A stretch of 64,000 nt of DNA. Source: Eledone cirrhosa. Lineage: Eukaryota. Made by a program: the position numbers and the translations under genes. Shown here one piece after another: positions 1 to 64,000 of the stretch. Within the stretch, counting starts at the first letter, position 1; each line of letters opens with the position of its first letter. Under the pieces are notes generated by a model. It worked only from the letters and a program-made list of their open reading frames with translations. It was not told the DNA's origin and ran no database searches. Location of the stretch: contig OZ024743.1 in NCBI GenBank assembly GCA_964016885.1, positions 123,690,001 to 123,754,000 of the forward strand, written 5' to 3'.

Positions 1-578
1 AACTCAGACCGTAAAGGGACGTAACTCTATGCTGCAAAGAATGGTGTCCGACTCTCTACCGATACTGCCAATCCACCGTCCTAGGCTAATAATAATAATA
101 ATAATGGTTTCTTATATAGGCACAAGGCCAGCATTTTGAGGGGGAGGGAGGAAGTATTTTAAATCGACCCTAGTACGTTACTGGTGCTTTATTTTATCGA
201 CTCCGTAAGGATGAAAAGCAAAGCTAACCTCGGCCTGGTTTGAACTCAGACCGTAACTCTATGCCACTATGCTCTACCGATTCTGCTCTGCCAATCATAA
301 TAATAATTGTTTCTATTTTAGGCACAAGGCCAGCAATTTGAAGGGGAGGGGAAAGTCGATTGAATAATAATTTATTATTATTATCTTAAGGGCGGTAGAG
401 TGGCAGTGTCGGCAGAGGGTCGGACGCCATGCTTTTATGTATAGAGTTACGGCCCTTGCCATTCTGAGTTCAAATCCCGCCGAGGTTAACTTTGCCTTTC
501 ATCCTTACGGGGTCGATAAAATAAAGTACCAGTAATTTACTGGGTAATTACTGGCCTTGTACCAAAGTAGAAACAATT
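1..578. mobile_element. Cluster of tRNA-derived SINE copies (1-80 -, 105-296 -, 306-362 - fragment, 390-578 +)
   Basis: A-box-like GGCGGTGGATTGGCAGTATCGGTAG, B box GAGTTCAAATCCC, core GCCGAGGTTAACTTTGCCTTTCATCCTTACGGGGTCGATAAAATAAAGTACCAGT, tail GGCCTTGTGCC...AAACAATTA. Confidence 0.85.
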
Positions 579-741
579 ATCTCAAACGTAGAAAATAACT
601 GTAAACATAGTCGATTGCTATAAATAACAGCTGTAGAAAATCGGGTAAAATACCCCTATAGATTGAAATGGAGGGGGTCAGCAGCTGCTACAGAGAATCG
701 ATCTGTGTGTCTCTATATAACATTAGTCCGTTACTCTGGAG

Positions 742-1270
742 CAGGGGCATGTAACAGGCGGCCCGCGGGCCACAATCCGGCCCACCAGACAGGTCAGAGT
801 AGCCCGCGATGACCGTTTTTAATTTTTACCTTGTAGGCTTATTTAGAATTTTTTTCGTAACCGTAATACGGTTTTCTGTTAGTTGACCTATACTAAAGGG
901 GTTCACTGGTGGGGTTATGTGTGGTATAATTTCCCATTTCCATGTTATGGAAAGAAGTTGCAGTGAATCTTTGGAATAGTGCTTAATTAATGGTTTCTTA
1001 TATAGGTACAAGGCCAGCAATTTTTGGGGAGGGGAAAGTCGATTAAAGCGACCCCAGTGCGTGACTAGTACTTTATTTTATCGATCCCTTAAGGATGAAA
1101 GGCAAAGTTAACCTCGGCGGTATTTGAACTCAGATCATAAAGGGCCGTAACTCTATGCTGCAAAGCAGGGCGTACGATCCTCTACCGTTACTGCCAATCA
1201 TATTAATGGCCCTAATAGTTGTTCCAATGTTCAAAAGTGGCCCTCCAATGGAATATGTTGCACACCCCTG
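742..1270. mobile_element. hAT (Charlie-like) MITE with a nested SINE
   Basis: Imperfect TIRs CAGGGGCATGTAAC (742) and GTTGCACACCCCTG (ends 1270); 8-bp TSD ctctggag/ttctggag; subterminal GCGGCCCGCGGGCCAC motif typical of hAT ends. Confidence 0.8.
988..1200 (-). mobile_element. SINE inserted in the hAT MITE
   Basis: Reverse complement of the same SINE consensus. Confidence 0.85.
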
Positions 1271-1530
1271 TTCTGGAGTTTCCACCAACCACACATCAGG
1301 AGAACAATATTATGGTATTGTGTACTTTTTTTCCTGTTTGTTGATACGAACATATATCAATTTATTGTTATATTCCTGTGTTGGTTCCAGTCATTAAAGT
1401 GCGACGATGCGGTGGTATCACGACCACATTAAAGGTTTTAGTTGATCATATTAACAACAGTTCTTATTTTCGAGTCTTGTACACATTTTATCGATCTGCT
1501 TTTGTAGAACCAGTAAGTTCCGAGTCATGA

Positions 1531-1569
1531 ACACACACACACACACAGACACACACAGACACACACACA

Positions 1570-1621
<52 letters not shown>

Positions 1622-1641
1622 GACACACAGACACACACACA

Positions 1642-1685
<44 letters not shown>

Positions 1686-1832
1686 TATAATCCGAAACCG
1701 CCTGGTTGAGAAGAGAACGGCAAGCAATGTGTGAATGTGTGTGTGTTTATAGACAAATAGATAGATACACACAGACATAAATGTATATACACACACACTC
1801 TCTTTCTCTTTCACACACACATAGACAGACAG

Positions 1833-1875
<43 letters not shown>
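1531..1875. repeat. (CA)n/(CAGA)/(TA)n microsatellites
   Basis: Directly visible. Confidence 0.95.
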
Positions 1876-2387
1876 CGATATATTAACAAATGGAAACTAT
1901 ATTTATAAAACCATATTTATTTCATTATACATATTTCAAGGACACCAAGTTAAATTATGGTGTGTTTTCATCAGACAAAATATAATATAGATCAGTTTTA
2001 TAAATAAATATTGACATACCCTTAAAGAATGCGACCATTCCTGTTGGAAGCTCCCGGATAGTGGGGTTATAAATTTATTTATACTATTATGCAAATTAGT
2101 GTCGGATATTTTTAAATATCCGGGAGCTTCCAACAGGAATGGTCGCATTCTTTAAGGGTATGTCAATATTTATTTATAAAACTGATCTATATTATATTTT
2201 GTCTGATGAAAGCACACCATAATTTAACTTGGTGTCCTTGAAATATGTATAATGAAATAAATATGGTTGTATAAATATAGTTTCCATTTGTTAATATATC
2301 GTATTTTTACTCCAATAATTTGTTGAGTGCTTTATATCAGTTATACAAATATTTGCTTGTTGTATCCCAACAAATTAAATAGACCTT
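1873..2387. mobile_element. Fold-back PLE-derived element (arms 1873-2060 and 2117-2304, tail to about 2387) between (TA)n tracts
   Basis: About 188-bp near-perfect inverted repeat with an HHR motif in each arm. Confidence 0.8.
2195..2259 (+). ncRNA. Type I minimal hammerhead ribozyme (mirror copy at 1918-1982, minus)
   Basis: tattttgt-CTGATGA-aagcacacca..tggtgtcctt-GAAA-tatgta-TA-atgaaata: helix I, helix II and a near-palindromic helix III. Confidence 0.75.
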
Positions 2388-2389
2388 CT

Positions 2390-2463
<74 letters not shown>

Positions 2464-2465
<2 letters not shown>

Positions 2466-2705
2466 CGAAGGAAATGTGGTAATGAACCAGGTGGACCATA
2501 ACGCACCAAAGTACTCAATACTTAGGGTAGTAGAGTGGGTAATAGGAACCAGTAAGACACCGACGGCTGAGCTCAAGCCGTTTCGACGGCTAATTCTGGA
2601 CTAAATGAAAATTTATCCTGATATACCAGGATAAATTTTCATTTAGTCCAGAATTAGCCGTCGAAACGGCTTGAGCTCAGCCGTCGGGGTCTTACTGGTT
2701 CCTAT
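2464..2705. mobile_element. Fold-back element (palindrome 2542-2705, tail 2464-2541); same family as 22995-23188
   Basis: Near-perfect inverted repeat with a 6-nt loop, flanked by (TA)n; carries GAAA-cggct..agccg-TC (3' half of an HHR). Confidence 0.75.
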
Positions 2706-2969
2706 ATATATATATATATATACCATCAAATAGGAATCCTGTGTTGGCTATAACAAAAGATCAATGGTATCAAAGTTTCAACGTGTATCAATACTGGCGA
2801 CACATTGTTTGAAGCAGCTACTGGCAGTAGTAGTTGGTTTTAAAAATTAACCTTACTCAGAAACAGACGACAGAGAGTGGCTGAAAGACAGAGAGGGAGA
2901 TAGACGGGGGGAGAAAGGTGACAGAGAGAGACTGGAAGACAAGGTCGACAGCCACAGACAAAAAGAATA

Positions 2970-3252
2970 CATGTGTGTCTGTACGTGTGTGTGTGTGTGT
3001 GTCTGTACGTATGGGTGTGTGGATGTGTGTCTGTACGTGTGTGTCTGTACGTGTGTGTGTGTGTGTGTCTGTACGTGTGTGTGTGTCTGTACGTGTGTGT
3101 GTGTGTGTGTGTGTGTGTCTGTACGTGTGTGTGTGGGTATGTGTGTGTGTGTGTCTGTACGTGTGTGTGTGTGTGTGTCTGTACGTGTGTGTGTGTGTGT
3201 GTCTGTACGTGTGTGTGTGTGTGTGTGTCTGTACGTGTGTGTGTGTGTGTGT
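2970..3252. repeat. Compound (GT)n/GTCTGTAC minisatellite
   Basis: Directly visible. Confidence 0.95.
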
Positions 3253-3607
3253 AGCTTTTTTAGCCTGAGACTGGGTAGTTCTGTGATCAAATATGTCTAT
3301 GATGTTTTCTCGGGCATTGCTTATCTAGGACAACATTATCCAACGTGTCCCACAATGTGTAAGTCAGTTAAATGTCATTTAAAAGCGACTTCATATCGAC
3401 TGTCACGTTGGGTCTTTTTCTTTTTAGGGGATATCTACACAAAGAATATTTAGAATATTCAATATTCCAACAAATATTGTATAGCACGTGTAGGTCACCA
3501 TTTTAATAACAAACAGCCCTTGTTTCTAGGACACAAAGTTGTTTATTTTAAATGTTTATATTTATCTAAAATCCTGTAAAATTATGTAATAACCCTTGTC
3601 TCTGACA

Positions 3608-3800
3608 GGTTTGCGGTCGTGCCCTAGGCAGTGGAGACTTCTGGTGCCCTTGGCCCTAGGGCTACCTCCCTACTTACCACCATAGGCACAGAGCTGGCCA
3701 GCCGCTTGTGTGAGCCTCGCGAGATGGATGGGCTCTTCCAGCGCATCTCCATTACCATCCTCCAGGAAACGCCTTCTCCATTCTGTCCGCCGGGGCTGTG
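3608..3800 (+). pseudogene. C-terminal relic of a restriction-like-endonuclease non-LTR retrotransposon (CRE-like)
   Basis: Translates to FAVVPLAVETSGALGPRA...LFQRISITIL, resembling the FxPxAxETxG...FQRxS C-terminus of CRE-type elements (recalled, not searched). Confidence 0.55.
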
Positions 3801-3911
3801 GGGCGGCCAGCACGTGAGACCCCATTTGCTCACAATATGAGAGGGCGAGAGAGATGGAGGCGATAACAGTTGGAGTTCGGCTCTTCGGTTTTCGGATATA
3901 TTTCACCTGTC

Positions 3912-4230
3912 ATTGGCAGTATCGGTAGAGGGTCGGACGCCATGCTGTCCAGCATAGTTATGTCCCTTTACGATCTGATTTCAAATCCCGCCGAGGTTAA
4001 CTTTGCCTTTCATCCTTACGGGGTCGATAAAATAAAGTACCAGTAATGCACTGGGTAATTGCTGGCCTTGTGCCTAAAGTAGAAATAATTATATGATATA
4101 TTCATCAAAGGGCGGTGGATTGGCAGTATCGGTAGAGGGTCGGACGCCATGCTTGGCAGCACAGTTACGTCCCTTTACGGTCTGATATCAAATACCCGCC
4201 AAGGTTAACTTTGCCTTTCATCCTTACGGT
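3912..4230 (+). mobile_element. Two tandem SINE copies (3912-4090; 4110-4230 truncated)
   Basis: Match to the SINE consensus. Confidence 0.85.
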
Positions 4231-4254
4231 CCTCTATATATATATATATATATA

Positions 4255-4700
4255 TATAAGTATGCATACATACATACATATATGTATACAGACGTACAGT
4301 AGTATGTATATATATATATATACATACATGCACACATATATATATATGTACGTATGGATTCACCGAACATTTATTATAATGCTCGGTGTGTTTGTAAACA
4401 AACATCCCGTATTAAGCCGTAGTGTCCAGCAACCATCGTTGCTCGTTTGTTCAACACTGACAACAAATGAGCAACGATGCTAGACACTACGGCTTAATTC
4501 GGGATGTTTGTTTACAAACACACCGAGCATTATAATAAATGTTCGGTGAATCCATACGTACATATATATATGTGTGCATGTATGTATATATATATACATA
4601 CTACTGTACGTCTGTATACATATATGTATGTACGTATACATACTTATATTTAAGTAACAGCCGTTCTAAGAGTGGGCAATGAAATTTCGTTTCATTTTTT
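4255..4700. mobile_element. Fold-back copy of the ~430-bp HHR repeat family (arms 4255-4451 and 4462-4648, tail to about 4700)
   Basis: Long inverted repeat between (TA)n tracts; sequence shared with the 20785, 26356 and 50445 loci. Confidence 0.8.
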
Positions 4701-4743
4701 CATTTTTATATATATATATATAAATAGATATATAAGACCAGGT

Positions 4744-4866
<123 letters not shown>

Positions 4867-4959
4867 ATATAACCTGGTCCTATATATATATATATATAGG
4901 ACAAGGTTATTATTGAATGAATGGTGTCATCTTCATTACTCAAGGATGAATATATCATA

Positions 4960-5078
4960 TAATTGTTTCTACTTTTGGCACAAGGCCAGCAATTATTCCA
5001 GTGTATTACTGGTACTTTATTTTATCGACCCCGTAAGGATGAAAGGCAAAGTTAACCTCGGCGGGTATTTGAACTCAG
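4960..5078 (-). mobile_element. SINE, head truncated
   Basis: Match to the SINE consensus. Confidence 0.8.
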
Positions 5079-5079
5079 T

Positions 5080-6042
5080 CCGATTTGAACGCAGACGAAA
5101 CCGACATAACCAAGGCAGGACTGGTGAATATGCTGGTGATCCGCACGGGTCATCCGCCGGCAACAGAACGGGCTGCGGCGTGCGGTGGGATAATGGTACT
5201 ACCCCGCACGCCTCGAGATATAATAGTACCATGGACCGAGATAGAGACATAGATAACAACTTAGGTAGCAATAGTAATAGCTTTACTTCAGGAACTAGGA
5301 GCGACCGTGACAGAAAATGCAACTCTCGTGACAGGAGAGGCTGCCCTCTCAGGGGAAACTGCCTGACTGATAAGGTTATTTATAGGTGCACCATAACTAA
5401 CCATAATGGAGTTAAACACTATATAGGGGCCACCTCTGGCCAGTTCAAAACGAGATTTAGAACTCATCTCCATTCTTTCAGAAACAAAAAACTAAGGCAC
5501 TCCATGTCACTTGCCAATTACGTCACTACATTAAAAGACGCCAACATCGGCCTCTCCACAATCAGTCATAAACTGTAAGCACCGAATGCAAGCGTCTTAC
5601 TTCGGGTGGGAAGCGACTGTGGCATGAAAACTATAAACTGGGTCCCCCTGCCCAAACCATAACACTCCGGTGGACAGGCGGCGTAAACAAACATCTGTGA
5701 ACTAAATATACTTCCCAGACCCGGCTCGAACCGGCATTAGTAAAGCAGCACCCACAAAATAATAACGCAAAACACCATCATGTGAACGGGTAAAAAAGCC
5801 AGTGGGACAAGATTATTCAAGCACCGGCCAGAGTTACTCCCCCTGCTCTGCGGCAATGACAACACACGTACTTAAGCGAAGAATGAACTCTGATAGGAAT
5901 TTAACCTTAAAACCCCTCCTGGGTCGCGTACTGATCATTTTTTTGTTTCCTATGCCCTTGAGAAGCCCGTTCTGGGCGAAACGTACATAGGTGCATTATT
6001 ATATAAACATGTTTTAACGGTATATACTCCTTTGTATTCATT

Positions 6043-6048
<6 letters not shown>
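5080..6048 (+). mobile_element. 5'-truncated Penelope-like element: GIY-YIG endonuclease relic plus 3' UTR
   Basis: CNSRDRRGCPLRGNCLTDKVIYRCTIT...HYIGATSGQFKTRFRTHLHSF (Cys motif, VIY-YIG, R..H); HHR-like motif at 5949-5991; ends at (TA)n. Confidence 0.75.
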
Positions 6049-6073
<25 letters not shown>

Positions 6074-6663
6074 ATGTGTTGCACAATAATCAGCTTTCTC
6101 TCTCACTTATCAAGCGTTCCCTGTAACATTTTACATTAAGTTATGTTCCAAACACAAACTTAACGAGAAAGTTTCGTATACGATGACTAAATCAGTTCAA
6201 GTTCTTGATTATTTTCAAAATTATTTGAAAATTACAAGCGGTTTCTTTTATTAGTGATATGTAGGGATTAATAAACATTCTAGTTTTTAGTTGGCAAAGT
6301 ATTGCTTTACTATTTCCCAAGAAAACCAGTTCTTGACATCCTTCCAAATCACTTTATTAACTATAATCTATACTGCCTGTAAATATAACACCTCTACAAC
6401 AAATATAATCACGCTAATACTGTTATAAACTCTCTTCTCACCACACGGTAAAGTTCATTGACTGTATATTAATGGCTCCTTTTGCCAACCAAAACTAGCG
6501 TTAATTATATCTAGTACCAGCCGCTTTTATCCTAAAATGTTCCTTAAATATAGATGTTGAAGATTGTAAAGTTTATCTTACAAATTTCTTAAAGATGATA
6601 AACATAATACTACAAAGTAGTCATACTGTCAAAACATTTGCTAAGTTAAACTTACAGACGAAA

Positions 6664-6725
<62 letters not shown>

Positions 6726-7095
6726 ATTTAAGCACAAGGCCAGCAATTCGGGGGAGGGTAAAGTCCATTAAATCGGCCCAAATGCGTGACTGGTACTTTA
6801 TTTTATCGACCCCGTAAGGATGAAAAGCAAAGCTAACCTCGGTGTGATTTGAAATCAGAACGTAAGGAGGCGTAACTCCATGCCACGAAGCATGGTGTCC
6901 GGCGCTCCACCGATATTGCCAACTCACCGCCCTAATAATAGTTTCTACTTTTGGTATTACTGGTACTTTATTTTATAGACCCCGTAAGGATGAAAGGCAA
7001 AGTTAACCTCGGCGGGATTTGAACTCAGAACGTAAAAGGCCATAACTCTATGTCGCAAAGCATGACGCTCCACCGATACTGCCAATCCACCGCCT
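6664..7095 (-). mobile_element. (TAG)n followed by two tandem SINEs (6728-6931, 6940-7095)
   Basis: Reverse complement of the SINE consensus. Confidence 0.85.
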
Positions 7096-9048
7096 TAATA
7101 ATATTAATAATGATAATAACAGGGTCTAGAAACAATTTTTTTTCCAAGAAAAGGTAACATTTATGAAAAGAGAGTAAATAAAGTGCTTTGTGTCAGGATG
7201 AAAATTCGTGTTCCCTTGTTTCTGTACGTTTAGTGAATGAGTTGTGTAGTGTGTGTGTGAGAGAGGGAGAGAGCGAGAGAGAGAGGTAGTGTGTGTGTGC
7301 GTGTGTGTGTGTGCTCGTGCGCGTGTGTGTGTGTGTGTGTGTGTGTGCGTGTGTGCGTGCGTGTGTGTTTACGTGTTTATACACACTTCATTTTCTGAAC
7401 AACTATTTTACAATAAATATAATCACGCTAGCATCAGTGCCTACATATTTACATGCCCATGTACTTGTACTCGTATGTTTGTATACGGAGAAATCTTTTG
7501 AAGTATTTTAACTTAAATACGGAATATAAACACGTTACGTGTTTATATATAACCAGCGTATGTCTATATTTTTGGTATTTTCTTGTATTTTTGTAGGTGT
7601 AAATTTGTGTAAACGAATAGAGGACATTTTTAGAAGTAATTTAAAATTAACCACAAGACTGAATTTGTTTGGTTTGTTGTATGCCTAAGAAATGCTCTTG
7701 GGTACATAAACGGGTATTAGCGCTCACATAATGTCTTTAACTTCTCTTCAAACTTACACATGTTAAAGTTATGGTAAATAGCTCTCTCGATTAGTGTTGT
7801 GGGCAATTTAAAAAACAAAATCAATTATGTAAATTGATACTTTACACAACTGCTTAACTTGCCAAAATAAATTGAGTTGATGTATTAAGCTGATGGCTGA
7901 ACGGTTTTCAAGTTTGCTTGCCTGTTCGATGAGTGAAAATAACTGGAAGTAATGAAAGAGTACAAAAAATAAACACCTTAGAGAATGAATCATAAAATCT
8001 AGTTTAGCATCAAGAAAATATTATTAATGTTACTGTCGGCTCAATAATTTTGCTTTAGATCGATTCAGCATTTTTTATCAGCAGCATTTATTTAGCAATG
8101 GCCCCTAGATACACCATACATGTACCTTTAAATATACATACTTAAATCTATGTACATATCCTCATATTTAACGATGAGCTTATATATATTGAAGAAAATT
8201 GGCAATTTTTTGCTAATATAGCTCTAATAACTTCAAAAACTCTTTACTCTTTTTTTAAATTATAATATTGATCAGACGTTATAAATGTTAAAGATTATAA
8301 ATCACTCATGTGGTTAAATGCATTAACTTCCTTTATTAAATTAAATAAATAATGTAAAGGAATTTATTGAAAGGAGCCAGTAATGTTTCCAGCCCCGTTT
8401 AGACTCATGTATATATCCAAAATCTAGCAACCTCACCAAACCTAGCGATCGTATGATTTTATATTTCATACTTTTAGACTTTCATACATCTTATTTACTT
8501 CATACTTGATGCTCTATTTTCTGTGAATTGAAGAACCAGGATGCTGTGACCTCAGTGCATTTTCTATGAATATTAAATACAAATAAAGTGGAACGGCTTC
8601 ATAAGAAAACGAAATTGCAGCACTTAATTCACTATTTATTTTTCATGTGGATGTTATCCTTGGGTTATATCTTTCCGGCCTTATGTTGTTTGGGCTTACT
8701 GCTGTATGTACATAGGCTGCATATTTCCTTCCTTTCTTTCTATTGACTTAAATGACACGTGAATTAATAAATTTAGTTGTGGAGGTCTAATAAGACGGAA
8801 ATAGCCCGTGTTGTCATTGTGTCTGTCAAATATGAGACTATTCAACCCTTCGTTAGATTGTCTATTTACAAGTTTAATGAATTAGAACTTTGGTGAGTCA
8901 GCCCATCTCAAAATAATTTTCATATATTCTTTATTTTTCACCCTTGCGATTATTTGATTGAACTGACAATTATTCAGCAATAATAACGTATTCTTGAGAA
9001 GGATATACTCCTGATTAATGTGTGTTAGCACTTAATTTACTCTTAATA

Positions 9049-9530
9049 GGGTGGTGGAATGACAGAATTGGTAGACCATCGGATAAAATACCATTGCGTT
9101 ATTTGTTCTGACTCTTTACATTCTGAGTTCAAATCCCGCCATGGTCAACTTTGCCTTCCATCCTTCCAGTGTGTATAAAATACAGGGTGTATAAAGTACC
9201 TGTTAAGTACTGGAGTTGATTTAATCAACTTTGCCCTTCATCCAAATGTGTTGGCCTTGTGTCTAAATTAGAAATTGGTATTAAAACCTACTATAGTCCA
9301 TTTAGTATTCATTTGTCTGATTAAAATTTTTTCCTCTAATAATTGTTTCCACTTTTGGCACAAGGCCAGCAATTACCCCAGTGTACATTACTGGTACTTT
9401 ATTTTATCGACCCCGTAAGGATGAAAGGTAAAGTTAACCTCGGCGGGATTTGAACTCAGAGCGTAAAGGGTCATAGCTCTATGCTGCAAAGCATGGAGTC
9501 TGACGCTCTACCGATACTGCCAAACCACCG
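9049..9530. mobile_element. Diverged SINE (+, 9049-9275) and younger SINE (-, 9341-9530)
   Basis: B box and core; the second copy is flanked by the direct repeat cctctaataat (TSD). Confidence 0.8.
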
Positions 9531-10097
9531 ACCTCTAATAATGAGCTAAGTAGACGAAAGGAAAGCTTGTCAACAGAAATTAATATTTTTCTTATAAACG
9601 ATTCAGAAGAAACGTGTAATGTCGACCCAAAGTATCGATGTGGCTAGGCAAGAATAAAATCAGTTCACAATACCCCTGTGTTCGACATTATTGCACAGAA
9701 CATTTTGAACTAACACTAACTTATAAACACCAGCAAAATTTGTGACGTGTATAAGAATTGCAAGCTACCAAATGACAGAGAATCCGTACCTTCTATATTC
9801 TGGCAGTTGAGGAGATGTCGTTTAACGGACACGACAATAACTAATGCGCACATGTAACGAGCTTTATATGAAACATTTGTCCGTGTTTTTAGTCGGATAC
9901 TTTGCTATTATGTATATTCTGTCAGGATATTTCCTAGATAAGGGCTTAAAAAACGGCTTGTCAATCCAGTCCTTCTATATATAGAGGATGTCTACACCGC
10001 ATTGGTAATTTTTTTCTTCTTCTTGCTTTTGCTCAACGAGGCAGGGGTCATCTTAAGCCAGCGCTCCCAAAGCATCATCGTGCGTAGAGCCGAGGGT

Positions 10098-10330
10098 CTG
10101 GCCTTGTCGTGGTGAGGGAGCTTGTGTGTTCCGTAAATCTGAGAGAGCATTGCTCCTGGTAGAGCCACCCTAGGCGGGCCGGTCTCTTGGGAAGGTTCCA
10201 GACCAACTGTGACCCGCAGCGAGTCGGCTCGCTGCCAAGATCACAGCCCCATCATCCGACTATTCTGCGGAGGACCAACAACCCGCCCAGAACCATCAAG
10301 CTGTTACGAAACCGACTAGAAGAAACCAGA
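10098..10330 (+). mobile_element. Possible 5' UTR fragment of an RTE/BovB-like LINE
   Basis: GCCTTGTCGTGGTGAGGGAGCTTG...GCCACCCTAGGCGG resembles recalled RTE/BovB 5' ends. Confidence 0.4.
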
Positions 10331-10602
10331 CTTCCCAACATTGGTAACAAATTTACTTAATCGAAATATGTAGAGTAGAACTTCCTGTAAGACATTGAAA
10401 ATAGTTCTGTTGAGTTAAATAATGACTTACCACTAAGTCATTTGATTAATTCAGAAAGATCCAGTTTACATAGACTTGTAAACATTGAATTCTTCTGTCA
10501 AATATATAACACATATGTCTACTGTATAACCATGCTTACATTCGTTAGTAAACTTTTCCATTTCTAATTACATGTTGTTGTTTAGACTTATGTCAGACAT
10601 TA

Positions 10603-10758
10603 GGCGGTGGATTGGCAGCATAGTTACGTCCCTTTACGGTCTGAGTTCAAATCCCGCCGAGGTTAACTTTGCCTTTCATCCTTACGGGGTCGATAAAATA
10701 AAGTACCAGTAATGTACTGGGTAATTGATGGCCTTGTGCCAAAAGTGGAAACAATTAT
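10603..10758 (+). mobile_element. SINE
   Basis: Match to the SINE consensus. Confidence 0.85.
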
Positions 10759-11247
10759 TGGGTATATATGATTACTACCATACCATCGCAGACCTGCTAA
10801 CTTCTAAAACCCCAAATGGGGAGTACCATGAAAAGAAGTGCTCCAAAACGGGGAGAAATGAGGCAAAATGGGGAAATTTTACATAATGAAAGCTATACAC
10901 ATTTTCACAAGAGAAGACATCTCTCCCCCACTCCAAAGTGGGTAGGAGATCTCCCCGTCTGACGGGGAGAATTGACAGATCTGCCATCGTGTATTTAGAC
11001 ATTGTGCACTCAAGACCACATTATCCAGCGCGGTCATCACCTGTAAGTGGTATTTCAAGGAGATGTATCAACTATATTTAGCAGGTCAAGCAACCGCGAA
11101 GATGCTCCCATAATTACAGGTATACATGAATGTGTTTATATACTTCGCGCAGGAATATTTTGGAATATCCAAGGCCATTGTGGTCGGTATAGTTTCTATG
11201 TTGCTATCGTACGACAGTATGTCTCTACTAGTATATGAAAAAACACG

Positions 11248-11525
11248 CGCGTGGTTTAGTAATTGTGGTGTTCAGTTCAGGATCATCAGGTCATGAGTTC
11301 GATTTCCGGCGGCACGTTATATCCTTCAATAGCTACATTGATCCAGATGTGTTGTATATGTAATTCAAGGGGCTTTGTCACGAACTGTGTCACGTTGAGT
11401 CTCCCAAAGAATCAAGTAATCGTTTTGCATGACCATGGAATGCTCATCCACTCGCACGTTAATTTCACAAGCAGGCTATTCCATTGTTCGAACAACTGGG
11501 GCCCTCATCATTGGAAACGATAGAG
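11248..11525 (+). mobile_element. Second, different tRNA-derived SINE family (diverged)
   Basis: A-box-like GTGGTTTAGT, B-box-like GAGTTCGATTTCC, distinct body. Confidence 0.5.
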
Positions 11526-12894
11526 GTCCAACACACTAGTATATGTAAATTTAGTATTGGTTGCTTACTTCTCCACACATTTGAAACACCCTAGAAAAAT
11601 GTGGCCATGGGGATTGTTTCTCGAGCAGATTTAGTAGAGCAAGCTGCATTCCATTCGGAATAAGATTCCAGGTCGAAAGATCTGCCCCATTGGAATCAGC
11701 AATATCTAGTCTCACATCTCTGCGTTTGAGCTTAAATTTCTGAAATAAATGCCAAAAGAGTTCTAAGGTTAATTTAATCAGCTATTTTCTTGCAGATGTT
11801 TTCCACAGACGTTGCCATGAGGCCCATACCAAGAATATCTTGATGTAACCACATCGCAAATAAAGAGGTCGTGGAAAACGGCGGAAAATACTAAGAGCTG
11901 TGTTAAGTATGCCCACGAAGAGACCAATGAGGGTTTCTCTTAAGCAAAAAAGACGAAGTAGGCCTGTCAAGACTTGATTTGTGATTGTAAAGAAAAACCT
12001 AAGAGCAGACTTATGACCCTGCTGGATGGGGATCTCAAGTCTCCCAAGGAACTATAAGGAACAGGAGAATTAAACTGTTTCTTTGACTGGAAGCATTTAA
12101 CTTTTGACAAGACAAAAGAACCTGCTATTTGTTGTATTGTTGGTAGACATTATAACGTTAATGCTGACGAGATGTCAACCCCAAATCTCAGATGTAGTAT
12201 CTATTACTGGAAAAGGAAAGTAACTGTATTAACTTTTTCTGAATTTTGTAGCATTACATAGATGAGAAGCTAGTGTATTATCGCTAGCATGTATTTCTCA
12301 TAACAATATTAAGTAAAACTCATAGAATCAAGTTTCTTGTCGGGGGATAAAGCTAAAGTATCAACTCACAAAGTGCGCTGATTATTTAATATCTTATGCA
12401 GTCGCCTATCTCCTTTTATCAAACGTTAAATGAAAAGAAAAAATACTGATTTCCTCTGGTTTGGCATATCCTTTTTGGAAGGAACTATTTCTGTATGGTA
12501 TATAGTAGTGGTAATTGTTTTTGTAAGGGATATATTACTGTTGCTTATTTTATCATCTAGTTCAGTGAACTAGATGATGTCATTCATTTAACTCCATGCT
12601 ATACCACCTTAAAAAAGAAATACTAGCAAAATAATAATATTGATATGATATACGTTGTAGGAAACATATTTGAAATTTCATGTTTAAACAACAACTTCTG
12701 CCTTTCACTCCCTCACTTACTCCGTCTTTTCTTTCACAGAATAGAGCTGATTTCCAAGTGATAAGTGCAAATGATATATGCTGGAGTTACTCAAGTGAAG
12801 ATCAGAAACAAATGTAATTGGCTTAACTAACATATTTCATTCAGCTCAGTCATTTTTCTTTTCATCTTATTTCCATTTCTTCATAATAATGATT

Positions 12895-13520
12895 TGTAAA
12901 CCAAGCTCAAGGCCTGCAATTTATAGGGAGAGGAAAGTCGATTATATCGTCCTCAATATTCGACTGGTACTTTGTTTAATCGACTCTGGAAAGATAAAAG
13001 GTAAAGTTGACCTCGGCGAGATTTGAATTCAGAACGTAAAGAGCCCGAATAAATATTGTTTATCATTTTTCCCGGTGCATTAATGATTCTTCTTATCCAT
13101 CGTACTTGTCATAATAATAGTTTCTGAAATAGGCACAAGGCCAACAATTTGGGGTAAAGAGGAAAGTTGATTGAACCGACAGCACTTTATTTTCTCCACC
13201 ATGGAATGAGGCAAAGCAAATTTGACATAGGCAGAATTTGAGCTCTGAACGAAAGTAATTTAAATTAAATTTAATATTAACAATAAGTTAATTGGGTCAA
13301 TTTCACTTCCCGTTCCTCCGAATATTCATGGCCTTGTGCCAATGTCAGAACCCAATATTAATGATAACAATAACACAATCAACACCATATTAATGATGAA
13401 TTGACAGAAATGGTTCAAAAATGCATTACCATTTTAATATTTAGCCTTCTCTGTCTAAGCTCTGAATTTAAATTCTTCTGAAGGTCAATTTACCTTTCAT
13501 CACTCTAAGATTTGTAAAAC
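12895..13520. mobile_element. Old diverged SINE copies and fragments
   Basis: Partial matches to the SINE core and tail. Confidence 0.6.
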
Positions 13521-13879
13521 AAGAACTACACATGAACTGGAGAAATCAAAGAGGTAAGAGGATGTAGGGTTAATGGATGGATGTGTATTTATATCATTTA
13601 CGATGGTGTTGTCCTGAGAGGCTTCCTGTTTCGAAGGTGGTAGTAGTAGTAGGCCTCTTCATAACCATGGTAATGTTTTAAGATTTTTTTGCTGCTGTTG
13701 CTGCTGATCCTGCTGCTTTTACTGATATTATTGTTAGTTTTGTGATTATGTTAGCACCAGCAAGGGGATTTCTACTATCTTCGCTTGGCGTAAAAAAATC
13801 TGTCTGGGGAGTGGAGGGGTATTATCGCAACTGTAACACCTGGCCCTCTTGTCTCCTATTACAATTCTTGTTACATCCC

Positions 13880-15025
13880 CGATCACCTTGTGGCCTACTA
13901 CTAAATTTCACCTTGCTTACTCACCATAGCATGTCTCATCTGATAATCTGGTTCCTCCAGTCTCACGGCAGCAGGTCACTATGCTCTTCCCTTTTTCTCT
14001 GCCAAGGGCTGGTTGCTTGAAACCAGTTTATACCACACCTGCACAGGTCATCTTTTAGAGTGTAACTCCAAGTCATCTTTGGTCTACCCTTTAGTCTTTT
14101 ACCACCAACTGACAACCATTAAATTGCAGTTCTTGCTGGTATATTGTCCCCCATTCGTAGGACATGCCCTTCCAGCTGCATTCTCCTGCTCCTGATGACA
14201 AGACTTAGGCGTGTGGCATTGGCTTTTCGTATCACATCTTCTTTGTGATCTTATATTGCCATCTTCTTTGTGATCTTTCGGAGGCATCTTTGTTGGAAAG
14301 TATCAAGCTGTTTCTCAGTTCTGGCAGTACTGTTCCATGTGCCAGCAGATAACAATTGACCAGAATAACCTCAATTACATTTGTGATATGAGCGTCTTTG
14401 ATTGCCATATTGATTGGAGTTTGTTAAATACTCCACCACCTTTGTTGTATGTCAGCTTCAGTATTGCCATCTGATGTCTGAACGCAACCAAGATATGTGA
14501 AGTGTTGAACCTCTACTATCTGTTTCCCATTGACTGAAACTTAATATGCTTCACTACTGGCAACTTTCTGTATCTTTGTTTTTGATATTTTTACTCTCAA
14601 GCTAACCTTTTCAGCTGCTTTAACCTGGGTATTTGCCATTGTCCGCATTTCTGTGCAATCGTTTGCGAGAAGAGTTAAGTCATCAGTGGAGTCTAAATCC
14701 ACCAATTTTAATTTTCACATATAAGCCAGCACCAATGAATTCCTCTCCGAGGAGCATGTATGTATGACTTTTTTTTAGCTACGTCTAGCATTAAAACATA
14801 GAAGTATCACATGTCATACGGAATCCTTCACATCTTTCATACATTTCTCGGCGTGTTTGTAGCGTTGTCAACAATTTTTCTTTTTGTATTGACGCATTTA
14901 GAGATCAGGGTCCTTATCGCTTTCTTTTCCACTTCTGGCAGTACAAAAATATCAGTCCTCACAAGGCAGTACTTGTGTTTCTGCCTGCTCACTGCGCTAT
15001 CTTTAAGTGAATGCTTCACCTGCAT
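13880..15025 (-). pseudogene. Degraded RTE-clade LINE, RT C-terminus
   Basis: Minus-strand relics VDLDSTDDLTLLA (DLDFADD-like) and GHVLRMGDNIPARTA...GKRLKGRPKMTW, with stops and frameshifts. Confidence 0.65.
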
Positions 15026-15077
15026 TTGGGTGGGGCTTGTAAATTATGCTGCTTTGTTAATATTGATGGCAACGGCA

Positions 15078-15190
15078 GTGATGACGGTGTCGGTGAAAAT
15101 GATGCTTAAGGTGGTGATGGTGTCGGTGAAAGTGATGCTTAAGTTGGTGATGGTGTCGGTGAAAGTGATGCTTAAGGTGGTGACGATGGT
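15078..15190. repeat. 33-bp tandem repeat, about 3.5 copies
   Basis: Unit gtgatggtgtcggtgaaagtgatgcttaaggtg. Confidence 0.9.
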
Positions 15191-16194
15191 TTATGGAAGA
15201 GTCAATGCTGCTATTGGTTATAGCTTTTACACATGTTGTCTCTAGTTTAAGAGTGATGTAAGGGGCGATGTTATCGCTGCTGCGAATCAAATCGATGCTG
15301 CTGCTGCTGCTGCTGTTGCAGTTGTTTTTGTTGTTGTGTGTTGTTGTGGTTGTGGTTGTTGCTGTAGCTGCTGTTGTTGTTGTTTTGTTGTTTTTTTTTT
15401 TTGTTGTTGTTTCAACTGCTACTGTTGCAGTTAGTGAAATTGCTTCGTCACTATACGTTGACGTCAGTATACCAAGAGAAAATGGTGTAGCAATGGTGTC
15501 ATAACGACCAAACCAATGTTTGTTATCAAATCGAAAAATTCTGAACGTTAGCTCCTCTCTCCCTCTCTTCCCCTCTCTCACTCTCTCTCTTTCTTTCTCC
15601 CTCTCCCCTCTCTCTCTCTCTGTTAACCCTATTTCGCTCCATAACAAACGTTATTATGGTTTTTTTCCCCATTCACTTTTTTAATTTTTTTTTCAGAAAA
15701 ATATCGATCTTCGGAAGAATGCAGATTTCCTGGGCCGACCCCCTCCCCCTCCAATAAATGAGGCTTCTCATCAAAAGAAAAAAAAAACTTCATTTTAATT
15801 ATACTTGTCAGCTTCTGATCAAAATTACAAGAAAAGACAAATTGAACATGTCCATTCTTGAGCAAAAACAACAGAAATGGCTGCGTTAGTTTGCACTATC
15901 AATTAGAAAAAGAATACATGCATGAAAAAAAAAATCAGTTCATAAAAAGGAAGGAAATGAGACGTCACAATAGGGAAACGGCCAAGTACGAATCAAGGAA
16001 CTCCCAGGGTCCAGAATTATCCTGACTAACAATCTGTTATTTAGCCTACAGGTGCATATTGAGGACAGATCCATGTACGCGAGCCATTCCAGCTATTTTC
16101 CTCCACCTCTCATCAAATTCAGTGAAGGACAACAAACCCCATCTCTCCACTCCAACTTCTTAGTGTTGCACTCGAAGGCGTTGATGAGCACCTA

Positions 16195-16197
<3 letters not shown>

Positions 16198-16226
<29 letters not shown>

Positions 16227-16402
16227 TTATCATCACCGTCATAATTATCTCCACCAACGTCATCACCATCATCACCATCATCACCACCATCACCATCATC
16301 ACCGTCATCACCGTTATCACCATCATCACCGTCATCACCATCATCACCATCATCACCATCATCACCGTCATCACCGTTATCACCATCATCACCGTCATCA
16401 CC

Positions 16403-16435
<33 letters not shown>

Positions 16436-16888
16436 ACCGTCATCACCATCATCACCATCATCACCATCATCACCATCATCACCGTCATCACCATCATCAC
16501 CGTCATCACCGCCATCACCGTCATCACCATCACCATCATCACCATCACCACCACCATCATCACCATCATCACCATCATCACCATCATCACCGTCATCACC
16601 ATCATCACCGTCATCACCATCATCACCATCATCACCATCATCACCATCATCACCGTCATCACCATCATCACCATCATCACCATCATCACCGCCATCACCG
16701 TCATCACCATCATCACCATCATCACCATCATCACCATCATCACCATCATCACCATCATCACCATCATCACCATCATCACCATCATCACCATCATCACCAT
16801 CATCACCATCATCACCGCCATCACCATCATCACCATCATCACCATCATCACCATCATCACCGTCATCACCATCATCACCGTCATCACC

Positions 16889-16921
<33 letters not shown>

Positions 16922-17267
16922 ACCATCATCACCATCATCACCGTCATCACCATCATCACCGCCATCACCGTCATCACCATCATCACCATCATCACCATCA
17001 TCACCGCCATCACCGTCATCACCATCATCACCATCATCACCATCATCACCGTCATCACCATCATCACCGCCATCACCGTCATCACCACCATCACCATCAT
17101 CACCATCATCACCGCCATCACCGTCATCACCATCATCACCATCACCATCCGTCATCACCATCATCACCATCATCACCATCATCACCGTCATCACCGCCAT
17201 CACCGTCATCACCATCACCATCATCACCATCACCACCACCATCATCACCATCATCACCATCATCACC

Positions 17268-17300
<33 letters not shown>

Positions 17301-17492
17301 ACCATCATCACCATCATCACCATCATCACCATCATCACCATCATCACCATCATCACCATCATCACCGTCATCACCGCCATCACCGTCATCACCATCACCA
17401 TCATCACCATCACCACCACCATCATCACCATCATCACCGTCATCACCATCTTCACCGTCATCACCATCATCACCATCATCACCGTCATCACC

Positions 17493-17525
<33 letters not shown>

Positions 17526-19235
17526 ACCGCCATCACCGTCATCACCATCATCACCATCATCACCATCATCACCATCATCACCGTCATCACCATCATCACC
17601 GTCATCACCATCATCACCATCATCACCATCATCACCATCATCACCGTCATCACCATCATCACCATCACCATCATCACCATCATCACCATCATCACCATCA
17701 TCATCATCATTATCATCACCATCATCACCATCATCACCGTCATCACCATCATCACCATCATCATCATCATCACCATCATCACCATCATCACCATCATCAC
17801 CATCATCACCGTCATCACCATCATCACCGCCATCACCGTCATCACCATCATCACCATCATCACCATCATCACCATCATCACCATCATCACCATCATCACC
17901 GTCATCACCATCATCACCGTCATCACCATCATCACCATCATCACCATCATCACCGTCATCACCATCATCACCGCCATCACCGTCATCACCATCATCACCA
18001 TCATCACCATCATCACCATCATCACCATCATCACCATCATCACCGTCATCAACATCATCACCGTCATCACCATCATCACCATCATCACCATCATCACCGT
18101 CATCACCATCATCACCGCCATCACCGTCATCACCATCATCACCATCATCACCATCATCACCATCATCACCATCATCATCCTCATCACCATCATCACCGCC
18201 ATCACCGTCATCACCATCATCACCATCATCACCATCATCACCATCATCACCATCATCACCATCATCACCATCATCACCATCATCACCGTCATCACCATCA
18301 TCACCATCATCACCATCATCACCATCATCACCATCATCACCATCATCACCATCATCACCATCATCACCATCATCACCATCATCACCATCATCACCATCAT
18401 CACCATCATCACCGTCATCACCATCATCATTATCATCACCATCATCACCGTCATCACCATCATCACCGTCATCACCATCATCACCGTCATCACCATCATC
18501 ACCATCACCATCATCACCATCATCACCATCATCATTATCATCACCATCATCACCATCATCACCATCATCACCATCATCACCGTCATCACCATCATCACCG
18601 TCATCACCATCATCACCGTCATCACCATCATCACCATCACCATCATCACCATCATCACCATCATCATTATCATCACCATCATCACCATCATCACCATCAT
18701 CACCATCATCACCGTCATCACCATCATCACCATCATCACCATCATCACCATCATCACCATCATCACCATCATCACCATCATCACCATCATCACCATCATC
18801 ACCGTCATCACCATCATCATTATCATCACCATCATCACCGTCATCACCATCATCACCGTCATCACCATCATCACCGTCATCACCATCATCACCATCATCA
18901 CCATCATCACCATCATCATTATCATCACCATCATCACCATCATCACCATCATCACCATCATCACCGTCATCACCATCATCACCATCATCACCATCATCAC
19001 CATCATCACCATCATCACCATCATCATTATCATCACCATCATCACCATCATCACCATCATCACAGTCATCACCATCATCACCATCATCACCATCATCACC
19101 ATCATCACCATCATCACCGTCATCACCATCATCACCATCATCACCATCATCACCATCATCATTATCATCACCATCATCACCGTCATCACCATCATCACCA
19201 TCATCACCATCATCACCATCATCACCATCATCACC

Positions 19236-19268
<33 letters not shown>

Positions 19269-20015
19269 ACCATCATCACCATCATCACCATCATCACCAT
19301 CATCACCATCATCACCGTCATCACCATCACCATCATCACCATCACCATCCGTCATCACCGTCATCACCATCATTACCGTCATCATCACCACCATCACCAT
19401 CATCACCATCATCATTATCATCACCATCATCACCATCATCACCATCATCACCAACATCACCATCATCACCGTCATCACCATCATCACCATCATCACCACC
19501 ATCACCATCATCACCGCCATCACCGTCATCACCATCATCACCATCATCACCATCATCACCATCATCACCATCATCACCATCATCACCATCATCACCATCA
19601 CCATCCGTCATCACCGTCATCACCGTCATCACCATCATTACCGTCATCATCACCACCATCACCATCATCACCATCATCATTATCATCACCATCATCACCA
19701 TCATCACCATCATCACCATCATCACCATCATCACCATCATCACCATCATCACCATCATCACCATCATCACCGTCATCACCATCATCACCATCATCACCAT
19801 CATCACCGTCATCACCATCACCATCATCACCATCACCATCCGTCATCACCGTCATCACCGTCATCACCATCATCACCATCATCATTATCATCACCATCAT
19901 CACCATCATCACCATCATCACCATCATCACCATCATCACCGTCATCACCGTCATCACCATCATCACCGTCATCACCATCATCACCATCATCATCATCATC
20001 ACCACCATCATTATC
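16198..20015. repeat. 3.8-kb CAT/CAC/CGT 9-bp-unit satellite
   Basis: Unit CATCATCAC with variants CACCGTCAT and CATTATCAT. Confidence 0.98.
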
Positions 20016-20784
20016 GTCAGTCTCAGCAGAATCAAGATTATATCTTGAAACCGCACCTGATGCCACTCCTACTTATTACTGTACATCATCTTCTATATTA
20101 TCAGAAACTTAACTTTACTAAAACATATGTCCAAGCCCTGTCGTCACTAATACCCACAGAATATTAGCCACAACATCTTACACCCTTTGTAGGGGGTGTG
20201 ATTAACTTGGTAAATCTTTCACGTATTGCAGCACATTTCCATAAGATTATTTATTAAGTGGACTGAGTTATTAAAAGCAAAATAACATCTCACTCATGGT
20301 GGTGTATTAATAATAATAATGAAATTATTGTGTACGGTGCTCAGGTGCACTACAACTCATCAAAGGTGCATGTATAGTACATAGAATAATATACAAATGT
20401 CGGGAAAATGAACAGTGTATGAGTCATGATATAATAACAACAACAATAATAATAATGAAATATTGTGTACAGTGCCCAGGTGCACCACAACTCATCAAAA
20501 GGTGCATGTACAGTACATAGGGCAATGCACAAACATCAGTAAAAGGAATCTAAAACCATCCCACCCAGCCTCACCTAAAAGACACATGCTAATCCCTGTC
20601 TATTTGAAGCATGCGTAATGAGACGTTCAAATTAATCGTTAATCTTCAGCTAGGCTCAACTATAAAGAATTTACAAAAAATAAAATGACATAATCTTAAA
20701 AAAACTTGAGTGGGAAACTTTGATAACATCTGTGAGCGTATGTGAGAGCATATGTAAGTGTGTCTGAGAAACTGTGTATATATC

Positions 20785-21135
20785 GGAAAAAATGAAACGA
20801 AATTTCATTTCCCACTCTTAGTACGGCTGTTACTTAAACATAAGTATGTACACGTACATACATATATGTATACAGACGTACAGTAGTATGTATATATATA
20901 TATACATACATGCACACATATATATATGTACGTATGGATTCACCGAACATTTATTATAATGCTCGGTGTGTTTGTAAACAAACATCCCGTATTAAGCCGT
21001 AGTGTCCAGCAACCATCGTTGCCCGTTTGTTCAACACTGACAAAGGAACGCTGTACTAGTTTCAAGCTTATTAGCTATCGTCAGCAACGTATACCTTCCT
21101 GCCAGATTGCTGAACGTATATACTTACCTTTATGT
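20785..21135 (-). mobile_element. Linear copy of the ~430-bp HHR repeat family
   Basis: Sequence shared with the 4255, 26356 and 50445 loci. Confidence 0.8.
21049..21089 (-). ncRNA. Type I minimal hammerhead ribozyme
   Basis: Minus strand: cgttg-CTGACGA-tagct aata agctt-GAAA-ctag-TA-cagcg, with a palindromic helix III. Confidence 0.8.
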
Positions 21136-21421
21136 ATCTTTGTTAGTTTGAATAGAGGTATTATATCTACAAGTTACACATCTGGAGAAATGTTAGTAAT
21201 ATGGAACGTGTATATGTATGTGCATACGAGGTTTTATGTATCTATCTACATGATACTCTTTAGATACGCATAAGGTGGTCCTAAACTCTGTTCTGATTGG
21301 ATAATTGGTGTATTATACACAAACACAAACACGCACGCAGAAACACACACACACAAGGACACACATAACACACACACACATATATATACACATATATATA
21401 CATGTATATACATGTATATAC

Positions 21422-21452
<31 letters not shown>

Positions 21453-21497
21453 CATACATATATATATATATACATACATATATATATATATACATAC

Positions 21498-21528
<31 letters not shown>

Positions 21529-21532
21529 ATAT

Positions 21533-21930
21533 AATTGTTTCTACTTTAGGCACAAGGCCAGCAATTACCCAGTGCATTACTGGTACTTTATTTTATCGAC
21601 CCCGTAAGGATGAAAGGCAAATTCAACCTCGGCGGGATTTGAATTCACATCGTAAAGGGACGTAACTATGCTGGAAAGCATGGCGTCCTACCCTCTACCG
21701 ATAATGCCAATCCACCATAAAATATAATATAATATAATATAATATAATATAATATAATATAATATAATTGTTTCTACTGGTACTTTACTGGTACTTTATT
21801 TTATCGACCCCCGTAAGGATGAAAGGCAATATTAACCTCGGCGCGATTTGAACTCAGAATGGCAAGGGGCGTAACTCTATACGTCAAAGCATGGCATCCG
21901 ACCCTCTACCGATACTGCCAATCCACCGCC
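21533..21930 (-). mobile_element. Two SINEs (21533-21716, 21767-21930) separated by (TAATA)n
   Basis: Match to the SINE consensus. Confidence 0.85.
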
Positions 21931-22379
21931 ATCCATATAACATAATATAATATGATATAACATAATATAATATGTAATATAATATAATATGTAATATATG
22001 TGTGTGGCGTGCGCATACATCTGTGGTTTGTAAGCAGCTATTATTACAAAACTAATATTTCTATTTGCGCTCTCTTCTACTAGCACATTACGCACTCGCT
22101 CTGAACAATTCACATTGCATGCATACCCAAAAGCAGAAAGTTATTTCTAGACACACTTCTGCGCATATTTTGTGTGTCGAGTGTAACAAATAGGGAAATT
22201 TAATGGTTGGTGAATAGTATTAAATATGACTTCAAAGGACTAAATTAGTTATATGTTAATATATATATTGTATATGCATTCATTTATATATTACGCTGTT
22301 CATATATATTCGCCGTGAATATATTAATATAACATTGGGAATATATATAATGATATAAATGTATTAATTTTCTATTTAA

Positions 22380-22467
22380 AGTTATATATACATATATGAG
22401 CAGCATACACTCATGCGCACACACACACACGTGTGCACACAAGTACGTACACATACACGCATATATA

Positions 22468-22539
<72 letters not shown>

Positions 22540-22616
22540 TATGCACACACATACATATACATACACACACACACACATATATACACACACATATATGCAC
22601 ACACACATCCACACAC

Positions 22617-22660
<44 letters not shown>

Positions 22661-22800
22661 GTGTGTGAGTGGGTGTATATATATGTGTGTGTGTATATAT
22701 ATATATATATGTATGTGTGTGCATATGCGTGTGTGTGTATATATATATATGTGCGTGTATATATATATATACATACACATGTGTGTGTGCACACACACAG

Positions 22801-22848
<48 letters not shown>

Positions 22849-22890
22849 TGTTATACTTTGGAAGGGTCATGTTGCCTACTCAGAAACGAA

Positions 22891-22926
<36 letters not shown>

Positions 22927-22964
22927 ATATATATGTGTGTGTGTGTGTGTGCGCGCGCACACAC

Positions 22965-22996
<32 letters not shown>
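22380..22996. repeat. Compound (TA)/(CA)/(TG) microsatellite block
   Basis: Directly visible. Confidence 0.95.
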
Positions 22997-22998
<2 letters not shown>

Positions 22999-23186
22999 GA
23001 AAAAGTATGACCCCGACGGCAGAGCTCAAGCCGTTTCGGCGGCTATTTCTGGACAGAAATAGCCGCCGAAACGGCTTGAGGTCTGCCGTCGGGGTCATAC
23101 TTTTTCCTATTACCCACTCTACTACCCTAAGTATTGAGTACTCTGGTGCGTTATGGTCCATCTGGTTCCTTACCACAACTCCTTCG

Positions 23187-23188
<2 letters not shown>
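22995..23188. mobile_element. Fold-back element (palindrome 22995-23110, tail to 23188); family of 2464-2705
   Basis: Inverted repeat plus a tail that is the reverse complement of 2464-2541. Confidence 0.75.
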
Positions 23189-23813
<625 letters not shown>

Positions 23814-23840
23814 GCATATGTATACACACACATATATATA

Positions 23841-24738
23841 TCTATATATATAAAACTGATGTTGTCTGTCTGTGTATGTGTGTCCTCATTTTTGCAAAGT
23901 TTATACAAATCCACATTTCTACTCCGATTGACTTCAAACTTGCATTTATATATTCCTTGCGGTCTAAAGATATTAAGTGAAGCTTTTATTTTTCAATTTT
24001 CTGTTGTTAAAGGGGTCTTAGGCGCCGGTTATCCATCTCCGTCGCGCCCTTATAATATCTGTCTGTATGCCTGCCTGTCTGCATTACGACATTCTGACGA
24101 ACATTGATAACGTATTATGTTCGCTATTTTCCGTTCATTGCCAGGGAACGTCTTCACGAACCAAAGTATCGTATTCCTGTTTTCCTTCGGTTGCAAAGTT
24201 TTTCGAAATATTTACTTCTGCGTTCACAGATTGATGTTTTTAGTTTCAGAAGATCCCGTTAAGGACTTTAATCTTTTATTTTAATCTATATATGTCTAAT
24301 ATATATTTGTGAAATGGGTGGTTGAAATTCAGATGTGCACGGTTAAATGGTAGTAGACGTGGTCGGACTGACATGAAAATTTACACACCTATGTAAAAAG
24401 TGCCAAGGAAGCAAATAGACTAGGTTTCAAATCTCTAACTTAAAAAATGTGGTCCCTGGGGTCCCAAAACTATCGCGTTCGGTGAGTTATTTCCCCCTGT
24501 TCTAATACTTTTGTCTTACAGTAAATAAAGGATTATGAGTTCATGCAATTGTCTTATGTTTCGTCACTATATATATATATATATAATATGAAAACGCTTT
24601 AATAAAAAAAAATCAACTGTAATGTATGTATGCATGTATTTATGTGTTTATATGAGCGGGGATATGCAAGTAATTCTTACTTTTTGGACAGCTTATCCTG
24701 TCTTCTTCAAGAAGAAGAAGAAGAAGAAGAAGAAGAAG

Positions 24739-24769
<31 letters not shown>

Positions 24770-25660
24770 GAGCTGGAGTCCTATCAAATATGTACGTTGT
24801 GTCTTAAATTGAAGGTTTAGTAGAAACAATTCATGTATAGTTTTGTACTTTTCTTTTTGTCATTCATATTTACACAGTTATGCAGAATGACCCGAGGAGT
24901 CGTTAGGTCGACTTTCAAGCTACAATCTTCTATGGTTGCGGAGAAAATAGATGAAACAGGAATCTCCCATTCAAATTGAACTGAGAGTAATCTGTGAACG
25001 CAGAAGTAATTATTTCGAGAAACGTTGCAACCGAACGAAAACAGGAAGACGATATTTTGGTTCGTGAAGACGTTCCCTGGCAATGAACGGGAAAAAAGCG
25101 AGGATAATACGTCGTTATGTGGAGCGTGAAGAACAATTTCATGCAAAGACAAGACCAAGTTTATGGTATAAATGGAGTCGTTAGACTAATATCCTATTTA
25201 AAATAAGAGAATGATTTCCAGCCCCGGAGTTTAGGAATGATGTAAATAAAATTGAAAACGAAAATGACAGGTTATTAAAATAGTAAAAGTAAATAGTGAA
25301 GATTTAGGCCAGTATATACGTATGCCCCGACGGACATACACATACATACGCACACACAAATACAAACCCCCCCCACACACACACACACACACATGAACGC
25401 ACGCGCGTATGTATAAACCTTATGCATTTCTACAGTATTTTCACCAAACTTGACACATGGGCTACGTTTGTCCTACAGATGAATGTGAACTCTCAGAATT
25501 GGCACATATTGGGTAGGGGACCCCTGAGTGCAGGAACCCCCTTTTGGGAAAAGCCGATGATTTTGTAAAAGTATAGTTTTCGAAGCAGCACTGAAGTATT
25601 GACATAAATGGTATACACAATTGCTATTTAATATCCGAGCAATCCCGGGTACCTCTGCTA
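23841..25660 (+). mobile_element. Composite or nested non-autonomous Helitron-like sequence
   Basis: 5' TCTATATATATAAAA...GTCTGTCTG start; 3' hairpin ccgagcaatcccggg followed by CTAG; internal boundaries uncertain. Confidence 0.5.
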
Positions 25661-25733
25661 GTATATATATAAAACTGAGTAAGGATGTATGTATGTATGT
25701 ATGTATGTATGTATGTATGTATGTATGTATGTA

Positions 25734-25830
<97 letters not shown>

Positions 25831-26276
25831 AACCCGAGAAGTACCCAACCGATCTTTTTCAGACTTTACATGTATATTACTTATATTTCAGGGAGTGTTA
25901 TGCACATAAAAAATTCAACTTTTTGATCCCCTAGGGCTCGCATTAGGTGAAAAACGTTTTGAGGCGTTACGTCAGACCGATTTCCTTGAAATTGTAACTA
26001 TGTATTAGTCAGTCTCTTCTTCATACCGTGAGCAAAGAAAATCCAACTTTTTTATGGCCTAGGACCCGTATTAGGTGAAATTTTCCCAATTTTTCCCGAA
26101 ATTTCAAGGCATTTTATGCACATAAAAAAAAATGATTTTCTTGATCCCATTAGGTGAAAACCTGTCTTTTTCCTTTATTTACGTATTGTCGAGGCATGTA
26201 GTTTTTCCACGATTAGGTCTGTTGGCAGCCTGCGTTCCAAAATGCCTTATCCCGTGCAACGCCGGGTACCACTGCT

Positions 26277-26279
<3 letters not shown>
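25661..26279 (+). mobile_element. Non-autonomous Helitron; same family as 59857-61200
   Basis: 3' hairpin CCCGTGCAACGCCGGG followed by taccactgCTTG (CTAG variant); internal homology to 59860-60380. Confidence 0.7.
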
Positions 26280-26355
<76 letters not shown>

Positions 26356-26358
<3 letters not shown>

Positions 26359-27128
26359 TATGTATGTATGTATACGTACATACGTATATGTATACAGACG
26401 TACAGTATATGTATATATATATACATACATGCACACATATAAACATGCACGTATCGGTTTACCGAACATTTATTATAATGCTCGATTTGTTTGTTTGTAA
26501 ACAAACAAACAGCCCGAATTGCGCCGTACAGTGTTTAGGCAACCACGTCACCTTTTTGTTCAACACTGACACAGGAACGATGTATTAGTTACAAGCTTCT
26601 TAGCTATCGTCAGCATCGTATACCTTCCTGCCAGATGGTTGAACGTCTGAAAATATATATTTTACTTATGCATATTAACGGTTGAGCAGCCTAATTTGCA
26701 TATCGAGTGAGTTCACACGATATGCAAATCAGGCTGCTCAGCCGTTAATGTGCATAAGTAAAATATATATTTTCAGACGTTCAACCATCTGGCAGGAAGG
26801 TATACGACGCTGACGATAGCTAAGAAGCTTGTAACTAATACATCGTTCCTGTGTCAGTGTTGAACAAAAAGGTGACGTGGTTGCCTAAACACTGTACGGC
26901 GCAATTCGGGCTGTTTGTTTGTTTACAAACTAACAAACCGAGCATTATAATAAATGTTCGGTAAACCGATACGTGCATGTATATATGTGTGTATGTATGT
27001 ATATATATATACATACTACTGTACGTCTGTATACATATATGTATGTACGTATACATACATACATACTTGCATTTAAGTAAGTGCCGTACTAAGAGTGAGA
27101 AATGAAATTTCGTTTCATTCTATTCCAT
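26356..27128. mobile_element. Fold-back copy (arms about 355 bp, centre about 26711) of the ~430-bp family, with variant HHRs at 26578-26618 (-) and 26805-26845 (+)
   Basis: Long inverted repeat; cgatg-CTGACGA-tagct..agctt-GTAA-ctaa-TA-catcg. Confidence 0.8.
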
Positions 27129-27197
27129 TTATATATATATATATATATATATGCACACGCATATATATATACACATACACACACATGCATATAAGTA

Positions 27198-27271
<74 letters not shown>

Positions 27272-27660
27272 CGTGTACGTGCTTGTGTGCACGTGTGTGT
27301 GTGCGTGTGAATGTGTGTTGCTCATATCTAATATATATTTGTGCAATGGGCAGTGGTTGAAATTCAAATGTGCACGGTTAAATGGTAGTAGACATGGTCG
27401 GACTGACATGAAAATTTACACACCTATGTAAAAAGTGCCAAGGAAGAAAATAGACTAGGTTTCTCAAATCTCTAACTTGAAAAATGTGGTCCCTGGGGCC
27501 CAAAACTATCGCGTTCGGTGAGTTATTTCCCCCTGTTCTAATACTTTTGTCTTATTTACAATTTCATCATCCTTCTACATTTAACGATCATACAGTACAG
27601 TTTTATGAAATCGATTCTGCAGTACGGTCACTGTTTTCCATCAAAAGAAATAAAACCCTT

Positions 27661-28399
27661 GGCGATACTTGGTTTTCGTGTACTAAATTATCATCATCGA
27701 CATTCAATTATTAGCTCCACCCACTACACGATACGTCACGAAAGTAAATGTTTTGAAAAAGTGTTGAACTGTATATCGCAACAATATATTGTTTAAAGAA
27801 ATTTTTTTTCTGTTGTTAAAAACTGTAAATCTGTTTAAAAAAAATGTATTTCGCAGCAATATTTTTCTGTTAAAAACTGTAAATAAATATTCATGTAAAA
27901 ATGAAGCATAGTGTTTCGGTTAAATACTTTTTTTTCTAACAGATTTACAGTTTTAAACAACAGAAAAAAATTTCTTTAAACAATATATTGTTGCGATATA
28001 CAGTTTAAAATTTTTTCGAAACATTTACCTTCGTGACGTATCGTGTGTTAAAAAAAAATGTATTTCGCAGCAATTTTTTTTCTGTTAAAAACTGTAAATA
28101 AATATTCATGTAAAAATGAAGCATAGTGTTTCGGTTAAAAACTTAAAAACTGTAAATAAATATTTATTTTGTTCAAAAAATAAATCAAAAATCTAATTTT
28201 CTCTGTTAATATTTTAATAAATATTTATTCTCAAAATTCAATGTTTTTTCAAGTAAAAATGAAGCATGTAAGAAAATGAACATGTAAAAATCAAGCCCCA
28301 GCAGCAGCTGATGACGTGTCGTGACGTATCGTGTAGTGGGTGGAGCTAATAATTGAGTGTCGATGATGATAATTTAGGACACTAAAACCAAGTATCGCC
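27661..28399. mobile_element. MITE with 8-bp TSD, Merlin-like
   Basis: About 80-bp TIRs beginning GGCGATACTTGGTTTT; exact TSD AAACCCTT at 27653-27660 and 28400-28407. Confidence 0.8.
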
Positions 28400-28446
28400 A
28401 AACCCTTAAATTGCGAAGAAGGGACGCGTGTTTTTATTTTAATTCT

Positions 28447-29045
28447 AACTCGCATTAAAGCCCGGCGTTGCTCGGGGTCAGTAAGTTACCAAAGTTAGGT
28501 TGCACCACCCATTTTATGGCAGCACTTTTTTGTCTGCCAGGCACTGGGTGAATAAATTGCAGACCTGGACTGCCGAAGCAGGAGCTGCGTCAGCAGTGAC
28601 AATTGTAGTTTCGCCTATGGATATTATCTCTGTGCAAAGAAGTGTTGAAATTTATTTCACAGTACTTGCGCAACATGCGCGTAGACGATGCCAGCCGAAC
28701 AACAGAGCTGCGATGGAGTTGTTCTGCATGGTTGTCTAATGTGTGTTTTCTAAATTTAAGACAGTAGGGAGGGGTGTGATATGGGGGAGAGTTAGCTGCG
28801 GTTTCTAGAAGGTTTAGTGACCTCATAGAGGATATTATTGTGTATAGTAAATGAACTGATACTTCTTTCTTCCACGTTGGTTGATAGATGTTTTAAAAAA
28901 GATTTATTTTTGTTGTTGTTGAATAAATGTATCTGTTGCTTTTGAATAATTGTTGTTTCGTATGAAATGTAATAAGTTCTCTTTGTCATTGAAGTAAATA
29001 AATGTTTGACCGTTCCACACTCAAAAACAAACATCCCTCTCTCTC

Positions 29046-29098
<53 letters not shown>

Positions 29099-29380
29099 GT
29101 TTGTAGGTTTAATCGTATATCAGAGAAAGTTGCAGCATGTATGTAGTTTTATCGAATTTTAAGGAGAGTAGAGAGAGTTAATCAGATTCTATTAGAGGAG
29201 TAAAACGTCATGTATTTAGTTTTATCGATTATTTACGTAATTGTTTGGGAGTTTGAATGAAATAAATAGTTGTTGACCTAAGTTAGACCATTTACAACAT
29301 TCTTACAGACTTTAAGTCGAATCGGTTTGAAATTTGTGCAAATGTATAAACATGGAACATGCACAGACACACAGACACAC

Positions 29381-29444
<64 letters not shown>

Positions 29445-29495
29445 CAACAACAACAACAACAACAACAAAACAACAATCTGCTTTTTAATGATACA
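28447..29495 (-). mobile_element. Probable non-autonomous Helitron
   Basis: Reverse-complement 3' hairpin CCCGGCGTTGCTCGGG near 28461; microsatellite-bearing 5' end near 29340-29495. Confidence 0.45.
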
Positions 29496-29784
29496 TGTTA
29501 ACCACCACTAACAGTAAGTAGTATTTTTCAAATTGAATATCATTGATATTGCTATTTCGCTGTTAATAAATAACGCTTTTCACGCCGCTCCACTTCTCAT
29601 TGTACGCCGTCCAGCCCCAAGTGCATATTTCTATTTTTTTTCCTGAAACTGCTTCTTTATAACAAACTTTCAATAATATTTTTCAAATTATTAACTTAAT
29701 AAAAAGTGGTCCCGGGTGCAACTGGGCTCAGCTGCTAGTATATGTATATAACTTTAAATAGAAAATTAATACTTTTATATCATT

Positions 29785-29968
29785 GATTGGCAGTATCGGT
29801 AGAGGGTCGGACGTTATGCTTTGACGCATAGAGTTACGGTCCTTGCCATTCTCAGTTCGAAACCCGCCGAGGTTAACTTTACCTTTCATCGTTACGAGGT
29901 CGATAAAATAAAGTACCAGTAATGCACTGGGTAATTGCTGGCCTTGTGCCAAAAGGTAGAAACAATTA
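29785..29968 (+). mobile_element. SINE
   Basis: Match to the SINE consensus. Confidence 0.85.
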
Positions 29969-30049
29969 TATATGTTCGGAATATATATATATACGTATAA
30001 ATATACAATGATATTAAATAAATGGAAACTATATTTATAAAACCATATT

Positions 30050-30109
30050 TATTCTATTATATATATTTCAAGGGTACCAAATTTTGGTACGCTCTCATCA
30101 GATAAAATA
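30050..30109 (-). ncRNA. Type I hammerhead ribozyme, relative of the 2195 family
   Basis: Minus strand: tattttat-CTGATGA-gagcgtacc aaaattt ggtaccctt-GAAA-tatata-TA-atagaata. Confidence 0.75.
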
Positions 30110-30306
30110 CGAAGTGCGTTTTATAAATTTTGACATAACCAAGGAGAATATACCTTAACAGTTCAAGTTATCCCTGGATATATATATATATATATATATA
30201 TATAAATGAAGTAATTCCATCGGAAAAGTCCAGGAAAAAAGAGTGCTCTATGTATGCAACAGAGCTTAATTATTATTATTATGTAATAAACAACATAAGG
30301 CAATTA

Positions 30307-30367
30307 TTCCATTTACCAGTGGTTTCTTAAAAGCAAAAGGTTTTGCTTTCAATCCTCAGAATGAAAA
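30307..30367 (-). ncRNA. Type I hammerhead ribozyme (degenerate direct repeat at about 31798-31858)
   Basis: Minus strand: tttcatt-CTGAGGA-ttgaaagcaaaa cc ttttgcttttaa-GAAA-ccactgg-TA-aatggaa. Confidence 0.75.
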
Positions 30368-30653
30368 ATCCTGGTTTGTTTATTGAATATGGATTCTAAA
30401 AACAAAAATGCAATCTATATGAAAGTGAGGCTGGAAAAGGGAGAAGGAAAGGAAAAATAAAATAAAACTACACATGCAAACACACACAAAAAAACAACAC
30501 AAAAGCATACTTACACACACATACATATATATACATATATATAAATGCACGCATACACATATACATATACACATATATATATATATATATAAAGAGCGTA
30601 CACCTACACACACATACACATATATACACATATATACACATACATATATTCAT

Positions 30654-30692
<39 letters not shown>

Positions 30693-30735
30693 CACATACA
30701 CACACACATATATATACACATGTACATATCCATAC

Positions 30736-30770
<35 letters not shown>

Positions 30771-30795
30771 CACATATATACATATATACACATAT

Positions 30796-30826
<31 letters not shown>

Positions 30827-31210
30827 TGTGTGTGTACAAGCATACACATACACACACACATATATATACACACACATACATACATTCACACAAACATACA
30901 ACGTACATACATACACATACATGAATGCACTCCACTACATATTAACACACGCAAATAAATATAAGAAAAAAATATATAAATATATATTAACAAATTTTTG
31001 ACAGCGATACATGCCCCAGCTAACAGGACAGACACGCGTGGTAAGTAATACACACATAAGCACATATACATACGTTCGAAATAGTAAACACATACACACA
31101 CTCTCACACATAAATATACATATACAAATACATAAACACGTACATACACATACATACACAAACACGTACACGTATACGATATAAACACACACATGTATAT
31201 GTAATTATAT

Positions 31211-31337
<127 letters not shown>

Positions 31338-31616
31338 CAAAAATATAAAAATAAAAAAATAAAAAATATAAACGCACACACACATATAAATACGTAAACA
31401 CACATATACATACATAGCTAAACAATTATACACATGCAAATACGTATATATCAAAAGAACGCACAACCAAATACAAACACACACACATATACACACACAC
31501 ACACACCCACACACAAACCCACACATACATAAAAATAAATAAATACACACGCACACATATACATACATACACATACATATACACATATACATATATACAC
31601 ATACATATATATACAC

Positions 31617-31647
<31 letters not shown>

Positions 31648-32324
31648 CACACATACACGTACACATACACACATGCATACACATACACACACACATATAC
31701 ATGTGTGTATGTGTAAAGCTCAGTATTAGATAAGACAAATGAACCTTACATAAACGTATATATAGTAGTAAAGTAATAAAGCCATACAAGGCAATTAATC
31801 CATTCACCAGAGGTTTCTTAAAAGCAAAAAAAGTTTCCTTCAATCTTCAGAATGAAAAAAAGCCTGGTTTATCCACATATACATACATATACACACACAA
31901 ATATACAAATATATACACACATACAGACACGCACACACACATATATATATATATATATATACGTATATATATATATATACAGACATATATACATACACAT
32001 ATATACACATACATATATATACATACATACATACATATATATATACATACACAAACATATACGTACACATATACATATACACACAAAAATACATACATAT
32101 ACACATAGGTATGTGAATGGCAAAACAAAAAGAATATATGCGGGGCGGGGGGCTAAGAGGAGGTAAAAATATAAGGGGAGGTAAGGGAGAAAAAAATGTT
32201 AAATATACAAGAGTACAGAAGGTAGAAGCAGCAAAATAAAAACCGTAGCAAAAGTAAAGAGCAGAGAAGGAGTTCAAGGCGGTTGATTTATCGTAGGAGT
32301 GTCAATCCAGTTACAGATCAGATG

Positions 32325-32361
<37 letters not shown>

Positions 32362-32426
32362 CAATTTTGAATAGCGCCAGTTCGTAATTTGAACTCGGGA
32401 ATTTTATATTCTCCGAGTGAAAAGAT

Positions 32427-32510
32427 CCTTCTGACGAGAGTTTTCCTTTGCAACGGATGCCGTATGGACTGTCCGTTTATTTTTGAGACTCGAAACCGCT
32501 TCGGTAAAGG
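32427..32510 (+). ncRNA. Type I hammerhead ribozyme, copy 1
   Basis: cctt-CTGACGA-gagtttt..gagactc-GAAA-ccg ctt cgg-TA-aagg; predicted cut after 32506. Confidence 0.85.
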
Positions 32511-32910
32511 TAACCATAGTAAGAAAAGTTAATTTTTAAAATTTATTTTGAAACTTTTTCTTATTTGCTAAACCTTGATTATATATGTTCTGGCTCGTTA
32601 ATTTATTAACCTGCCATTGAACCACATTGGCATATTTTTGGACAATACATGTGTCCCTAAGCGCCTTGTGCGTGTAGGAACATATACTCTATTATTACTG
32701 TTCTCCTATTGGTTGAGAAAAAATTTGGTCGTTCTGACTGCTGCTAGTTATAGCGGGAGCAGACTGGCCTCCCTGCCTCTGCCTCTATCTTTACACACGG
32801 CACTTGAAAGAATTGCTTCCACTTCATTTACTCTCATCTCGGGAACAATTTTGAATAGCACCAGTTCGTAATTTGAACTCGGGAATTTTATATTCTCCGA
32901 GTGAAAAGAT

Positions 32911-32994
32911 CCTTCTGACGAGAGTTTTTCTTTGCAACGGATGCCGTATGGACTGTCCGTTTATTTTTGAGACTCGAAACCGCTTCGGTAAAGG
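32911..32994 (+). ncRNA. Type I hammerhead ribozyme, copy 2
   Basis: Same motif; predicted cut after 32990. Confidence 0.85.
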
Positions 32995-33071
32995 TAACCA
33001 TAGTAAGTAAAGTTAATTTTTTAAAATTTATTTTGAAACTTTTTCTTACTTGCTAAACCTTGATTATATAT

Positions 33072-33208
<137 letters not shown>

Positions 33209-33879
33209 GGTGTGTGGGTGATGAACGAGAGTGTAAAGACTGAAAACAAACACAACACACTCCTCTTTGACCAAGCCCACACTGACTGTTTAAGTTCCAC
33301 TTGGTAAGGGAGGCAGTGGCATAGTGAAGGAAATTCTGCTTCTCATGATGTTTGTTAAAATATGGGTGAAATTAGCAAATATGACCCGAGTAAATCGACA
33401 AACTTTCAGAATATTCCTGTAGTTTGTAAAAACTGGAAGAGATAGAAGCATTATCTATCGTGCCCTTGTTCATCTTGGATTTGTACCCACCCACCCCGCT
33501 ATTTGAAAATCTTGTTAATTATTTATTGATAGCTTGTCTATATTTTCTGTGTACTCGTGTTATGTAAATCATCACTGTTTTTATTTATTTGTATACTCTG
33601 TAATGTTTTCAGTGGCCAATAAAGAAATCCTCCACCTCATCAACATCACCATCACCACCATCATTATCATCAGTATTATTAATATGTGAAACTTCCTTTG
33701 AATTCTGCTTGTTTCCTGCATCTTAACAAGTATCAACTTGACGCCTGATCAAAATTTGGTATTTAACAATCAATTAACATACGAATTACACCATAAGGGC
33801 ATAAACAAAGCGAGAATAATGTGTATTGACATGGGAATAAAGCTGTTCGAGAGGCATGTGTGGGAGAAGCGAGGCGCAA

Positions 33880-34612
33880 ACAGTAACAAAACTACGATTT
33901 GGAATTTGACGGCCCGCGAAGAACGCGTGTTGGACGATTCCAGGCAGATGTCTGCAGGTGAAGCCGGCATTCAGAGCCGGTAGAGGACTTCAATTACGAC
34001 AGTGACTCCTGTCAGCCGAAGTTGAGTGCTGCGAAAGGCCGATAACTATTCGGGATGTCCTGGTCGACTGCACGAGGCGCAAGTCACCCGTTTGAGATGG
34101 TCTACCCTACGAGTTTTACGTAGATATGCCAGACTTGTTTTCCAATCTTCTCGAAGCCGGCAGCAGAATGGGAATATTTCCAGTTCTGTGAGCCGGAACA
34201 TAGTAACGCTGATGAGGAAGGCGAGAATAAGATGGACACTTTAGATATTTTCAGGCCCATAACTCTGTTAAACACAGAGTTTAAGATTTTGGACAAGGTG
34301 CTAGCGAAGAGATTGCCGTTGGTGGTCTAGCGTCTGGTAGGGGAGGTGCCAACTTGCGCAATACCGACCAGATCCATACACGACAGCTTCCACCTCATGC
34401 GATACATCATAGAGAGGGTAGGGTGTAAACATGGTTTCGATGGGGCTCTGATCAATTTAGATCAATAAAAAGATTTCAAAAGGGTCGATCATCGATACTT
34501 GGATGCTGTCCTCGAGGCAGCTGGCTTCGATCCCGTTTTCAGAAGCTGGATCGCTGCAATGCACAGCTGCATTAGCAAATAGCAAGTAAATAGCCATCTT
34601 TCGGAACTGTTT
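33880..34612 (+). pseudogene. Degraded Tx1/L1-type RT fragment, related to the 61373-64000 element
   Basis: FRPITLLNTEFKIL, CAIPTRSIHDSFHLMRYII and GALINLDQ motifs, with stops. Confidence 0.75.
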
Positions 34613-34614
34613 TA

Positions 34615-36320
34615 AATCTCATGAACGGTTTGTGTTTCGGTGGTTGTGATGGTGGTGGTGGTGGTATTGGTGTTGTTGTGGAAGTGTTTGTGTTTGTTGT
34701 TTGTGTGGTATCTCTTCATTTTCTGTCGTGGGTGGGTGTGTGATGTGTGGAGTTTTGGGTGCATCGTCATTTTTTTTTTTCGGTTTTGCCTCGTCTTCGC
34801 TATTAGAAGACGAGGTGTCTGTGTTTGGAAGTGTGTTTGTGTTTGTGTCAATGTGTGTATTTTGGGGGGAGGGGTGTAAGAACTTTCCTTGTTTTGATCC
34901 TGTGTGGTGTTTCCGCTGGTGTTGCTGTTGGTGGTGTTGCCGGTGCTGGTATTGGTGGTGCTCCCCACCTCAGGGTCGGTAGCATCGGAGTCGTGACCCT
35001 CTGCATTTTTGAGCTACGAACAGAAGGCTCCAAATGCGTCGTTTCTCTGCAGACGAAACAGTGCGACCTTTTGCCGTCTGCGACTATTTGTATAGCCGTC
35101 CCGTTTTGGAGACGGACGTGATCCGGGATTTCTTTTGAAATCCTGTGGTTTGATTTGGAGAAGGATCTCCAAATTAACCCCAGGTCTGTCCTCTCTGGCT
35201 GTTCTTTTCACCTCGATCTGGACGGCATCTCTCCCCTCATCCTAGAAGCAACCACAAGTCCAGTCCTGGTAGAATTCTGGGAATGTAGACTCGAACTGTA
35301 CTCCTTCCCATGTGGGAGGGGTACATATTAACTTTGCTGGTTTTTCAGGCGGCCAGTGAGTGTTTCATAGCGAGGGCCTTTCGATTGAAACAATACCGAG
35401 ATAGTGCGACATTGCCTGCCCATTACTATGTACCCGGTGTCCTGTCTGATGCATTTCAGCGCAGCTCCTACTTCGGCTTGTGGAATTATCTCCGCTTTGC
35501 GTGTCTTCACCGAAATGCATCTGAAAATAATGGTTCTTCTTTCTACCGCTTCTACTGCCTCTGCCGGGACGGTTAAGTTGAGCCAGGTTTGCTCACGTTT
35601 AATAAGCTTCCATGTCTGGACCAAATTTTTATCTTTTTCGCTAACGTCTATGCTGCAGCAGGGAAAGAGTTTTTAATGTTTTTCGTGTGCTGTTGCTGGT
35701 CAAATTGTTGGTGGTGTTGTCGTTGCTGTTGTTGTTGATATTGTCATTGTTGACGTCGGTGTTGTTGTCGTTGTTTTCATTTTTCGTTATGCTGTTCTTG
35801 TTGGTGGTGTTGTTTTTGTCGTTGTTGCAGATGGTTTAGGTGTTGTTATTCTTGGTGCAGTTAGTGTTTTTGTTGTCGTTGTTGTAATTGGTGTTGGTGT
35901 TGTGTTTAATTTCGTTGTCGTTTTTGGAGCTGTTGGAGTTGTTGTTGCCGTTGTTTCCTTCACTTGTTTCGTTGTTGGTGTTGTTGGTGTTGCATTTTGT
36001 GTTTTTAATTATTTTTTCTTGTGTATAATGGTGCTTGTGGTTGGTGCGATATCCCTCCTCTCAACTTTTAATTCACTGTCACATGACGGCAGTCTCAATG
36101 TTGAGGGGCGTATTTCCTTCATGATTTTTTTTTTTTTTAGAAAAAATATAAAGTTCAAAGATTTAGGCCCAAAGGCCGAAATAGTGTGGGGTCGGTCACC
36201 TTTACACAGGGCAAAGAAAGGTGTCTTATGACCCCTTTGCCACAAAAATACGACAAATAATAAAATGAAAAAAACTTGAAACTTTACTAACACGTCTTCA
36301 CCTTTTGACAACCAATAATA
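34615..36320 (-). pseudogene. Possible LINE ORF1 (gag-like) relic
   Basis: Minus-strand CFVCRETTH (degenerate zinc knuckle) near 35040 and low-complexity ACA-rich linkers. Confidence 0.4.
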
Positions 36321-36653
36321 TCTATAATAATAACAATTTCTTTATTGGCCCCAGGGGCCTACATATAGATGACGATACAATAGACATAATAATGATAATA
36401 TTCATTACATTAACGTACTCGTGATTCGTTGTAAATGTCCGTATTCTTTGCTTTAAGCACGTAAAGGAGTAAAACATAAGCCCATTTGTAACTCTCCCGT
36501 TATTTTCGTATAATCCCTATTTTCCTCCACGTCCGACTTCATCTTAACTTATATGATTGAAAGTGGCTTCTAGTTTATAGTTGGTCTTTCAAACACCTGT
36601 ATGTGAGTTTGTGTGTGTGTGTACAAATGAATAGATGATATATATATATATAT

Positions 36654-36928
36654 AAATGAAGTATTTCCGAAGGAAAGGTAAAGGAAAAGGGAGTGCTCTA
36701 TGTAAGCTACAGAGCTTTTTAGTTATGTATTAAACAACATAAGATAATTAATTAATTTACCAAAGGTTTCATGAAGATAGACAAGCTTGAAATTTATGTC
36801 TGCCTTCAATCATCAGAAGGGATAAATTCTTTCTGGTGATTGAAGGCAGACGTAGATTTCAAGCTCGTCTGTCTTCATGAAACCTTTGGTAAATGAATTA
36901 ATTATCTTATGTTGTTTAATACATAACT
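36654..36928. mobile_element. Fold-back HHR element (palindrome 36721-36928), related to 30205-30370
   Basis: Inverted repeat; CTGATGA core on minus (36810-36816) and CTGGTGA on plus; GAAA-cctttgg-TA; tail aaatgaagta...gtgctctatg shared with 30205. Confidence 0.75.
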
Positions 36929-37500
36929 ATATATATATATATGTGTGTTTGTATACGTTTTCGTAAAGCGTCCATACAAATATACATGCATATATACATA
37001 CATACACATGTGTGTATATATAAATATATATAGCAACAAACTTTGCGTGTTTATGTGAGTGCCGTATCATCCTATGCGTGTGTGTTAGTGTGTGCGTGTA
37101 TGGGTGCTTGTGCATGTGGATATGTGTATAAGTAAGTACGTAATTAAATAAGTATAAAAACTATTTTCTTGGATGTAACGGAACCATATTTTCAGAATAA
37201 CCTCATCATTAGTGAGATATGTTAACATATTTAGGAAAATATTTACTTACTTTTATGTTTTGAAGCACTTTTTTTCCCAAACAAATGTGTGGAGATTTGT
37301 TGAGATGAAGCTTTGTAGATTGGAAAGTATATTCTTGAGGTATATGAAACAAAAATGGGGTTAGGAATAGAAAATTAGCTTAGAGTAAGATTGATAATTG
37401 ATTAGAGTGCTATTGTATTTTAAAAAATATAATATTTCATTTTATACTCTTCTTATTGCTATTGCTAATAATAATAATCTTTGTGGTTTTTAGATGAAAT

Positions 37501-37577
<77 letters not shown>

Positions 37578-38125
37578 ATATGTTTGAAAGTGGCTTCTAG
37601 TTTATAGTTAGTCTTTCAAACACTTGTATGTGTTGATGATGATGTCTTTGTTCATGTTGTTGTTGGTGGTGGTGTTCCTAATTTTGTGTTTGTAATTATT
37701 ATATATATATATATATGTGTGTGTGGGGTGAGGGGTGTAAAAGGTAAACAGAAATAACAACACAATCGGTACAGTATATGGAAGGAATATATTAGGTTAA
37801 CGCTTGAAATAGCAGGAAGATGGTCTTAACGTTTTGGACGCTAGTCCTTCATCAGAAGAAAGAATGAGAACTAAGATAGGTTGAAGGGTCGGGCGGGGTG
37901 GAATTGGAAAAAATGGCTTTAGATAAAAATAACAGGTCCATTGGAAAACTGATGGAGCGCGTCTACCTGAAATGGAGAAAAAACCGTTTTGTATGAAGAG
38001 CTATACTTGTGCGCGTGCGTATACATTTGTGTCTCAGTGTGTGTGTGTGTGTATGTTTAGAGAGTGAGAAGAAGAAGAAGAAGAAGAAGAAGAAGAAGAA
38101 GAAGAACGTCGACATATTATTCATT

Positions 38126-38215
38126 CACACATGACGTTTCGCAATCCACCAGCTCAAGTTATAATCGGTAGTGATCGGGCCCGATTCTAGAATTGATTGC
38201 TCATCAGACTTGTGG
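38126..38215 (-). ncRNA. Type I hammerhead ribozyme motif next to (GAA)n
   Basis: Minus strand: cacaagt-CTGATGA-gcaatc..gattgc-GAAA-cg-TC-atgtgtg; helix I is imperfect. Confidence 0.6.
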
Positions 38216-38479
38216 ATTCTTGATTCTTGATTCAGTCGATTATCAGATACAAAGAACCTGTAATTTTAAGTAAGAAGGAAAATTGAAGTTGTGTTACTCG
38301 TATTTATTGTAAAGACATAAGTGATTCCAATAAGGGAGAAGGATCTGCTACATTACCAGGCGATTTACTATAAACAGAAGCCAAATTTTCCTCAAATCAT
38401 GCCTTGTCGTCATAAAAAAGAAGAACACATTGAATAATGTAGTCGGAGACACAGTGAGTAAAAAAATATAGACAATATA

Positions 38480-38853
38480 TAGGGTGGGCCAGAATTCAAG
38501 ACTCACTTGATTATTTATAGATCTATTAACGCAAAATGTTATAAAACAAGTTAAGGAATATAATACCATATACATCCATTACTCTGCAAACTTCAGTGAT
38601 ATTGTCTGTTTTAGCAAATACTCTCACACATTGAACACGTTTTTCTAAGCTTAGCAAAGGATGTGCCATGGTTAATCAAATTTCGAAAAAATAAAAAAAC
38701 TTGTGAGGCACATTAAGAAATAAAAATATAAATTAAGAAACCTGCTTAGTATATTAAGAAATAAAATAATAAATTAAAACAATACAATAATAATAAAATA
38801 AGCATATTAAGAAATATAACTAACAAGAGAGTCATGAATTCTGGCCCACCTTG
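38480..38853. mobile_element. Tc1/mariner-type MITE
   Basis: TIRs AGGGTGGGCCAGAATTCA and TGAATTCTGGCCCACCTTG with TA flanks. Confidence 0.75.
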
Positions 38854-38921
38854 TAGTTATGACTAACACCTAGTTAGTTATTCATAGCCTAATCAGAACT
38901 ACTTTGGGGTTAAACAACATC

Positions 38922-39110
38922 AATTGTTTCTACTATTGGCACAAGACCAGCAATTACCCAGTACATTACTGGTACTTTATTTTATCGACCCCGTAAGGAT
39001 GAAAGGCAAAGTTAACCTCGGCGGGATTTGAACTCAGACTGTAAAGGGACGTAACTATGCTAGAAAGCATGGCGTCCAACACTCTACCGATACTGCCAAT
39101 TCACCGCCCT
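38922..39110 (-). mobile_element. SINE with TSD
   Basis: Match to the SINE consensus; flanking direct repeat taaacaacat. Confidence 0.85.
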
Positions 39111-39199
39111 ATAAACAACATTAATTATGGTAATAAGGTAACTCCACGATCGAAACTAAGGTATGGCTTCGGTTTACAGACATTTTCCACTTTTCTCTA

Positions 39200-40000
39200 C
39201 AGGATACTATTTGATGCTTGAAATGTTGCCACTTACACTACTACAATGTCTGCCGGGCAGATGACCTTATTGATCTCTTGCCAAAAGGATCGCCGCCAAA
39301 ATTGCAGGATTTTCTTTCCTTTCATTTCTCAAAAACGGCCATTCTATGAGCAGTACTCCTGCAGGGAAATCCTCCACCTTCACTGTCCACCTTATATCCA
39401 CCTCAACGCTACACATATGCGGCAAATCTCTTCCAAATCTACCACGTACCACCCTACCAGAATTGCCATCTAGCATACATACATTCTTAGTGCAAAAGTA
39501 CCTCCAGTTGCCCCAAACCGGCAAGTCCACCGGCAAGTTCACCTTCCCATCACCCTGAAGCAAGGTGTCTCATATTTACCAAAATGTTCAATCTCTCCAA
39601 CAAGACTCACTCTTATTCAGATGATATCACCCTTTATTCTTTTATAACTTTCCCAACTATGCGTCGTTCACTTGACACCTCACTCCAAGCCTGCGTTGAC
39701 TCCATGAACAGAGAAAACTCCGAATCCCCAATAATTAATGGCTCTCTACAACGTTATACTCACAAGAAAGTACTGGTCACTCACATGTGATGGTGATGGT
39801 GTGTACACATGAGCATTCTAAGCAACATCCACAGAATAGCCACTCAACTAATTGGCTTAAAGTCACAGACACATTACAGCCTCTGGCCCACAGACATGTT
39901 ACCTTCTCTCCCTCTGTCTCTCCTTTTACTAACGTTATTAAAATAGCCTCTGATCTTTGGAGACGGCTTGTCTCATACCGCTTCCACTGAGTCACTTTCA
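39200..40000 (+). pseudogene. Highly degraded LINE RT relic (CR1/L2/Jockey-like)
   Basis: HSYSDDITL (YADD-like) near 39610 in C-rich sequence. Confidence 0.35.
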
Positions 40001-40289
40001 ATTCACTGGTCTCTCCTCAAATTGGAGGGATTTCTTTTCGAATTGATATCATGAACCTTTGTTGATATCGTAGTGTCATTGGGTTTTTATTGGGTTTTTT
40101 TACTTCAATAAAATGAAGGCTTACTATATTTTTAGATATATGTATTGTTAAGTAGTAGAGCCATCTAGTATAACACAGAAGCAGAAGTTTGTTGCTGTTG
40201 GTGTGTTGTTTAAATCCAGGAGAGTTACGTTCGACTATACCTATGAATGGTATTTCCTCTATGACCATCCAGCTTTGTTTCCAGCCATA

Positions 40290-40340
<51 letters not shown>

Positions 40341-42684
40341 TGCCATTTCTCAACACTGTAGGATGTGATTTCGAGTGATAATTTGGCTGCTATTTCTGTA
40401 ATTCATGAGACCACACAGAAGTTTTATCGTTGGCTGGAGAAGTACAATATTGTTTGTATAGTTAAGTGTTTTATGAGGAAGTATCTCGTATTTACTTGGT
40501 TCAAATAGATATTATTTTGTATGATATATTCCAATTGCGCATTATTTTAATATCAATTGTTTAATTTGTTCTATTTAGAGTAGTTGGGTCCTGCACTAAA
40601 TGTTGGTTGGAGAATTATCAAACTGATGTTATAGATGTTAATTCAATCGAAAAATGATAAGGGAAAATTCAACAATAGTTGTTTATATCATGAGCATTTG
40701 ATAACACGTTTCATCTGTTAATTCATATTTGTCTAGAAATTTTATTAGATGGTGGTTTGATAAACGATTAGAGATTTCAAACATTTAAAAAAGTAATTTT
40801 GATATCTTTCTTCGGAAAATCATCCGATAATTAGTTTGTCTCATAATTTCTAAACATCATTTTTAATAGCCCAAAGATCACGAGTATTACATACTTTTTT
40901 AATCTTTCTTCATTGGGTTGTAGAGCAATACAGTTTTAGTTTATTTGTTGTAAATTTGTAAACATAAGTGCAGTTAGTTTAAAATAAATAGCAAATAAAT
41001 AAAAATAAAAGGTTAGATGCAATCTTCATTCCGAATATTGTTGAAATCGATTGAAAAAGAATGTTAAAATTATCTTCTACTTTTTGCTACTTCAAAGTTG
41101 AATAACAGTTTTCAGGACAGATACTTGCAAGCCGCTATACTTTATGGGAAAAGTAATTATGGTTTTATCTTTTTCTTTTTCTTTTTTCTGACAGCATTAG
41201 TTAAATCCTTTATTATAGTTTAGATTAACTTCAACCGGGAATTGAAACCGCACCGGGCGTTTTTTTATGGTTGAGTCAGAAGAGGAAGTGAAACCCTCAT
41301 GAATTTATGCTTGATTCTAAGAGGGGGAAAGAAACCCTGATTAATTGATTGCATATGAACGGGAACCTTGATTTAAATGGCTGGAACAGTGAAATCCTCT
41401 ATCAGCGCCAGGTGGTGGAGTTAAACAGGCATTCTAATTAAGTTTATTATCCAAAGATACGCACGGGCTTTGATACAGGTTCAGTCCACCGACATGAATT
41501 GAAACTTGCCCAAGATGCCAAGCTGTCAGATCGAGTTCGAAATCAAATGCTTTCGAAATGAGCTTCTTAACTCTATAACTATGTCTGCGCTCATACCGCT
41601 TTAGCCAAAACATTTACACCTTTATCTGAACTATCAAACTATGTAGCCCCTTCATAGCCCAAACCCACTCAATTTGTTCGGGTCTCCTTCCCCCATCAAT
41701 TTTTCTCGGTTTCACAAACCTCCACATTACCATATCCTTTCTATTCATTACTGCAAACCCTTGCCTACAAAACATTGGCATGCATGTCTAAGTTGAATTC
41801 CGACTGCGTCGAACCTCAAACGTCTGAGGTTGTCTGAAGGAATCTATTACCCCTAACACACTCCGATGAAATCAGAGATAAATGTAGGATTTTATTAATC
41901 TAGTATATACGTGCTTCAAATAGATATTATTTTGTACAATATATTCCAATTGCTTATTATTTGAATATCAATTGACTCATGCACTAAATATCGGTTGGAG
42001 GATTATCAAACTGATGCTGTAGATGTTAATTCTCCTGGGTTAAATCCGGGCTTGCCGATAATGTCGGCAATTCGAGATTCTGTCATTAATTCAAGACTTT
42101 GTCCGCAGATATCAATTTAAAAATTTCCTGAATATAAAAAGCCGTCAAATTGGTTAAAGCGTCGGTTTGAAAATACCTTGGTATTCGTTACGACTCACTG
42201 CACTCTGAGTTCAAATCCCGCCCTGGTCAACATTTTCCTTCGAGGTTGATATATAAAGCACCATTCCATTACTGGGATCAATTATTCTCACCCTTTTTTC
42301 CTCTCTGGAAGAAATTGGCTGTGTTCCAGCCTAGTTAAGAGCATTTTTCTTTTTAAATATTTATAAATCAACTTGACAACAAAATCCAATCGAAATCGAG
42401 AGATTGAACAGAGGAGTAATCAATCATAATATAGCTGTATATTTGAATTTTTTTTAAAAATTTAATTTACTCTTTCATACAATATATTTGGTTTTATATC
42501 TTTCTATTGGAATAAAACTACCAGTAATATACTGGTGCCGATTGAATCGACGGCACCAGAGTTTTAGATGGGCCAATGAACTATACTCAAATGTGGTTTC
42601 AATTTTAAACCGAAGTTAATTCAGTTCACTTACAGTTTGCTAAATAAAAGCATAAACGTTAACTAATCCCATTCTCGCCATTTA

Positions 42685-42881
42685 AGAGGGCCGACTGAAA
42701 ATTCATAGGATGACTATGAAGGATTGATGCTAGAACTGTGAAATCTTGCATGCTTTAATTTCAATTCTTCTTATTAATAACTACATTGTTTCTTTCCAGA
42801 GACTATGTTGAAAAATAGACCTCATTTCGTCATTCCATGAGAGTATCTTGGTCAGTCTATGATCTTTTCAGCCGACCCTCG
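42685..42881. mobile_element. Mariner-type MITE
   Basis: TIRs GAGGGCCGACTGAAAA and TTTTCAGCCGACCCTCG with TA flanks. Confidence 0.75.
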
Positions 42882-43624
42882 TACATATACTAACACATTT
42901 GCGTTTCTGGCCTTTGTATTTTAGAAATAAATCATTGTGAATATTAACATAGACTAAAACGTTCGTAAATTAAAGATTAATTTACTTCAGATGTTACTTA
43001 TGCTCTTTCAAAAAGAACGAACATCACATCCTATGTTTTCGTACTCTGAAATGATGATGGAAGGAGCTTTATGCCAACACACAACTAATCAATAATGAAA
43101 AGAAAAACTTGGTGGTTATGCAGAAACAATAGAGCCCCAGGGTATTAAAGTAATTAGTCCTTTACATGAGTGGGCGTCTTTGCTTTTTGCTTATCATCTC
43201 AATGTATGTTAACTGCATTTGAATTCCCAGTAACATACTTAAGAAAATTCAGTTAATTATATGCATGCCTTACAATATGTGGTGGCTTTGTCACTAACCA
43301 AAACATAATAAATATTATTAGAAGATAACTCTTTTCACTTCAATTACGTTTTTTTGTAAACAGCACAATGTATGCAAACGCCTGAACTAAATTGAAGTTT
43401 AGTTATAGAGCCATATACCTTTAGTATATTCTAACGTGTTAATCTATTTTTATATCTGTTATTAGCAGAGCCATTAGAGCGTCGGACAAATGCGTAGCAG
43501 TCGTTGTTCCAGCCCTTCACATACAAGTACATGTAAATATGTAGGCATTGATGCTAGCATGATTATATTTATTGTAAAATAGTTGTTCAGAAAATGAAGT
43601 GCACACACACACACGCACACGCGC

Positions 43625-43750
<126 letters not shown>

Positions 43751-45962
43751 GCATGCATGCACACACACATACACACGCGCACACACACTACACAACTCAA
43801 TCACAAAACGTACAGAAACAAGGGAGCACACGAATTTACATTCTGACATTATGAATTTCTATTTAACACAAAACAACTTCATTCACAACTTTTATGTTTC
43901 TAGACCCTGTTATTATTATTGCTAATATTATTAGTGCGGTGGATTGGCAGAACGTCAGACACACGGCCCTTTACATTCTGAGTTCAAATCCCACCGAGGT
44001 CAGCTTTGCCTTTCATTCGATACCTGGTTGCATGTGCTCTTGAGAAAAACACTTCATTTCACGCTGATCCAGTATACTCAGCTGAAAATGAGTACCAGCA
44101 ATAGATGGGGGTTTATCCCTGCAATGTGGGGGGGGGGATCTTGTGCTCTCAGTCACTTCACGCCATGAAACCGGGATAAGTACAGGCCAAATGAACTTTC
44201 TGGCTTATGACAGACTTTAGACTTAGACATATTTCTTCACTTCTCCCGCTATGTAGGAAGACATGTTGATGCCAGAGAGCTATTTCTAATAACGCTTGTT
44301 CACAAAACAGACGTTATAAAAGACGAAAGAGCGACACCAAATTTCTCGGGTAATCTCAAAACATAATAATAAATAGACCAAAAAAAGAAATAACTGTTAC
44401 TCGAAATACCATGTGCATAAATCCAGATATTTAAGTATACTCGAAATGTTCTAAAACCACTCCACTTAAATGGTGATTCGAACATCAGACATAGGGTTGG
44501 CGTATTACTTGAAGTTACAGAAAGCACCAGCACTTATAATGATCTATAATATTTACCGTGTTTTCCTATACCACTTAGTTCTGGCTATACAAATGCAAGA
44601 GCGTACAATTACTCTTGTTAAAAAAAATGTCCAACTCAAATCTTTGAATACGTATTCCTGATTGACAAACACGAAGCGGTTGTCAAAATCAGTACTTGAA
44701 GGTTTTGTTTCTCCTGCATTTTCTTTAATCAGCAAACATTTGGAATTATATTTGGAAAGAATGGTTCAAATGTTTTACCTGCGTGATGTAAAAAGGCGAC
44801 AGCAAGCCTGTCATAGAATGATATGTTTTCGGAAAGCAATTCCAGAGAAATATAATGGAGATCAATAACTTCAGCTACGTAATGCTGTATTATCATAAAT
44901 TCTATAAACATCTAATTACAATGTAAAATCTGCGTGTTGTAATTATACAATTTATTTGCAGTTAAAAAACCATTACATGTTTCGATATTACTTGAAAGAG
45001 TTTGGAAACTTTAACACGAAAATGAAGCTTATTATCACACCTGTAATATAGATTCTAAATAATGTTTTCTACACTACATATATATGACTAAGTTGCACTG
45101 ACTTTTAATTAGCACACCGGGGTGTATGTTTTATCTCTAAATATGATATATTTCTTGTATTGTATTAAAGTTTTGGTAGATTCTCTTAACTTAAGCAATT
45201 GAACTCCTACAAAATGAACTCCTACATTCCAAAGAGACTAATAGTTTTTAACCTCTTTCATAAGGATAAGTGGTTCAAATATAAATCTATATAGAACGTC
45301 CATTTTACTCGCAGCTAACATTTCTACAAGCTATCGTGCCTATACTCAACATGTAAGTCAATTTAAGTCCATAAAAGTACATGCAACGCCGAAATACGTA
45401 ATATAATGTTTTCGATGCATTTCAGCTAAAACCCAAGAGAGGATAATTTGTACTGCATAGTCATAGTAATTCTACCTCGAGCCAATTTACAAGAGCCAAT
45501 AAAGAAGCATCTATGCAGTAGCGAAAGCTGTTAGATATAACAGCAAATTTACCCTCAAATCACATTCTCTCGTCTTAAAGGAAGACTAACTTTAACCTTA
45601 GTTAGATACACTATCCTTGAAAACAGAACAGAATTATCATGACCGGACCGACCTTGATAATAAGTGTTCTTAGTCAGATTTCACCTGAAGCTAAACAACA
45701 TTAAAAAGAGGTTAATGTCAGGTTCCAATACTTACATTTACACTTAGGATCAATATTAATAATCAAACCAAGCAAAACATATGTTACGTAAGGGAATAAT
45801 TTCGATCGAGTGTCAACCGTGAATAAGAATTATCTACATACGTATGTATGTATGAATGTATGGATGTATGCACACACATACATAAGGATATTATTAAACA
45901 TTTGCATTTTAATATGTTGCTGTACATATTGAAGTATAAAGATTATATTTATGTACTCACAC

Positions 45963-46020
<58 letters not shown>

Positions 46021-46639
46021 GAAATAAGAGAAGAGAGAGGGCAAGAGTGGGATACATGATTACTCACCTTCCAGTTTTGATGACTATGATATTTTCAATC
46101 ATAATCCTAATTAGATCTTTGATTGCATGTTGCCTGCAAGTCTGTAGCAGTGTGAATTGGAGAGAAAATTACTGAATCTTCACTGACATTTTTGCTATCT
46201 CTATTATCAATTATATAATGTTGCCTGAATACCAGAAACTTTAATTAGTTCTCTCCTCCCACCCACGATCTTTCCGGCAATTACTGCCACAGAATTTTAC
46301 ACGCCGTTTCTCATTAGCCTCCCTTACTTTCCGCATCTTCCAATCAAGCATATACATCGTGCTTGCCTTGGCTATTGTTATCCTCCTTCCAACTTTCTAA
46401 CAAACAATTAGCTTTGCACATACACACACACACACATCTTTCTCTTTCTCTCGCTACACACACATATATATATATATATGTGTGTGTGTATAAATATATA
46501 TATAATATATATATAATATATATATATATATATTATATATTAGATATATATATATATATTATATATTAGATATATATATATATTATATAAATATATTATA
46601 TATATAAATATATTATAAATATATTATATATATATATAA

Positions 46640-46703
<64 letters not shown>

Positions 46704-46730
46704 TATAATATATATACATAATATATATAT

Positions 46731-46783
<53 letters not shown>

Positions 46784-47169
46784 ATATTTAGGTTTGAAGG
46801 TTCACCACTGGATAGAGCTGGTCATTCCGTATGGTTAATCTTGATGTAATAATATGGCGAGTACTCAACGTAAAGCAGTTCAACCGTCTTCGTTTGTGTA
46901 GTTGGTGGTGCGAGTACGGAGTTAAATATTATAATAAAATAACAGGAGGCTGGACTTGTGTAAATCCTTGAAAGGTTTATTATACTATGATCATTTCAAT
47001 GGCCGGGTTCCGTATGAATCCGGTGATATCATCAGGTATTCGAAATATAATAAATGAATATAACAGATAAAATCCACGGGGCTGAAAATCATAGACACGA
47101 GGACGACCGACCATCTAGCATCTTCCACTTTAACCGGTCGCCCTCAAGTGATTTTATCTGTTACATTCA

Positions 47170-48864
47170 TCTTTATCTTTATATATATAAAAGCGAGGAT
47201 GTGTGTGTGTGTCTGTTTACAACTTTGGATGCCTAAGGCTTTTACAATTACCAACAGAATGTGTCCAAATTTTCTGTGTACGTTGCACAGGTCGCTAAGA
47301 TGGTCACATCACAAAATTCGCCCCACGTTGAGCAATAAAAAATCGATATCAAAATTATCGGTAGCAAAATTGATGTAAGGGAGATAACCAACTTTATTGA
47401 CAAATATAAACATCAGATTCATTTGAAGATAATTCACTAATATTATCGTTTGTTTCTTGTTTACTCTTTGTTGCACTTTCAAAGTTAAAAAAACACTTGT
47501 TGTTTTAACTTGTTTCACGATATTAAGTGTTAATTTTCGCGGTAAAAAAAATTGTTGCACTATCAAAGTTAAAAAAACACTTGTTGTTTTAACTTGTTTC
47601 ACGATATTAAGTGTTAATTTTCGCTTTAAGGGCCTAATCTTGCAGCAGTCTCGAATTGACGAGATTTTAATGATGGTTTCATTATTTTTAGAACAATCGT
47701 TATGGGACTTTCCATTCAAACCATTGGAACCTACAACTTTTACGTTTTTAAAACTTTCATAAGTCATGTTGACACTCAGACTGGTCATGACGGATACCCA
47801 CTATATAGCCGGAGAAGACCCGAAGATGGTGGATTCACAGCAAGGGTTGCTGGATGTCCTCGGATATATAAATCTATTGATACTGTATGTGATCCACAGG
47901 ATGCGGTCAATTATCCAGTTAAATTTCTAAATTCTTTAAATCCTCCTGGTTTACCTCCTAATACATTGGTTCTGAACGAGGGAACGCCAGTTATTTTGCT
48001 GAGAAATATCACTCCTCCAAAACTATGCAAAGGTACACGCTTTGTGGTTAAAAAACTGTCTCCACTTAGTATTGACGCTACCATTCTATCCGGATGTGGA
48101 AAAGGCGAGGATGTGATATTAACAAAAATTAGCCTGACTACATCAGGCGTGAATACTCCCTTCTCCTTTCGCCGAACCCAATTTCCCCTTCGTGTTGCTT
48201 TTGCGATGTCCATAAATAAGTCGCAAGGTCAAACTCTGTCCGCCACTGGAATTCACTTGGATGAACCTTGCTTTTCGCACGGACAATTCTACGTTGCCTG
48301 CTCACGAGTTGGCAGTCGAGATAATCTCTTTGCGTTTGTTCCGAAAAGAAAAACAAAGAATATAGTCTATCCTGAAGTGCTTTAGTGTTAACAAAAAAAC
48401 TTATTTCAGCTCTGCCTTGACTTCACCTTACTCATTACAAAACATACCAATGAATATGTCATGCAAGATATTTTGGATTATAAGTACAAATTTAACCATA
48501 CCCAGCAAAGGATGCTCTCAAAGAATAGATTTTGTCTTATTCTACTCTCATTGTTTTTTGTTTGTATATAACTCTGCTTTCATTACAACTTCTTGTACTT
48601 TAGCAAAAATGCCTGTTTTTTTACAGATTTGCAACGTGTATTGTCTTTAATCATTTGTATAACTACATCCTGTTCAGTGTTTTCCTTCATTATCAAAATA
48701 GTTTTATGTGTACAAAGATTGCATTAAATTTTCGTTTGCATTAATTATTGAAGACTTCTGCTTATTTTGACAGGTTGGGGACAAATAATGTTCTTCTTTT
48801 ACTTCCTAGCTGTATATTCTTAGCATAATTTCAAACCCCGAGCTACGCCGGGTAAATCTGGTAG
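47170..48864 (+). mobile_element. Internally deleted Helitron
   Basis: 5' TC, 3' hairpin CCCG..CGGG followed by GTAG, inserted between A and T with no TSD; carries a helicase fragment. Confidence 0.85.
47702..48385 (+). pseudogene. Helitron Rep/helicase remnant (PIF1-like helicase C-terminus)
   Basis: DGYPLYSRR; FLNSLNPPGLPP; LLRNI..KLCKGTR; RRTQFPLRVAFAMSINKSQGQTL; FSHGQFYVACSRV. Confidence 0.9.
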
Positions 48865-49053
48865 TTTATTATATTTTGAACACCTGATGATATCACCGCA
48901 TTCATACGGAACCCGGTCATTGAAATGATCATAGTATAATAAAACTTTCAATGATTTACACAAGTCCAGCCTCCTGTTATTTTATTATAATATATATATA
49001 TATATACACATATATATATATATAACTGTATATATATTATATATATATATAAC

Positions 49054-49135
<82 letters not shown>

Positions 49136-49273
49136 ATGTATGTATATATATATTATAATTTGGCAATAACCTTTCGTTCAAACAATTATTCCTCCTTTTA
49201 GAGTAATACCATTTCAAAGTTACCTTTATAGTGATATAGGCACACACATACATACACACACGTCCGCACACAC

Positions 49274-49357
<84 letters not shown>

Positions 49358-49359
<2 letters not shown>

Positions 49360-50375
49360 TAGCTGAGGTACCCAGCGTTGCTAGGGTTTATGTAATACAA
49401 TTGTTTGTTGTGCAGAAATAACACTTGATGAAGCTCTCGTTTGAAATAACTCTTATAGGAAAACACGGTCATCGTCGGGGATGTACACACCACGGCCAAC
49501 TGATTAATGCGACCCGCAGAGGCCTTCTATTCGTCCCGTAAGATGTTCCATTCGGTTAAATATATGCATGTTAGCAGCAAAGATGACACAGCCTAGGTTG
49601 CGAAGGTAATTTTTAAATCTCCTTATATATGTCAAATGTGGCCCGTTGAAGATTTATATTCGGTTCACAAAGGATTCCGCCCCGTATACATTTTTGGAAA
49701 GTACCCCCGCATTACCCAACCAGAGCCCATAAATCCCATTTGTCTGGGTAAAACTGGGCCTGTGGAGGGCAAATTCAATTGTTATCCATCCCATTGTTGC
49801 TCAGCCCTCCGTCCCGCTGGAGGAAACCATCCACTGCACATAAGTGGTGTATCTATGATGTTTGAAAAAAGCATCTGCGACATTCGATATTGCAGTGTTT
49901 TCGTTTTATTAAGGTGCCCTGGGGAAACTTTTAACACCTTATTGATACATAAATAATGCACCTCTACAGTTTAAAGCAAATTAGTTGCTCATATCAGAAG
50001 AAACAAACCAAATGAAAAATAGGTTTGTATGGCTTTTTACCTTCCGCGAGTTGTCTGGAATAATTCAGCCTAAAGTCATCCTTAGCACATAATTTATCTA
50101 TGTTTCAATTTTAAAAGAAATCGGTTGAGAACTTTAAAAGTTATGACAAAAAATAACATTCATATGAGCATTTGCATGCAAATATCCTATTGATTTATAA
50201 AAAAATCGATGCAGTCTGGAAATTATCGATTTTCTTTTTACTTCAAAGTACGTAAGAAATCAAATGGACATGAGAGCCACACGCGTGTCAAGTTTCATCA
50301 AGATCGGTTTAGTAGTTTTTGAGTTTTAGGTTCACAAACAAATCCACAAACAAACACAAACAGACAGAAATTGCC

Positions 50376-50382
<7 letters not shown>
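49358..50382 (-). mobile_element. Non-autonomous Helitron in (TA)n
   Basis: ACTAG plus hairpin CCCAGCGTTGCTAGGG at the left end (3' end on minus); microsatellite-like 5' end. Confidence 0.65.
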
Positions 50383-50444
<62 letters not shown>

Positions 50445-50448
<4 letters not shown>

Positions 50449-51100
50449 TGTATACAGACGCACAGTAGTATGTATATATATATATATATACATGCACATA
50501 TATATATATATGTACGTATGGATTCACCAAACAATTATCACAATGCTCGGTGTGTTTGGAAACAAACATCCCGTATTAAGCCGTAGTGTCTAGCAACCAC
50601 CGTTGCTCGTTTGTTCAACACTGACAAAGGAACGCTGTACTAGTTTCAAGCTTGTTAGCTATCGTCAGCAACGTATACCTTCCTGCCAGATAGTTGAACG
50701 TCCGAAAGTATATACTTTCCTTATGCATATTAACGGCTGAGTAGCCCAATTTGCATATCGAGTGGGTTAATCGGCCGGGTGCACCGAAAACGATAAACGG
50801 AAAAAATGAAACGAAATTTCATTTCCCACTCTTAGTACGGCTGTTACTTAAATATAAGTATGTATACGTACATACATATATGTATACAGACGCACAGTTG
50901 TATGTATATATATATATACATACATGCACACATATATATATGTACGTATGGATTCACCGAACATTTATTATAATGCTCGGTGTGTTTGTAAACAAACATC
51001 CGGAATTAAGCCGTAGTGTCTAGCAATACATACTATATATACATACTACTGTGCGTCTGTATACATATATGTGTGTACGTATACGTACTTATATTTAAGT
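50445..51100 (-). mobile_element. Partial tandem (period about 430 bp) plus an inverted arm of the HHR repeat family; HHR at 50633-50673 (-)
   Basis: GGATTCACC recurs at 50520 and 50950; cgttg-CTGACGA-tagct aaca agctt-GAAA-ctag-TA-cagcg. Confidence 0.8.
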
Positions 51101-51106
51101 TCCAAT

Positions 51107-51872
51107 AAGATTGGAAGTCCGATGGACTTCCAATGGAAATGTTCGGATCATCAGAAAGCATTTTCCCCTAGATAGGACGAAAGTCCAACGAACAGCAAAA
51201 TATATTGCATTCTGCCAGCTAGTGCAGGATCGAATGAGGCCGTAAATGAACTAGCCCCTAGTATAAGAGGAAGTAAACATAGACGTGTTGTCTATCACGC
51301 TGCTAAAAATAGCAGCTAGGTAAAACAACGGATTTTTTTCTCTACACATAGGAGAATATATAAAAAGGAGATCACAGGTACTAAGTACCTCTGGAAATAT
51401 ATAGGGTGTCTATGGTACAGTTGTTGTTCTATGGTATCAATTTGACATACCAGAACTATAAAATTGAGATAAGCGGAGCAAGCAAGATTCAAACAATTTT
51501 TAGGTCAAGTTTACGGTCTCATTCGATCCTGCACTAGCTGGCAGAATGCAATATATTTTGCCGTTCGTGGAACTTTCGTCCTATGTAGCGGAAAATGCTT
51601 TCTGAAGAACCGAACATTTCCATTGGAGGTTCATCGGACTTCCAATCTTTTGTGAGGCGAAACCATCGGTAAAAGCAAATGGAGTAGGTAAATATTTAAA
51701 TTATATTTTTTAATTTATTTTAAAAAAGTGTTTGAATCTTACTTGCTCCGGTTATCTCAATTTTATAGTTCTGGTATGTCAGATTGATACAATAGAACAA
51801 CAACTGTACCATAGACACCCTATATATTTCCAGGGGTACTTAGTACCTGTGGCAATATTGATCTCCTTTATA
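51107..51872. mobile_element. Permuted fold-back HHR element; HHR at 51596-51677 (+)
   Basis: Two interleaved inverted repeats; tgcttt-CTGAAGA..GAAA-ccatcgg-TA-aaagca. Confidence 0.75.
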
Positions 51873-51931
51873 TATATATATATATACTTCGTTTTTTTTT
51901 TATTTGTTTGCAACATAATCCTCCCAGATTA

Positions 51932-52009
<78 letters not shown>

Positions 52010-52012
<3 letters not shown>

Positions 52013-52230
52013 ATAATAATAAATTTGAAGACTAAAATCCAAAGAGGGCTCGATAAGGATAAATATATATCAAATATATAAGAACCATAGAGCAAATATT
52101 TATTAAAATAACAGATTAAAGTTTAAGCAAAGAATCGCTGCTTTCACTCTTAACGGGATCTTCTGAAACTTTTCAGAAGATCCCGTTAAGGGTGAAAGCA
52201 GGGATTCTTTGCTTAAACTTTAATTTGTTA

Positions 52231-52238
<8 letters not shown>
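52010..52238. mobile_element. Fold-back element (palindrome 52101-52238) between (TA)n tracts
   Basis: Inverted repeat with a variant core CAGAAGA-tccc gttaa gggt-GAAA. Confidence 0.65.
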
Positions 52239-52296
<58 letters not shown>

Positions 52297-52300
<4 letters not shown>

Positions 52301-52500
52301 TAAAAAGGAAAAGAATGACACATTTTTCCCGGTGAAAAATAGTTTAATTAGGAATAAGAATAAATTAGGAATAAGTATTAGTTAGTATTCAGTTTTAGTA
52401 TTAAGTTTTTACCGGTTGCGCATTTCTAATGCTTTTCAAAAATAATTTTTTGATAGAGCGCTCGTGATTTTTGCTCTAATCCGATTATCACAACTCTATT
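52297..52500 (-). mobile_element. Solo 3' end related to the 53681-56192 Penelope-like element
   Basis: Diverged reverse complement of about 56000-56190. Confidence 0.7.
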
Positions 52501-52503
52501 TTT

Positions 52504-52633
<130 letters not shown>

Positions 52634-53495
52634 AATTGTGATTAATCTGTATAAAATATATTTTATTGGAGTTTTCAGCACACCAATGAATTCTTTGTTT
52701 CAGTCTTTTTCAGTATTGTTTAGATATTATCAAGAGCTGGCATTTAATTTAATCCCATATCTTTGTATTTGCAATCAGCAATGACAGGGGATAACTTAGG
52801 ACAAATGTATTTTTAGAATATCTTTTAATCTTACATTTCTTACTCATATATCTAAACAGCGCACTACCCGTGTGTGGCTTAAATTGATTCTAGTATCAAA
52901 TCACTTATGCTACATATTTAATTTATGTAAATCTAACTAGGTTTCTTACTTTTCACTTTAATTGAATTATAGTTTTAATTAAAATTTTAATCCTATCTTT
53001 ATTAAATTCATGCTTATTAATCGTATGTTTATGTCAATTCTAGTATCTAATTATCTTATTCAACTAATTATCTTATTATTATTCAAGTAATTATCTTATT
53101 CTCTACTGTTCTATGTTGTTGTTTTTTTTTATTTAATTCTAATAATTTTAATTTATATAATTTATTTTTATCATCTTTATATCTGTTACATTTTTCACTC
53201 CACCATTATAGTTAATTTTTACCTGCCATTTTTGTATATATATTTGTATTTTCTGTTTGGCTACGTGTTTGTGTTGTCATTTCATCATTATTTCAAACAT
53301 AGTTGATCATTATAAAGTTCGCTTCACATCTTGCATTTGTAATTCAACATCTTATCATATCCACTTGGATACATATATATATATAATATATATTTGAAGT
53401 AAGGTAGCTTGGATGCTTCCATAGGCGGTAGGCGGCATGCCAGTTGAACACTCTATGCTCCTAACAGACAGAGGATTTGCTTCGAAGTCACTAGA

Positions 53496-53586
53496 CGTAA
53501 CTGAGGAACTTGCGAATCCAGAGTTAGGTTCGATCCACAAATAGATCGCACCTCGAGCTGTTCGCCGGAGAAACAATTGTAATACG
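53496..53586 (+). ncRNA. Type I hammerhead ribozyme motif with an extended helix II
   Basis: cgtaa-CTGAGGA-long hairpin-GAAA-caattg-TA-atacg, inside a ~240-bp insert between TA-rich tracts. Confidence 0.7.
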
Positions 53587-53628
53587 CCAATAAATTGTGT
53601 TCCGATGCATCAATGATTCTCGTTTTCC

Positions 53629-53680
<52 letters not shown>

Positions 53681-53684
<4 letters not shown>

Positions 53685-55125
53685 TAAACGGAATAGAAAA
53701 TGCTGACAAATTGTTCACAGTGAAAAATAGTTTAATTAGGTGAGAATTAGTAATTGTTGGAGAACAATTACTTCGTTTTCAATAACAAACCCTACAGGCA
53801 GAAATCTGGGACCGCTATGGGAACGAAAACAGCCCCCACTTATGCCAACCTAGTCATGGGATACCTGGAAATCACCCTCTACACTAAAGTCCTAAACAAA
53901 TTTGGAAACACTCTCCACTTACACATAGAAAGGAACTGGAAGCGATATCTAGATGACTGCTTCATCCTTTGGCACGAAAACATCGAGAAACTTAAAGAAT
54001 TTCACACCCTTATAAATGGGCTCAACACGAATATTAACTTCACGATGGAATACAGCCATCAGCAACTCCCCTTCCTCGATATCCTCATTAAGATCCATAA
54101 CAAAAAAATAGAAACAGACATATACTACAAGCCCACAGACTCCAAGCAATATCTTCCTTTCAACCCTAGATCTTCTTGCCACCCTAGACACGTTAAAATT
54201 AATATTCCCTACAACTTAGCCAAGAGAATCTGTACTATAGTCTCCAATAAAAACACGTGCTACTTACGGCTACAAGAACTAAAGGACACACTCATAGGCA
54301 GGGACTACCCTGCATCACTAATTGACAATGGAATCCAACGTTCCCTAAAACTCAGTACCCAGGACCTTAGACACCCTAAAGTAAATCAACCGAAACTAAA
54401 AGCTCTTCCATACATCTCTACACACAACCCCCTCAACAATGAGGCCTTTGACACCATCCTCCAGAACATCCCTGTGTTGAAAAAGGACCATAGAATGAAC
54501 CAAATTCTACGAACACACGATATCATAAAAAGCAAAAGACAATCTAAGTCAATGAAAAACATCCTAACACATGCCAAAGTACTGCCAACCACAACAACGA
54601 AACCCACAGTAAAAAAATGCGATAGACCCAACTGTGGCATTTGCATCAACCTAATAGAGGGTTCGGAATTCTATTTCAAAGAAGGACAACGTTTTATAGT
54701 AAAACACAATTTCACATGTGCATTGGAAAATCTAATATATGTATTAACTTGCTCAGGTTGTCGAGAACAGTACATAGGCCAGACCAAAAACAGCCTCCGC
54801 CAACGCATGACTGTCCATAGATCCCAAATTAAAATACGGGAATACAGGAAAATACCACTGAGTGAACACATTGATACCTGTGCCGCCCAAAATCATCCCA
54901 ACTTCAGAATCTTTCCCCTCTACAAATTTAAAGATAATGGCACCCACACCCAACGCATCAGCAAGGAATATTACTTTATTAACAAATACGGACCCCGTCT
55001 AAAAACTTCTCCCTAAGACGAACCCACAACATACACACGTCAACATACATACCTACATCAGCACACATCTCTACCCACATATAAACACAATGACATACGT
55101 AAACACACATGTTCTATGGTGCAAC

Positions 55126-55192
<67 letters not shown>

Positions 55193-55329
55193 ATATATAT
55201 ATATATATATATAGTGAATATCATTTCACACCTTTTATTATTAAGGTTTTTGATGTTCTATTGAGAGAATCGATTTTACTGAAAATATCGAATAAAGTAC
55301 ACCATTTTACCAGGGGAAAAAATACTGGT

Positions 55330-55379
<50 letters not shown>

Positions 55380-55599
55380 AGACACACACACACATTCTCA
55401 CACACACACACACACATATATATACACACACACATACACACGCGTACATTAACATACAAAGAGACATATACACACACACACACACACACTTCTCCGTATA
55501 AGACAAGAGCTGAAAAATATCTTTTAACATGTTAAAATATCCCCCACTCACTTACAGACACATTCCTACTGACCATCCCTCTACCACGAATTACTCTGC

Positions 55600-55636
<37 letters not shown>

Positions 55637-55637
55637 T

Positions 55638-55699
<62 letters not shown>

Positions 55700-56192
55700 T
55701 CTTAATAGGCATTTGAACTGTCAACAGGCTGCGGTTCGCACACACATCCCTGCTAACCATTATCACAACAACGAACACTTTACTACTACTACACACACAC
55801 ACACACACACATATGTGTTGTGAAAGAGTCATTTCTCAGTCTTGGCGCAAAATCAATTTTTTACATTCACATGACCTCTACCGACCAATCAAAATTGTTT
55901 TGACCACAAGAATTTTTGCAACACGAATTGGCGCAAAACCTATTTTAATACCGCTGGAGCCAATTTTTTAACATAAAAACAGGTAGAATTCCCCAAACTA
56001 CTCAGATCAGAGCAAACATCACGGACGCTCTATCTCAAAATTATTTTTGAAAAGCATTTAGAAATGCGCAACCGGTAAAACTTAAAACCAAAACTGAATA
56101 CTAACCAATAAAATTACTAATTCTCACTTATTCCTAATTAAACTATTTTTCACTGTGAACAATTTGTCAGCATTTTCTATTCCGTTTACCAA
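53681..56192 (+). mobile_element. 5'-truncated Penelope-like retroelement (Neptune-like) with an inverted terminal repeat, in (TA)n
   Basis: 53681-53755 is the reverse complement of 56112-56192; contains an RT plus GIY-YIG ORF and a microsatellite-rich 3' UTR. Confidence 0.9.
53754..55016 (+). CDS. PLE reverse transcriptase (C-terminal part), Cys finger and GIY-YIG endonuclease; 5'-truncated
   Basis: QKSGTAMGTKTAPTYANLVMG, WKRYLDDCF, LPFLD, TDIYYKPT, CDRPNCGIC, NLIYVLTC..YIGQT; uninterrupted 420 aa. Confidence 0.92.
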   Translation: MLENNYFVFNNKPYRQKSGTAMGTKTAPTYANLVMGYLEITLYTKVLNKFGNTLHLHIERNWKRYLDDCFILWHENIEKLKEFHTLINGLNTNINFTMEYSHQQLPFLDILIKIHNKKIETDIYYKPTDSKQYLPFNPRSSCHPRHVKINIPYNLAKRICTIVSNKNTCYLRLQELKDTLIGRDYPASLIDNGIQRSLKLSTQDLRHPKVNQPKLKALPYISTHNPLNNEAFDTILQNIPVLKKDHRMNQILRTHDIIKSKRQSKSMKNILTHAKVLPTTTTKPTVKKCDRPNCGICINLIEGSEFYFKEGQRFIVKHNFTCALENLIYVLTCSGCREQYIGQTKNSLRQRMTVHRSQIKIREYRKIPLSEHIDTCAAQNHPNFRIFPLYKFKDNGTHTQRISKEYYFINKYGPRLKTSP

Positions 56193-56225
56193 TATATAAT
56201 AACTTGTGTGTTACACCTATTCTTT

Positions 56226-56368
<143 letters not shown>

Positions 56369-56373
56369 CACCA

Positions 56374-56514
56374 TAGTTACGTCCCTTTACGGTCTGAGTT
56401 CAAATCCCGTTCAAATCAAGTTAACTTTGCCTTTCATCCTTACGGGATCGATAAAATAAAGTACCAGTAATGTACTGGTTAGTTGCTGGCCTTGTGCCAA
56501 AAGTAGAAACAATT
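56374..56514 (+). mobile_element. SINE, 5'-truncated
   Basis: Match to the SINE consensus. Confidence 0.8.
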
Positions 56515-57104
56515 ATATATATATATAATATATATATACATCCCAAGATAGGAATAAGTTGTCAATGAGTTTATGTGGATCCCAAGGGCAAATGAAGGTG
56601 ATTATAAAACATTTAATATCTCAAATATATCCCACCTTAATTGTCAACTATAATAGCAATATATAGCCGGGCAAGTGAAATCCATATCCCAAATAAACAT
56701 CTATCGCTTGATTAGATACACCGATGAAAAAATAATTCGTGTGTAAATATGCACGACTATAATTTAAATTTAATTGATTCATAAAGTAATTTATTGTATA
56801 AATAACTCAATATTAGTCTAATCACTATTACCTCACTTCGAATACTGCTACTACTCTATGTTTATATGAATTAAACAGATACTGTACTAGGTTTGATATA
56901 ATACACGGCAGCGTATCCGTTTCAGACGTTTATATGTGAAATGCAGGGTTATTTAATCATTCTAAAACATTCAAAATCTTTCTTTGTTGAGTATAGTGAG
57001 ATTGGGGACATTTATTGATTATCTTTAGATAAATGGCAGTCGCTGGTGATCTCCAAAACAAGAGTGAAACGAAGAATTTGTCATTCAGTTTAAAAGCATA
57101 GTAT

Positions 57105-57488
57105 TGATAAAGCCAGTAATTATTCCAGTGTATTGCTAGTATTTTATTTTATTGACCCCATAAGGAAGAAAAGCAAAATTGAGCTCGGCGGGATTTGAAC
57201 TCAGAACGTAAGGTGCCATAACTCTATGTTACAAATCATGGCGTCCAACCTCCTACCAATACTGCCAATAATAATAATAATAATGGTTTCTTATATAGGT
57301 ACAAGGCCAGCAGTTTTGGGGAGGAGGAAGTCTAGTAAATCGAGCCCAGTGCTTGACTAGTACTTTATGTTATCAACCCCGTAAGGATGAAAGGCAAAGT
57401 TAACCTCGGCGGGATTTGAACTCAGATCATAAAGGGCCGTAACTCTATGCTGCAAAGCATGGCGTCCGTCCCTCTACCGATACTGCCG
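57105..57488 (-). mobile_element. Two tandem SINEs joined by (TAA)n
   Basis: Match to the SINE consensus. Confidence 0.85.
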
Positions 57489-57514
57489 ATAATAATAATA
57501 ATCATAATAACAAA

Positions 57515-57975
57515 TACAGTCATGGAAAAGGGCAGCATATCCATCTTGTGGGATATGCCTGTGATAATTAACTAAGAAATCGCTGCCAACATACCAGATA
57601 TCACCATAAAAAAACAAAACAGATCGGACATGTAGCCTTATAAATATTTCCGTACCAGCTGATAAGTATATATCTATAAAAACAATGGAATAACTGTCAA
57701 AATACAAAGACCGAGAAATAGAGTTCAACCGTATGTGGAGGATGACCACAAACATTATCCCTGTGGTAATAGGAGCATTAGGATTAATACCCAAATCATC
57801 AGACCTGCACTTTAGCGTCCTTCCCTGCAAGATCAGTAAATATGAGCTACAGAAGATCAGGCTACTAGGAACAGCACCCATTCTCTCTCTGCAATGAAAA
57901 CCTCTTTTGCCGTAGGTTCAAGGCCTGAACCCGATAATAGAGAAACAGAACTGAGCTCAATGATATAACAGAACA
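57515..57975 (+). pseudogene. 3' relic of an R4/Dong-like RLE non-LTR retrotransposon
   Basis: Frameshifted ILWDMPV..IAANIPDI..ISVPAD..KYKDREIEFNRMW..IPVVIGALG, matching the PD-D-xK RLE domain; flanked by TAA/CAA repeats. Confidence 0.7.
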
Positions 57976-57999
57976 ATAACAACAAAAATGTTTTTTTTA

Positions 58000-58210
58000 T
58001 ATTGGTACAAGGCCAGCAATTTTGGGGGAGAGGAAAGTCGATTAAATCGACTCCAGTGCATGACTGGTACTTTATTTTATCGACCCCCCCGTGAGGATGA
58101 AAGGCAAAGTTAACCTCGGCGGGATTTGAACTCATATCATAAAGGCCCCTAACTCTTTGCTACAAAGCATGGCGTCAGACCCTCCACTGATACTGCCAAT
58201 CCACCGCCCT
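58000..58210 (-). mobile_element. SINE
   Basis: Match to the SINE consensus. Confidence 0.85.
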
Positions 58211-58499
58211 CAACAATAACAACAATAATAATATTATTATCATTCGTCACAAAGGGTTTACAGTCAGAAAGCATCAGGACGACACAGGATGAAAACGGAC
58301 TGTATGTGTGTGTCGGTGTGTAGGTGTGTGTCTAAATAGGCTTAAAAATGGTAAAAATCAAGGTAACAATAAACAATTTTATCAATGGGAATTCCTCAAT
58401 AGGGTGGAGATGGAAAGAAAACCCACTAAACAACGGGTGCTCTGATCTCTAGGGCAAGTGCCCTGTCCCAGTTGTCCTCCATCAATCAGAGCAGGTCCA

Positions 58500-58780
58500 T
58501 TCAATCTTGTGCAACTGGTGAACTATTTTATACCTTTGCGATCAATGTGGTCGCAAGATCGGCTATTATATTACCATGCTTAATAATCTCAGCTGGTATA
58601 TCATCAATTCCTGGAGTCTTTTCTGATTTGATATGTTTAACAGTAGCTTTTACTTCCTCCATGTTAAGATCATAACCCATTTCTTCAATAATATCGTATT
58701 GAAGAAGGTTTTCTCTAACATTCTCATCTATTGTAAATGGATTATAAAAAAGATCTGTGTAGTGCTGTGCCTGGGTATTT
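58500..58780 (-). pseudogene. LINE RT N-terminal fragment
   Basis: EEVKATVKHIKSEKTPGIDDIPAEIIK (KxPGxDxI motif). Confidence 0.6.
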
Positions 58781-58806
58781 GAGAATATTCTATAATATCT
58801 GATAAT

Positions 58807-58991
58807 TGTTTCTACTTTAGACACAAGGCCAGCAATTACCCAGTGCATTACTGGAACTTTATTTTATCGACCCCCGTAAGGATAGAAGGCAAATTAACCT
58901 CGGCGGGATTTGAACTCAGATCGTAAAGGGACGTAACTATGCTGGAAAGCATGGCGTCTGACCCTCTACCGATACTGCCAATCCACCATCC
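58807..58991 (-). mobile_element. Young full-length SINE with an 18-bp TSD
   Basis: TSD tctataatatctgataat at 58789-58806 and 58992-59009. Confidence 0.9.
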
Positions 58992-59505
58992 TCTATAATA
59001 TCTGATAATATTTGGTATTAATGTTTTTCTAACAACCAGTTTCTACTTAACTCGTACATCGAACACACATTCAAAGATAACGAAAGATAACGAATATTAT
59101 ATTCTTTTAAAGTACCAGTAATGTACTGGGTAATTGCTGGCCTTGTGCCTAAAGTAGAAACAATTATATTCTTTTATTATGACCAAGTCAAAAATATTAC
59201 CGTTTCCATTGTGGGTGCATCCTAGAGATTTCATTTTTAAGTTTCTAGTGTTGTTTATTTGGACCACATATTGCAATTACAACCTACCCCGGCATTAAGA
59301 TCACCAAACATAATATTTTAGTCAATAATCAACGCAGAGAATGATATTTCTAAGGCTCTCATAGAGAAAGGATACTGATTCTTCCGTTGAGTGCATAAAC
59401 AGAGAAGGAAATCACATGACGTTTGTAAGACAACAGTAATCGAAATTAAAGAATTTGGTCACTCACATTGGATGGCAACTCAACCAGCTTGGTTCTTCTT
59501 AAATA

Positions 59506-59831
59506 CAGTGGAACCTTGGTTCACAAACAAATCGGTTCACGAATAATTTTTCCGAGCATAAAACGTTTCGGTTCATGAAAGGTGTCTCCAGTAACGAATA
59601 CACAAGCCGGCAATAACGGTTGGCAACAAGCTTGGCGTATCGGTGAGAAAGCGTCGCTTGCTCTGTAGTTAGTTATTATGGTAATATCTATCTGCCTTTC
59701 AGGCACAGTCACTCTCTCACTGTATTTCCTTCTCAACATATCGTATGAAAAAAATAGTTTTGGCTTACGAACATTTCAGGTGACGAACGGCCTTCAGGAA
59801 CGAATTAAGTTCGTGAACCAAGGTTCCACTA
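59506..59831. mobile_element. pogo/Tigger-like MITE
   Basis: TIRs CAGTGGAACCTTGGTTCAC and GTGAACCAAGGTTCCACT(a); TA TSD. Confidence 0.85.
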
Positions 59832-59856
59832 TACAAAGTTTGTATTATATATAGAT

Positions 59857-61200
59857 ACTAGCAGTGGTACCCGGCGTTGCACGGGATAAGGTATTTTGGA
59901 ACGCGGGCCGCCAACACCTAATCGTGACAAAACTGCATGCCTCGACAATATGTAAAGAAAATAAACCGAATACTCTGATGGCTGGATAATCTTTAATATT
60001 TTCCTCGATGAAGCAGGCATAATGCAGATTTTCATCAAGAAGATTGACATCAAGAAAATGATTTTTTTTTAATGTGCATAATATGCCTTGAAATTTCGGG
60101 AAAATCGGCTAGATGTAGCGCCTAAAAATAGCCCTAAAAAGCTGAAAAAATTAAGTTTTTCACTTAATGCGGGCCTTCGGCCATAAAAAAAGTTGGATTT
60201 TCGTTGTTCAGGGTATGAAGAAGAGACTGACTAATACAAAGTTAAAATTTCAAGGAAATTGGTCTGACGTAATGCCTCAAAATACCCCTAAAAAGCTGAA
60301 AAAACATAGCTTTTCACCTAATGCGAGCCCTAGGGGGATCAAAAAGTTTAATTTTTTATGTGCATAACACTCCCTGAGTAACTTTTGTTCTCGTAAAGGC
60401 ACATAAGTAAGCAACACTGTGAAAACTGAAGCTATTATAACGATGTTTTTCTTTACCGGCTTTAATTTTTAGTGTTGTGTGAAATATATAACCTGCAAAC
60501 CTGATTTTTGAATCGCAGCAGGATCGACTTTATTTCACTCGCTCCACTAAAAGTTGTGTTTTCTTTGCTCAAGGTATGAAGAAGAGACTGACTAATACAT
60601 AGTTACCGGCTTTCATTTTTAGTGTTGTGTGAAATATATAACCGCCTTAACTAAGCTTAGTGTTGCCACAACCACAGCTGTCAAAGCAGTAAGGGTCTGG
60701 TGGTAAGTAAGTAAGCAACACTGTGGCTTAAAACATGAGGAAGAATGTGTGTGCACTTACCAACTGTTTGGGAATGAGTGTGAGATTTGTCTTGAGCAAG
60801 GGTGGCAGAATAACCGGAGGCAGCAGACAGCCAGTCATACAGACAGATATTATAAGGGCGCCTTCTGGACGCAGACGGAATTGTGGGAAGTGACGTAATG
60901 AAGACAGCCAGACACACAGACAGATATTATAAGGGCGCGACGTTATATGTATGTATCTATCTAAAAAGAGAAAGACTAAGAATTATAGAGAGAGATCGCT
61001 AAATCGCCTAATGCGGTCCCTAGAGCATTGAAAATTTGAAATTTCTTTGCTCAGAACACTACCTGAAACATAAGTATTACATGTGTAAAGTTTGAAAACA
61101 GTCGGTTGGGTGCTTCTCGAGTTTTAGGGATTCAAACACACATGTGTGTGTGACAGAGAAAGATAGAGAGAGATAAAAATTTTAGTTAAGACTAATATGA
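59857..61200 (-). mobile_element. Non-autonomous Helitron (family of 25661-26279)
   Basis: ACTAGCAGTGGTACCCGGCGTTGCACGGG is the 3' CTAG plus hairpin on minus; internal duplications; 5' boundary approximate. Confidence 0.7.
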
Positions 61201-61263
61201 CCATTATTCAACTTAATATTCCATACTTCAGGGTAGCAGAGTGAGGATATATATTATTGAGAG

Positions 61264-61264
<1 letters not shown>

Positions 61265-61297
<33 letters not shown>

Positions 61298-61305
61298 ATA
61301 GATAA

Positions 61306-61372
<67 letters not shown>
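61265..61372. repeat. (TAGA)n microsatellite
   Basis: Directly visible. Confidence 0.95.
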
Positions 61373-64000
61373 TGTTTCTTTTATTTGCCACCAGGGCATC
61401 AAAAGTGGGACAAGTACAAAGGGGGGAGTTTACAAAACAAGGCGTCCTCAATAAGGAGGAGGCAATAACAAAATATAAAAATAAAATAAAATATAACAAT
61501 AAAATATATAACAAAATCCTCAATAGAGAGGAGGCGCCTTGGGGGGTCGCACACACCCCCGAAAAAAGTGTGCAACCCTTTTCTCAGGAGCACGGAGAAG
61601 GGGTGCTCCCTTGGTCTTTCATCTTCCTCACCTATAGTCTGATGTAGAGTGAAGGCCCATTCACACGGGCCATTCTCGCCACTTTCACCCATCTTTCATA
61701 AAAACGGCTGGGGTGCCTCTCTCTCCATCCTGATCCTTCTTCCGAAATAATATCGGAAGAAACGGACCAGTTGTTGACCAGAGAGAAAGGTGTCTGAGCT
61801 CAGTCCTTTCAGACGCGTCCACCATACAACCTCTTTCGCCATGGCTATTACGCACAGAAATACCGCCTCTCCTTCGGTTTTGAAGAGGGGAGGCGGCTTG
61901 ATCGTTACAATAGACTCGGTGGTCAACCGGATCGGTCCCACCCTTGACAGCAGTTGTTCGACATAGCCCCACAGATCAGCAATGCCCGAGCAGTGTACCA
62001 ATGCGTGTGCAACGGTTTCCTCGTCGCACACGCATCTGGGACAGATCTTTTTCGAGGGGTCCCTACCCGGGCACCCGTGTCTGTAGAGCCTTTCTCGAAC
62101 GGGCAGAGCCCTTCTGTAGCACTGCCAGGCCAGGGAACTCTGGAAGTTATCCATGGGTCCCGGGCTGAATGTCCTACCGAACAGGTTGGCCAGTTCGTCT
62201 TCCTCCATGCCTATGGCTTCTCTGAGGGCGTCGTCGCACCTGCTAACCACCAGCCCTCTATAGAATGACGAGGTGGATTCTCCACTGACAGTCGGGTCCG
62301 CCTGCCAGAGGGCCGTGAGCGCCTGGGCACACTCGGTGTGCCAGGCGCCCAGTTTTCTCGGTCTTTGCTTGACCCAGGATTGCAGCTTGGTGAGTGAGAC
62401 GAGTCTGGGAAAGGCTCGCCTCACAAACGGGGCCCACACCGGTTGACCGGAGAGGAATACCTGGAGGTGCCGTAGCCTTAATGCGTGTTTACGTATCATT
62501 AGCCACGGCATTGCCAGCCCTCCTTTCGAAGGGTGTTGACAGCAGATGGATCTCCTCACCATAGGAGCCCGCTTCTTCCAAAGGAATTGGAAGAGTGCGC
62601 GCTCCATTTTGGCGAGCGTTTCCCTTGGGTAAGGCACAACGGTCAGGCGGTACTAGATGACGGACGCTATATAAGTGTTTGCCACCTCCGCCCGACCTTT
62701 CAGAGACAGTTTGCACTCGGCCCACTTCTGGGTCAGTGCAAACACCCTGTTCGTTACCTCACCCCAGTTCTTCTCCACCTGGAGGTCTGGTCCGAACCAG
62801 ACCCCGAGCAACTTCACCAGGCCCTCCGTCCAGCGCCCGACGACGCCATCGGAGGGCATCGATGTTCCCCTCCACGTGCCGAGTTGCAGATCGATCAACT
62901 TGTCCCGGTTCAGCTTAGCCCCTGTAAACCTTTCGTACTCCTCAAGTAAGGTGCCGATCGCCCCGATTTCCGAGGCCGTAGACACCATTACTGTTACGTC
63001 GTCGGCGTAGGCCGACACCGCTTTCCGCAATCCCGACTCCAACTTCCGCAGCAGTGGCTCTAGAGTCATTACATATAGAAGGGAGGAGAGAGGGCACCCC
63101 TGTCGGATGGACCGCGCGATTTCGAACGGCTCCGAGAAGTAGCCGTTCACCTTGACCCTAGAGCAGATGCGGCTGCTGTGCATGGCATTGATCCAGCCCC
63201 TGAAAACGGGTCCGAAGCCTTCCGCCGCTAGCACCGCATCCAGGTAACCATGGTCGACCCTATCGAATGTCTTAGATTGATCCAAGTTGATCAGGGCCCC
63301 ACCAAAGCCGGGTTCGTTCCCAACCCTCTCTATGATGTATCGCATGAGGTGGAGGTTGTCGTGGATGGACCTGGACGGGATAGCACATGTCTGCGCATCT
63401 CCCACCAGGTTGCCCACGACAAGCGCCAACCTCTTTGCTAGCACCTTGGCCAAAATCTGTAACTCTGTATTTAGCAGAGTTATAGGCCTGAAATTATTTA
63501 TATCGTCCCCCTTGTTCTCGTCCTTCCTCACTAGCGTGTCTACGCCCTTGGTCACAGCACAGGGAATTCTCCCGTTCTGTTGCCAGTTGCAGTAGACCGC
63601 CTCGAGGAGATCGGGGAACAAGTCCGGCATAGCTAGATATAGTTCGTATGGAAGACCATCGAGACCCGGGGATTTGCGTTTTCCGCATTGGCTCAGAACG
63701 TCCTCTATCTCAGCGGCTGAAATCGGCTCCTCGCAGGACTTCGCCTCCCTGTCCGAGAGACGCGGCAGGCATTCGAGGTATGGACCGAAGTCCACATCCC
63801 CAACCGGCTCCCCGCCCCTTCCGAACAATCCGGCAAAGTCCTTTTGAAAAGCCTCGCACATCTGCTTAGGTTCAAGGATCACCCGTCCATCCTAGTCTCG
63901 CAAAGACCGGATAGTGGATCTGCTCCCTCTTTTGGCTTCTGTCACGCGGGCCCAGCTAACAGCTTTGGTCCCCTCGTTTCCCAGAGCACGTATTTTGCTT
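61373..64000 (-). mobile_element. Tx1/L1-clade LINE, 3' part; runs off the window
   Basis: RT and zf-RVT coding region, 3' UTR with AATAAA abutting (TCTA)n. Confidence 0.9.
61696..63882 (-). pseudogene. LINE ORF2 (RT plus C-terminal Cys finger) broken by an in-frame stop at 62653-62655
   Basis: KSPGLDG, FRPITLLN, LDQSKTFDRV, RQGCPLS, YADD, CPRC..ETVAHALVHC; the two track ORFs share one frame. Confidence 0.9.

Follow-up and report, generated by a model that had tools for sequence, protein, structure and literature searches.

A 484-nt hammerhead repeat in Eledone cirrhosa, a candidate retrozyme family with the insertion anatomy of Penelope-like elements

Results and Discussion

The element is a truncated tandem of a 484-nt hammerhead unit

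The window, by which we mean the whole 64000-nt stretch of DNA analysed here, contains at 32359-33071 a compact element that lies between simple repeats (Table 1). Two direct repeats (32359-32582 and 32843-33073) are situated 484 nt apart and are 97.8% identical, differing by four substitutions and one indel, and each of them holds a hammerhead ribozyme with the pattern CCTT-CTGACGA-(54-nt helix II arm)-GAAA-CCG-CTT-CGG-TA-AAGG, the cores starting at 32431 and 32915. Both ribozymes have type I topology, with a helix III of 3 bp (G-C pairs) plus an A15.1-U16.1 pair, a helix I of 4 bp only, and a helix II in which 7 bp lead through an internal loop to a distal stem of 6-7 bp. The numbering of hammerhead positions and the consensus of the core are established knowledge. 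The same conventions are in use in PMC4209133. The initial annotation had described near-identical direct repeats with a complete hammerhead each, a real 3-bp helix III (CCG-CTT-CGG) and an extended helix II, and this was borne out. It had further classed the element as a retrozyme candidate and predicted GUA cuts after 32506 and 32990, spaced by 484 nt, that would release a non-coding monomer of this length; both proposals are backed by the sequence and by comparison with the family described below.

Table 1. Positions of the element and its parts in the window
Feature	Position	Strand	Basis or remark
(AT)16 tract, 5' side of insertion target	32327..32358	.	TA runs flank most family copies
5'-truncated upstream unit with hammerhead 1 (unit positions 337-484)	32359..32506	+	Unit alignment of the locus
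Hairpin upstream of the ribozyme	32393..32418; copy 2 at 32877-32902	+	Compensatory changes between subfamilies
Type I hammerhead 1	32427..32510	+	Helix I CCTT/AAGG, core 32431
Sub-parts of hammerhead 1	Helix II arm 32438-32491, GAAA, helix III 32495-32505	+	Predicted cut after 32506
484-nt non-coding cut-to-cut unit (predicted RNA monomer or circle)	32507..32990	+	38% GC
Predicted post-cut hairpin, re-pairs helix I 3' strand (AAGGU with ACCUU)	32507..32576; again 32991-33061	+	
End site A, main 3' end of family copies	32578..32586	+	Unit positions about 72-80
End site B, second 3' end	32686..32697	+	Unit positions about 180-191
Predicted pseudoknot, AAAGA (32905-32909) with TCTTT (32929-32933)	32905..32933	+	Cross-family covariation
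Type I hammerhead 2	32911..32994	+	Core 32915; cleavage predicted after 32990
Last partial unit, positions 1-80, stops at site A	32991..33071	+	Unit alignment
TATATAT then (TG)n, 3' side of target	33065..33220	.	Sequence

When aligned to the cut-to-cut unit, the window copy reads positions 337-484, then 1-484 and then 1-80 (1.46 units), so the direct repeats of ~225 bp reported earlier are present as the overshoot of a truncated tandem and not as LTR-like ends. Reading them as terminal repeats was rejected, as truncation points in the family are numerous and scattered, and the 5' end at unit position 337 is just one of them. The microsatellites noted on both flanks are likewise there, not as incidental neighbours, but as the target of insertion.

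The 484-nt unit is non-coding, with the longest stop-free frame in the 709 bases of the element being 89 aa, and it folds with a z of -2.74; the ribozyme region folded alone gives a z of +0.55. Rfam returned no match at gathering score in all 64000 bases, and at E up to 10 it returned nine chance matches, hammerhead not among them. A sigma-70 scan stayed at chance level, and sigma-70 is irrelevant to an animal genome. The window copy has rare bases at ~9 positions, among them a C at unit position 477 (loop III) that is found in both of its units and in one of 162 other segments. It had been called the cleanest testable unit in the window. Both of its hammerhead cores are intact, and within its large family it is an ordinary member.

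Dispersed copies share two 3' ends and TA targets

A copy-number search, which the initial annotation had proposed, was made with a 25-nt ribozyme pattern across the 3.0-Gb assembly and gave 1074 exact matches, as compared to 0 for the reversed control; the hammerhead motif is not a chance occurrence. A DNA similarity search pointed to 2818 candidate places in the genome, 40 of which were scored. The first 100 listed motif matches correspond to 79 distinct loci, and by scaling (79 per 100) the family is estimated at ~850 motif-bearing loci, which is a lower bound. The copies are dispersed over many contigs and share period, 3' ends and TA targets. In three sequencing runs from one sample the family was present as DNA-like contigs, with a read depth that was uneven along the unit.

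Before counting, 11 of the loci L001-L060 were excluded as overlapping duplicates, together with BLAST pieces shorter than 28-60 nt, arms shorter than 55 nt and the homopolymer/TA positions 25-41 and 73-82; for the comparison of variants in tandem and inverted copies, four loci with separate neighbouring insertions were excluded as well. Among the 113 arms of at least 55 nt that the 79 loci contain, 71 end at unit positions 70-90 (site A) and 33 at positions 176-194 (site B); together these account for 104 of 113 arms, which stop ~80 or ~189 nt past the cut, and the other nine end elsewhere. A TA repeat follows directly in 100 of the 113. The 5' ends are scattered and the repeat length varies between copies. 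Tandem copies reach up to three units, in which the end of the 484-nt unit runs straight into its beginning with no ORF, and only 15 of the 79 sampled loci have two cut sites within one arm. Where arms are adjacent head to head, one A end is paired with one B end in 24 of 27 loci, and the combinations A+A and B+B were found in 0. The span from A to B corresponds to a tail of ~110 nt.

These copies combine features of non-LTR retrozymes, i.e. tandem units that each contain a type I hammerhead, two or more complete motifs and a short, non-coding, low-GC unit that is multicopy and dispersed, with features of non-autonomous Penelope-like elements (PLEs), i.e. partial tandems, 5' truncation, inverted arms, two alternative internal 3' ends and a (TA)n microsatellite target. 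The arrangement of plant-type LTR retrozymes, a type III hammerhead in fixed-length LTRs, was not seen. Judged by these sequence-level features, this would be a novel family, at once of non-LTR retrozymes and of non-autonomous PLEs.

The ribozyme fold covaries within and between families

Pairing was assessed in an alignment of 56 of the 105 available copies, where 93.7% of cells were paired, as compared to 20-57% in slid controls. Compensatory changes were observed at two pairs of helix II (G-C 35, A-U 13 and U-A 6 of 56; C-G 34 and U-A 18 of 56) and at two pairs of the upstream hairpin (C-G 30 and U-A 24; G-C 27 and A-U 15 of 56), these counts representing few subfamily events that are each counted many times. 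The invariance of helix III is partly built in, since many loci were retrieved with that motif. A satellite or tandem duplication of local origin, whose hammerhead motif is dead or there by chance, would agree with the silence of Rfam and with the finding that core and helices are intact in only 36 of the 56 sampled units. This explanation, to which we give hardly any credence, is largely refuted by the compensatory changes and by the occurrence of the same period, 3' ends and TA targets in copies dispersed over many contigs.

Two sister families, F2 and F3, were compared with the window family. F2 occurs in the window at 51100-51870 (profile match with E down to 8e-14) as a head-to-head insertion with its own hammerhead on the + strand, core near 51593, and has 2005 candidate places in the genome. 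F3 has 479 motif matches, is 78% identical to the 484-nt unit and includes many helix II variants. Both retain the two end sites. Helix I is altered on both strands, from CCTT/AAGG in the window family to GCTTT/AAAGC in F2 and GCCTT/AAGGC in F3. Since core and helices covary across the three families, the hammerhead fold is, on this comparative evidence, conserved under selection. A long tandem array of F3, made of 487-nt units that are 94-96% identical, is located at C1:176444018-176452290 (L253-L255) and is possibly an old source locus.

In all three families a run of purines situated 6-12 nt ahead of the core has a sequence complementary to the helix II internal loop (AAAGA/UCUUU in the window family, GGAAA/UUUCC and GAGAAG/CUUCUC in the sister families), and the combination of purine run and loop from the same family scores best in every row (108, 19 and 19 ribozymes). 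A pseudoknot between the strand 5' of helix I and the helix II internal loop is predicted, with the caveat that purine-pyrimidine runs pair easily; copy 1 in the window loses one of the predicted pairs (C at 32445). The 3' strand of helix I can instead, again in all three families, close a long hairpin ending just before site A, for which one compensatory change was seen in F2 and none was found within the window family. Equilibrium folding gives helix I a probability of ~0 both in the 709-nt transcript and in the circle, and in the circle helices II and III are near 0.9 and the post-cut hairpin is preferred over helix I. These models suggest that cutting would take place co-transcriptionally, with the ribozyme being shut off thereafter.

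The template may be a ribozyme-defined monomer

Copying across the ribozyme cut site was analysed on C1, where 79 of 88 passages continue through the cut (exact CGGTA in 69, a single substitution in 10); no indels were present in the last five bases before the cut among these 79. A linear monomer copied from site A would give only 80 nt, so the template of the crossing passages was either ligated or uncut, or was bridged by a precise jump. Stops 0-4 nt from the cut were found in 9 of 88 (8 loci), as compared to 1.5 expected (p 2e-5), an indication that in some templates the 5' end was located at the ribozyme cut; other 5-nt bins approach this stop rate on smaller numbers (5 of 52 at 155-159 nt upstream).

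At 61 subfamily sites, tandem units mismatch in 5.7% of cases, as compared to 47.7% between loci, and they share 46 rare variants in 14604 sites, as compared to 11 in 63217 for random pairs (~18-fold). No difference between upstream and downstream units was recurrent in more than 3 of 51 loci. Shared and unshared rare variants per locus stood at 36:306 in tandems and at 4:163 between the inverted arms of an insertion (Fisher p 0.0008), and the same contrast counted by locus is borderline (17 of 48 vs. 3 of 24, p 0.052). The homogeneity of tandem units would favour a bottleneck of a single unit, as a circle would give, and the sequence pattern agrees with a ribozyme-defined monomer, probably circular, as the template. 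A nearest-neighbour test of units, in which the sister unit was nearest in 22 of 56, was set aside as uninformative because change after insertion dominates.

The same non-autonomous PLE family could also have been copied from read-through transcripts of tandem source loci, linear and uncut, with the hammerhead cutting a minority of transcripts, or cutting late with protein help, and with units homogenised by gene conversion or template jumps. Several observations on PLEs in vitro agree with this, as RNA left unprocessed serves as the dominant substrate and is initiated internally, cleavage is unnecessary and protein-assisted, and ribozyme mutants insert normally (PMC11167929); the same paper found no RNA-seq reads ending at the hammerhead cut. 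Possible source arrays exist in the genome (F3, C1:176.44-176.45 Mb, units 94-96% identical) and helix I is disfavoured at equilibrium. At L156:1100-1150 (-), a 19-nt duplication begins exactly at the cut and a deletion is joined there by a short shared word, joints of the kind expected from template jumps made at the 5' end of an RNA. We nevertheless consider copying from uncut RNA less likely, given that units within an insertion share their subfamily and private variants, that position-specific differences are non-recurrent, and that core and helices covary across three families, so the fold is selected. Circular templates have been proposed for PLE insertions of more than unit length (PMC4209133).

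Penelope-like enzymes are the likely movers

Mobilisation in trans by a Penelope-like protein (RT + GIY-YIG) is likely from the anatomy of the insertions, on which the argument is built because no autonomous element with this unit was found among the loci searched. A PLE protein was shown in vitro to nick the two strands of AT-rich DNA and to start reverse transcription at two internal RNA sites, which define the genomic tail (PMC11167929); tail, inversions and a bias to (TA)n microsatellites are described in PMC8557442. By analogy, the A and B ends match this published two-site initiation.

PLE ORFs are intact and abundant in the genome (100 of 100 scored matches at >=97% identity, many 784-aa frames), RT and GIY-YIG domains were confirmed in the 784-aa family, and the 3' regions of further PLE families have the same two TA-joined ends. 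At 53754-55016 (+) the window contains what remains, after 5' truncation, of an RT + GIY-YIG element that is young and abundant and has a Cys-rich linker; we take this element to be Neptune-like. Full-length copies of this element (L091-L100) have the 784-aa frame and, before it, an apparent long frame (L091 about 5300-6660), which is unusual for a single-ORF class.

An autonomous PLE sharing the 484-nt unit was found neither in 10 full-length loci of the 784-aa family nor in 30 of the 150 scored GIY-YIG loci. A family profile search of the window and 70 PLE loci, a sample of no more than a few of the families to which 10596 GIY-YIG candidates belong, gave no partner carrying the unit. With the protein P0002 as query, tblastn gave no partner over the family loci and only matches of E 1.7 and above over the element, and the PLE fragments that were inspected beside family copies were in no case located upstream on the same strand. 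The hammerhead-like cores in the 3' regions of autonomous PLEs (L176-L203) have changes at U3 and A8 (TTGATAA or TTGAAAA) and continue as GAAA-CCGG-TA, the 784-aa family having GCAA instead of GAAA. The PLE of L190/L194 was considered as a partner and rejected, its motif likeness being unconvincing and its alignment weak (shuffle p 0.02 and 0.34).

The copies might instead be nothing more than terminal repeats (pLTRs), in truncated form, that stem from an autonomous PLE which escaped the search, in place of a self-standing retrozyme. In favour of this, autonomous PLEs of this genome have hammerhead-like cores with two ends joined to TA behind them; one PLE family (L190, L194) also carries GAAACCGGTAAAGG after its core, and the uneven read depth along the unit in the DNA-like contigs points the same way. 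The pLTR explanation is very improbable in our view, since tandems of up to three units pass from one 484-nt unit into the next with no ORF, an upstream ORF was not seen in the loci examined, the alignment to L190/L194 is weak as noted, and sister family F3 accounts for the uneven depth at least in part.

A model for insertion

At the level of sequence, the comparison establishes a family with two internal 3' ends, 5' truncation, head-to-head arms, TA targets and a conserved fold. We think it probable that the window copy is a 1.46-unit copy of a (TA)n-inserting hammerhead repeat, mobilised in trans by a PLE protein from a 484-nt RNA, likely a circle. A transcript spanning two hammerheads would cut itself co-transcriptionally, the pseudoknot supporting the short helix I. 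The monomer would then be joined by RtcB-type ligation, along the lines of a proposal in PMC7229834, and thereafter the post-cut hairpin would sequester helix I and protect the circle. A PLE protein would nick (TA)n and start reverse transcription inside the RNA, at A on one strand and at B on the other, and by passing the ligated junction it could produce 0.2 to 3 units; products with two hammerheads could seed the next round. More tentatively, the genomic copies may record rolling-circle reverse transcription, in which a pseudoknot-assisted hammerhead gives the 484-nt circle, the hairpin is an off-switch that also presents the start, and a dimeric Penelope-type enzyme primes at two sites, using both strands of the target. 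Should this be true, the family would provide a minimal natural substrate for deciding the role of the hammerhead in PLE and retrozyme transposition.

Comparison with known retrozymes and PLEs

Non-LTR retrozymes were defined in PMC7229834, with circles shown in coral, mussel and axolotl and PLEs named as likely movers, and Li, Clavereau & Pollet 2026 (10.64898/2026.07.22.740005) describe animal retrozymes as non-autonomous PLE derivatives and report in vitro cleavage in 1 of 9 predicted retrozyme dimers. As animal retrozymes are already published, the element itself is no surprise. Like them, it has non-coding tandem units with a type I hammerhead each and a GC below 45%, has at least two complete tandem hammerheads and co-exists with PLEs. 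The 484-nt unit exceeds the 170-400 nt of validated circles (PMC7229834, 10.64898/2026.07.22.740005), but falls within the 51-972 bp range of the 2026 survey (10.64898/2026.07.22.740005). The ribozyme of the window family differs from those of published animal retrozymes in that helix I has just 4 bp, helix II is long, helix III is stable and a pseudoknot is predicted, and the two fixed internal 3' ends and the (TA)n targeting are not described for retrozymes in the accessible text of PMC7229834 and 10.64898/2026.07.22.740005. Circles are validated for retrozymes in published systems, whereas the window family is known here from sequence.

With EN+ PLEs the family shares partial tandems, inverted 5'-truncated arms and microsatellite targets (PMC11167929, PMC8557442, PMC4209133), as well as two internal end sites downstream of the hammerhead, a short helix I and a long helix II. 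It differs by being without an ORF, by a tail of ~110 nt where that of PLEs is 30-40, and by a helix III that is a stable, non-palindromic stem; moreover, both of its end sites resemble the TA target, whereas the start sites of PAc are not target-homologous. Perreault et al. 2011 (PMC3088659) found pseudoknots in roughly 40% of hammerheads, and these resemble the one predicted here by a Watson-Crick contact of the helix I side with helix II. In our case the predicted contact is between the strand 5' of helix I and the helix II internal loop, and it would occur in an animal repeat. Plant LTR retrozymes also have two hammerheads in direct repeats around a non-coding middle, but these are type III ribozymes within true LTRs, accompanied by PBS/PPT and 4-bp TSDs (PMC4918200), whereas the window family has type I ribozymes and a repeat length that varies with 5' truncation.

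No description of this family was found among the papers listed for octopus or cephalopod retrozymes, although supplements and Repbase, outside that scope, may catalogue it; the terms ribozyme, retrozyme and hammerhead are absent from PMC13282606. What the family contributes is a direct and unusually clear insertion anatomy, i.e. the two start sites, the TA targets, the stops at the ribozyme cut and the homogeneous tandem units, which ties a retrozyme to Penelope-type enzymes. It bears on the question of whether hammerhead-made circles or uncut RNA are the template for transposition, for which the 484-nt unit with its three covarying families makes a compact test system.

Other features of the window and related loci

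Further minimal hammerheads are present in the window at 1974(-)/2203(+), 23419(-)/23580(+), 30101(-) and 30359(-), mostly with palindromic helix III loops and with two of the sets forming inverted pairs, typical of truncated PLE ends. In another TA-flanked repeat (L093:7253-7274, L096:926-947) 20 of 22 bases match the post-cut stretch (E 0.001), which may be chance. The window also contains a 3.8-kb (CAT/CAC)n array at 16198-20019, in which several frames are open for >1000 codons, a Pif1 helicase fragment, possibly of a Helitron, at 47660-48385 (+), and a LINE-type RT with a zf-RVT fragment at 61696-63891 (-).
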